NCBI RefSeq assembly: GCF_001447785.1
Contig: NW_015166462.1
Coordinates: forward strand, 380,116 to 444,115
Reading direction: 5' to 3'
Length of the DNA: 64,000 nucleotides
Origin: Gekko japonicus
Lineage: Eukaryota
In this document: piece by piece, positions 1 to 64,000 of the stretch
Numbering within the stretch: position 1 is the first letter of the stretch
Layout: each line of letters begins with the position of its first letter
Translations under genes and position numbers: made by a program
Notes under the pieces: model-generated
Told to the model about the DNA's origin: nothing
Seen by the model: the letters and a program-made list of their open reading frames with translations, nothing else
The model's database searches: none

Positions 1-2093
1 AGTTAAATCTTACTTTACTTGGTAGTAGCTGATCACTAGCCTGGAATTACACAGGAATTACACAGAGGGCTTTTGACTTTTTCTTGAGGCTTCTGGTTTG
101 CTGGTAGGGGATTATTCAACATTTAAGGCACCTTTAAGACTCCAGCATATGCTGCTACGGACATGTAGGAGGAAAGGAGAGTTATTCATTTTCTAAGGTA
201 AAATCAATCAGTCCTTGGTATTAGGTGCAGTGCAACTGAAACCCAGCACACTCAGCTGGGAAAAGCCACGTGCCTAGTCATCTCTGCTCTGAAAATATGA
301 CCCTTAAAAATCATTTCTATACAAGGACGATAGTTGCTCCCAGGAATGAGAACTGCTGTGGGGCTATCTATTTTGAATGAAGTAGGTCAGCACACCAGCG
401 TCAAGCAACAGAATTCAGAGGACCAGATTCCAACATAAGGAAGAACTGTTATGAATATCAGCTAGGACCCATGCAGCTGTGCTGGAAGGGAACAATAAGC
501 AGCAATGTTGTAGAGTGACTAGCACAAAGCCATATTTGTACTGACATCTGTTCCTATACCATGAAAGGAGGGTTGTGTGCGTAAAGACTCTCTGGTCAAA
601 GGCATGCACAGGTTTCTGGCTTGTAAAAATTCATATAAAGACACATAATGGAGGAGGGAGCTGTGATACCTCTGTTTAATCTTTGTGCAAAAAAGCAATA
701 CATATGGGAGAGCAAAATGTGGCACCAATAAAGAACTCTGAATCTTCAAGGGGAATGCAGCTCTGCACAGGAAAGCATCTTAAGTACAGACTGCAAGAGC
801 TCTGAAACCCCCCCACCCCCACCCCGGTTGATGGGTCAGTAAGTGCCTTCACCCCCACAGCTGAGCATGGGTCAACAATGGGTCACAGTCAGGGGCCATC
901 CAATCTACCAAGTCTTGGCAGGGAAAGAAGGCTCTACCTGTCTCAGCAACCTAACACATGCAGGAAATCAAAGCTCCTGTCCCACACCTCCTCCAGGTAC
1001 CCCAACAGCTCAAGAATTACTGCACTGATTTAGTATATGCTCTGCACCTCACTCATACCCTTACTATAGTTGCATAATACAGAGGTGTCTGCCATAGATG
1101 GCAGCAAGCAGCTACTATTTATACTGTGCTGAACAGGAGAGTTAATGCATTTAAGCTGCTGGCACCATGTGCAGCCCTTTAGACAGCTCAGTTTCACTAA
1201 AGCATAGGGCAAAAAAAGGAAGTTTGTGCTGAAGAGCATGTGAACAGGATGGAAGTAAATCACATTTCTTTCAAATCACCCCCAAGAGATATTATACTCT
1301 GTTTTTACACAGCCACTTGTCTAGTTGTCTGTGACAATTAAGGATTGCCTTCAGGCAGAGAAGCTTTATAGAAGTCATTAGGTTCTCATTTGTATATGCA
1401 ATGAGACAGGTGAGAAATATTGTACACATACAAGCTGCATTTGATTATGTGACCGCTTGGCCATGGTGAAGCAGAAAGCCGAGAAGCTGAACACTGGAGT
1501 TCTCAATCTCAGATTCACGTGAATTGCACATGGCTCAACGTGGTGTGGAAAAATCAAAACTAAGAGTACTCAGAAGTGCATCAGAACCACCAAGAGAGGT
1601 AAATTATGGATCATGACTAGTAACTAACTACAGGGCCCTTTGCATAAACCAATGTCTAAATATTCATGGATGCTCAGGCGCTCAAGTAGGTGGGTGGAAA
1701 ACAATGTGAACTCACATTTCTGCAAACGCAACGTGGGAAGAAACCTACTATTTTGCTCTGGAGGACTGACATTAAAAAGACAGTTTGGGGGATTCTCATT
1801 ATGAGGTTGAGGAGAGATTAACCCAACAGCTTGAGGGGAGAAGACCCAATTTGGCACAACTTTCCAAGCAGCTTTAACTTTGAGCAAGGAATGGAAGGCA
1901 GTTGCCTAGGGCTCCACCCCACCCACCAAACTGGAATTCCCTGAGGCCCATTGTTATGGCTGCCACACCCCTCTCACCTCCAGGTAGCCAACTAAGGGGC
2001 TGTTGCAGGGCAGGAGAAAAGACACAGAATCTGGCCAGAGGATGCCCAGTTGCTGCCCTCTATAACATATGACCAAGGAATGCTACAGATAAA

Positions 2094-2365
2094 CAGAGGT
2101 CATTTCGGGGGGGGGGGGAACGAAGTTCCCCGGGGGAGGGCAGGGGGGCACATGACAAAGCCCCGTCCCCCGCTTCCGGCCGCCCCGCTTCCAGCCCTCA
2201 TTCAACCAGGAGGAGGCAGGAGAAGAGGGAGGGTAAGTTGCTTCCTCCCCGCCACTTCCTCGCACTCCCGCTGGCCTTGCAGGTCCACCGCCAGGCCGCT
2301 GATGTCAGGGGGTGTGGCATATGCTAATGAGTTCCCCTAGCTCTTTTTCTACGAAATGACCCCTG
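2094..2365. mobile_element. GC-rich hAT MITE (TIR CAG(A/G)GGTCATTTCG)
   Basis: TSD CAGATAAA on both sides; same family as the 13995, 20797 and 50402 copies. Confidence 0.85.
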
Positions 2366-3015
2366 CAGATAAACACCTATTTTCAGTAGAAAGTAATATA
2401 CCAGGGTAGGGGAAGAACAAATTCAAGATTTGTTATAGAGAGGCCAAGAAAAGCTCATCATCATAAGCTAGTGCAGTGGGTAGGAGGATCAGTTGTGATC
2501 TGTGATGTGCCAGATTCAAATTTATTAGGTGGCCTAAGAAAAGCCACTTTCTCCCAGCGTCAGGCCCATCCCCACCCCTCCTACAATGGAGAACACTGCA
2601 GGCCTACCCAACTAGGGTTGCCAATTCTGGGCTGGGAAATACCTGGAGATTTTGGGGTGGATCCTGGGAAAGGATTTATTTTTTTAAGCATTTTTACCCC
2701 GCCCTCCCCGCAAGCGGGCTCAGGGCGGCTTCCAAAGGGCTGTTGGCGGAGTACAATGCCACAGAGTCCACCCTTCAAAGCAGCCATTTTTCTCCAGGGG
2801 AACTGATCGTGGTCATCTGGAGAGCTCCAGGTGACACCTAGAAGGCTGGCAACCCCATAACTGACAGACCCTTTTATGGGTTACCCAACAGTATCCATGA
2901 AAAAAAATTGATCACCCAAAGCACTGCACAAACGCCTGGCATCATCACCTTCCTTCCCAAAAGCTGTGGTCAGCTCAACCCCTATGTTATTTTCACAACA
3001 GTCCTGTGAGGTTAG

Positions 3016-3358
3016 GTAAAGGTTTCCTTGCTCGAAAGCCAGTCGAATCCGACTCGAGGGTTGCGGTGCTCATCTCCGTTTCAAAGCCGAAGAGCCAGCG
3101 CTGTCCGAAGACGTTTCCGTGGTCAAGTGGCCGGCATGACTAAATGCCGAGGCGCACGGAACCCTGTTACCTTCCCACCGAAGTGGTACCTATTTATCCA
3201 CTTGCAATTTCTTGCTTTCGAACTGCTAGGTTGGCAAGAGCTGGAACTAGAGACGGGAGCTCACTCCGTCATGCGGCACCCGGGTCTCGAACTGCTGAAC
3301 TACTGACCTTCCACAGCCTGCAGTTCAGCGTCTTAACCACTTGAGCCACCGCAGCTCC
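3016..3358 (-). mobile_element. Sauria SINE
   Basis: Reverse complement of the 23477-23825 copy; tRNA-like head and ACCTTT-type tail. Confidence 0.85.
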
Positions 3359-3994
3359 TGTGAGGTTAAATTATGCTAAAATATCGATCGGCCCAAGATC
3401 ACCAACGTGCTTCAGTTCAAGTAGGCATTTGAAATTAGGCCTGAACCCAGCGTTTTCTAGCCGCGGTGGGCACCTTCTCTTGAAATCAGATGTGTGTTGG
3501 GGTGGTGGTGGTTGGGAATCATATGACATTTCTTGAGGCATGCAGGGATAGGCAAGCCCTGACCTGGATAGCCCAAGGCTAGCCCGGCCTCATCAGTTCT
3601 TGGGAGCTAAGCAGGACTGCACAGGTCAGTCATTGGAAGGGAGACCCCCAAGGATGCCCACGGTTGCTACGCACAGGCCGACAACCCCACGAGTGGTCAC
3701 TATAAGTCAGCCGTGGCTTGATCGCACTTTAGGGTTGCAAAGTCCACCCTCGCCACCTCTAGGAGACCAGGGAGAGGGGGAAAGTTGCCAGATCCATGTT
3801 GGGAAACTCCTAGAGATTCGGGGATGGAGCCTGGGGAGGACAGGGACCTCAGTGGGGCAAAACGCCATACAACCCATCCTCGAAAACATCCATTTTCCCC
3901 CCAGGGAAACTGATCTCTGTAGTCTGAAGACCAGCTATAATCCCGGGGGATCCCCGGGTCCCACCTGGAGGCTGGCATCCCGACAAGTCTTCAC

Positions 3995-4415
3995 CAATGT
4001 TCCCTCTAAGTTGTGGAGTCTTGAGAGCAAAAATTCTACTTCCTGAGCTCCTGGCATTAAAGTTGTGAGCAAGCCATGTGGCTGCTGCATAAATCAGCTT
4101 GCTCTGGAGCAGTGTTCCCTCTAAACTGAGTTAGTGTGAGCTAGCTCGCAGTTTTTTAGCCTCCGGCTCACACATTTTTGTCTTAGCTCAGGAAGGAGGG
4201 CTCCAGTGCAAACGAATGTATTCAGTAGCCAGATTACCTGCTCACAACTTTAATGCCGGTAGCTCACAAACTATAATTTTTGCTCACAAGACTCCACAGC
4301 TTAGAGGGAACCTTGCTCTGGAGCCCTCCTTCCTGAGCTAAGACAAAAAAAATGTGAGCTGGAGGCTAAAAAAATGTGAGCTAGCTCACACTCACTCAGC
4401 TTAGAGGGAACACTG
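3995..4415. mobile_element. hAT MITE (TIR CA(G/A)TGTTCCCTCTAAG) with a same-family copy nested at 4110-4315
   Basis: Outer 8-bp TSD GTCTTCAC/GTCTTTAC; inner TSD CTCTGGAG on both sides. Confidence 0.88.
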
Positions 4416-4539
4416 GTCTTTACATACATAAGAACAGACAAAGGGGGGGACCCTCTATAAACCAGGATGGGGGGAAAGAAAATATAAACACCCCCTTCTC
4501 CCCCCAAAAGGCGACTGGGACCGTCTCCTTGAAGCCTCT

Positions 4540-5450
4540 TTCGGGAGGACGAGGGGAAAGAATCCGCCTCAGGGGGCCTCTTAGGGCTCCTTCCACGAGA
4601 GGCCTCACGCGGCCAGCGACCCCCACCCCTCCGAAGGGCGCGGGTCCCCCCCCTCCCTTTTCAGACTCCCGCCAAATTAAGCAGCGCGGGTGGGGGATGG
4701 AAACAGAAGAAATAGAGCGAGAGAAAGGCAGCTAGAGAGGAGCCAGTCAGTTAACGCCGCCGCCGCCGCCACCCCCCACGCGGCGGCCGCGCGTCAGAGC
4801 GTGTTCCGGGCGCCGCGCCGTCAATGTCGGAGCGCAGTTAGGCCTCCTTCTCCCCTCCCCATAGCGGGCTCACCCTGTTTGTTTTCGTTGAGCTGCCGCT
4901 CGAACTCGTCGAAGTCGGACATGGTGGCGGGAATAGTGGGGAGGGGAGGAGGACGGCGGCCCAGGCCCGGCCTCGCTGCTACGGCGGCTCCTGCTTCTAT
5001 TGCTTCACCCCGAGCTCCTTCTCCTCTCGCGCACACTAGGCCGCGGCGGCGCCTTCCCCGGAGTTCGGCAGCTTCCGGAGGCGGCTTCGGCGCGTCCACG
5101 AAGACGCTCGGCTATCTCCGGAAGGGGGCTTGCGAATAGGCTCGAGAGTCTCTCTCGCGGGGACAATGCTTGGAGGAAAGTCCTCCCAGAAACGCCCGGG
5201 AAAGGAGGTCACGCCTTTTCCGGAAGAGATGCCTTTTTTTAAAATCCCTAGCCGGAAAGAATCGTAACTTTCCGCTGGCGTCACTTCCTTTGCTTGGACA
5301 AACCGCGTGATCTTGGGTCTTCCGCTTCGTTCTCCCGAGTCTTTACGATCGGCTTCGGAACTCTCGGGCATTATCCGTGCACCGGCTATATCCCGAAAGC
5401 CTTTCCTTACTACGTAGACACCACGTGGCGACGCATTGTGAATTAAATTT
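4540..5450 (-). promoter_or_regulatory. CpG-island promoter of U2AF2
   Basis: CpG-dense. Contains several CCGGAA ETS cores, an ETS-CRE composite GCGTCACTTCC (5278-5288), an E-box CACGTG (~5422) and an E2F-like TCCCGCCAAA (4667-4676) in intron 1. Confidence 0.8.
4874..4922 (-). CDS. U2AF2: U2AF2 (U2AF65) first coding exon; the rest of the gene lies left of the window
   Basis: Translates MSDFDEFERQLNENKQ+G, matching the U2AF65 N-terminus. Strong Kozak context (gccaccATG). The 49-nt exon ends at a G|gtgag donor. No exon 2 was recognised in 1-4873. Confidence 0.96.
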
Positions 5451-8099
5451 AATATTGACGTGCTCAAAGAAAAGGGAAACTCTTTTAGACACGTGAAAGA
5501 TATGCGAAAAATTGGCAGGAATACCAAGCTATAAACACGTTCTTATGTCTATTTTTCCCCTCTGATCATCAATTTTCGATTGGTTCCCCCCCCCCATTTA
5601 TCTCTCCTTATATATAATTGAATAGTGGGTGCCAAAGTTCTAATTCTAAAATGCACTCCCTTAGTGTATGNNNNNNNNNNNNNNNNNNNNNNNNNNNNNN
5701 NNNNNNNNNNNNNNNNNNNNNNNNNNNNNNNNNNNNNNNNNNNNNNNNNNNNNNNNNNNNNNNNNNNNNNNNNCCGCAAGCCTTTCCTTACTACCTAGAC
5801 ACCACGTGGCGACGCATTGTGAATTAAATTTAATATTGACGTGCTCAAAGAAAAGGGAAACTCTTTTAGACACGTGAAAGATATGTGAAAAATTGGCAGG
5901 AATACCAAGCAACAAACACGTTCTTATGTCTATTTTTCCCTTCTGATCATTAATTTTCGATTGGTCCCCCCCCCCAATTTATATGCTCTATTTCCGAATA
6001 TATATTTCGACCACTATTATACTAAAGGTAGAGAATACGACTAATTCTACCTGGCATCATCACCTACCGAAATGGATTAAAACAAAAGGCGTTTAACATA
6101 CGATTGCCTGGAGTAACTAATCTCCAGAGTATAAATCAGTTCCCCTGGAGAAAATGGCTGATTTTGGGAGGTGGACTATGTCATTATATCCTGCTGATAT
6201 CTCTCCGNNNNNNNNNNNNNNNNNNNNNNNNNNNNNCTGCTGAAATCTCTCCGCTCCTGAAACCCAGCCACCCCCAGGCTCCACCCCAGATCTCCAGAAT
6301 CCCTACCCCACAGTTGGCAAACCTTTGTTTAACTTTTGCTCTAACATGGTGTAAGAAGTCTGTTGTATTTTTAGAGGTTCGGCATATAATATTTCTGCAC
6401 AAGACCTATTAGATGAACTAGAACAGCACGAGAGCTTGACCCACCTCCCGTTCACTTCAAAAGTAAATTTTAAATTGAAAATATTCTTCAGGGTGTATAG
6501 TGACACAGGTATTAAGATAAAGCCTCTTGGTGATTACTGCAGGAGATTGCATCATATCCATTTTCCTATCCATTGAGAGTTAAAGCTATCTCATTACTGC
6601 AAATGGATTTTACCCAAGCTATTAGCCATTAATTTTCCTTAAAAAGTGTCATGCAGGGCTCTTTTTGTAGCAGGTACTCATTTGCATATTAAGCGACACA
6701 CCCCTAATGTAGCCAATCCTCCAAGAGCTTACAGTAGCTCCTGTAAGAAGAGCTCTGTAAACTCTTGGTGGATTGGCTACATTAGGGATGTGTGGCCTAA
6801 TATGCAAAGGAGTTCCTGCTACAAAAAAAGCCAGCCTCTCGCATTTGTGTGCTAATCTGCTGCCATTCATTGATCTTGCCACTTTGATCCAATCTCAGTT
6901 TCACTTATGCCTCTGACTGGTCCTTCCTGACACTTCTACCCCCACCTTCCTGTATGTATGGCTTGAAGAAAATATGTTTCGATTTGTCTGAGGATGTGTG
7001 CTTGCACATGAAAGCTTACACCTTAAATAAAACTTTGTTGGTCTTAAAGGTGCCACTGGACTCAAACTTTGTTCTGCTACTTCAGACCAACAATAATGGG
7101 TTCTAGACACATTGCAGGTGATCAGCTCAGGTTTAATTCAGTGATTTCAGCAAAACTACAAGACTCCAGAGCCTCAGCTCTGTTAAATAGCATGCAATTG
7201 CCACACCCAAACACACCCTACTCAGAGTGATAGGCCATTCACATAACATTACTACTAGATTGGTTTATTCCAGAGTCCTGGTCGGCTATTGTTCTTGTGC
7301 TTCAACCTCAGCCAGTCTCTGGGGTGATTCAATCCCAATACATAACAGTTACTCACCTGAATCTTCCTACCCCCCAGTTAGTGGTGAACTGAACACCTAA
7401 GCATTTTCACAGATTTGAGTTATTCTGTTAGTCATTAATTTTGCCACAATGTACGCCAAATGAGAGATATGCACATAAATGGATAAGAGGCAGAGACAGG
7501 TGGAAATGTACAAAAGACAGAGATAAGAGTGGTTCTGTCATGGTCCATGAATCGGATAATTAGGCAGAAGTTGAGAAGCTGTGTATCTAGTGTGGGCCTC
7601 TCTAGTATTACTAATTTTACCTCCTAGGCACTTTTTCCAATGCATGGTACAGCCCGTTTACGGGATGGGCGTGATATAAATGCGAAAAAATTAAAATAAA
7701 AAAAATAAAATTTCAATCATAGAAGCTTCTTTCAGTAAACTGCCTACTTTTGTACAGTGGTTTATGGAGCTGTGCTGAACTAAAAAACTTGCATGTCTGT
7801 TCCCAACAGCAACCTCTTAAATCCAAATTCTGCCACTACTGATACTAAATTTTACCTGTCTTACAGTGCTGAATGTTTTATCTTCTCGATGGAACTAAGA
7901 GGAAAGCAATTACTAGTTCCATTTTAGGAGAGCTGACACTGAATAAGACCTATGTAACCCAGATAATATATAGACCCCCTCACCCACCCATTTATACCCT
8001 TAACATGTCAAGGTACCAATACTGGCCACAAATCTTGTTTCTGCAACTACATCTAGGAAATAACAAGCATGTATAAAAACTGAAACATACCATTTGTTT

Positions 8100-8105
8100 T
8101 TTATT
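8100..8105 (-). terminator. Candidate polyadenylation signal of CCDC106
   Basis: AATAAA on the minus strand at the end of a U-rich, ~1.75-kb 3' UTR-like stretch. Confidence 0.5.
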
Positions 8106-9857
8106 AAAAATCCTTTGATTTAAATTCTCTTAATAAAGTTTTTTTAAACATTTTCTTTTTTATATATTTTTTTTTTAAACACAGAGGGAGGAAAAAGACT
8201 GGGCAAGAAAGTACAGGCACAGTGGAAACAGTTCCATTAATTACAATGAATAAAAAGAAGGCCTCCCCGCCCCAAGGAACAGGCAACATACAATCCAAAT
8301 CCTTGCACACACATACACAACAGCAGCTTAAAGCCACAGAAGTATAAGAAAACACACACACCCTGTCTTGGAGGGCAGAGAGGGCAAAGTGAGTGTAAAT
8401 GACACAAAAGTGCCAGCGAAACAGAGCCCAGTGGGGGGTCTGCATTGGGAGAACCGCTAGGGAAGGGCACGGAAGCCCATGGATGCTTCTCAGGATAACC
8501 ATGAATTAAAGAGGTACACTGGAACCAAGGGAACATCTTTGGGAGACAACAGGAAACTGTTTGGAGGCTGCTGAATGTTACAGTTAAGTCTCTCCATATA
8601 AGGAAGAGCTTGAGAAGGTACCAATAGCATCCACTGAAGGCTATAAGCAAGACAAGGTAACCAAAAAAGGCTAAGGAGGAAAAAAAAATCCATGTATAGA
8701 ATAACACTATCAATTCCCAAAACAAGATGAAATAATCCAAAACCTGTACTCAAATAACAAAAATTAAAAACCATGCATTACAAAATAATAAGCTTTGGTT
8801 ACATATTGCTTTCTTCTACTGTATAAAACCTTTTTAGGAAAATTGCATTTGCGTACAGTTAAACACTCCTATGACCGGGTACATTTACAGATTGCAGAAA
8901 ACACATGTAAACCAAACATGTTTTGGCTGAAACTGTACAGAAATGCACTTCTACTTTAAAAGTTTATACACCAGGGGAAGGTACATATATATGTAACCAA
9001 AGATTGTTGTTTTGTGATGCACAGTCTTTAATATTTGTTAGTTGATTTAAGATTTTGGATTATAATTTTAGTCGTGTGTGCCTATGCTTGCCTGGAAGTC
9101 ATGGCTGACTTCTAGTGACCCCTAGTGGGGCTGGGAGGCAAGGACATTCAGAGAGGTGGCTTGCTGCCTGTCTCTGTGTCCCAGTCCTGGTATTCCTTGG
9201 AAGTCTCTCATCCAAGTACTTGCCAGGGACGACCCTGCTTAGCTTCTGAGATGAGGCTTGCCCTGTCGATGTGCCACCAATGATAGATGTGGGAAGGCAA
9301 TCTAGTAAAAACGTGTGGGCTGGTAATTCTGGTGACATCCAAGGCTGTGGGCCCCATCTCTTCTTCTGTACGTGAACTTACTTCTATTGTCTCAAGAAAC
9401 CTACTCACCTTGCCCTTCTGTGGAGGATGCTTTTATGTTGTTATGCCCCACCGCCGCCTTCTGGCTAGCCACCCTGGCAGTTTTCAGACAGGAGTGAGGT
9501 GAACAGTACGAATCCAGCAGATGTCAGGGAGCCTTTACTGACTGAAGAGCAGGTCGAAGTGTGTGGCCAGGAGATGCTCCCTCAAGTGCTTGACTTCAGA
9601 GGAGAGCATCCTGCTTCCCTGATGGGTGGGGCCAACCCTGCCCTGAAAGAGCGTTTGGCATTTTTATAAAAAAGAAACCTTTTGAAACGAAAAACTTTTT
9701 ATAAGACGACTTTGGAAAAGGGGGTAGGGGAGATGGCTGATGGGAAATGGAGGAGCAGTCCTGGGGAGAACAAGGCAGCGGCTCAACTGATTCTGAAAAC
9801 AGGGATAGAGGGCCGAGGGGGGCTGACAAAGCAGGTTCCTGATACTGAGCTGGGAAA

Positions 9858-10283
<426 letters not shown>

Positions 10284-11493
10284 TCAGATCCACATGGTGA
10301 CGGTGGGGGGGGGGAGGGAAGAGCAGTTTGAAAGCAGGAAGAAAAGAACAAAATGGAGAAGGGTTGAAGAGTGGCAAGGGAAGAGAAGGCATACGATCGA
10401 GCAGGGGCCACGGACGCCAGGATGAGATGGGAATCGGGTTAGAAAGCAGATAAAGGACATGAAGCAGCCCCGTGGGAAGAAGGAGGGAGAGTGGGGAGAA
10501 AGATCGAGAAGGGAAGACCAAGCAAAGAGATGATAACCAAATCAAGCAAGAAAAGAAAGCTCAGTAGGTACAAAGAGTGGAACAGAAATGGAGGACAGAA
10601 GCCAGGAGAGAGAGCAGGCAGGCAGCGAAGGGAACCAGTGGAGGAAGGTAAAGCCAAGCAGGAGAGACCCCCACATAATGAGTAAGGCCAGGTTGTTTGC
10701 AACAGGAGGAGATGTAGAGTTAGAGCAGGGAAACGGGATGGTGGGAGAAAGACAGGAACAAGTGCATGGAAGGGGGGGAAAAAGAGTTCATGTTATTGTA
10801 GCTATTCAGTAAGACATTTGCAATAAGCATTCCTGTTTTTCTTCATTCTTCCGCCCGCCTCCCATTTATTTTCTGAACGCGTTAACAACAAGGGTGTAGA
10901 CTTTCCAATTTCCCGGGGGGGGCTGGGGCTCGACCAGAGGCATTGCTTTGCTAGGAGCAAGGGTGGCTCCCGGGGGAGGCTGAGTACCTTCCTGAAAATT
11001 TCGGCGGGGGCTCACGCCCCGCCGCCCCCACGAAGATTACGCCTATGGTTAACAAACCTTCCATTTGCTTTTCCAAAGCGTGAGCTTCTATCATCCTGGT
11101 TCCCTAGTTCATTATTTATCCCCACACCCTCCCACTGTATTACTGATCCTGCAGAAAGTTCTAAGTCTCGCTTGGAACTCCCAGTGCCCTTTTCAATCGA
11201 TCGGACCAATTAAATGCACGGATGCAAATCGAGTTGAGCTGCATACTATATTGGGGGTTATAGATTTTTGCCTCCTTATAGGACACCTGCTTTAATAGGA
11301 CAGGCTGGACAGCTGTAGGATAAAAGACATGAGATCTGAGACCCCCAGCTTCTGCCTGCACGAACCTTTATGATTCTGAGTTAACTGCTCAAAATCTCAC
11401 TCTCCCCACATCTTCTGTAGGGAGGTTCAGACGATGGCGGCCCATTCCAGAGCTTTGTCATTGGTTGGGCCAATGTTCTGCAAGAGGCTACCA

Positions 11494-11750
11494 GTGGAGG
11501 TATGGACTGATTCATTTCTACCCTCCCCCCCTTTTTGAGAGCTTGTAAGAGGCAACTGTATTTTGAAGAGCTTTCCATTAATTTTTATTCCAAGGAGTCA
11601 TTTTGGTTATATTGCATTGCTGCGTGGAGGTATGGACTGTTTCATTTCTACCCCGCCCTTTTTGAGAGCTTGTAAGAGGCAAATGTATTTTGAAGAGCTT
11701 TCCAATAATTTTTGTTTCGAGGAGTCATTTTGGTTATATTGCATTGCTGA
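11494..11750 (+). repeat. Tandem duplication, 2 x ~130 bp
   Basis: GTGGAGGTATGGACTG...GGTTATATTGCATTGCTG occurs twice. Confidence 0.9.
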
Positions 11751-12012
11751 TTTTTATTGTTTTGTTTAAATGCCTCACACAGTTTGTAAAAGATGTTACC
11801 AGCTGATAATTTTTTAGGGGAAGGGGGGGGATTATGATTTGTGTATCCTGTAGGCCACCCTGAGCTCACGTTGACTCACCAATGAGTCAATAAACGTTGA
11901 GTAAAAAGTCTCCAGCTAAGAGGGTGATCACTCGTAACCCCATTCNNNNNNNNNNNNNNNNNNNNNNNNNNCAGAAATAGTCTCCCTACTCTAGTGCTCT
12001 CTTCCTACTCAC

Positions 12013-12213
12013 CCCTTTGCCTCTCGCGGACTTTGGGCTTGACGAAGCGCCGCCGGTTTGCCCCCGTTTTCTGTTTCTTATGCTCTGCGGAGCCCCCCTC
12101 TTCCGGGCTGGCACTCAGCCAAGAACCCAGACTGTCGTCATCTGTCACGTCCCCGTTCCGACTCTCAGAAACCTCAGACCGACGCGGGGGCTGTTTGTTG
12201 CGGAAGTGGTCGT
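12013..12213 (-). CDS. CCDC106: CCDC106 internal coding exon (basic NLS-like region)
   Basis: ccttag|AC ... AGGG|gtgag; 201 nt, phase 1/1. Encodes DHFRNKQ...RRRFVKPKVRERQR, similar to human RRRFGKPKARERQR. Confidence 0.93.
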
Positions 12214-12477
12214 CTAAGGTGTGGGGGGAAAGAACAGGACACATCGCGTGGAGAGACAAGAGGCCCTGCCTGCATAGTCTGCCTGGCTAATAGGCCCCGT
12301 TTCTCAAGATCAGGGAATCCAAGACACACGTCCCTTTGCTTTTGCACATTTAAGCCCTGCTAGTACTTTCCCAACATCTCAGTCCCCACCCTCCACTCTT
12401 GACCTGTTCAAACTCTGCTGCCCTCCCTGGGCAAGCGAGGCATCCTCTTCCCCTGCTTCTCACCATCAACCTCCTTA

Positions 12478-13329
<852 letters not shown>

Positions 13330-13994
13330 CTCTGCACATTTGAGAAAAAGCTCATCATAGCAGGGGATGAATAAGGGGATGAAGTCGACCCATTTCCTCA
13401 GCAGGACTGCAAGTGCAGAAGAGGAAGGAGGAGCGTGTTCACCCCCCTTGTCCCTCCCGGCTCCAGTCCCCCCCCCATGTGGCTTCTCCCGATGGCTTCA
13501 GAGCAAACGAACTTATGCAGTAGTCCAATCGCTCGCTCACAACTTTAATGCCAGCGGCTCACAAAGTAGAATTTTTGCTCACAAGACTCCACAGCTTAGA
13601 GGGAGCATTGCACACAACCACTTTTTTAGGGCATAAGCATATAAAGGGGTAGAGGGTGCTGGGAAAAAACCCGAAAGGTCCATTTAGTCTGGCATTCTGA
13701 GTCCAACCATAGTCATTAGGGTATCCAAGCATAACCAATTAAAGGGAACAATTAAAAATTTGCTTCTTCTGATTCCTTTTCCTCCCCCTCCCCAAGAAAT
13801 CATCCATCCACATTCTACAGAAATGCTACAGCATCTTCAAACAGGAAAAATGGCCACTATGCAATGTCTTCTGATGACACGGAGAAACGTATTGCTTTTA
13901 TTTTATTTGGCCCTCCTTCCAAGGATTTCAGGGCAGCACGCAAGACAGATCCCTTTAATCCACACAAGAAGCCTATGAAGTAGTCCATCTGATC

Positions 13995-14451
13995 CAGAGG
14001 TCATTTTGGGGGGGATCGCGGGGGATCGCAGTTTCCCCGGGTGAGGTAAGGGGGGCGGGGCACATGACAAAGCCCCGCCCCCCGCTGCTTCCGGCCGCCC
14101 CGCTTCCGGCCCTCATTCAGCCAGGAGGAGGCAGGAGAAAAAGGAGGGTAAGTTGCTTCCTCCCTGTCTCTCCCCACCCCTGCCTGCCTGGGGCCAGGGA
14201 GGGCCTTCGCGGGGCTTCCTTGCACTCCCGCCGGCCTAGCAGGTCCACCGCCAGGCCCCTAATGGGGCTTGGCAGTGGAGCTGCAAGCCCAGTGGCGGCG
14301 GCCGGGACCGTTGGGGGCGGGGTGTGTGGCCTTATGACACACGTCCGGTGATGTCAGGGGGTGTGGCCTTATGACACACTTCCGGTGATGTCAGGGGGTG
14401 TGGCATATGCTAATGAGTTCCCCTAGCTCTTTTTCTACGAAACGGCCCCTG
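13995..14451. mobile_element. GC-rich hAT MITE
   Basis: TSD ATCTGATC on both sides; reverse complement of 20797-21242. Confidence 0.87.
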
Positions 14452-14710
14452 ATCTGATCTAAGATTATCCAGTGAGGCTTGTGGCAAAGTAGGGAGTTGA
14501 ATCCAACCTTCCCCAGTCGTAACCCAACACTCTAACCACTACATTCCACAAGTGTTACTTTCTGGAATCTCCAGGAATGTGTTCATTCTAAGGATGGCCA
14601 CTAAAAAAAAAATCACGTGGGGAAACCTTTTACTTGTGTGACGTTAACACTGGGTCAGCAAGGATGCGCAAGCTAACAGTGGAAGGGAGAGTAAAAATGT
14701 TGTTTCTTAC

Positions 14711-14833
14711 CATCAAAGTTCTGTGGGGGACTCAGACCGTAATATAACTGCTGCTGAGTTTGCGTTTGTGACTCCATTTGCTGTGGCTCGTCGAGGGGTA
14801 TGGATATTTCGTAGGTTTCACTGTCTTCCTTCA
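14711..14833 (-). CDS. CCDC106: CCDC106 internal coding exon
   Basis: ccacag|TG ... GATG|gtaag; 123 nt, phase 1/1. Encodes KEDSETYEISIPLDEPQQ...YYGLSPPQNFD, similar to human KDDETFEISIPFDE...YSLSPSRRNFE. Confidence 0.9.
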
Positions 14834-15710
14834 CTGTGGACATCAAAGCAGGGAGGGGGAAAGAAAGAAGAGCATTCTTTTGCCAGAACTTGAATCCACA
14901 AAGTGCTAAGGCTCAAAGAAATATTGATCGGAAAAGACTGTGGCTTAAAGCTGCAGTTTTGGTGAAGATAACAGTGGGTGTGTTAAAATAGCGACAAACA
15001 ATCCCACCCTTTTCCAACTTTCAGTCATACAACAATGTCTCAAGATGCCTTAAAGATGACAGCATTTCTGCCAATCTGTGGGAAACCCCCACCACCACCA
15101 CAAGTATGGCTTTCCTCACAATGCTCTATTTTGAAGCTACCACAGTGCAAAAACCAACAATTAATTCTGATATAGTGCACACCATTTAAAAAAATGAAAG
15201 ACATCAGTGGTTAGGAGTGAGATTTAGTGCATTATGCACAGAGACCCTGGTATGTGCTTGCGTGACCTCACAGCGTCAAACAGGATTTCAGAAATGAAAA
15301 TTCCACTTCTGCTGGTATTTCAAGACTTTCTTGGAATCATGTTACCAGATCATATGGAAGGGCCTCTCTCCATTCGCCTGCTCACACTCTCCCTCTACAC
15401 CATTTGTATTTGCTGAATGTCAAAATCTACATTCTGTAGGAATGCATCTGTAGGAGTAACAACAACCTTAACGTTCTATTACATTGGCAAAGAGCTGGCA
15501 TTCTCCAGGAGCGGCTTCTGGGATTTGCAGTCCCAGGAACTGTCCACAACACTTTTTGAAACTCTGGGCAAGACATCTGATTAGGATGACAGCAGATCAA
15601 CTCCCCCATGTGGCCCCATGTAAGTCACCTGTTGACTAACACACACCAACCTTGCTTTCCACGCCGTCCTCTACCTATACTTGACCGCTGGTGATGATGG
15701 TTAGTCTCAC

Positions 15711-15750
15711 TCATTGTCCTCCCTCCACGAGGGGGACGGATACCGCCAGC
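15711..15750 (-). CDS. CCDC106: CCDC106 40-nt exon (AGGIRPPRGGRTM+A); possible alternative start at ATG 15714
   Basis: Pyrimidine tract ctctcttctttag| and an ATGA|gtgag donor. Its phase joins the next exon to give RTMMKEDS (human RRTMKDD). Confidence 0.75.
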
Positions 15751-17407
15751 CTAAAGAAGAGAGGAGACAGGGCAGTTGGATCTTACAGCCACTTCCTAGC
15801 TTCCCTTACTTGTTCCTCAATACCCACCAGCCAGCTATGTCTAACTGGTGAACTCTAAGTCAACCAGCACTCTCCATAAGAACTCCCCAGCTGCCTCTTT
15901 AAAATCCTGTGGTCCATTCAATGAACACCAAGCAATTGATTTCTACAGCTACTGATCCTTTTCTGTTAAGAGCTGTACACATCTGGAAAAACACACATGG
16001 AACAGCCTTTCACGGAACGATGGGAGAGCAATTTGTTTTAATACTCTCCCCCACCCCACGTAACAGCTGCATATGCAGGTTTCATGGTTTCTCCTGTATG
16101 GAGAAGTAGGAGTCGTGCCTCTTGGCTCCCAGACCTGGCAACATATTTGATCACCAAGAGAAGTAGGGTCAGAGCTGCTTGGTGTAGTTACTGTGGAAAG
16201 GAAAGGACACTCCACACATGCACAGAGGTACTTTGCTGAACTATTACTACTATTATTATTGTATGTAAGGCTGGGCTCTGAGAAAAGATTCTGGGGCTCT
16301 GCCCTGGCATAAGTATGCTGAACACACGTTTTTCAGGAGCTGGGAAATCCTGGTTTCCCCTGGTATCTCCTCTTTCTCCTAAACTAATGAGGATATTTAC
16401 CTGAGCCAGGATGGCTGTCAGCACTGCAGCCTCCACACAGCTACCTGCAAATAACTCCAGACACCTGAGCAAAGGTAAAAAAAGGAAAATCAGTAGGTTA
16501 GGGGAGCATATAAAAAGAGAGGTGATCAGAGCTACTAAGTGGGTCAGAAATTGCAGGCACAAGACAATCTCTTCACTATCCAAGAACAGGGAGGAGGATC
16601 CTCCGAATTAGATACAGATGTGGGGTACTTCTGCTCACAGCAGTCCTGCAGAGGTACCCAACAATTACTCTCTTGTGGTGCTGCTCGTTAGGGTGTGGGG
16701 TGCAGGGGTGCAGGCAATTCAAAGACGACAGGATACAAGCTTGCAGGAACTGTCTGAATGAAGGAAGGAAGGAAGGAACCTCCTCCTCTCACGCAGCAGG
16801 TTTATTTATACACCTTTCTTCCCCCTTCTCCCCCCCTCTCCCTCCATAAGGGAGTTACAAGCATTAGAGCATCCTTTTGGAATGTGTGTGTGTGTGTGTG
16901 TGTTTCCATGCAGCAGTCTGCTATCTGCCTTTCTCAAGGCTACTGACTGCGTAGTGAGCAGTAAACAGATTCCATCTCGGCCTCTCATGACGTATAAGTA
17001 TTTCAGCTCCCAACCTCCAGCCAGGAGAATAGTGATTTATTCTGCACTGCTGTCCTACACTCTCTGCCTAAGGAATGCTGATAGTACAGTCCTAAAACAA
17101 AGTTATTGACTTCAATAGGCTTAGAACTCTGTTTAGGAGTACCCTTGAAATCCAGGCAGGTATCAGGGATTCTAGCTCACTGGCAGTTGAATGTGTGAAT
17201 TGATTCTGTTGGAAAATGTGGCATTTGAGGAACCCAGATTTGGCCATTTGACAAGTTAAAAAAAAAGATGACCATGACAATTAGCCAAATCTTGGTCAAG
17301 TGTTTGTTTTTAAGTACAGGATTAACATTAGAAGAAAAAAGAAAAACAAATTTTATAAATTTGTTATTGTAGCACAGTGAAATTAACTTTTAGTTCTCTT
17401 TAAAAAT

Positions 17408-17512
17408 GAAAAAAATGTAGTGAATGACTAATTATTTCAGGTAAGGCTTCAAAAAAAGGGGAAAAATGTAGTGAATGAATAATTATTTCAGGTAAGGCTT
17501 CAAAAAAAAGGT
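17408..17512 (+). repeat. Tandem duplication, 2 x ~52 bp
   Basis: AAAAATGTAGTGAATGA..AATTATTTCAGGTAAGGCTTCAAAAAAA occurs twice. Confidence 0.9.
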
Positions 17513-18745
17513 GAACAATTCACTGAACAGTAGTTCCCTTTTGGTTTGTATCCTGGAACACCCATTTTCTTTCTTTTTTAAAAAGAAAAATTAAGCAGTG
17601 CTAACGCAAAGTAACAGCAGTTCTTTTCTTTTTTTTTTTAAGTCAGATTTTGAAGGACCTTGTGCTTAGAAGGAAGCAGTAGAGCAATCCTGAACAGTCA
17701 CACCATTGTAAGCACATTGACTAATTGATTTAAAGGAACATAACTCTGTTTAGGGTTGATCCAGTTGGATAGCTGTGTTGGGGTGAAGCAGTAGAACAAA
17801 GTTTGAGTCCAGTGGCACCTTTAGGACGAGCAAAGGTTTAGTCACAGTATAAGCTTTTTTGTGCAAGCACACTTCTTCAGATACAGTGAAACAGAATTTC
17901 CTCAACCCTTACATATAGAGGGGGGGATTAGTTGCCAGAAAGGGCCTATTAGGGTCGAGACAGAGACAGAAACAAAACTAGATATTACCAGTCCATACAT
18001 ATAGTGAGCAGTAAATTATCATACAGCATAGTGGAGATGTTTAACAGACACAAGGATCAAATAGGGATAAGCTTAGTTTATATGGTAACCATTTGTTTCA
18101 ATTCAATTCTGGGGCAAAAACAGTGAAGGAAATAAATATGCCAAAATTGGAGATTGACGTATCCTTAATTGTAGAATGCTGAGAGCAAATTAACTGAGAC
18201 CCTGCCATCTATCTCCTCTCAAGCATGGAGGCAGCAACGGGTTGCACTCACCTCTCCAGCACCAGGAGAGGCCTGCCATTTTAACAAGTGGCCAGGAGGA
18301 GGAGCACTGCTCCACTCCAATGCTAGGCTTGGCCCCAGGGATTACTGCAGGCCTGGGGAGGGCACTCACTCCCACCCTTCTTAACAAATGAAAAAGTTAT
18401 GCTGCCACCTGCACTGGGATTCTTTGCAGATGGAACATGTGTCAATATTTGACAGCAGTCCCACATGAAGCTATCTTATACTGAACCAGACCACTGGCCA
18501 TCAAGGTCAATCCTGTTTATTTCATTCACTTATACCCCTCCTTCTTCCCCGATGGGGACCCAAAGCAGCTCAGCATCATTATCCTCTCCTCCATTTTATC
18601 CTCACAACAACCCCATGAGATAGGTTATGCTGAGAGAATGTGACTGGCCAAAGGTCACCCAGTGACCTTCCATGGCATGAGCAGGGATTCGAACCTGGTT
18701 CTCCCAGATACTAATCCAACACTCTTAACCATTGCATCACACTGG

Positions 18746-19034
18746 CTCTCATACTTTCTACTTAGACAGGCAGCAGCTCTCTGGGGTCTTTTGCATCATT
18801 ACTGGTTCCTTTTAACTGGGGGCGCCCAGGATTGAACCCGAGACCTTCTGCATCCCAAGGTGATCTACCACTGAGCCACAGCCCCTCTCTCATACTTTCT
18901 ACTTAGACAGGCAGCAGCTCTCTGGGGTCTTTTGCATCACCCATTACTGGTTCCTTTTAACTGGGGGTGCCCAGGATCGAACCCGAGACCTTCTGCATCC
19001 CAAGGTGATCTACCACTGAGCCACAGCCCCTCTC
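18746..19034 (+). repeat. Tandem duplication, 2 x ~145 bp of a SINE fragment
   Basis: CTCTCATACTTTCTACTTAGACAGG...CCACAGCCCCTCTC occurs twice. Confidence 0.9.
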
Positions 19035-20796
19035 CGATTAAGAGGCGGTCAACTGATCATATTTGGCCGATCAGTTTCCTGGAGATGCTGTGGCCCTGTG
19101 TTTTGACTGGGATGGCTCATTCATACATGCATGCACGTGCCCCTCGGGGGTTTCACTCGTCAAGGGAACGAATCACAAATTTACAAATTCTCACCCTGAC
19201 TTGGATACCCCGGGCAAGCCCGATCTTGTCAAATCCCGGAAGGTAAGCAGGACCAACCCTGGCAAGTACTTGGATGGGAGACCTGACCTCCAAGGAATAC
19301 CAGGGCCTCTGTGTCCCTGGCTTCCAGGCACGCACACATGTATACACACAAACACTCACAAATGTACAAATTCTCAGGAAACTTGGAAACTGAAAAACAG
19401 ATGTAACTGAAGGTCATTCTCCACTTCTGTTCTAGTATTTTTGGAGGGAATACTTTTACAGTTCCTAAAAACATCACATGCTTGCATTTTCGATTCCAAC
19501 AGGCCAAATTATTCAGATGTCACAACCTTAAGGGCGGGGGAAGATAATGTGTCTTTAAAAGGTGGGAAACATCTAATTTAGGGCCTTGAAACAAAAAAGA
19601 AAGTGTAAAATTAGTTGGGATATGAAACCAGATTTTCCCACACAGCAGCTATGCCTCTACAGACAATTCTTGTGGGGGCGGCAATGTAGGGGAAATCAAG
19701 CTGGACACCCATTCTGCTAAATGCTGGATTTCTCTACTATCCTTGCCCAATCGCTCACACCTCCATGCCCAACAAATACATTTGTTTTTGCCCTCGCGCA
19801 CCACGTGCCAGTCAAAGTTCCAAATATCAGAAATGGCCAGACTCCTTCCTCTTGGTAACACAAGCTCTCATGAGTTCTTTCGGAGCTGTTCTCTCACAAG
19901 CAGTTCTCTCAAGCCCCACCTACTTCGCAGGGTGTTTTTTGTGGGGAGGGAAAGGGAAATTGTAAGCCACTCTGATACTCCTTCAGGTAGAGAAGGGCCG
20001 GGTATAAATCCAATCTCTTCTTCTTCATTGATGTCTCTCTTCCCCCTGCCCCTTCATCCCTCCCAGCCAACTAAAGCTTATTAATAACAGTCCATTTATC
20101 ACTGTATCCCGCCTACATCATCTTCACAAAAGGGCAGAATCAAGCCATTAATTAACACATCCATTTCCCTCTTGGTATCCCACGTACCTACCACTTCCTC
20201 CTGAAGGATATTTCATACCAGAAAATTACAGGAAGGTGAAAGAGAGAGACAGATTTTAGTCTTCTCCAAACATTGCCAGGAAAACCACTGTGCCTATCAC
20301 AAATAGCAATCCCCAAATAGGATCAAGTTCTGCCAGAGTGGCTCATTCTCCACATCCCTTGTACTCCTCCCTGCACCTTCACCAACTCTCCTAGATACTG
20401 CTCTGCTCACTGGAAAACTGGAATAATCCCAGTTGCCTGACTTCTCAAAAACTTAATCTCTGACACCCAGGCCAATCTCAAATCTAGGCCTTTTCTCAAA
20501 TCCAGGTCTGCGGCTCAACCACTCTCCATGACCGTCTTCGATCCCCTGCCTGCAGCCTTATGATTCTTTCATTACTGCATCCTGTTCCTGTCCTCTTTCT
20601 TCCCATCTTGCCTTCAAGAAGGTCCATCCATTGCTGTATCCCATCTCTGTCCTTCTGGCACCCGCTCAGCTACCCTTCAACCACCTGTGGTGCATCCATT
20701 CCTAGAGTCTCTCTTATACAGCTCTCCAAAGACATTCATCATTAAAGATAAGGCACTCTCTCTCAAGTTCAGTCCCCCACTTTGTATGGGGAGGAT

Positions 20797-21242
20797 CAGG
20801 GGTCATTTCGTAGAAAAAGAGCTAGGGGAACTCATTAGCATAACTCATTAGCATATGCCACACCCCCTGACATCACCGGAAGTGTCATAAGGCCACACCC
20901 CCTGACATCACCGGAAGTGTGTCATAAGGCCACACACCCCGTCTCCAACGGTCCTGGCTGCCGGCGCCGGATTGCAGCTCCACTGCCGACCCCTCACCTG
21001 CAAGGCCGGCGGGAGTGCAAGGAAGCCCCGCCAAGGCCCTCCCTGGCCCCAGGCAGGCAGGGGTGGGGAGAAGCAGGGAGGAAGCAACTTACCCTCCCTC
21101 TTCTCCTGCCTCCTCCTGGCTGAATGAGGGCCGGAAGCGGGGCAGCCAGAAGCAGGGGGCGGGGATTCATCATGTGCCCCGCCTCCCCTACCTCACCCGG
21201 GGAAACTGCGATCCCCTGCGATCCCCCCCGAAATGACCTCTG
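20797..21242. mobile_element. GC-rich hAT MITE
   Basis: TSD GGGAGGAT on both sides. Confidence 0.87.
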
Positions 21243-21459
21243 GGGAGGATAATACTAGGCTACNNNNNNNNNNNNNNCAGAAGTGTGGTCATCCAGCCAC
21301 ACCCACCTTTTGCTTCTTATTCTGTTTACCTTGTTTGTTTGCAAAACCCAGGGCCTTTTTTTGTAGGAGGAACTCCTTTGCATGTTAGGCCACACCCCCC
21401 TAATGTAGCCAATCCTAATGAGTTTCTGCTGTTGGGTGTGGCCTATTATGCTAATGAGT

Positions 21460-22124
21460 NNNNNNNNNNNNNNNNNNNNNNNNNNNNNNNNNNNNNNNNN
21501 NNNNNNNNNNNNNNNNNNNNNNNNNNNNNNNNNNNNNNNNNNNNNNNNNNNNNNNNNNNNNNNNNNNNNNNNNNNNNNNNNNNNNNNNNNNNNNNNNNNN
21601 NNNNNNNNNNNNNNNNNNNNNNNNNNNNNNNNNNNNNNNNNNNNNNNNNNNNNNNNNNNNNNNNNNNNNNNNNNNNNNNNNNNNNNNNNNNNNNNNNNNN
21701 NNNNNNNNNNNNNNNNNNNNNNNNNNNNNNNNNNNNNNNNNNNNNNNNNNNNNNNNNNNNNNNNNNNNNNNNNNNNNNNNNNNNNNNNNNNNNNNNNNNN
21801 NNNNNNNNNNNNNNNNNNNNNNNNNNNNNNNNNNNNNNNNNNNNNNNNNNNNNNNNNNNNNNNNNNNNNNNNNNNNNNNNNNNNNNNNNNNNNNNNNNNN
21901 NNNNNNNNNNNNNNNNNNNNNNNNNNNNNNNNNNNNNNNNNNNNNNNNNNNNNNNNNNNNNNNNNNNNNNNNNNNNNNNNNNNNNNNNNNNNNNNNNNNN
22001 NNNNNNNNNNNNNNNNNNNNNNNNNNNNNNNNNNNNNNNNNNNNNNNNNNNNNNNNNNNNNNNNNNNNNNNNNNNNNNNNNNNNNNNNNNNNNNNNNNNN
22101 NNNNNNNNNNNNNNNNNNNNNNNN
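21460..22124. other. Assembly gap (other large gaps at 5671-5773, 30888-31156, 33589-34180, plus several short ones)
   Basis: Runs of N. Confidence 0.99.
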
Positions 22125-22459
22125 AAAGCGTACAGAAAACTGCACGCAGCAATACAGTCGTACAGGCCCCAATCCCTGTCCCTTTAACAATGCAACTTCC
22201 TGAACCCATTACGTTACAGTGTGGTCCTGTCTCCCGTGCAAAAAAGCCCTCTTGAATAATTCCGTTCTGCCTATTTCGTGAAAACCCAGGGGAGTGGGGG
22301 CCTTCCTAATCTTGAGGGGGCAGGCCATTCCATAAGAAGTGGCACACACAAGGTCTCACAATAAATATGTGCAGCATCCCCACGCATGGTTGCTTTAATG
22401 TGCTGGCTTAACTATGTGGATTCCTATCAACCACCTCTCGCATTTCCATTTCTGTCAAG

Positions 22460-22682
22460 AACCTAGCAGTTCGAAAGCAAGAAACTGCAAGTAGATAAAT
22501 AGGTACCACTTCGGTGGGAAGGTAACAGCGTTCCGTGCGCCTTGGTTGTTTAGTCATGCCGGCCACATGACCACGGAAACGTCTTCGGACAGCGCTGGCT
22601 CTTCGGCTTTGAAACGGAGATGAGCACCGCAACCCTAGAGTCAGACTCGACTGGCTTCCGAGCAAGGGAACCTTTACCTTTA
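22460..22682 (+). mobile_element. Sauria SINE, 5'-truncated
   Basis: Nearly identical to 23600-23820. Confidence 0.8.
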
Positions 22683-23476
22683 TTTTAAAGCACCTCAGAG
22701 AAGCCCTTTCGTCCCATAACAATACTTGCCTGCCATTCTCTTCATATACCTATTCTAACATCCCACCCATCCTTCCATACGCCTTAAACATTACATTTTC
22801 TTTTTGTTTAAGAGCCATATTTGGTTCCATACCGCAGCACCTTGGCTCTGGAGCCACAAATCCCTGGTGTATGTGATTACAAAAATAAGAGCATGTGACA
22901 GGCTTTGAGTGCTCGGTATTTATATATTCCCTTTGCCCCCTACGACTGTAATCACTGTAATTATTATAGCTCCACCTAAAATCCCACAAATGCCGTCTAA
23001 TACTCGGCTGCGTGGGGCCCTCTTGCCGCTTGTGCTCAGCTAGTATCATCTCGTCAAGGATCTCAAGCTTAATATTTCAGCAGCAAACCTTTCAGCCTTC
23101 TTGGCACAGGTTTAAACCACATTTTCATTATTAGGCATAGGTAGGTCCTCAAAGGCTCCCATTTCCGCAAGGTAGGTACCGCATACCACAAGGTATAGAT
23201 AGGAACTCTCAGTCTGGGGCAAGGGGTGCTCTGGGTGCTTGGGGGAGGGAACAGTGGGGGAGGGCTTCTAGTGTCCTGGCCCCACTGCTGGACCTCCTGA
23301 TGGCACCTGGTATTTTTGGCCACTGTGTGACAGAGTGTTGGACTGGATGGGCCTTTGGCCTGATCCAACACTGGCTTCTCTTATGTTCTTACCCCACCCC
23401 CCTCTGACTCCAGCCTGTCCAACTGAGACTCAAAAAGGGATCGCATCTTAACCAACCCCTTCAGCCTGTCCAATGG

Positions 23477-23825
23477 AGCTGCGGTGGCTCAAGTGGTTAA
23501 GACGCTGAGCTGCAGGCTGTGGAAGGTCAGTAGTTCAGCAGTTTGAGACCTGGGTGCCGCATGATGGAGTGAGCTCCCGTCTCTAGTTCCAGCTCCTGCC
23601 AACCTAGCAGTTCGAAAGCAAGAAATTGCAAGTAGATAAATAGGTACAACTTCGGTGGGAAGGTAACAGCGTTCCCTGCGCCTTGGTGTTTAGTCATGCC
23701 GGCCACATGACCACGGAAACGTCTTCGGACAGCGCTGGCTCTTCGGCTTTGAAACGGAGATGAGCACCGCAACCCTAGAGTCGGATTCGACTGGCTTTCG
23801 AGCAAGGGAACCTTTACCCTTTACC
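23477..23825 (+). mobile_element. Sauria SINE, full length
   Basis: GAGCTGCGGTGGCTCAAGTGGTTAAG head, conserved core and ACCTTTACC tail. Confidence 0.85.
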
Positions 23826-24349
23826 TTACAGCCTGTCCCAACCAAAACTGGGCAAGAGAGGAGTAACGGCTTGGTGAAGGAGAGCTAGGTACCAGTATCC
23901 GCTTGTGATGGTGCAAGGGACTTGGGGGTACACCTGTGAGACCCTGAGCTGCAGCTCTTGAGGACATCAAAGTAACTCCAGTTGCACCTAGGTCTTCCTG
24001 TCTAGGCAAGGCCCACTGGTCCATCAGCACACCACCTGCCTGCCTCTTTGTACAGCCACCTCCACCTCACTTCCTACAACACCCCCCTTTTAGGCTGACT
24101 ACATTCAACTCCCCCCCCCAATTCAGAAGGGCAACATCAAAGCCCTCCTGCCTTCTCCCTCCTCCACACCACCGGCCTCTCGGCTTCCCTACTCCTGACA
24201 ACCTTCTCCCACGCTGACTGCCTACTCCAGCCCGTTTTGACGACGCCAAACTGGGGAGTGAAGATCTGTGCCCCCCACACACACACAGAGGGAGCCTTTA
24301 GCAAATAAGAAAATTAAAATCAAATAAAAAGGAGTCCATCCCCCCCCCC

Positions 24350-25030
24350 CCTTCAAAATGGCCCCGGCTGCTGCCCTGTGAGGAGCGATTGGTCCCTCGG
24401 GCCCCCCGGTTGGTGACGCGCACCCCCGGGACTCTGGAGTCGCCAAAGGACCTGCCGTGCGCCTCAGGCGCGGCGCCCCCGGGCTGGGGAAGCGGGAGGT
24501 TGCGGGGCTGCTCTCGGTGGGAGGGGCGCCTCTGCTCGTGAGGGAGGCGGAGGAGGTGGCAGGCCAGGGCCGAGGGGGCCGCGAAGGAAGGCGGACTGCC
24601 CCGCTCCCCCGCCGGACCAGCCCTCTCCTACCTGCCTCTGCGGCCGCAGCCGAGCGCCCCAACCAGCCAGCGAAGGAGCCGAGAAGGGGCGTCTGTAAAG
24701 TGCGATGGGAGAAGGCGGGGCGGCAGAGGGAGGAGGAGCCAGGCGGCCTTAAGGTGGGGAGGGAGGCCGGTGGAATTTGGGCACGTCTGTGGTTGGAGGC
24801 AGAAGCCAGGGCCTGGTCCACACCTGCCTGTTCCTCGGCGGAACAATCGTAGAACGAGTGGACAACTCACCTTCCGCCGACTGGTCATCGAGGGTAGAGA
24901 AATGGAGTGATAAGCGTACCCACGTGAAACATCCCTGGGTGGAAAGTTTACTGAGATCGAAGAACCGCCCGATGGTCTTCAAGGAGGACCTCCGCCAATT
25001 TGTCTGGCCAGACTGTTTTGCGCACCCAAA
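24350..25030 (-). promoter_or_regulatory. CpG island, probable CCDC106 promoter and first exon
   Basis: GC/CpG-rich sequence not recognised as a repeat, with a consensus minus-strand donor at 24871, a YY1-like AAAATGGC and an E-box. Confidence 0.65.
24871..24888 (-). CDS. CCDC106: Candidate first coding exon of CCDC106 (MTSRRK)
   Basis: ATG ACC AGT CGG CGG AAG followed by a consensus AAG|gtgagt donor inside a CpG island. In frame (phase 0) with the 15750 exon; the full model gives 323 aa. Confidence 0.55.
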
Positions 25031-26399
25031 CGCCTATTTCACACCCACACACACACACCCCTCTCCACTCACCCCCACCCTTTTAACAGGTTTCCCGCAT
25101 GTCAGACCCAAGGTGGGCAATCCTCAGCCCTATGGATGACAGCATTTATTGTTTATTTTAGGAATTCCAGAGGCATGTCAGCAGGCAATGGCAACCCACC
25201 TCCGAATGTCTCTTGCCCAGAAAGCGTCACTAGGGGTCACCATGACCGCAACTGCAACAAATAACACTCTATATGCCCTGATCTGGGTAGAACAGGATAG
25301 CCCCATCTAGTCAAATCTCGTACCTAAAATGTGCTGGATCTGGTTAATATATGAGTGGGAGACCCCCAAGGAAGTCCAGGGTCGCTACACAAAGTCAGGC
25401 AACGGCAGACCACTTCTGAACATCTCTTCCTCTGAGAACCACCATAAGTCAGTTGCAACTTCTCAGACCCCCCCCCCCCAAAAAAAAACCCTTGATGACA
25501 CTTTTCACCACATACATCTCTTACAATGGTAATGGTTTTCCCCTTTAACCAGTAAGAAAGAAAAATAAAATGGCCGTGGCCAAACAAACTCTTGGTTATT
25601 TTCACCCTGTTCTGCAATAGTGGCCAGATGATTTCCAGGCTCAATTCAAGGCACCTGAGAATTCAAGGCACCCTTCACAGCCTGGGACTCACAAACCTTG
25701 GAGGGTTGTTTCTGTGGCAGCTGAGAGCAGCTCAGCCACCAGACTTCTTGAGATGCCTTCACTTCATCAAGTGACAACTGTAGGTATTCTAGAGCTTATT
25801 CAGTGGCAGCCCTGCCCCTCTGGAACTGAACACATCCAGCTGCCTTATACCGAGTCAGACGATTGGTCCATTGAGGTCAGTATCATCCACTCTAACTGGT
25901 ACAGCTCTCCGGGTTCTCAAGTAGACACCTTTCGCATCACCTACTATCTTCCTGGAGATGCCCGTGGCCCTTCTCTTTGCCACACATAGGCCCTGCCACT
26001 GAGCCACAGCTCTTTGATTCTATACCAGACCAGATGCAGAATGTAACATTATCTGGTACAGTTTCCACAGATGGTGCAAGACTTCCCCCTTAGACTGGAT
26101 TTGGGCTGTAGGGCTGTTGTGGTTTGAATGCTGTTTGCTATTTTATTGTGGACTTGCTGTTTGGGCTGTTTATGGTCTTAGTGTATGTTTTTTTCCATTT
26201 GTACATTTCTCTGAGCATATGGTTAAGCAGCATAGAAATATTTTATTTTTTTAATTTATTTATTGCTTCTATTTGTATCCTGCCTTGCCAGACACGCTGG
26301 TTAAAATAATATAAACAATACAGAGTTAAAACAATAAATACAATACCAAATTAAAACAGCAACAGTTTACAAATAAAACCGACAGATGATGGCGATAGT

Positions 26400-27990
26400 C
26401 TTAAATCACATCCAATGATAGGGGTAGCATCCAGCGAGGTCTCAGGCCAGAAGATGTTCCAGGGCACATTCATCAGTGGCAGCCCCTAATCGAAAGACTG
26501 GTGGAAGAGCTCCCTTTTACAGGCCCTGCGGAACTGTAATAGAAGAGATCGAAGAAGAGATTGGATTTATACCCCCTCCCTTCACTACCCAGGGGAGTCT
26601 CAGAGTGGCTTACAAACTCCTTTCCCTTCCCCTCCCCACAACAGACACCCTGTGAGGTGGGTGGGGCTGAGAGAGCTCTGACACAAACTGCTCTTTTTCA
26701 AGGACAGCTGTGCCAGAGCTTGTGACTGACCCANNNNNNNNNNNNNNNNNNNNNNNNNNNNNNNNNNNNNNNNNNNNNNNNNNNNNNNNNNNNNNNNNNN
26801 NNNNNNNATTCTGCACTAGCTGCAGCCTCCGGATCTGGGACAAGGGCAGCCCCATGTAGAGAGCGTAGCAGTAGTCTAATCTTGAGATGACCATTGCGTG
26901 GATCACTGTTGCTAGCAGTATTCCCTCTAAGCTGAGTTAGTGTGAGCTAGCTCACAATTTTTTATCCTCCAGCTCACAGATTTTTGTCTCAGCTCAGGAA
27001 GGATGGCTCCAGAAAAAACTAATTTATGCAGTAGCCAAATCACTCCCTCACAGCTTTAATGCCAGTAGCTCACAAGGAAGAATTTTTGCTCACAAGACTC
27101 CACAGCTTAGAGGGAGCATTGGTTGCTAGGTCACTGTGTTCGAGGAAGGGAACGAGCTGCCTAATCAGCCGCAGGTGGTAAAAGGCCACCTTGGCAGTGG
27201 CTGCTACCTGGGCCTCCATTGTTAAAGAGGCATCCAGGAGCACTCCAAGACTCCTAACCCTCGGCGTTGGCACCAATGGCGCCCCACCGAAGGTCGGTAA
27301 TGGGATCCTCACCCTCAACCTGCTCTGACTCAAGCACAGGACCTCCGTCTTCGTTGGATTCGATTTCAATCGACTCAGTCTAAGCTAGCCCACCACATCC
27401 TGAAGCGCCCGCTCCAGGTCATCTGGGTCGGAGTTGTACCAGCCGCCCAACAGCATGCTGATGACACCACAGCCCATGCCTCCGGGCAATCTGTGCAAGG
27501 GGGCGCATGTAGATGTTAAACAACATCGGGGATAGCACCACCCCTTGTGGCACCCCGCACACCAGTGGGTGCCTCTGGGACGCCTGCTCCCCTAGCGCCA
27601 CCCTCTGTCCCCGACCCTAGAGAAAAGAGACAAGCCATTGCAAGTCAAGCCCTTGGATTCCAATGTCAGTGAGGCGGTGGATCAGTAACTGCTGGTCCAT
27701 GGTGCCAAACGCCGCTGACAGATCCAACAACACCAGTACTGCCGTGCCGCCTCGATCCAGATGCCTTCGGAGGTCGTCTGTGAGAGCGACCAGTGCCTTC
27801 TCCGTCCCATGACCCGGCCGGAAGCCAGACTGGAACAGGTCCAGCATGGAAGTGTCATCCATGAAGCTCTGCAATTATATCGCCGCCACTCTCTCCAATA
27901 CTTTGCCCAAATAGGGCAAATTGGAAACTGGCCGATAGTTGGCCAATTCAGCCGGATCCAGTGATGGTTTTTTCAGAAGAGGGTGGACCA
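26400..27990 (-). mobile_element. Decayed L2-clade LINE with nested SINE and MITE
   Basis: Peptides FQSGFRPGHGTEKAL, LLDLSAAF, CGVPQGVVLSPMLFNIYMRPL, NPTKTE and ISRLDYC...LQLVQN, broken by stops and frameshifts. Confidence 0.88.
26916..27121 (+). mobile_element. hAT MITE, same ~206-bp family, inserted in L2
   Basis: TIRs and an exact 8-bp TSD GTTGCTAG. Confidence 0.88.
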
Positions 27991-29299
27991 TAGTGGAAAT
28001 TGTAATAACGGCAGCAAAGGCCAGGTTGCAATGGATTGAACCCAACTAGTTTTTCCCACTGATAAAAAGGAGGGAGGAGGTCCTCTCCAAAAATCTAAGC
28101 TGAGGATCATGCATGGCTGTAATCAAATGGAAACCTGGGCAAAAGTGAGTGAAAAACCTGGTGGGATCTAACCCAAAAGCTTCAGGCATCTCTGCTATAG
28201 GCAAACCTCTTTCACTTTCCCTGTGCATTCCCACTTTCCCTCCCTTCTAACAAGCTCCCAGCTATAACTCATCCTTCATGTTCCTCATCTGTTTTTATTA
28301 ATTTAGATAATTTCTTATAAGCTAATATGTCTGGGGAGAGAGGGGAGGGAGGTTTTTTCCCAATCTAAGAACATAGCCAGCAGTCAGACGCTGAGCATAA
28401 TTGCTCCTCCGAGTCTCCCCTGTGAATGCCATTCAGGCCTAAATGTACCTCACCCAACAGTCCTGTCTCTGGTCGGTTGAGACAGATGCAGAGGCCCCAG
28501 AAGAAGGGGATGGGAAACTGCCCAGGTTGGGTGGGAAGACGATACTGCCAAGCATGCTGGATGCTAATCTTCACGTAAGAAGGGAACTCACATGTGGGCT
28601 TAAGTGATATAAAGACATTTAACAAACAAGTAAGAGAAAACCTTCCCATTACCGTGGCATAGATGGCTGTGGAAGAATGCAGGGGAGCATGGGGTGGGGG
28701 CAGGGATGCAAGAACGTGCCAAAACAGAATCTAGAATCTGCAGGAACAGGCATGATTTTAATGCCAAAACCCATAATTAAGACTAAAAATAGGATCCCAG
28801 TGCCTGGTCATTATCCCAGCGGGTGGGAGAAGCCCTGAGGCAAAGAAAGGCCTCACCCTGAACATATCACAGGCCCTCCAACGATCATCTGCTCTCTCTC
28901 TCGCTCTCTCTCTGTATTGATAAAATGTGTGCACATGCACGACCATGTGTGAGGGAAGAATGGCCACACTAGGTTTTCCTCTCATAGCTTTCTGCGTACT
29001 GTGTGTCAAGAATGGCTGTGTGGGTCTGTGTGTGCTTGTGAGAGAGTTGGGAATGGTAGGGGCAATTTAGACAACTGTTTCTGAGGGGGAAGAATGAGCA
29101 AAAGCTGGTCCCCACCACCAATATGCAAGTGGCAAAAGGGTCTTCTGGAAAGTTCCCCATAGCCCAAAATGCAGGGAAACGTGTGTGTTTTGGGATGTGA
29201 TACATTGCGATTTTAGCACTTTCACAAGCCAGATGGGACCCTCACAATCAGACTGGGATAGCAGTAGCCTTGAGGGAGACTATGCCCTTGGTAACCTAA

Positions 29300-29500
29300 A
29301 CAGGATAGCCCAGGCCAGCCCGATTTCATCAGATCTTAGAAGCTAAGCAGGGCTGGCCCTGGCTAGTATTTGGTTGGGAGACCACCGAGGAATATGAGGG
29401 TCACCCACGGAAGCAGGCAATGGCAAAGCACCTTTGAATGTCTCTTGCCTTGGAAACCCGACGGGGTCACAGTAAGTCAGCTGTGACCTGATGGCAACAA
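29300..29500 (+). mobile_element. 5S rRNA-derived SINE (representative; others near 3555, 9085, 19195, 25275, 46380, 50040, 55945, 60450)
   Basis: 5S-like head CCCGAT.TC.TCAGATCT..GAAGCTAAGCAGGG...TTGG.TGGGAGACC joined to a non-5S tail. Confidence 0.75.
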
Positions 29501-32500
29501 TAACAAAGGCCCTTGGTCTCTGACTGTGGAGGATTCATTCCTAATATTTACTGACACCCTTTCGGACACACTGCAGCCTCTGGTTCAAATAACAGCACAT
29601 TATTACACACAACACACTGCATTCATCAAGAGAGTACTGTAGAAAAAGTCAATGGGCTGGAGGCAAACAAAACTGAAATTTTCTGCTGATTCCCCCTTCC
29701 TGCTGCTGATCACTCCCCCATGTAATTCCTCAGGGTCTACTATCCCCAGGAGAAGCATTTTGTAGAAATCACTGGGCTGAAGTAGGAGGGGGAAGGCAGG
29801 GAAGTTCCATTCTGCCACGGAAAATTAGTCTGGATCCAACCACAGGTATCTGGCATAGATGGCCATGGATAACTTGGGATTCTCTAGGTAGAGTACAGGG
29901 ATCCAGAAGAGCAGAAAGGTAGAAGCCCACAGTCCTGACATTCTGTGAGAGAAGCTGAATATACAAGATCAAGGATGGGCTTAAAGTAAGTCATTATCCA
30001 CTAGTTAGCTCCTGGCCAACTTCCAGTGGTCTGCCTAGCATTTTCTGCTTACTGGAATGGTGGACTAGGTGAACCTTGGTCAACTCTGGGAAGGCACTTA
30101 TATCCTTAATCACGATGGCAGATTCAGGATCACTACCCAGACTAGCTGCATCCTGCTTGCAAAGAGCTCTTGTGCTTTATAAGTGCAACCCATCCTTGCA
30201 ACAGATAGCAAACAGAATGGGGCAAAGAAATTCTTACTGAAATGAACATCACAGCTGACCGATAGAGAGGGCTGGGGCACAAAATCTCTTCTGTAAGGAG
30301 ATTTTTTAAAAGTATCTTGTTCCCATGTCTACATTCTCACCATTTTATCAAAGAGCCCAGGAGTCATCCTGTCTTCCCATTAAATTCCAGTGCCAAATTC
30401 AAAAAAGTCCTCAAGGCAACTCCAGCTAGTACTGCTATGTCACCAGGTAGAAAGAACCAAGAATCACAGTGCTGTGGAGATCATGATGCCCTACAAAAGT
30501 CTCGCCTCCCCTCCCCTCCGGGTTTTTTTCTGGATGCCTTCTATCAAGTATTCTGACTCTACCTCCTGGCTGCCCCTATTCATTAGTACAAAAGGAGCTT
30601 CTGGAAAAACCTCTTAGGAAACTTTATTCCTCTTTCCTTCTTCTACCCCTCCCCCAGAAGAACTCTTGTGCCTTCATCAGCTGAATGATAAATAAGGAAA
30701 AAAACACGTGTGCAATTTTGAATCAGCGTAAAGGTGTAAAGCTGGGAAATTGCCTGTTGAATGTTGCCTTTCCCCAACCCTGCCTCACCATGCTGAGGAA
30801 AGCCTCGCCTATGGAAGTCTTGTCAGCTTTGCTTGTAGACACCAAAGGGTCTATGCGGTGTACATGAAACATGAAACAAAAAGTGCANNNNNNNNNNNNN
30901 NNNNNNNNNNNNNNNNNNNNNNNNNNNNNNNNNNNNNNNNNNNNNNNNNNNNNNNNNNNNNNNNNNNNNNNNNNNNNNNNNNNNNNNNNNNNNNNNNNNN
31001 NNNNNNNNNNNNNNNNNNNNNNNNNNNNNNNNNNNNNNNNNNNNNNNNNNNNNNNNNNNNNNNNNNNNNNNNNNNNNNNNNNNNNNNNNNNNNNNNNNNN
31101 NNNNNNNNNNNNNNNNNNNNNNNNNNNNNNNNNNNNNNNNNNNNNNNNNNNNNNNNCCCCCCCATACCTAGATCTTCCCTTCCTCTCCCTCGGATATGTC
31201 CCCGTCTTCTTTCATCCTTTCGTTTTCTTCCCTCTTCCTTTAGGAAATTGGATATGATATTGTGGCTGATCGGGCTGGAAGGAAGGCGACGATAGGGGGT
31301 GTGCTCTGCCAGCCACAGCCCTACACGTGTTACTGCAAACTGCGTCACTTGGACCGCTGCAGACCACCAACCAGTATTACCGTCTTGGATTGATAGGATC
31401 TCTCCACTGGGATGTTACTGTTTCCATTGCTCAGCCCTCCAAGGTGGTCGCAAAGGGCACGTTCTGGTGCCCACCCAGCTTGGCATGCAACTTTGATGCA
31501 GAAATGAGAGCCAAGATGTACACTTAGGGGCATCGTCCATGCAGGGTAAGTTCAGTTGAGAAAAATAAAGATGACAGGTGTGTGTGTGATGGGATGATAG
31601 TGGCTTATAAAATTATGCATGGGGTGAAGAAAAAAGAGAAGATTGGTCTTCCTCTCATAATACTTGAACTTAGGAGCAACCAATGAAGTTGATGGGTAGT
31701 AGATTTAGGGCAGACAAAAGGAATTAGTATGTCACTCAATTGCTGTGTCAGGCTAAATCAGGAATGTCGAACTCATTTGTTATGAGGGCTGGATCTGACA
31801 TAAATGAGACCCTGTTGGGCCAGGCCATGTGTGTCATAAAATGTAATGTTAGGTAGAGAGAGATAAACCTTATAAAGGACACAAGCACAATTAAAGGTTT
31901 TTTAAACTTTAAATAAAACATGCTTAAAACACTAGCACTCTAGCAATATTTTGTCTATTTAACCGTCTCTGATCACTGACACCTCTTGCTCTGACTTATT
32001 GCAGCTGCAGAACTGGAAAAGGAAGCAGGAAACAGACAGGGCCTTGCGGGCTGGATTGCAGCCCTCTGAGGGCCTGATCCAGCCCCCAGGCCACATGTTT
32101 GACACCCCCATGCTAAATAATCCACTTTCAGTGCACTTTCCAATTGGACTTTTACTGTGTGAACTGGCAAAATCCAGTTGAAAAGTGCGTTGAAAGTGGA
32201 TTATTTAGTGTGTGTGACCGCAGCCAACAGGTAGCTAAATTGCGAAATCAGCTGTCACAGATGTAGTGATGGCTACTAATGTCATAAATGACTATAAAGG
32301 GGATTGGGCAGATTCATGGAGGATAGGTCTATCAACATCTACTAGCTGTGATGGATAAAGGGTACCTCCACATCCAGGGGTTGTAAATCTCTGAATTAGG
32401 AAGCAATATTGACCTCTGTGACCTGTTTGTTTGCAACTGGTTGGCCATGGTGTGGAACAGGATGCTGGAGTAAATGGACCATTAGTCTGGTGCAGCAAAA

Positions 32501-34180
32501 GGCTTCTTTATATCCTTATGACTTGTTGGAGGAAGGGTCAAGTAGGATTGTGGGTTGGACATACTGATGCCTTGAAAAAGTAGGGGGTGCTCCATCTCCA
32601 ATTTCCACTGCATTTCTCAGCACCCTCAAGTTCCTCTTACCTGTTTCACCCTAACTCTGACCATCCTAGCATTTCTTATCAGCTCTGATAGCTAACTGGG
32701 ACCCTCATCATCAGAGGCAGTATGGTGGACCAACGATAGGGGTACACTGTTGCCTTCATAGCTTCCTTGTAAGCTTTCCAGAAGCATTTGACTGACCACT
32801 GTTGGAAGTTCAGTGATGGACTAGAAAAAGACCTATGACTTGTCCAGGACTGCAAAAGCAGAGGAGAGGTCTGAGTCCCAAACACTTCCTTTCACCCAAC
32901 AAACACCCCAGCATGCGTAGCATGCGTGGATTCTCATTGCAGTAACAAAAAAGCCACCTCTTTGCAGACAGGGATACCTCAAAATTGTGAATGAATTATT
33001 CTTGCCCAAAATGGCAGTATTAAACCTTCAAATTATTGTATCAATATTCTTAGAAATTTATTAAGATCTTCCTGATCTTATTTTAGAAGCTCATGATCCC
33101 ATGTAATCCACCCCACCGGGATGAAATCTTACAAACTCAGCCTGTCTCAACGTCCTAGCCAAATTTTATTTCAGTTCCTTGTGATTGGTGCTGCTGTTAG
33201 GTAAGAGTATACTTGTTTAATCTGAAGGGCTGTTTTGCGTCTGGTCTGTTGCAATCTGGACATGGAGAAGAAAATAGGCAAGATGCCTTTCCTTCTAACA
33301 ATTAGTGGTACCTTTTCTTATTGAACTGCAAGTTATCGTTCCTTCTGAGTCACAAAAGAGTCTCAAATCTTTATTCGATAATATGTGGACATGTTCAAAT
33401 AGAATAATAATCATTTTTGTAAAAATAAAATGCTTTATCAAATACAGTTCTTGAATTTGTTGGCATCACTGCTAACTGCCAGTTCATGTCTAAGCACAGA
33501 TCCATGGAAGTCAATGGGTTTAGAAGGGTTTAAGAGCCAGTTTGGTGTAGTGGTTAAGTGTGTGGACTCTAATCTGGGAGAACCAGGTNNNNNNNNNNNN
33601 NNNNNNNNNNNNNNNNNNNNNNNNNNNNNNNNNNNNNNNNNNNNNNNNNNNNNNNNNNNNNNNNNNNNNNNNNNNNNNNNNNNNNNNNNNNNNNNNNNNN
33701 NNNNNNNNNNNNNNNNNNNNNNNNNNNNNNNNNNNNNNNNNNNNNNNNNNNNNNNNNNNNNNNNNNNNNNNNNNNNNNNNNNNNNNNNNNNNNNNNNNNN
33801 NNNNNNNNNNNNNNNNNNNNNNNNNNNNNNNNNNNNNNNNNNNNNNNNNNNNNNNNNNNNNNNNNNNNNNNNNNNNNNNNNNNNNNNNNNNNNNNNNNNN
33901 NNNNNNNNNNNNNNNNNNNNNNNNNNNNNNNNNNNNNNNNNNNNNNNNNNNNNNNNNNNNNNNNNNNNNNNNNNNNNNNNNNNNNNNNNNNNNNNNNNNN
34001 NNNNNNNNNNNNNNNNNNNNNNNNNNNNNNNNNNNNNNNNNNNNNNNNNNNNNNNNNNNNNNNNNNNNNNNNNNNNNNNNNNNNNNNNNNNNNNNNNNNN
34101 NNNNNNNNNNNNNNNNNNNNNNNNNNNNNNNNNNNNNNNNNNNNNNNNNNNNNNNNNNNNNNNNNNNNNNNNNNNNNNNN

Positions 34181-35540
34181 ATAGCACTCCTCTTATATGC
34201 AGATGATACAGTGTATCTCTCGAGGACCCCAGTTGGTCTTCAGAGAGCACTACATACACTCCACAAGTATTGTCAGCAAAATCGGTTAGAAATTAATTAT
34301 GATAAAACAAAAATAATGTCTTTTGCGAAACCACCAAAGACTTACACATGGTATATTAATAAGAATAAGATAGAGCAGGTACATTACTACAAATATTTGG
34401 GGGTAATTGTTCAGGATAACGGTAAGAAAAGTACCCTCATAAAGCATGCTTCTGCCAATGCACAAAAGAGTGCTGGAGCAATTCAAAAATATTATTGGAC
34501 TCGAGGGGGACGCAATGTGGCAGCAGCTATTAAGCTTTTTACCATGAAATCCTTAATGCAAATGTTATCTGCAGCTCCATTTAGTATTAGTTCTAATATT
34601 ATATTGATGGAGAGGGTCCAGTCCAAATTCCTAAGGGCAGTTTTTCGAACTCCATCCAATGCATCAAATGCAGCAATTAGAATAGAGACGGGAATGGTGA
34701 TGGTAGAAGCTAGGATGTGGATAGCAGTTTTCAGATATTGGTTGAAAGTAGCCTACAGTGAGTATGGGATTGCTCATTTGATTTTAAAAGAAGAATTTAC
34801 ATCACCATGGCTCATTATGCTGAAAAAGAAATTAGGTTATTATGTACTATCAGAACAGTATCTATTGTCTATGCACCAGGATCAAGCAAGGTCTGTGGTA
34901 AAACAAGGATTCTAGATGTTGAAAGACAACACAATCTGAATAGATTGAAAAGTGATATAATTGATTTGAACACCCTAAATAGGCCCTTATTGATGCCTTA
35001 TGTTAACAGTTTAGAGAATCCCAATTATAGGAGGGCGTTCACTCTGCTAAGATACGATATGCTGCCTACTGCAGTACTGGAAGGCAAATATAAGACTCCT
35101 TTAGAAGAATGCCTATGCCGATGTGGGGATGGGAGTGTGGAGACATTAATCCATGTAATTTTTGACTGTAAAAATCTATAAACAGATTCGGGAGGCATTT
35201 GTAGTATCAGCAATTTCTAGTTTCCCAGGGAAAGATCAAAAAAGTCTCCTCAAGAAAATGCTCGCTGATAGAAACAGAGATGTCACCTTCAAAATTGCTA
35301 AGTATGGTTGGCTGGCAATTAAGCTGAGGAAAATATGGACAAGTCATGCTAGTTGATATTTTAGAGATGGTTTTATAAGTAATTTAAGTTATATCACTTA
35401 ATATTTTAGGTTATTAGTGGTTTATTTATGTATTTTACAAATATGATATTCCTGTATAGGGAACAGGAATGTTTTAAGTTTGGGGTTTTACTTCTTTTAC
35501 TGTGTAGTGGTCAATGACTGTAATAAATTTACTTACTTAC
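34181..35540 (+). mobile_element. 3' portion of a non-LTR retrotransposon (RTE-X-like), frameshifted
   Basis: RT motifs LLYADD and YKYLG, a C-terminal C-C-H-C knuckle (CLCRCG...LIHVIFDC), two frameshifts, and an AT-rich 3' UTR ending in AATAAA plus a (TTAC)n tail. Confidence 0.85.
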
Positions 35541-35617
35541 TTGCCCAATCAGCATGCCTGCTTTCTCATTGCAGACTTGGCAGTTCATCTCCAGGGAACA
35601 CTTCTAAGGAGATACTT

Positions 35618-36382
35618 ATGGAGCTGCAGAGACATTCCAAGTTTACAGAGGATCCCCGTAGGCCAGCCAAAACCATGGAACGCTCCTCTCCGCAAGACTC
35701 AAGTAACTTGGGGCACATCAAGCTGGAACTGGAGGATGAGGGAGGGGAAGTCCAAATTTCACCTCCTAAACTGTCTCGCCCACCAGTGCCTTCTCCCGCG
35801 GGTGCCCTTCTTCAGGGTTTGAACAGGTTGCCCGGACTAAGCAAACAGGCCCACATTCATGTGGGGACAACCGGCATGGAACAAGGAGAAACCTCTCGCC
35901 TGGAGCGCTGCGTGTTGATTGACAGCCAGGGGCTCCCATCCACGGTACTGGTAGAAGAGGGGGTGGGGTCAGCGGAGGCGACTGCAGGAGGCACAGAGGG
36001 TGGAGGGAGTGGGGGGTCCTCGCATAAGGTGTACTGCTGTCCAGTGTGTTCGCGAACGTTTGAGTACCTGTCTTACCTGCAGCGCCACAGCATCACCCAC
36101 TCGGAAAACAAGCCTCACAGGTGCCGAACGTGTGGTAAGGCCTTCAAGCGCGCATCCCACTTGGAACGCCACAAATACACCCACTCTGGCCGTAAGCCCT
36201 ATGAATGCCCCATCTGCCATCGAAGTTTCCGTGACTCTGGGGAGCTCTTTCACCACCAGTGGCTGCACACGGGCAGCTGGCCCTACAAATGTGAAGCATG
36301 CCACATGCGCTTCGTCGAGCGCAACACTCTTCAGAGGCACGTCCTCCGGAAGCACCGTCTACAGCTCCCCCCGACACCGTAG
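35618..36382 (+). CDS. ZNF581: ZNF581-like C2H2 zinc finger protein, copy A (254 aa, diverged)
   Basis: Acceptor ttgcag|35575. Has the LIDSQGLP motif and 4 C2H2 fingers starting [25 protein letters not shown], as in ZNF581. The ORF-track extension upstream of 35575 is intron/LINE tail. Confidence 0.82.
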   Translation: MELQRHSKFTEDPRRPAKTMERSSPQDSSNLGHIKLELEDEGGEVQISPPKLSRPPVPSPAGALLQGLNRLPGLSKQAHIHVGTTGMEQGETSRLERCVLIDSQGLPSTVLVEEGVGSAEATAGGTEGGGSGGSSHKVYCCPVCSRTFEYLSYLQRHSITHSENKPHRCRTCGKAFKRASHLERHKYTHSGRKPYECPICHRSFRDSGELFHHQWLHTGSWPYKCEACHMRFVERNTLQRHVLRKHRLQLPPTP

Positions 36383-37359
36383 AGACTGGCCTTCTGGGAT
36401 GTAGACCCCACTGCCTGTCCAGACCTCAGGAATCTACTTCCTGGGACTTGCTGGCATCTGTGTATGTAATGGCAATCTTAGCCTGAACATATTTGCTCTT
36501 GTCTTATGGAACTGGTACATCCACAGGTGCCAATCAATGGCTTGCGATTCCCTGGAGGAAGCTGAAGGGAGAACCTCACCCACCGATGCCTGAAACTCTC
36601 TGGAATGGAAGAGGCAGGTTTCTGAGACCCAGCATGGACATTGCCCGTCTTCTCATGCTGCAGGGACTGGCCTCTACCCTCTCTCTAGATACTCTAGTTT
36701 GTCATAACTTCACGAGCATCTAATAAACTCACAGGGAGCGCCATTCCTTTCTGTTTCATCCTGGTGACCTTTTGCCCCTGTAGGTCATATGCATCTACCC
36801 TTGGATACACCGGCCTAGCATTATCTGCCTCTGCAACAGACAGCATGGCCTACTGGCATCCAGGTTTGTCCAATCCTATGACTCTGTGGCAGGGAGAATC
36901 CAGCCCACTTGGCCCAGGCCTTGCACTTAATAGACAGGCACTGTCCCCCACCGTGTATGCCTGAAGGACATGGTGTCATGAAGCCTGTAGCCTGGCAATG
37001 CCTACCCCTGCACATCTGTTAATAGCTCAACCTCTTGCTTGCCTGGCCTTGAATGGGTAGCTCTCTGCAGAGGGTTATCCTATATCCCTTTCAGATGCTC
37101 ATTGGCCTGGAAACAGCATAGAGACCCTCAGTGTGGCAAACAAAACTGGGGTTCACTCATTTTATAAAGACCTGCTTCACAAATACGGAAAGTGTGAACT
37201 CCTATTGGTCTGGGGAAAATGAACTGGTGGGGTGAAGGCCACCCCTTCCTCCACAATTGCCAGCTACAGATTTGAACTGAGTTTTCGGAATGTGTGAACT
37301 CCCTTGAGAAGCCTCATTGGGAAGAGCTTGGCATCCCCCTGGAGTAGAATATCACCCCA

Positions 37360-38292
37360 CAATATGCAGAGAATAGTTACAAGAATGGGCACAGTAATAA
37401 GACCAATGAAAAAAGGAAAAAGAACTGTGACAATTTAGCGCTTGGTAACCTTTACCTAATATATTCATAAATCATAATATACAATAACAGAAAATAAGTA
37501 ATATATATAGTGAATGTAGATGGTGGTCTCCGGAATGATGTTCTTATGATGTTCAATACCTAATCAGTGGGGTCGTGATCTATTTCCTTGTAATAATCCT
37601 CATCTGATAACTATGTGCTTCCTGAATATAGTCTGTGCGATCTAATAGAACTATCCCCCCACCTTTGTCCGCCCCTTTAACTACTATAGATGTATCTTTA
37701 GCTATGTCATGTAATGATTCCTCTTACTCACGAGTAAGATTATGCTTGAGTCTTTTTTTCTGTGACTCTAAAAGTTGAATATCTTCAGTAACTCGTCTTT
37801 CAAACACTGATATGGATGGTACTGGTACAAATTTGGATTTATTTCTAGGCAATTTTGGGGTACAGAAGTCAGTCTCTCCAAAAAACATTCTTAACATTTA
37901 TGTATGTGGAGCGATGTAATTATTATTGAATAACAATGAAAATGTATTGTAACAGCTATTGTTGCACTTTTTAGAATCAACAGTATATTTTCAATACGTC
38001 ACCAAGAGAAATGAATTGTTGAAAGACAGTTTATGTAAGGTTTCATACTATTTTTATTCTTATTCATATTATATATTTGCACACTGTTATATATATTTTT
38101 AAATGAGACTTGTATTGTTGTATTTGATAAGGTACACATCCTTGTTCAGAAGATCATTGTCGAAACGGCACACCATTCCGGAGACCACCGTCTACATTCA
38201 CTATATAACTTATTTTCTGTTATTGTATATTATGATTTATGAATATATTACCAAGCGCTAAATTGTCACAGTTCTTTTTCCTTTTTTCATTG
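37360..38292 (-). mobile_element. Penelope-like (Neptune-type) retroelement fragment with inverted arms
   Basis: The minus strand of ~37560-37890 reads, with stops and frameshifts, ...IVVKGADKGG-IVLLDRTDYIQEAH-LSDEDYYKEIDHDPT (DKG domain). Inverted repeats at 37402-37540 and 38171-38294. Direct repeat GTAGAATATCACCCCA on both flanks. Confidence 0.8.
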
Positions 38293-39054
38293 GTAGAATA
38301 TCACCCCAACACACCTGGACCCACATTTCCTACCCCCCCCCAATCCCCAGTAACAAACAATATGAAGCTGGTCGTGGAGGTGTGGTTTTTTAGTTCCTTG
38401 CAGGAGTCCCAGTGGCACCTTAAAAAACATAACAAAAATGTATCCCAGTATAATCTTAGGTGCCTGGCACCTGATGATGTGAGTTCTGACTTGTGGAAGT
38501 TGATGCTGGAATGCATTTTGTTAGTCTTCATGGTTAAACAGAAGGAGGAGCCTGGTGGATTCCATTTACCTTTAAGATTGTTTTAGAGGGTAGCCATGTC
38601 GGTTTGCAGACAACCAGCTAGATTCGAGTCCAGTAGAACCTTGGGCCAGGGGTCCCCAACATGGTGCCCACCAAGGGTTTTTAGAAAGTGGGCGGGCCAG
38701 GTGGGGCTTTTTCATGGCAGGGCTTCCGACTTGCCCCTGAAGATCTGATTGGCCATGCAGATCAAAATAACTTTTTTAAGTGCTTGTCTTATTATCTCAG
38801 TGTTTGTCTTCTTCTCTCTCACCCCCTTCTTTCCCAGTGTATTTTTTAATTACCCACTTCGTTGCTGAAATGGTCTCTCTCTTAATAAATTGGGGGAATT
38901 AGCTCTATAGAGATAGAGCGTGGGTAACTGGGGATCTCCACCAATGTTTATGGGGTTTTCCCCTTAGAGTTCTTTCAAAATAAACCAGGCAGTTGTTCAC
39001 CCAGAAAGCTTTTTATTTAAAGAGCGTAAAAGAGAAATACACACAAACAAGAAC

Positions 39055-39403
39055 TAGGATTGCCAAATGGGCCCGGGGGGCGGGGAATCCCCCGCTTCGG
39101 AGCCCCGATTTCCGCCCCGGTGGAATCGGGGCCTGGGGGAACCCCGCCCCCAAAGCTGCATCACCAGAGGTGATGCAGCCATGTTGCTGACGTTGGGGGC
39201 GTGGCTGAGCTCGTTGAAGCACGTTGCTGACGTTGGGGGTGTGGCTGAGCTCGTCGGGGGGAAAACCATATGGTTTTTTCCCCGACAAGCCCGGCCACGC
39301 CCCCAACGTCGCACGTCACTTCCGGCGACGTGCTGCCAGCGCAACCTCCCGGACGCCAGTAAGGCTCCCCCACTTCGAGGGGTGAGTCAATTTGGCAACC
39401 CTA
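39055..39403. mobile_element. CpG-rich hAT MITE (TAGG(G/A)TTGCCA termini)
   Basis: TIR TAGGATTGCCAAAT / ATTTGGCAACCCTA; exact TSD ACAAGAAC. Confidence 0.85.
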
Positions 39404-40568
39404 ACAAGAACACATTTCAACACATACGAGGCTATCTAAGAAAACCGGGGAGGAGTGGGGAGAAAGTGATTTGGGTAGGCAAATATTTACCAGTCTAGAA
39501 GATCAAGGTCCATGGAAGCTGTAGCAAAATGGCTAATGTTTCATGGAGGAAAAGAAGATGGCCCACATGCAGGTGGGGGTGTGAGGTATGGCACTGAGAA
39601 CACCCACACACAGGCTGTTCCCTGGGGCTATGCTGATGTGCCTGCCCCCAAAACCGTGCCTTGATGAGATCTCTGGAGTTTGAACAATAAGTTAGGAGGA
39701 GCTTGAGGGATTTACCGGGGTGCAACTGTAGGTGCTGATGTTTGCTTGATGACCCTTGTTTCCTGGACGGGAAGACTGTCAAGTTCAGAAATAGTGTTAA
39801 TGGGGAATTTCACATTACCCAGTTTCACCCGGTTTCAAGCCAGTAATCATCCGTTTTGAAGTGAACTGATACAGGGCTTCCATTTCACACAGGGCTTGCC
39901 CCTATCGGAAATGAGACGGATCGGAAGCGGTTTGGCATTTCAGACTTGCACTGCTTTGTTTTCCCGCCATTTTCCTCCCACGCGGGTGATCGATTTTTTT
40001 TTTTAACGTTCGATTTATAGCGTTATATCGCTATACCGGAACTCCAAACGATGCCTCGACTCCACTGGGATACATGCGATGGCTACATCTGCCCCCTGGA
40101 AACAATTACCCCATTGGACTGCAGGTTTCCAGGGGGACATCAGGCTAATGTTGCTAACCCTTCCATGCCCAGAGACAAGTCAGGGGAAGGTGAAGGGGTT
40201 GTCAGTTTGCCCCCTGGAAACAAGTGGCAGGCTGGTCTGGGTAAGTGGTTTTGTGTAACTGTGTGAGAGGCTACTGATCATCATGGTCTCAATAACTACC
40301 TTGCTGCAACTGTATCAAAATAACGGTAACATGCAGTCATAATAACAACAAATATAATTTTGCTCAAACATGACAGTTCCTCAAGGCAGTCTTTAAGAAA
40401 TTCAATGAAATCAAGACGTTTACCAACCTGAAGATTCTGCCTGTTCAAACATGTTCCTTTGGCATCTTCATCACAGCACTTCTCATGATGTTGTTTCATT
40501 CAGGCCATCAGGCCTGGCATTTTTTTGTTGCAGTGTTTGTATTTTGCACACATGCCAGTCTTACCCAT

Positions 40569-40631
40569 AGGAAGGAAGGAAGGAAGGAAGGAAGGAAGGA
40601 AGGAAGGAAGGAAGGAAGGAAGGAAGGAAGG
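40569..40631 (+). repeat. (GGAA)n microsatellite
   Basis: About 15 perfect GGAA units. Confidence 0.95.
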
Positions 40632-40849
40632 AGAGAGACAGAGTTGCCAACAGGCCTGGAAAAAAATGGCTTATCCCTTTAAGTAAGGCTTAATGTGTAG
40701 GAATGGCCAGTTGAAGCTTTTCATGGCATGGAGGTCAAGACCATCACCTGATAAATGACTTCCTTAAAGGGACAGGACAAATTTCTCCAGGCCATCTGGC
40801 ATCCCTACAGATTCTTACGCAAGCAGTAGTGGTTAAGTGCGTTGGTATC

Positions 40850-41450
40850 TGGATAGGGTAAGAAGTGGGCGGGCTTAGCAGCCTGGATAACTGGGTTCTC
40901 CGTAGAGTTTAACCTGTGTGTGTGTTCGTGTGTCTGCGTGTGCATATTTTAATTCCCGCTGAGGCCGACGGGGGAGGAGGGAGAACGTGGCCCCAAAACC
41001 TTAGCACAAGACGAGCTGTCTGGGGGTTCAAGTCCCAATCCGGGCACGCCAGACTCTCCTCCCTCCGTTGGTGCCAGCTGAAAAAGGGGGCCCGACTTAC
41101 CTGCGATGCCTCTCAGTCGGGGGCTCAGCCTCGAGGAGGTGCCGGCTCTGCCTGGCGGGAGGAGGAGGAGAGGGCTTCCTAGCGTGTTCCAAGGCTGCAA
41201 AGAGATTCCGGGGCTGCTGCGGGCCAAGGAAGCGCTCCTTGGAGCAAAGGGAGGGAGGGTCTAGTGGGGGGAGTGCGGAGGGCCCTGGGGTCCCGGGTCC
41301 TTCGGGAGGTGCGTGAGAACCTGCCCCCTTCCCCTGCCCGGCGGGGTGGGGTGGGAGAGTAGCGTTTGTCCGGGAACCTCTCCATCACGAGCCGATGGGA
41401 GAAGCCGCCGCGTTTCCGTCAGGACTCTTTTTGCTGTGACAGCCACTCCG
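40850..41450. promoter_or_regulatory. CpG island upstream of ZNF581-like copy B
   Basis: GC/CpG-rich, with a plus-strand donor AGG|gtaag at 40857 and a minus-strand donor CAG|gtaagt at 41101. Confidence 0.6.
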
Positions 41451-42384
41451 CCTCCTTCTCCTCCACCTTCAACCCCCCCCCCCCTCCAGGGACTAACCCC
41501 TTCACCCCCCCCCCCCCATACCTAGATCTTCCCTTCCTCTCCCTCGGATATGTCCCCGTCTTCTTTCATCCTTTAGTTTTCTTCCCTCTTCCTTTAGGAA
41601 ATTGGATATGATATTGTGGCTGATCGGGCTGGAGGGAAAGGAGCGATAGGTACCCTGACCTGGATCTTCCACTGTTGCTCTTTTGGGGGGCGAGGGCTGG
41701 GGAGGGGCTGCAGCAAGCACCTTTGGAAGATTATCCTGATTTGCACCCACTCGTCACAGGGACCCTTCAAAGGGTGGGGAGCGGAGGGGATGGTAGCTGC
41801 CAACTTCACCAGACCTCAGGACCAATAAGCAGCACGGATCTTTTCACCCTCGTCAGGATGCGTTGGCGTTGCTTGCTGTCAACTGTGCCCACTGGATGGA
41901 GGCCACCTCTTGTGCACCGTTTCTTCAAGATCGCCACCCCTTGCTGAGCTTGGGAGACCTTACAGCTTCTTGGATTGGCACTTGCAGATCAGACTGGGGC
42001 TGTCTGCTGTACCGCCAGTGCTAAAGCGGCATTCTTCATTCCTTTCCTTCATCCTGGAAACTTGGGACTGGGGATGTGCTCTGCCAGCCACAGCCGAACA
42101 CGTGGCCTGGGCTTGTTACTGCGTCACTTAAACCGCTGCAGACCACCAACCAATATTACCATCTTGGACTGATAGGATCTCTCCGCTGGGATGTTACTGT
42201 TTCCATTGCTCAGCCCTCCAAGGTGGTCGCAAAGGGCACGTTCTGGTGCCCACCCAGCTTGGCATGCAACTTTGATGCAGAAATGAGAGCCAAGATGTAC
42301 ACTTAGGGGCATCGTCCATGCAGGGTAAGTTCAGTTGAGAAAAATAAAGATGACAGGTGTGTGTGTGTATGATGGGATGATAGT

Positions 42385-42830
42385 GGCTTATAAAATTATG
42401 CATGGGGTGAAGAAAGTGGTTAGACAGAAGATTGGCCTTCCTGTCATAATACTAGAACTTGGGAGCACCCAGTGAAGTTGATGGGTAATAGATTCAGGAC
42501 AGACAAAAGGAAAGACTATGTCACTCAACAGGTAGCTAAGCTGTGGAATCAATTGCCACAGGATGTAGTGATGGCCACTAACATCATAAATAGCTTTAAC
42601 GGGGATTGGGCAGATTCATGGGGGATAGGTCTATCAGTGTCTCCTAGCCATGATGGATAAAGGGAACCTCCACATCCTGGGGTTGTAGATCTCTGAATTA
42701 GGAAGCAACATTGACCTCTGTGACGTGTTTGTTTGCAATGGGTTGGCCGTGGCGTGGAACAGGATGCTGGAGTAGATGGACCACTGGACTGGTACGGCAA
42801 AGTGCTTCTTTCTATTCTTATGACCTGTTG
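42385..42830 (+). mobile_element. Old CR1 3' fragment predating the duplication (counterpart ~31600-32520)
   Basis: MKLMGNRFRTDKRK...LWNQLPQDVVMA; present in both duplication units. Confidence 0.75.
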
Positions 42831-44390
42831 GCCTGTTGAAGGAAGGGTCAAGTAGGATTGTGGGTAGGACATACTGATGCCTTGAAAAGGTGTTCCAGCT
42901 CCAATTGCCGAGCCGTTTCCACTGCACTTCTCAACAGCCTCAAGTTCCTCTTACCTGGTTCACCCTAACTCTGACCATGCTAGCCTTTCTTATCAGCTCT
43001 GATAGCTAAATGGGACCCTAATGGTCAGAGGCAGTAGACATGGCGGACCAACTATAGGGGAACACTGTTGCCTTCATACTTTCCTTGTAAGCTTTCCAGA
43101 AGCATATGGCTGACCACTGTTGGAAGTACAGTGATGGACTAGACAAAGGCATGTGACTTGTACAAGACCGCAAACTGAAGAAGCAGAGGAGAGGTCTAAG
43201 CCCCAAATCCCTCCTTTGACCCAACAAACACCCCAGCACCAGCATGCATGGATATCGCTCATCACAATAACAATAACAGACAGGGATTCTTCAAAATTGT
43301 GAATGAAACATTCTTGCCCAAAACTGAAGTATTAATCCCTCAAATAATTGTTTCAATATTCTTAGAAACTTATTAAGAACTTCCTGATCATATTTTAGAA
43401 GCTCATACTCCCGTGTAATCCCCCACTGGGTGGGGATGAAATCTTACCCTCTCAGACTGTCTTGACGTCCTAGCCAAATTTTATTTCAGTTCCTTTGCCT
43501 TCAGTTTGGACTGGACTTAATGTCCAATGAAGTGCATCGTTTTTGGACCAAAACCTGGTTAGCATTTTCCATACAAGATGGTTGTATTCACAGGGAGAAA
43601 AACAGCCAAGTATATTTCAGGAAGTTTAGCAGGAATTTTACTTCTAGAGCGGTCATCAGCTCTTTGCTTCCCACTTTGAGTAATGCCTGTGTACGTTTCC
43701 TAGATTTGTAGTCAATCAAACTGCAAAGGGAAGACGGATGAGATGGAACAGATTATTCTGGCACCAGCTGGAATATTTTGTTGTGGTTTGGAGCTCGAGG
43801 TTTGTGACATTCTCAAGAACAGGAAAGCTACAGTATAATCATGTGTGTGTGTGTCTGGAAACAAGTCCTACCGTATCCCATGGACTTATTTCTAAGTGGT
43901 ATGAGGAGGACTGAGCTAATCAGTGGAGTTGTCATTGGTGGTGCTGCTAGGTAAGGGTATACTTGTTTAATTCGTAGGGTTGTTTTGGGTCTGGTCTGTT
44001 GTTGACCTGGCCATGGAGAAGAAAATAGGCAAGATCTCTTTCCTTCTAACAATTAGTGGTAACTTTTCGTATTGAACTGCAAGGTATTTTTCCTTATGAG
44101 TCACAAAAGAATCTCAAATCTTGAGTGTTCAGTAATATCTGGATACACTTAAATGGAATAATAATAAAATTGTTTAAAATAAAATTATTTATCAAGTACA
44201 GATCTTGAATTTGTTGGCATTGCTGCATTTCTAAGCATAAATCCATGGAAGTCGATGGATTTAGAAGGGTTTAACTCTGCTTAGGATCGACCTTTGATGT
44301 GCATAACTCTTACTTGCCTAATCAGCATGCCTGCTTTCTCATTGCAGACTTGGCAGCTCATCTCCAGGGAACGCTTCTAAGGAGATACTT

Positions 44391-45158
44391 ATGGAGCTGC
44401 AGAGACATTCCAAGTCTACAGAGGATCCCCGTAGACCAGCCGAAACCATGGAACGTTCCTCTCTGCAAGACCCCACAAGTAACTTGGGGCACATCAAGCT
44501 GGAACTGGAGGATGAGGGAGGGGAAGTCCAGATTTCACCTCCTAAACTGTCTCGCCCACCAGTGCCTTCTCCCGCGGGTGCCCTTCTTCAGGGTTTGAAT
44601 GGGTTGCCCGGAGCAGGCAAACAGGCCCACATTCCTGTAGGGACGAGTGGCATGGAACAAGGAGAAACCTCCCGACTGGGGCGCTACTTGTTGATTGACA
44701 GCCAGGGGCTGCCATACACGGTACTGGTAGAAGAGGGGGTGGGGTCAGCGGAGGCAACTGCAGGGGGCACAGAGGGTGGATGGAGCGGGGGGCCCTTGCG
44801 TAAGGTGTACTGCTGTCCAGTGTGTTCCCGAACATTTGAGTACCTTTCTTACCTGCAGCGCCACAGCATCACCCACTCGGAAAGCAAGCCTCACGTATGC
44901 CGAGCTTGCGGCAAAGCCTTCAAGCGCACATCCCACTTGGAGCGCCACAAATACACCCACTCTGGCCGTAAGCCCCACCAATGCCCCATCTGCCAGCGTA
45001 GCTTCCGTGACTCTGGGGAGCTCTCACACCACCAGCGGGTGCACACGGGCGAGCGGCCCTACCAATGCGAAGCATGCCACATGCGCTTTGGCGAGCGCAA
45101 CACTCTTCAGAGGCACATCCGACGGAAGCACCGTCTACAGCTCCTTCCCACACCGTAG
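44391..45158 (+). CDS. ZNF581: ZNF581-like C2H2 zinc finger protein, copy B (255 aa)
   Basis: Acceptor ttgcag|44348. Has the [15 protein letters not shown] motif (human ZNF581 YLLIDTQGVPYTVLV as recalled) and four intact fingers with a canonical TGERP linker. AATAAA at 45492. Confidence 0.88.
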
Positions 45159-46765
45159 AGACTGGCCTTCTGGGGTGTACATTGTGTCAGAGGCATGGAG
45201 ACCCCCCACTGCCTGTCCAGGCCTTAGGAATCTACGTCCTGGGACTTGCTAACATCCGGGCATACAATGGCAATCTTGGCCTGGACATATTTGCCCTTGT
45301 CTTATGGAACTGGTACTTCCACATCTGCCCTGGAGGAATCTAAAGGGAGAACCTCACCCACCAATGCCTAAAATTCTCTGCCGTGGAAGAGGCAGCTTTC
45401 TGAGACATCACATGGCCCATCTTCTCATGCTGCAAGGACTGGCCTACCTGCTCTCTAGATACTCCAGTTTGTCATTTCTTCCTGAGCACCTAATAAACTG
45501 GCAGGGAGAGCCATTTCACCCTGGTGACCATTGCCCCTGTAAGTCATATGCATCTACCCTTGGATACGCCAGCCTAGCATTATCTGCCTCTGCAATAGAC
45601 AGCATGACCTGCTAGTATCCAGCTCTGTCCAATCCTATGACTCTGTGGCAGGGAGAATCCAGCCCACTTGGCCCAGGCCTTGCACTTAATAGACAGGCAC
45701 TGTCCCCCACCGTGTATGCCTGAAGGACATGGTGTCATGAAGCCTGTAGCCTGGCAATGCCTACCCCTTTGTTTACCTCGCCTTGAAAGGGCAGCTCTCT
45801 GAGAAGGGTTACCTTGCATCCCTTTCAGGTGCACATTGCCCTGGAAACAGCATGGAGACCCTCAGCATGGCAAACGAAACTCGGTCCCACTCATTTTATA
45901 AAGGTATGCTTCACAAATACAGAAAGTATCAGCTTCTTTGGGCCTGGGGAAGATGAACCGGAGGGGCGAAGGCCAGGGGAATATCTCTCCTTCCTCCACA
46001 ATCGCCAGCTACAGATTTGAATTGAGTTTTCAAAATGTGTGAACTCCCTTGCAGAAGCCTCATTGGGAAGAGCTTGGTGTCCCCCTGGAGTAGGATCTCA
46101 CCCCAACACACTTCCTTCCTCCCCCTCCATCCCCAGTAACGAACAATATGAAGCCAGTTCCAGAGGGGTAGCTTTTTAGTCCGTTGCAGCAAAATTAAAC
46201 AGAAGTCCCAGTGGCACCTTAAAGACTAACAAAATGTATTCCAGTATAATAATAATAATAATCGTATGGCATTGTGTGTAGAATAGCCAGGAGACGCTAA
46301 GATTGTCCAGCAACCTAAAGTTCTACCTCTTTTAGTGTTTGCACCACTAGGTGGCGAACTAGACTTGTTTTTAAGGCAAGAGACATTTCAGAGGTGGTTT
46401 GCCATCGCCTGCCTCTGTGTCACAACCCTGGTATTCCTTGAAGGTTGCAGTTCCAAATACTAGCCAAGGCTGACCCTGCTTAGCTTCCGGGATCTGATGG
46501 GATTGGGCTAGCCTGGGCTGTCCAGGTCAGGGCTTATTCCAGTATAATCTTAGGCCAGTCAGAGCTTCCTTCATCAGATGCCTGGCATCCAATGACATGA
46601 GCTCTGACTCGTGGAAGCTGATGCTGGGATGCATTTTGTGAGTCTTCAAGGTCAAACAGAAGAAGGAGCCTGATGGATTCCATTTACCTTTAAGATCGTT
46701 TCAGAGGGTAGCCATGTTGGTCTGCAGTAGAACAGCTAGATTCGAGTTCAGTAGAGCCTTGGGCC

Positions 46766-47744
46766 AGGGGTCCCCAACATGGTGCCCACCAGGTGTTTTT
46801 AGAAAGTGGGCGGGGGAGGTGGGGCTTTTTCATGGCAGGGCTTCTGACTTGCGCCTGAAGATTTGATTGGCCATGTTGATCAAAATATCATTTTTCAGCG
46901 CTTGTTTTATTATCTCAGTGTTTGTTTTATTCTCTCTCTCACCCCTCTTTCCCAGTGTATTTTTTAATTACCCCTCTTCTCCCCTGTTCTTGGGCTTCCT
47001 CTGTGTTGTGTATGTGTGTGACCGCCTCCTGTGGCAGCCATTTTGTGGTTGCACCCACCACTTGCTACTGAAGATTTGATTGGCCACGGCCCCTGCCACA
47101 CGGCAGGGAAACCACGAGGCAAAAGCGCGGCTAATAGAGCCGCTCCAACGTTGAGACGCTGGGGCGGGATCCCACGGATCCCCTGGCCGCAGCGCCTCTT
47201 CTCCCCGGCAAGAGCAGACGCCGGGGAGGACAAGCCCGATGGGAGGGGGAGGCTGCCGAACTGCGCAAGCCCGAGCATGCGCAGTACGGCCGGGGGCTGG
47301 GATGCGGCGGCGCAAGGACGCGCCGCCGATCCCACGGCTGGCTTGGGGGGCTCCAGACGGCTGCAACCACCTAGATAGGTGGTTCGTTTTTGCAGCGGGG
47401 TATCGCCATTTGGGCCGGATCAGGGACGGAGATGGCACGCTCCCCAGATGTTGAGGTGGGATCGCGTCCATTTGCTCCGCCCCTGTTCCGTCCCGCTCCC
47501 GTCCCAAATGGGCTCGTATGAACGGGGCCCACATAGATCAAAATATAGTTTTTAAACACTTGTTTTATTATCTCAGGGTTTGTTTTATTCTCTCTTTCCC
47601 AGTGTATTTTTATTTACCCCTCTTCTCCCCTGCTCTTGGGCTTCCTCTGTGTGTGTGTGTGTGTTACCACCTCCTGTGGCAGCCATTTTGTAGCTGTGGT
47701 AGAATTCCAAAGGTGCCCACATTCTCAAAAAGTTGGGGACCCCT
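46766..47744. mobile_element. hAT/Charlie-like element (CAGGGGTCCCCAAC...GTTGGGGACCCCTG) with a nested CpG-rich insert at ~47088-47530
   Basis: Perfect 14-bp TIRs; an internal block is repeated at ~46860-47050 and ~47535-47690. Confidence 0.7.
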
Positions 47745-50401
47745 GCCTTAGATGTATCTGATGAAGGATGCTCAAACCACAAAAATCTTGTGGACCTGTA
47801 AGGTACTACTGGACTTGAATCAAACCTATTTATCTTTAAGATATTGTGGTTCTTTTCTTTTTTAAAAGCACTTAGGTGGGGAGCAGGGGAACTGAAGGAT
47901 GAGATATGGGGTATTCCCTTGCAGTTGGCCCTCTGGTCTCTTATTTCCTCCAGACATTTCCAGTTAAAAAGAAAAAGAGTTGGTGATTCTACATTTCCTC
48001 TAAAAGACACAGTTAGTTTAGCTCTGGATAAAGACCCCTTCTGGCTGGCTGGCCTTGTTTCATTCTGCCCATTGATCAGATGCAAAGAGTTTTCTAGGCC
48101 ATTGTGGGGCAGGCAGATTTTAAACCCCAGTTTGCTGGCAGAAGGACACTTTGTGCTTCATCTCTGACTTTTGGCATGTGGGGCGTACGCACCAAGACTG
48201 TAGTGGCTTCCTACAATAGATAACACACTTAGGATCTCTGTTTCCTTGACAAGGGGGAATAAGTATAAGAGCCTGATCCACAGCATGTGTTCCAAGGTGC
48301 CGGAGAGGCCGGCACCTCCAAAGTTTGCCAGGGAAACCCCTGGGCTGTGTTTCTCCACTTCATATTTAGTGTGGAATCTTTGATCTCTGTGTGTGTCCTT
48401 TTTTAATTAAATATAATTCTCTGGGTTTTGGTTCATCTTTGTGTGTCTGGAATAAAGTGATTCTCTGTTACTTCCCATCGTGTAAATGCATTGATAGGAA
48501 GCGAACCCTCTGACGCCAGGACTGAGAAGAGTGCCTTCATATCCATGACTTTTTAAAATGCAACAAAGGTTTTTACCAAGGTTTTGGAGATCAGTGGTTT
48601 GCTTTGACCATAGAGAAGAGGGCAAGAAAGGGAAGAAGTTTGATTGTACGGGGAGGGGAGTGGGCTGGAGATACACTGGACTCATCATTTTATGCACCAA
48701 AAGTTTTTAAAAATCCAAATATGTGTTGAATATGCCGGTTTAGTGCTTGAAATATGCAAATCAATAAAATGTATGCATAGTGCTTGTTTTGCATAAACGT
48801 CCTCCGTCACGTGCTTTATTCGGAACCAGACACGTATACGTAAAAAAAAAAAAAGTTAAGTAGGATATTCTTTTAAATGCTTCAGTGCTGTGAAGGTTTG
48901 TTCATGAACCTGAGAGTGAAGCCTTTATGGAAGTCATACAAGGCACCAACCTGAATGTGGGAAATCTTTCCATGTTGTGGACTGTACTTTGAAAAACCTG
49001 CAACCATGGGGTCTAGAATTTTGTTTTGTAGAAAATGGTTAAGTGCTGTACTTGACTATTTAAATTCTACTTCTAAAAAACAAACTGACACCATCTAGTA
49101 TAAAGAAAACAGACATCGATGTCGAATAAATGCTTTGATGAGTCCACTTGTTATAGCTGTTCAGAAGATGCCATGCTTTCTGGATATGAAAGTGGTGGTG
49201 GGAAGAAGTAGAAGAGGAGGAGGAGGAGACTGGATTTCCCAAAGGAGTCTCAGAGTGGCTTACACTCTCCTTCCCCTTCCCCTCCCTGCAACAGACATCC
49301 TGTGAGGTAGGTGGGACTGAGAGAGCTCTTTCAAGAACTGCTTGTGAAAGAACAACTCTGAAAAAACTTGTCACTGACCGAAGGTCACACCAGCAGCTGC
49401 ATGTAGAGGACTGCTGAATCAAACCTGGTTCTCCCAGATTAGAGTCTTTGTAACTAACCTAGGGTTGCCAGGTCTGGGTTAGAAAATACCTGGAGACTTT
49501 GGGGGTGGATCCAGGAGAAGGCAGGGTTTGGGGAGGGGCCTCGCAGGGCTCTTTTTGTAGAAAAAGCCCAGCAGGAACTCATTAGCGTAATAGGCCACAC
49601 CCAACAGCAGGAACCAATTAGCATATTGGGCCACACCCCTGACAGCACAGCTCATTAGCACATTAGGCCACACCCACATGTTACCAGAAGTGTGCTCATC
49701 CAGCCACACCCACCTTTTGCTTCTTATTCTGTTTAGTTGTCAAAACCCAGGGCCTTTTTTTGTAGCAGGAACTCCTTTGCATGTTAGGCCACACACCCCG
49801 AATGTAGCCAATCCTCATGAGTTTCTGTTGTTGGGTGTGGCCTATTATGCTCCGTTCAGTTAACCTTTACAGTTGTAATAGTGGGAGATCCCCCGGGCCC
49901 CGCCCGGAGGCTGGGAACCCTTACTGACCCAAGGTCACACCAGCCGTTGCATGTGGAGGAGTGGGGAATCAAACCTGGTTCTCCCAGATTAGAGTCTGTG
50001 CTCCTAACCACTACACCAAACTGGAAGTACTGTCCAGTTGCAGTCAACTTGTGACCCCCAAAAGGATTTCAATACTAACCGAGGTGGGTTTTGCCTTTGC
50101 CTGCCTCTGCATAGCAACCCTGGACTTCCTGGGTGGTCAATTATCCAAGTACTGAACAAGGCTGACCCTTAGCTTCCAAGGCCTGAAGAGATCAGGCTAG
50201 CCTGGGCCATCCCGGTCAGGGCATGATATAAAACATTACAGTAGAGCACATCAGCTGCAGATATTTCTGTTTATTCAAAGTAAAAATTTAAAAAATAAAG
50301 TACAAATACAGTTAGAGGGCGTCAGCTGTCTTGTCCAATATTGTCTGCCCTGACCGGCAGCAGCTCTCCAGGGTCTCTGGTAGAGAAGTCCTTCCCAGCA
50401 T

Positions 50402-50813
50402 CAGGGGTCATTTCGTAGAAAAGGAGGTGCAGGAGCTCATTAGCATAACTCATTAGCATGACTTATTTGCATAGGCCACACCCCCTGACATCACCGGAAG
50501 TGTGTCAGAAGGCAACGCCCACCGCTCAGGCTCCACTGGACTGTTTTGGATTGCTAGCTGGGGTGGGGGGACACGCAGATCTGTCCTCGCAGAGGAGGGA
50601 GAGCTTGTACCTGAATAAAACTTGGTCTTAAAAGTGCCACTGGACTGTTTTGGACAGGGGGGCCGGGGGGAGCTCTGCAACTTACCTGGCTGCTTCTTGC
50701 TCTGACTGAGGGCTGCTGGGAGCAGGGGGTGGGGCTTGTTGCATGTGCCCGCCCCCTGGGCTCTTTACTGCCGGAGCTCCGCTCCTGTGCGCTCCTGCAG
50801 GAAGTGACCCCTG
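50402..50813. mobile_element. hAT MITE related to the 20797 family
   Basis: CAGGGGTCATTTC...GAAGTGACCCCTG; TSD CCCAGCAT/CCCAGCAC. Confidence 0.8.
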
Positions 50814-51780
50814 CCCAGCACCTACTACCAGTGACTAAACAGAAGAACCCAGGATTCAACCTTGATTCTTGTACATACAGCATGGGCTCTACTGCTGATA
50901 TATGGCCATTCTCCAACACATAAATCCACTGCTTCTGCAGCTTCATTGACTCAGTTTGTTTCTAGGGCCCAATTCAAAAGGACTGGGTTATCTAAAGGAC
51001 CGTCTCTGGCCATAGCAACCTGTTTGTGGTCTGAGGCCTTCCCTTGATTTCCAGCTCTGCTTGTATAGAGTGAGACTGGTGACATTTTCAGATATGGGAT
51101 TATCTGCTTAGCCTCCCTGACCTCAGACCTCTGACACTTCATTAAAGCACTCCTATTTCATAAGGACTTTGGCAATGGGTAACTTTGTGGCTTTTTAGAG
51201 TCCAGTGGCACCTTTAAGACCAACAAAGTTTTATTCAAGGTGGGAGCTTTCGTGTGCAAGGCACACTTCATCATGGCTACCTGCCTTGATCTATCTTTGT
51301 GGCTTTTTGTTGTTCCTGCTGCTTAATTTGTTTCTTTGCTCTTTTTTAATTAGTTGTGTGTGTGGGGGGTTAATTTCTCCCCCCCCCCCCAATGGCTGCT
51401 GTGGATTTGTTTATGATTTGATTTTTGTTTCTCAGTCTAATAGCAAACGGGATGGTGTTTTGCCTATTAACAGAGCAGTGATACGGGGAGTTTTGGGGTA
51501 TTCGACAGACTCCCCAGGCGTGCAATACACTATTAGTTTGTACATTTAAAAGAAAAACAACAACGAATTCATCAACCCCGACTGTATCCCACTTTGACTA
51601 TTCCGTCATGATTTGTTTCCACCATCTCTATGCAATACTATTATTATTAGTCCCACTGTCACCAGCACTTTATGATAGTTCAGATTGCTTATGATTGTTT
51701 TATAATTGTTGTTTTATGCATTTTAACCTTACATGTAAGCCGCCCTGAGTCTGCTTCGGTGGGGAGGGTGGGGTGTAAAT

Positions 51781-51824
51781 TGAATGAATGAATGAATGAA
51801 TGAATGAATGAATGAATGAATGAA
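51781..51824 (+). repeat. (TGAA)n microsatellite, probably a retroelement tail
   Basis: About 11 units following a TGTAAGCCGCCCTGAG-type 3' end. Confidence 0.9.
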
Positions 51825-51976
51825 CAAAAGGGGGTGGGGAGAACACCAAATAATCAATCAGGCCTGTTGCCCAGCCAGAGCTACAGAATGATGAGCACAG
51901 TTGTGACAGATTGGGGGGGGGAGAGAAAAATGGCCTGGGGAGATTGGTTTATTTGAGTCCTTGTAGGATTCCTACA

Positions 51977-52690
51977 AGTACCTAGACAGCATGATAAAAA
52001 GTAGAGACATCACCCTGCCAACAAAAGTCTGTATGGTCAAAGCACTGGTATTCCTAGTAGTCATGTATGGCTGCGAGAGTTGGACCATGAGGAAGGCCGA
52101 GCGCCGAAGAATAGATGCTTTCGAATTATGGTGCTGGAGAAGACTCAAATTATGGTGCAAGGAGATCGAGAAGAAGAAGAGAAGAGATTGGATTTATACC
52201 CCGCCCTTCACTCGGAGTCTCAGAGCGGCTTACAAACTCATTTCCCTTCCCTTACCCACACCAGACACCCTGTGAGGTAGGTGGGGCTGAGCAAGCTCTT
52301 TCCAGAACTGTCCTTGAGAGAACAGCTCTGACAGAACTATGGCTTGCCCAAGGTCATCCAGCAGCTGCAAGTGGAGGAGTGGGGAATCAAACCCGGTTCT
52401 CCCAGATTAGAGTCAGCAGAATCAACCCTGACTGTTCCCTGGAAGGCCAGATACTGAAGCTGAAGCTCAAATACTTTGGCCACCAAATGAGAAGGGAGCA
52501 CTCACTGGAGAAGACCCTGATGCTGGGAAAGATTGAAGGTAAAAGAAGAAGGGGACAGCAAAGGATGAGATGGTTAGACAGTGTTACCGATGCAACAAAC
52601 ATGAAATTAGGCAAACTCCGGAGGACAGCGGAAGATAGAAGGGCCTGGCATGATGTGGTCCATGGGGTCAACTGTGCAACTGAACAACAA
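51977..52690 (+). mobile_element. BovB (RTE) LINE 3' fragment interrupted by a tRNA-derived SINE (~52165-52414)
   Basis: KSRDITLPTKV...YGCESWT...IDAFELWCWRRL and LKLKYFGH...LEKTLMLGKIEGKRRRG..RMRWLD; short (CAA)n tail. Confidence 0.9.
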
Positions 52691-53386
52691 CAATAAGGAT
52701 TCTGAAGAGGGTTGGGGGACTCTACCAGCCCAAATACACCAATACCAGTCCACGGTGCTATGAGGTCTAAGGGCCTGGACCACTTTGTACATAACAGAGA
52801 CAAGTTGTGTGGATTACTTAGGACTCGGGTTGCCAACCTCCATATGGTGGCTGGAGATCTCCTAGCATGACAACGAGGGTTGCCACCTCTGGGTTGGGAA
52901 ATACTTCATGATTTGGGGAGTGGAGCCTGAGGAGGGCGGGGTTTGGCGAGGGGAGGGACGTCAATGGGGTGTCTGCCCCAGCATGTGTTATTCAAAAGTA
53001 TGCCGCTACAAAAAGTGGAGCTTCCATTTAGTTATCATTTTGGTTAGATATACCTATTTTCCAAAAAAAAAAGCCTAATGCTTTTATGAATGTCATTTAA
53101 GTTAATAACTTATAAGCACATCTTGTGATAGTAAATTAATAGTAAAGATTTTTTTAAAAACTTTTTGTCTCCATTCCATCAACCATGAAGAACACTTGCT
53201 TGGCAAGGTAGAAGGTATGAGCCAGTAAAATAGGAGCATGCAGTTCACCTGGAGAAAATGGCTGCTTTGGAAGGTGGACTGTATGGCATTATACCCCAAT
53301 GAAGTCTCTCCCTTCCCGTCCCCAAACCTTCCCATCCTCGGGCTCCATCCCCCAAATCTCCAGGTATTTCCCAACCTGGAGCTGGC

Positions 53387-53985
53387 AATCACTCTTTGGG
53401 TGAAGAAGTACTTCCTTTTATCCGTTCTAACCCAAACGCTCAGCAATTTCATGCAGTGCCCAGGAGTTCTTGTATTATGAGAAAGGGAGAAAAGTACCTC
53501 TTTCTCTACCTGCTCTATCCCACGCATAATCTTATAAACCTCGATCATGTCACCCCAGCTCACAACTTTAATGCCAGTAGCTCAGAAAGTAGAATTTGTG
53601 CTCACAGGACTCCACAGCTTGGGCACTCAATGAAATTGCTGAGCGGTCAGGTTAGAACGGATAAAAGGAAGTACTTCTTCACCCAAAGAGTGATTAACAC
53701 ATGGAATTCGCTGCCACAGGAAGTGGTGGCGGCTACAAGCATGGACGGCTTCAAAAGGGAGTTAGATAAGCATATGGAGCAGAGGTCCATCAGTGGCTAT
53801 TAGCCACAAGGTATAGGTAGGGGCTCTGGGGCAAGTGATGCTCTGTCTTCTTGGTGCTTGGGGGGGGGTCAACAGTGGGAGGGCTTCTAATGTCCTGCCC
53901 CCACTGGTGGACCTCCTAATGGCACTGGTATTTCTGGCCACTGTGTGACACAGAGTGTTGGACTGGATGGGCCTTTGTTATGTTA
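53387..53985. mobile_element. CR1 LINE 3' fragments in opposite orientations
   Basis: GDMIEVYKIM...RTDKRKYFFTQRVI on the minus strand and RTDKRKYFFTQRVINTWNSLP...FKRELDKHM on the plus strand, followed by a CR1 3' UTR. Confidence 0.85.
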
Positions 53986-54903
53986 ACCCTCCTTAGGGCT
54001 GAAGGAAAAGCACATCCTTTGATCCTAATCAATCACTTCCTCCCCCCCCCTTAAATGGCAAAGATAGAAGGCAGAGCCTATAACACTATACAGTATCCTG
54101 GAATTGTGTATGTATAAAATTAGGGATGGGGAAGGTATGCCGCGAGAAATATATTCCAGTGTTCCAACTTCTCCTTCCCTAAAAAAAATAAAAAGCTGTC
54201 CCATACAGCACACAAAGGGATAACAATAGCCTCCCACTGTACTGTCCCTGATAACCTGTCCCTGATCCTCCACAGTTGGGGGCTGGAAGCTAATATTCCA
54301 TTCGACTGACAGAGGCATGTTCCTCTCCAGAGGAAATCATCACCTTGCACCAGAGGAGGGCTCCACCATTCGTGGAATGGAATCTCTGGATACAACACAA
54401 TAGAATCATGGAGCTACAGTTCTAGATTGCTGAGGTCCACAGTTAGGTAAGTAAGCTACACCTGGAACTCAGCAGGCTCACACCAAGGTGCTGTTGTGAG
54501 TGCAGGGAATTCTCAGTAGTTTCTCTTCTGGGCTGGGACTCCTGCAAAACAGCATTTTTTAAAACTAGCTTTGGTACAGATACTCACATGCTCCTGAGAA
54601 AGCTAGGCTATGAATACCATAAATAAATAAATACCTGTTTTCTAACTCACATTTTGGAACCACTTGATTTGTTTGCAGCTTTATTCTTCCCACTCAAGGA
54701 AAAGGAAGAACAATGCTGCATGTAAATGAAGTGTTCAATGTGATTGTGACAAACTGCTTCCAGTTTCAACGGCTTTCCATTGGGGGGGGGGCAGTCAAGC
54801 CATATTTACATCCTAAACAGTATGTTTTTTGCCAGCAAGCTACAAGCAGTAAGTGGTTAACAAGTGTTTCCGCTTGATGGAACTGAGATCTGTAACCCTT
54901 AGC

Positions 54904-55305
54904 CAGGGCTATTTTTGGGCAGGAACGCACAGGAACGGAGTTCCAGCTGGCTCCCGAGTTGGCCATGCCCAGCAGGAACTCATTAGCATAACAGGCCATA
55001 CCCAACAGCAGGAACTCATTAGGATTGGCTACATTAGAGGTGTGTGGCCTAACATGCAAAGGAGTTCCTGCTGCAAAAAAAGGCCCCGGGTTTTGACAAC
55101 AAACAAGGTAAACAGAATAAGAAGCAAAAGGTGGGTGTGGCTGGATAACCATACTTCTGGTAACATGTGGGTGTGGCCTAATGTGCTAATGAGCTGTGCT
55201 GTCAGGGGTGTGGCCTAATATGCTAATGAGTTTCTACTGTTGAGTGTGGCCTATTATGCTAATGCTAATGAGTTCCTGCTGGGCTTTTTCTACAAAAAGA
55301 GCCCT
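54904..55305. mobile_element. MITE family with CAGGGCT(C)TTTTTGTAG ends (related pieces at 6655-6832, 21278-21459, 49544-49850)
   Basis: Terminal inverted repeats and repeated CTCATTAGCATA..GGCCACACCC modules shared among copies. Confidence 0.72.
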
Positions 55306-56071
55306 GCTTAGGACCAACCCTAGAGCGTATAGTGCCTCCAAGCGAGTAGAATCTTTAAGCCCTCAATTTGTTCAACTAGACACCTGATTTGCATGCAAGA
55401 TCTATCACTGTAAATCTGTATTTATTTGTGCCATACAAATAATAACCAAATAAAAATTATTTTTCCAGAAACGGAATTATGCACCAGTGTTGAATAGTGT
55501 TGCAGTAAGGTATTATCGGCTTTACAACAGAAGATGAATGAGCTCTTTTTTTCCTTTTACCTGTGGAGTAGATAGTTGAGTAGATTGCCTGGATTAACAA
55601 GTTTTCAGTCCAATGCTATGCAGAAGTACTTTGGTTTAAACACATGGGTTTAGGCTGGAGTAACTCTGATAAGGACCGTCACAAGTGGTCACCTGGATGA
55701 CCTTCCCCTGAACTGATCAGAGTCATGCCTAATAAGGACCAACCAAAATGTTACAACATTTCCTGGAACTCTTCATCAGGTTGGATGTTCAGTAAAAACA
55801 CAAATTGGGGGGTGGGGTGAGAAAAGATGTTTCGGGGCACAGGGAAAACTTCCCTTTTAATTTCTTTAAAAGACTGAACATCCCTGCCTGATGAAGAGTT
55901 CTTGAAAACTTGAAACATGCAGTTGTGTGATATTTATTGGTGGTGGAAAGTGCTGTCAAGTCGCAGCCAACTTATCGTGACCCCGTAGGGTTTTCCAGGC
56001 AACAGAGGCATGGCAACCCTGCATGGCAACCCTGGTATTCCTTGGTGGTCTCCCACCTGCATAATAAACAG

Positions 56072-56278
56072 CAGTGTTCCCTCTAAGCTGAGTTAGTGTG
56101 AGCTAGCTCACAGTTTTTTTAGCCTCCGGCTCACACATTTTTGTCTCAGCTCAGGAAGGATGGCTCCAAAGCAGACTGATTTATGCCATCGCCAAATCGC
56201 TCGCTCACAACTTTAATGCCAGTAGCTCACAAAGCAGAATTTTTGCTCACAAGATTCCACAGCTTAGAGGGAACATTG
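56072..56278 (+). mobile_element. hAT MITE, same family, inserted in a 5S-SINE
   Basis: TIRs and an exact TSD ATAAACAG. Confidence 0.88.
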
Positions 56279-56639
56279 ATAAACAGGGCAGACCCTGCTT
56301 AAGCTTTTGAGATCTGACGAGGTCATGCTAACCTGGGCCATTTTCAGAGCTGTTTATTGGTTGTATTAATATTGGTATTATTACACAACCGGATTCCACC
56401 CCCCACCCCCACCCCCATGGACCAACAAGGTTACCTACAACCTTTGCCCCTGAACTGGGAAATGGAGCGGGTCTAGTGGAATTTAGATCTTCGCTAATGT
56501 TGACATTCGAAGTGAATTGAACTGAACTATAAGAGCCACATCTGTGGCAAGAGATGCCTAATTCGACCCCCCTGACTTCGCATCAATAGTGACTCTTTCT
56601 CTTTAAATAAATAAGGGGGGGGGGAGACTCGCTGTTAGC

Positions 56640-57320
56640 TAGACTTTTTGACGGCGGACAAAAAAAGAGGGGAAGGCAACAATTTCCCAGTTCCCTTTAA
56701 TTTCCTTTTGGGCTCCATTTAAAGGGGAGGTCAAGGCTAAGGAAGAGGATGGGCAGGGAAGAGGAGGGGGAGGGGAGTTTCCCCCCCTACTGCTGCTGCT
56801 TCCCTGCGAAGGCAGCTGAAAGTTGGGAAGGGACTTTTTCAAAAAAAATCTCCCCGGAACCACACTGGACGAGGCGGGCGGTGCAGGTGAGAGTCCGCCT
56901 GGAGAAAAGGAAGGGAAGGGAGTCGCTTGGCCGGAGAGATCTGGGTGCGATTCTCGGGAAGAGCAGAGGGGCTCGCGTGCAGGTGGTGGGAAACAAAGAG
57001 GCAGAAGTAAATCCCGGGGGGTGTGGGGTGGTGGGAGAAGCGGGGAGAACTCACCGTAGTAGGGTCGTGCTCCGTGGATGCCTTGCGTGCCGATCCCACC
57101 TGCCCGGCAGGGCTTCAGCCCCCGCGCCTGCGGCGTGCCCAGTGCCGGGAAAAAAAAACCGGCTCGGGGACGGCGCCTAAGGGTCTCTGCGAAGCCTGTA
57201 GCCATCCCGGTTGGCTTCTCCAGAAAGGGTTGGGGGGGGCAGGATGCCAGGGGGCTCTTGGAGGGGGCTGGGTGGGTTTTAAAGGACGCCGGGCCTTCCC
57301 GGGGGAAGAGTAGGGTGAAG
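56640..57320 (+). promoter_or_regulatory. CpG-island promoter and non-coding first exon of the ZNF784-like gene
   Basis: CpG-rich, with donor CAG|gtgag at 56886/56887, about 1.45 kb upstream of the coding-exon acceptor. Confidence 0.65.
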
Positions 57321-57321
57321 G

Positions 57322-57538
57322 CAGTGCCGGATTTACGCATAAACTAAATAAGCTACAGCTTAGGGCTTCGCAATCTGCTGGGGCCTCAAATAAAAACACA
57401 ATATAAAAATGATTTCAAATATTAAAAAAGGCGTATATATTTAAAATTTTTCTGAGACCAGCTGATGTAATTTAAAACAGTAGGGGGCCTCTGGGTTTTG
57501 TATAGCTTAGGGCCTCAGCAAGTCTAAATCCGGCCCTG
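57322..57538. mobile_element. hAT MITE (CAG(T/G)GCCGGATTTA termini)
   Basis: TIRs with an exact TSD GGTGAAGG. Confidence 0.85.
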
Positions 57539-58388
57539 GGTGAAGGGATGGGGGACGCCTGGGTTTCCTGATAAGGAAATGAGCACTCTTGGACAGGATG
57601 GGATGATGGAACACCCCTCCACTGGGTTGGGAGACTGGCTCCTCCGCACATGGAGTGGGGCCTAGTAAGTTCGAGGAGGGGTTAGGTCGGGCGGTTGAAT
57701 TGCATTGTGGGGACGGCAGACTCAAGGCCCACCTCGACCTTCTCTTTCCTGCAGCGCCTAGCCAGATACCTCTGGGTGCTCACGAGGAGGGCGTGAAGAA
57801 AATGGCCTTTCCCTCTTTGTCATTTACCCAGTGTGTTGCATTTAGAGGTATACTGCTCCTGTACATGGAGGTTCCATTGTACAAGGAATAAGCAGAGCCT
57901 AACGAAGGGGAGTCGCTTTGGAGCTGAAGTGCCCCAGTCCTTTTGGGAACAAAGTGAGTGTGGGGTGTGTGTGTGTGGGGGGGAAAGTAGTGAGCTTAGA
58001 GCCAGAATTCCCCAAGGACCTTGAGTAGACAGAAGAACAAATGGATTTCTAAAAGAGAAATTGGAGACTGGGTGATTGCAGGACTGGGGTCTAGCACACC
58101 CAAGGCTTCTAGAGAGAAGCTGGTTATGACAGAGAAGCTGGAAATTGAATTTTCCCAGAAGGAGGTATATGCATGGGGGGTGGGGTGGGTGTATGTGGCA
58201 TCAAATTTGTGTCAGAATCGTGCACCAAAGTGATGTTTTAAGCCAAGGCTGCATTTTATTCCATTTTACCTTTCCTCCCCTCCTTTCCTAGTATTCCCAT
58301 GATCTCCTTTCTCATTTTCTGTTTTTTTCTTTTCTTTTCCTAAGGGCAGATGCTGAGAAGCTGGCACTGTGATGCTTTGGACTAACTG

Positions 58389-60413
58389 ATGGAAACAGAG
58401 CTGATTACAGTAAAGGAAGAAACTGGATCAGTAACTCTCCCGACCTGCTGCCTGTGCCAGGAGGAGCTACCAGACCTTGCTGGATCCCCAGGGCAGATTC
58501 CACAATGCCAGGCCTGCAAAAGCATTGTCTTGGAGCCCAGGAACTGGTTGCCTGACAGCCAAGAGGCCCAGGCCTTCCCTGCTGACAGACCTTTCGGTTG
58601 CTCTTTCTGCCCCAAGCGCTTCAAGAGGGCCTCAGACCGGCGCGACCATGAGCGGGTGCATACGGGAGAAAGGCCCTACGGCTGCGGTATCTGTGGCAAG
58701 CGCTTTACTCAGAGCTCAGTGCTTTCTGGCCACATGCGCATCCATACTGGTGAGCGGCCTTTTCACTGTGCTGTCTGCTTAAAGTCTTTCAACAACGGCT
58801 CCAATTTTCGCAAGCACCAACGTATCCATGATCAACCGTGTGAATATGGTGCCAAGGGGAAGGGTGGGAAGGACTGTCCCATCCTTCCTGGGAAGAAGCA
58901 GCGTCAAGCCACGGATAGGCAAGATGGCAGAAACCAGTGGCAGGGCAAGATACTGAGGCAAAATGGCCACCAAAGCATCAAGGAACTGAGGGAAGGTGGC
59001 AACAGGGGCCATGACATTGTTGAGAGACAAAATGGCCCTCATGTGAATGGGCTTCTAGGCCAAGATGGTGGCAACCATGGTCTAAGGCAACTTGGTAATA
59101 AGGTAGGCCATTTCAAGAGAACGAAAGTTAGGCAAGGTGCCACTTACTGTGGCCCTGACCTTGAAATGAGACCTAGAAGTGGCCAAGTTAAGACAGGTGA
59201 TGGCAAAGGACATGTTGGTGAACAGGGGGGAAATGGAAATTGCAGCCTTGAACAAGGGGAAACTCAAAATGGCCACAGCTTCAGACTTCTGAAGTACGGT
59301 AGTGAGGAAAACCACATTAAAAGTCTGAAGTCAAGGAAAGCAGAGGAAAGCCACACTCAGGGAGACCAGAAACATGTGGCCAGCCATAGTGGTAGGTTAC
59401 AGTTAGATGCCGTCAGCTGTGGGAAAGGCCTCTTATCAGTGGGTGGCAACAGGGACCATATTCATAGACTGAGCCAAAATGGCAGTGTCAGGGGCTATGA
59501 CTTAGACAGGAGGCCTAACGGAGGCTACCTCAGAGGGCTGAAGCACACCAGTGGAAAGGACTCTGTTGCAGACACGAAACAGAATGACCCTGGGGGAAGT
59601 CCTAACAGTGGGCTAAGGCAAATCCGCCATGACACCACGACAAAGCTGAGACAAAATGTCAGCCAGAGCATGACTGAAAATGGCACCGGCCATTTTAGAG
59701 AGCTGAGACAGGATGGTGGCATCAGCAAGAAGCAGCAGGTGAACTTTCAAGCGTGCACTCCTGGAAACATGAACTCTCTAGTGCCTAAAATGTTTGTCCG
59801 AACTGGTCCTGAAAGGGGGGATATCATGGTCTGGGAAGACCCCGATATGGAGATAGTGAAGGGGAGAGATGAACTTGATGAATGCTGTCCCTTTGACAGG
59901 CATCCCTGTTCACCCTCCTGGGAGCCAGGCATCTCCGATGCATGCCCTCCGCCTTATGACCTCTCAGTGTCCCCCCAGCACCACTCCCTGCAAGACCAAG
60001 TCAGCAGCACCGTTCAGCCCTGGGAAGGAGAGAGCCCCACCTGCTTTCCTTTCCAAGATCCTGAGCCTTATGCTCAGCATTCCCAGTCAGCCGTCGATTC
60101 CAAGCCTTTCCTGTGCTTTGCGTGTCCCAAGCAGTTCCGGCGTGCTACGGATCTGAAGGAGCATCTGCGAGTCCATACAGGCGAAAGGCCCTTTGGCTGC
60201 TCCGTCTGCGGTAAGCGGTTCACACAGAGCTCAGCCCTGGCGACTCACCGCAGGCTTCATACTGGGGAAAAGCCCTTTGAATGCACCGTGTGCTGTCGGC
60301 GCTTTAATAACTCTTCCAACTTTGCCAAACATCGCCGGCTTCATATGCAGGAGAGCACAGGATGTGCCGGTAAGGTTGCGGAGAAAATATCACGGAGTGG
60401 CAAGCCACAGTGA
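58389..60413 (+). CDS. ZNF784: ZNF784-related C2H2 zinc finger protein, 674 aa, 3+3 fingers
   Basis: Single coding exon after a long pyrimidine tract and acceptor (58344); an in-frame TAA precedes the ATG. Fingers with SD-RDHERVH / [10 protein letters not shown] / FNN-SNFRKH match the C-terminal triplet of ZNF784, and the position is syntenic. Ortholog versus paralog status is uncertain. Confidence 0.72.
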
Positions 60414-62104
60414 CCACTTCAGGGGATCTTATCCTGTTAGACGGTATGTGGTGAAAAGTGCAGTCGAAGCTGAGTTATGGCAGCCCTGCAGATTTTCAAG
60501 ATAAGAGACCAGCAGAGGTGGGTTGCCACCGTATCACAGTCCTGGTCTTCCTCGGTGGTCTCCCAATCCAGTTATTAACCAGAGCCGACCCTGCTTAGCT
60601 ACTGAGATCTCATGAAGCTGGGCCATCCAGATGGTATATGGTCGCTGAAATAAGAGCCGTGATAATTCTAACACTGCAATACTGAATTCAGCATTCATTC
60701 AGAACCTCATTTCCTCATTTCAAAGTTCCTAGTACTCAAGGCTAAGGAGAGGCCTGAAATAAGTGGACAAAGCCTACTGAAGGTGGGGCTGAAGAGAAGC
60801 TGAGCAAAACTTGTAGTGATCAGTGCCTTGTGTAGTTGTGTGTCCTCTCCCAGGAATAGCAGAAGAAAAAATACAAAATAAACAAGGATCTGAAAATTTG
60901 GGTAGTTTGTGTAACTTTCTACAGTTGATATATTTTTTTCCCCTCTAGCAAAGTCCCACCCACAGGTTTTTAAGCATGCTCATCATGAAGAGGGCAAATT
61001 TAAAATGATTTTTGGCTCTAAAAATGTATTTGCCGAAATTGTTAGTAGATTGGGGAGGGAGGACTTAAATATATTTTCATGTTATGCCTGCAATGGTGCA
61101 ACATGTGGGAAGGAATTAGAGGGGGGGGAAGGTCTTCCCAAAGTTTAACTATTGTCAGCCAATACCCAAAGCCAGAAATAAATTTTCTGAAAAGTTGTCA
61201 TGTTCAAAAAACAAATAGTGGTAATTCTAATTTCTAAATCTACAGCATTTTTTTAAATCGTGTTTTATACCATGAAGAATATTCTGGTAATTGTGATGGG
61301 GGGGGGGAGAGTAGCAGAATAATTGCATGATCCCCCCCCCCCAAGAAAAAAAAAATCCCAGAAGAAAATTTGAGACTACGTACTCCATGAAACTTCTGCT
61401 AAAAATTCCATTCAAATTTACTTCCATCTAATTTTTATCTGTCTTTGCAGAAGTTATTTGTTTTCTGTCTTAAAGGAAACCTTATAAACTTTGGGCATCC
61501 CTCCTTTTAAAAAAAAATTGTTCTCTGTTCTTCATTTCTCTGTACATTTTGCAGTATAAGCCCTTTTACACCCTTTTGGTCTTCTCCAAGGATGGATGTT
61601 CATGGCTGCTTTCCATATGCAGCACAAATTGGTTGGTTCCATACAGAACACACGCATCTTTCTAAACAACACGCCTGCTTTCAAACCCACTTTTCAGAAT
61701 AAATTTCAGAGTGTATCGAGCTGTCCTCTGAACTTGTATTTCTTTCATGATAAAGACTCAACATGCATTAATCCTAGAAAAAAAGGCAACTTGTCCAGAG
61801 TGTAGTAGTACAGGAGCCTCTATGAGGGTTAAAAAGATAGAATGAGCAAGAAGCAGAAGGCAACTCTTGCTGTTATCTTCTCATATAAAACTTTCCAGCT
61901 AGCATTCATGCTCCCCAGGTTCCACCCACCTATGAGAAGGGCTTTGAGCAAACAACTGAGACCCCAGTGCAAGGTTCTGCTGAATAAGGGGGCCATGCTG
62001 CTATTCCAACTGACTGTTCTGCTATCCTGCTGGGGGGGTTGAACTGAAATAAACGGGGGAGGGAAGAGATGATTTCTCGAGCAAGTTCTGCTTACTCAGG
62101 ATCA

Positions 62105-62350
62105 CTTTGGTGTAGTGGTTAGGAATGTGGATTCTAATCCGGGGGACCGGGTTTGATTCCCCTCTTCTCCACATGCAGCTGCTGGTGTGACCTTGGGTCA
62201 GTCATAAGTTCTTTCAGAGCTGTTCTCTTAAGGAGCTCTTTCAGCCCCACCTACCTCACGGGGTGTCTGTTGTGGGGAGGGGAAGGGAAAGGGATTGTAA
62301 GCTGCTCTGAGACACCCTTCGGGTATGAAGGGGTGGGGTATAAATCCAAT
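62105..62350 (+). mobile_element. tRNA-derived squamate SINE (representative; others near 18530, 19860, 26545, 33532, 49230, 49925, 52165)
   Basis: A-box TGGTGTAGTGGTTA and B-box GGTTTGATTCCC, followed by a body shared among copies. Confidence 0.75.
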
Positions 62351-63781
62351 CTCATAATCATCACTCGCAAAAATTTTGTTTTAAATTGCAATTTTAAATT
62401 TAGGCCAATGCATGGATACTTTTGGACTGTGGTTTCTTCTCTGGGACAAAACAAAGTCTGAAAGTATTGTGGTTGGCTAGGTGACATTGTCCTCATTATT
62501 GCCTTAAGATTTGTTAATGATATGCTCGACGATACTTCCACAAATTTTAAAGTCTTGTAGCATTCTAATGGGTTGTGTGAAGATTCTCTGCCAGCTCTTG
62601 TCCTTCTCCCAGAATTGAGACTGGTGGAGCCAGGAAACCAAGTAACCAAAAGGCTGAGAAAAACTGATAGTGAATCAGTAAGGGAGGGTATAAATTTAAT
62701 AAATACCACTAGAAATACTATAAAATGTATGAAATGAAATATAATACATTAACAAAATGTAAATGGTTAACCACATAGTGAGAAAGTTGTACTGTTGATT
62801 GAATTTCAGTATAGACGTGAGTGGAGTCATTTTTAAAACTCTGATTTATAGGAAGGCACTAATTCTGCAGTGGTTCACTGAAGAGTGTTACCCGGTCAGC
62901 AGGATATATATATTTTATATGGTAATTTTATATGACTACACACACAGTTCTCAAGATGATTTTTTCCAATAATGAAGGCAATTTCTTGCCAAAACACACT
63001 GAACAATGATTTAAAGTGCTGTTATTTTAATTGATTAGGAAGCGTATTTTTAGTGTATTGTATTTCATGTATTACATTTCATATGTTTTCATGGTATTTC
63101 TAGTGGCATTTATGAAATTTATATCCTCCCTTGCTGGTTTCTTGTTTTTCTCGGCCTTTTGGTTACTTGAGTCATTTAGCTGGGTTCTTTTCTTTTCCCC
63201 CCTTTTCCTTTGTTTGTTACTGGAGGAAGGAAACCAGCCAGCTCTTGGGACTCCTCTTTACCTCAGAATGTTCCATTTCTGGGATTGACTTCTAGTATTC
63301 TAATGTGGCAGTGAGATGCCACTCTGCTTTTCCTCCAGCTTGCCCACATCTTTCTTTGTGCCCATCATCTCAGCGCTGGGTCCATATTGGTCAGAAACTT
63401 TTCAACAGGACAGGGGTGCCCACAGGGAACTTCACCCCTTGCATTCTGACTTGCTGGGTATCTGTGAGGACAACAAAAACCTTCTGCTCAGTATAAAGGG
63501 GACATTTCTGAGGAAAGTTGTTGCCAGATCTCCAGGGCTAGGTCCTAGAAGCAGGAAGTCTGCCCTTTGTAAAGAGCAGCTGGTCTCAAAATGTTCACCC
63601 TGGCTAATTCATAACTGCCATACTAACAACTGCAGGGAAGTTTCCTTTTTTGCTTCAGTTCTTGAGGCAATGCAAGTCCTCCCCAGTGTAAGATACTCAC
63701 ACCGTCCCAATGCCATTGTTTTGTCTGTCCACTGTGTATATACGTTATGCTGGCAAGACGTAGCCAATTTATGGCAAGGCC

Positions 63782-63988
63782 CAGTGTTCCCTCTAAGCTG
63801 AGTTAGTGTGAGCTAGCTCACAGTTTTTTAGCCTCTGGCTCACACATTTTTGTCTTAGCTCAGGAAGGGATGGCTCCAGAGCAAACTAATTTATGCAGCA
63901 GCCAAAGCTCCTGCTCACAACTTTAATGCCAGTAGCTCACAAAGTAGAATTTTTGCTCACAGGGCTCCATAGCTCAGAGGGAACATTA
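63782..63988 (+). mobile_element. hAT MITE, same family
   Basis: CAGTGTTCCCTCTAAG...GAGGGAACATT; TSD unclear. Confidence 0.82.
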
Positions 63989-64000
63989 ATGGCAACGCCA

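Follow-up and report, generated by a model that had tools for sequence, protein, structure and literature searches.

The gecko orthologue of ZNF784 carries two related zinc-finger triplets whose duplication very probably predates the coelacanth-tetrapod split

The closest described relative of the gene analyzed here is ZNF784 (Zfp784; human 19q13.42). In human, mouse and dog it encodes six zinc fingers, the first three with the fingerprints (positions -1, 2, 3 and 6) LSEF GASA AAPR and the last three with RSDD QSVG NSNK. It has no KRAB, SCAN or BTB domain, and its neighbours are ZNF865 and ZNF524. A SELEX motif exists for the human protein (PMC8408965), and the same protein is reported second-hand to bind and stabilise some m6A mRNAs. 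The supplement of PMC3971581 (2014) classes ZNF784 as 'Eutherians', and the main text of that paper does not mention the gene. The same supplement aligns a frog and a lizard gene as a 'Tetrapods' pair displaying two triplets, called B and C below, merged with neighbouring fingers. A literature search, outside of which lay subscription journals, bioRxiv supplements and further PMC5131825 files, found among the papers listed no description of the evolution of ZNF784 or of reciprocal loss in it, and a paper on ZNF524 contains no mention of ZNF784.

Two other systems resemble the gecko protein in architecture. ZEB1 and ZEB2 (deltaEF1 and SIP1), as described in PMC8304685, have two separated finger clusters of like specificity and a long linker, and recognise pairs of half-sites that lie apart and may vary in spacing and orientation; two-cluster binding by ZEB proteins is also described in PMC6745990. 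ZNF628 (mammalian proteins P0255 and P0257) is a non-KRAB protein whose finger block is internally repeated (GSxY RSLI WSHY NSxR QxNQ HSNL, twice), but its fingerprints are different, its blocks have six fingers and it is not orthologous. Repeated arrays may be a habit of an old non-KRAB zinc-finger group that includes ZNF628. Already known are two-handed zinc-finger factors as such, the gecko gene as an annotated locus and relatives that carry the name ZNF784.

The locus lies in a 64,000-nt stretch of the Gekko japonicus genome (GCF_001447785.1, contig NW_015166462.1, positions 380,116 to 444,115 of the forward strand), referred to as the window, whose numbering is used throughout. An open reading frame of 674 aa on the + strand (58389..60413) forms a single coding exon and contains two arrays of three C2H2 fingers each. 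Array B (58599..58829, +; finger starts at 58599, 58683 and 58767) has the fingerprint RSDD QSVG NSNK, the same as fingers 4-6 of human ZNF784. Array C (60114..60344, +; finger starts at 60114, 60198 and 60282) has RTDE QSAT NSNK and corresponds to the array C seen in frog, lungfish and coelacanth. The offset between the arrays is 505 aa (1515 nt) from start to start, and a spacer of 428 aa separates the end of finger 3 (aa 147) from the start of finger 4 (aa 576). All six helices are exactly those given in the original prediction, which had put the spacer at about 420 aa.

Arrays B and C were compared in register: they agree at 52 of 80 residues (65%), and the matches include 8 of the 12 fingerprint positions as well as 12 of the 21 residues in the helices. 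Control triplets had a mean identity of 47% and a maximum of 60-61%, and none of the 1608 contiguous triplets from 155 unrelated zinc-finger proteins, which as overlapping windows are non-independent, reached 8/12 fingerprint matches (maximum 7) or 12/21 helix matches (maximum 9 against B and 11 against C). The best partners within the protein were B1-C1 (12/21), B2-C2 (14/21) and B3-C3 (13/21), with finger C3 tied to C2 at 13. All three finger pairs agree at position -1, the third pair agrees throughout (NSNK), and the contact residues differ at 4 of 12 positions, as S/T, D/E, V/A and G/T. The internal duplication is real, and the triplets are homologous finger for finger, as had been proposed. 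Pfam returned only zinc-finger families as significant for the gecko protein, with no KRAB, SCAN or BTB domain and no homeodomain at E up to 1.

Both arrays are encoded on one exon and in one transcript, since single contigs and the reads of run X21 span the reading frame. In a 3138-nt contig of run X1, a run counted as RNA by guess, 56735-56886 is joined to 58345-61329 across a GT...AG intron (56887..58344, +) whose ends were taken from the sequence. The upstream segment (56735..56886, +) is a 152-nt exon of 5' UTR, the sole upstream exon seen for this gene; its 5' end is the end of the contig, with no mapped start site, and the region also carries pieces of runs X9 and X11. The second exon (58345..61329, +) holds the entire coding sequence and the 3' UTR, and a 3157-nt X9 contig covering 58346-61496 extends it to 61496. 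Raw RNA reads of X21 were present across every bin of the reading frame. No splice joints inside it were listed in four runs, in which the joint between exons 1 and 2 is also unlisted because a repeat next to the acceptor interrupts the reads. Within the intron, depth was zero at 57662-58192 in four runs, and reads at 57308-57661 sit on a repeat. An in-frame upstream ORF of 11 codons (58350..58385, +) stops 3 nt ahead of the main ATG. Squamate models P0012, P0013 and P0025 have N-terminal extensions at this upstream-ORF region.

The exact gecko protein is already present in NCBI and UniRef, and the nearest named relative among the matches listed is that of Gekko kuhli (89%). An artefact of assembly or annotation was ruled out, as both arrays lie within single transcript contigs and the arrangement recurs in 28 other squamates. 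Two corn snake RefSeq isoforms depart from this form: X3 (P0065) stops before array C, and X2 (P0028) is without 79 aa of the linker. No joints like theirs were seen in the gecko runs examined.

The gecko gene is the squamate orthologue of ZNF784. This assignment is based on fingerprint, gene order and source names, and it makes more precise the original description of the protein as ZNF784-related. In the PMC3971581 supplement, fingers 4-6 of human, mouse and dog ZNF784 have the fingerprint of array B. At least 28 squamate relatives with B and C were found among the best 120 of 7964 candidates scored, and 8 of the 28 are named zinc finger protein 784, as is a caecilian (Geotrypetes) protein with three triplets. 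An Atlas structure search returned a 'zinc finger protein 784' cluster as its top row; a feature search with residues 1-155 returned generic zinc-finger clusters, and a PDB search with array B listed no ZNF784 among 60 rows.

Gene order supports the same assignment. Past the right end of the window are a 20-finger ZNF865-like gene (69800-72763, contig 449915-452878, locus L011, - strand) and a four-finger ZNF524-like gene (94582-95718, contig 474697-475833, locus L014, - strand), so that ZNF784 (+) stands tail-to-tail with ZNF865-like (-), followed by ZNF524-like (-). By eye, the fingerprints of 18 of 20 fingers in the former and 3 of 4 in the latter match the human genes. Human chromosome 19 has the same order and orientation, ZNF784-ZNF865-ZNF524, and a Xenopus scaffold likewise for ZNF865 (PMC3971581 supplement). 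These two genes occupy the region just right of the window where a check for a conventional ZNF784 had been suggested; none was found within 80 kb to the left or 58 kb to the right, and a second, conventional copy beside the gecko gene was ruled out over that range. In a search of the gecko's own genome, arrays B and C were the best two of 23 matches and the next eight loci were without the fingerprint. No closer ZNF784 paralogue was present among the matches scored (150 of 8991 candidates), which gives a lower bound on paralogues. With the axolotl protein as query, even the known ZNF784 locus was not returned.

Outside amniotes, the orthologues have more fingers. In coelacanth, lungfish, salamanders, caecilians and frogs the layout is a finger F0, triplet A, triplet B, a linker, triplet C and a terminal finger. 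These proteins share B, C, the long linker and an EIQxVKxKEE-type N-terminus with the gecko protein, and Xenopus also shares the gene order; they differ in having kept F0, A and the terminal finger, with one or two more in coelacanth and lungfish. Their names vary, from ZNF784 (Geotrypetes) to 'ZNF271-like', 'ZNF2', 'ZNF436' and others. A census of 264 proteins and the window, with patterns that preset part of the B and C fingerprints, gave 37 proteins with A+B+C, 29 with B+C (the gecko and the 28 squamates, whose rows had been listed unfiltered beforehand), one with B only and one with A+B and a truncated C. The refuting outcome named with the original prediction, an architecture broadly present in vertebrates, is largely what these squamate and non-amniote orthologues amount to.

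The original prediction held that the duplication was specific to one lineage. B and C are plainly duplicates, but frogs, salamanders, caecilians, lungfish and coelacanth have a C of identical fingerprint at the corresponding place. Gecko B is on average 76% identical to non-amniote B and 66% to non-amniote C, and gecko C is 75% identical to non-amniote C and 61% to non-amniote B. The closest partner was the corresponding array in 37 of 37 proteins, each time with an identity higher than the 65% that gecko B and C share. Seven diagnostic columns sort by array and none by lineage, and with no lineage-grouping columns there was no sign of gene conversion between squamate B and C. At four-fold sites the two gecko arrays agree at only 7 of 20, which is near saturation.

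With outgroups (52 triplets from 21 species plus 20 long-branch outgroup triplets), C (96/88) and A (100/100) each formed one group while the B triplets stayed unresolved, and a squamate B+C clade survived the AU test (p=0.085). In a tree without outgroups, run second along with its AU test and on 80 columns only, B formed one group (99/99) and the squamate clade was rejected (p=0.0004). A recent or gecko-specific duplication is effectively refuted by the non-amniote orthologues, and we give it next to no probability. Since gecko C groups with non-amniote C and not with gecko B, the triplet repeat appears to be older than the split between coelacanth and tetrapods. This split is dated to about 410 million years ago. 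Taken jointly, the identity of the gene as ZNF784 and this age for the repeat can be stated with high confidence.

Orthologues from turtles, crocodilians, birds, tuatara, marsupials, monotremes, sharks and ray-finned fish were not found among the best 120 matches of three protein searches, and neither was mammalian ZNF784; those lists are crowded by many-finger proteins, and in two of them the length limit lies above the size of mammalian ZNF784, so that the negative result does not speak for absence. A representative search with residues 1-70 gave five matches, three from squamates and two from unrelated repeats.

The orthologues that were found differ in which triplets they have kept. Squamate proteins are without F0, triplet A and the terminal finger. 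No finger precedes array B in gecko, and the mammalian layout, in which LSEF GASA AAPR and B are followed by nothing, does not apply to it. A tblastn search over 202 kb gave only B, C and neighbouring zinc-finger genes, with no stray copy of F0+A. Human, mouse and dog ZNF784, in contrast to the lizard protein, has N-terminal fingers and no array C or long linker. Human finger 1 (LSEF) resembles F0 (YSEF). In a PMC5131825 supplement row, a partial coding sequence translated and compared by eye, human finger 2 has the A1-like ending HYSLHTGERPY, and a stretch reading EIQVVKV agrees with the N-terminus of lungfish; the rest of this comparison uses fingerprints. The PMC3971581 alignment, which uses old assemblies and excludes singletons, has the C1 fingerprint RTDE in three places: in frog, in lizard and in one unrelated mouse gene.

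This distribution suggests that squamates lost F0 and triplet A, and that the lineage of human, mouse and dog lost C while its A region drifted. From the resemblance of these sequences, the N-terminal fingers of human ZNF784 probably represent, in decayed form, the F0+A block of the same ancestral protein. They are indeed absent from the gecko protein, as had been noted, but are probably not the different set that they had been taken for. Human ZNF784 would then probably be what truncation has left of an ancient factor with several arrays. An ancient triple array with probable reciprocal losses is new, as a modest insight, and it corrects the eutherian-only assignment of ZNF784 in the PMC3971581 supplement, where the frog and lizard genes stand unlinked to it in the same file.

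The N-terminus of the gecko protein may preserve traces of the lost fingers. In an hhalign comparison with the non-amniote N-terminus, two cysteine pairs (CxxC-x16-CxxC, C20-C43; 58446..58517, +) align with the pairs of F0 and A1 (probability 70%, E 4e-5), and a CxxC-x(about 13-16)-CxxC motif was found in 28 of 30 B+C proteins. By a 10-residue score, F0 and A1 were not singled out as the source of the pairs; all means were negative, and the F0 set was contaminated by B1 fingers. AlphaFold pLDDT over the motif is about 50-60. An Atlas search with residues 1-66 gave nothing above threshold; several of the rows below it are C4 zinc folds, which serves as a lead only. From this alignment the motif is probably a remnant of the cysteine pairs of ancestral F0 and A1, and it is possibly a C4 zinc site. 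The VKEE within a conserved EIQxVxVKEE stretch (58410..58421, +), identified by regular expression and alignment, is presumably a SUMO-type consensus, and K9 is a candidate SUMO site. The psi-K-x-E expression matches at K9 in 29 of 30 B+C proteins and in 19 of 40 A+B+C proteins.

The linker between the arrays (58830..60113, +) is predicted to be disordered, with a pLDDT of about 30. Its first 310 aa are basic and rich in Gly, Gln and Asn, and its last 118 are acidic and Pro-rich. Across 12 squamates, array B is 91-97% and array C 95-100% identical, as compared to 30-76% for the linker, and the gecko and non-amniote linkers are unalignable (7-8% identity). Linker length is 407-438 aa in 27 of 29 B+C proteins and 260-338 aa in the 37 A+B+C proteins. 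The acidic end contains PYDLS (59955-59969), which we take to be a CtBP-type PxDLS motif and which is present in only 6 of 30 B+C proteins. The gecko protein also differs from ZEB1 and ZEB2 in its recognition helices, and no homeodomain or Smad-binding domain was found in it; ZEB proteins are best regarded as a model of how it might work, not as family members.

Given the near-identical base-contacting residues of B and C, related motifs are a fair prediction for the two arrays. Array B would read the human ZNF784 motif and array C a near-identical one, as the contact positions differ only by the four substitutions listed above. The two arrays could together hold a pair of related sites, each about 9 bp long, whose spacing and orientation need not be strict, and having both hands would make binding to paired sites more avid and more selective; SUMOylation of the N-terminal psi-K-x-E may occur and lead to cofactor recruitment. 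We lean slightly towards two-handed, ZEB-like binding of paired related sites. For the locus as a whole, a lizard ZNF784 orthologue working as a two-handed DNA-binding protein is probably the best explanation.

In the main alternative, the arrays would act separately, each on its own single sites, or with B on DNA and C on an RNA or protein partner, the linker serving as tether and effector. Human, mouse and dog ZNF784 and corn snake isoform X3 are all without array C; mammalian ZNF784 works without it, and C is for these reasons dispensable in some contexts. One intact triplet is enough for the human protein to have a second, non-canonical SELEX motif (PMC8408965), its reported binding of m6A mRNAs would allow the arrays to act on RNA, and the seven diagnostic columns, fixed throughout the history of B and C, suggest distinct jobs. 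However, all finger pairs share position -1 and finger 3 is identical, and a near-identical specificity held for so long would be easier to understand as joint use on similar sites. Separate action is considered somewhat unlikely, and joint, two-handed binding remains the preferred reading.

The original prediction also raised bridging of distant DNA, with B and C forming loops or trans contacts as an architectural factor. A long, flexible linker that joins two related arrays and keeps within the narrow length ranges given above would suit such a role. However, nothing beyond the anatomy supports it; Pfam gives no dimerisation domain, and nearby paired sites would be expected to outcompete distant ones. 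A lone three-finger array is a weak, short-lived DNA anchor. Bridging is very unlikely by our estimate. A broader proposal, in which a three-handed factor dating back more than 400 million years survives in human as the one-handed ZNF784, squamate B and C tether two DNA sites and the cysteines of dead fingers were recycled as a new C4 zinc module, is speculative and, as a whole, improbable. Amphibian A+B+C, squamate B+C and mammalian B nevertheless form a ready series for the effect of a second array. If one gene indeed exists with valencies of three, two and one, it would be a natural experiment on how array number relates to target choice and looping.

The left part of the window contains further features. 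Two four-finger genes on the + strand (35447-36379 and 44322-45155), 86% identical over 1864 nt, are presumably ZNF581-like and appear from their sequences to have arisen by tandem duplication not long ago, with changes close to fingers 3-4. As in frog, they share the strand of ZNF784, and their fingerprint, YSYR RSHR DGEx ENTR, is also seen ahead of the frog and lizard models in the PMC3971581 alignment. An exon on the - strand at about 9850-10200 fits the human 19q13.42 neighbourhood. We take it to resemble the C-terminus of CCDC106. Elsewhere, locus L003 (C9047:82117-85362) is an open reading frame of 35 fingers in which seven consecutive fingerprints are identical (DSTK), a run that suggests a recent finger expansion.
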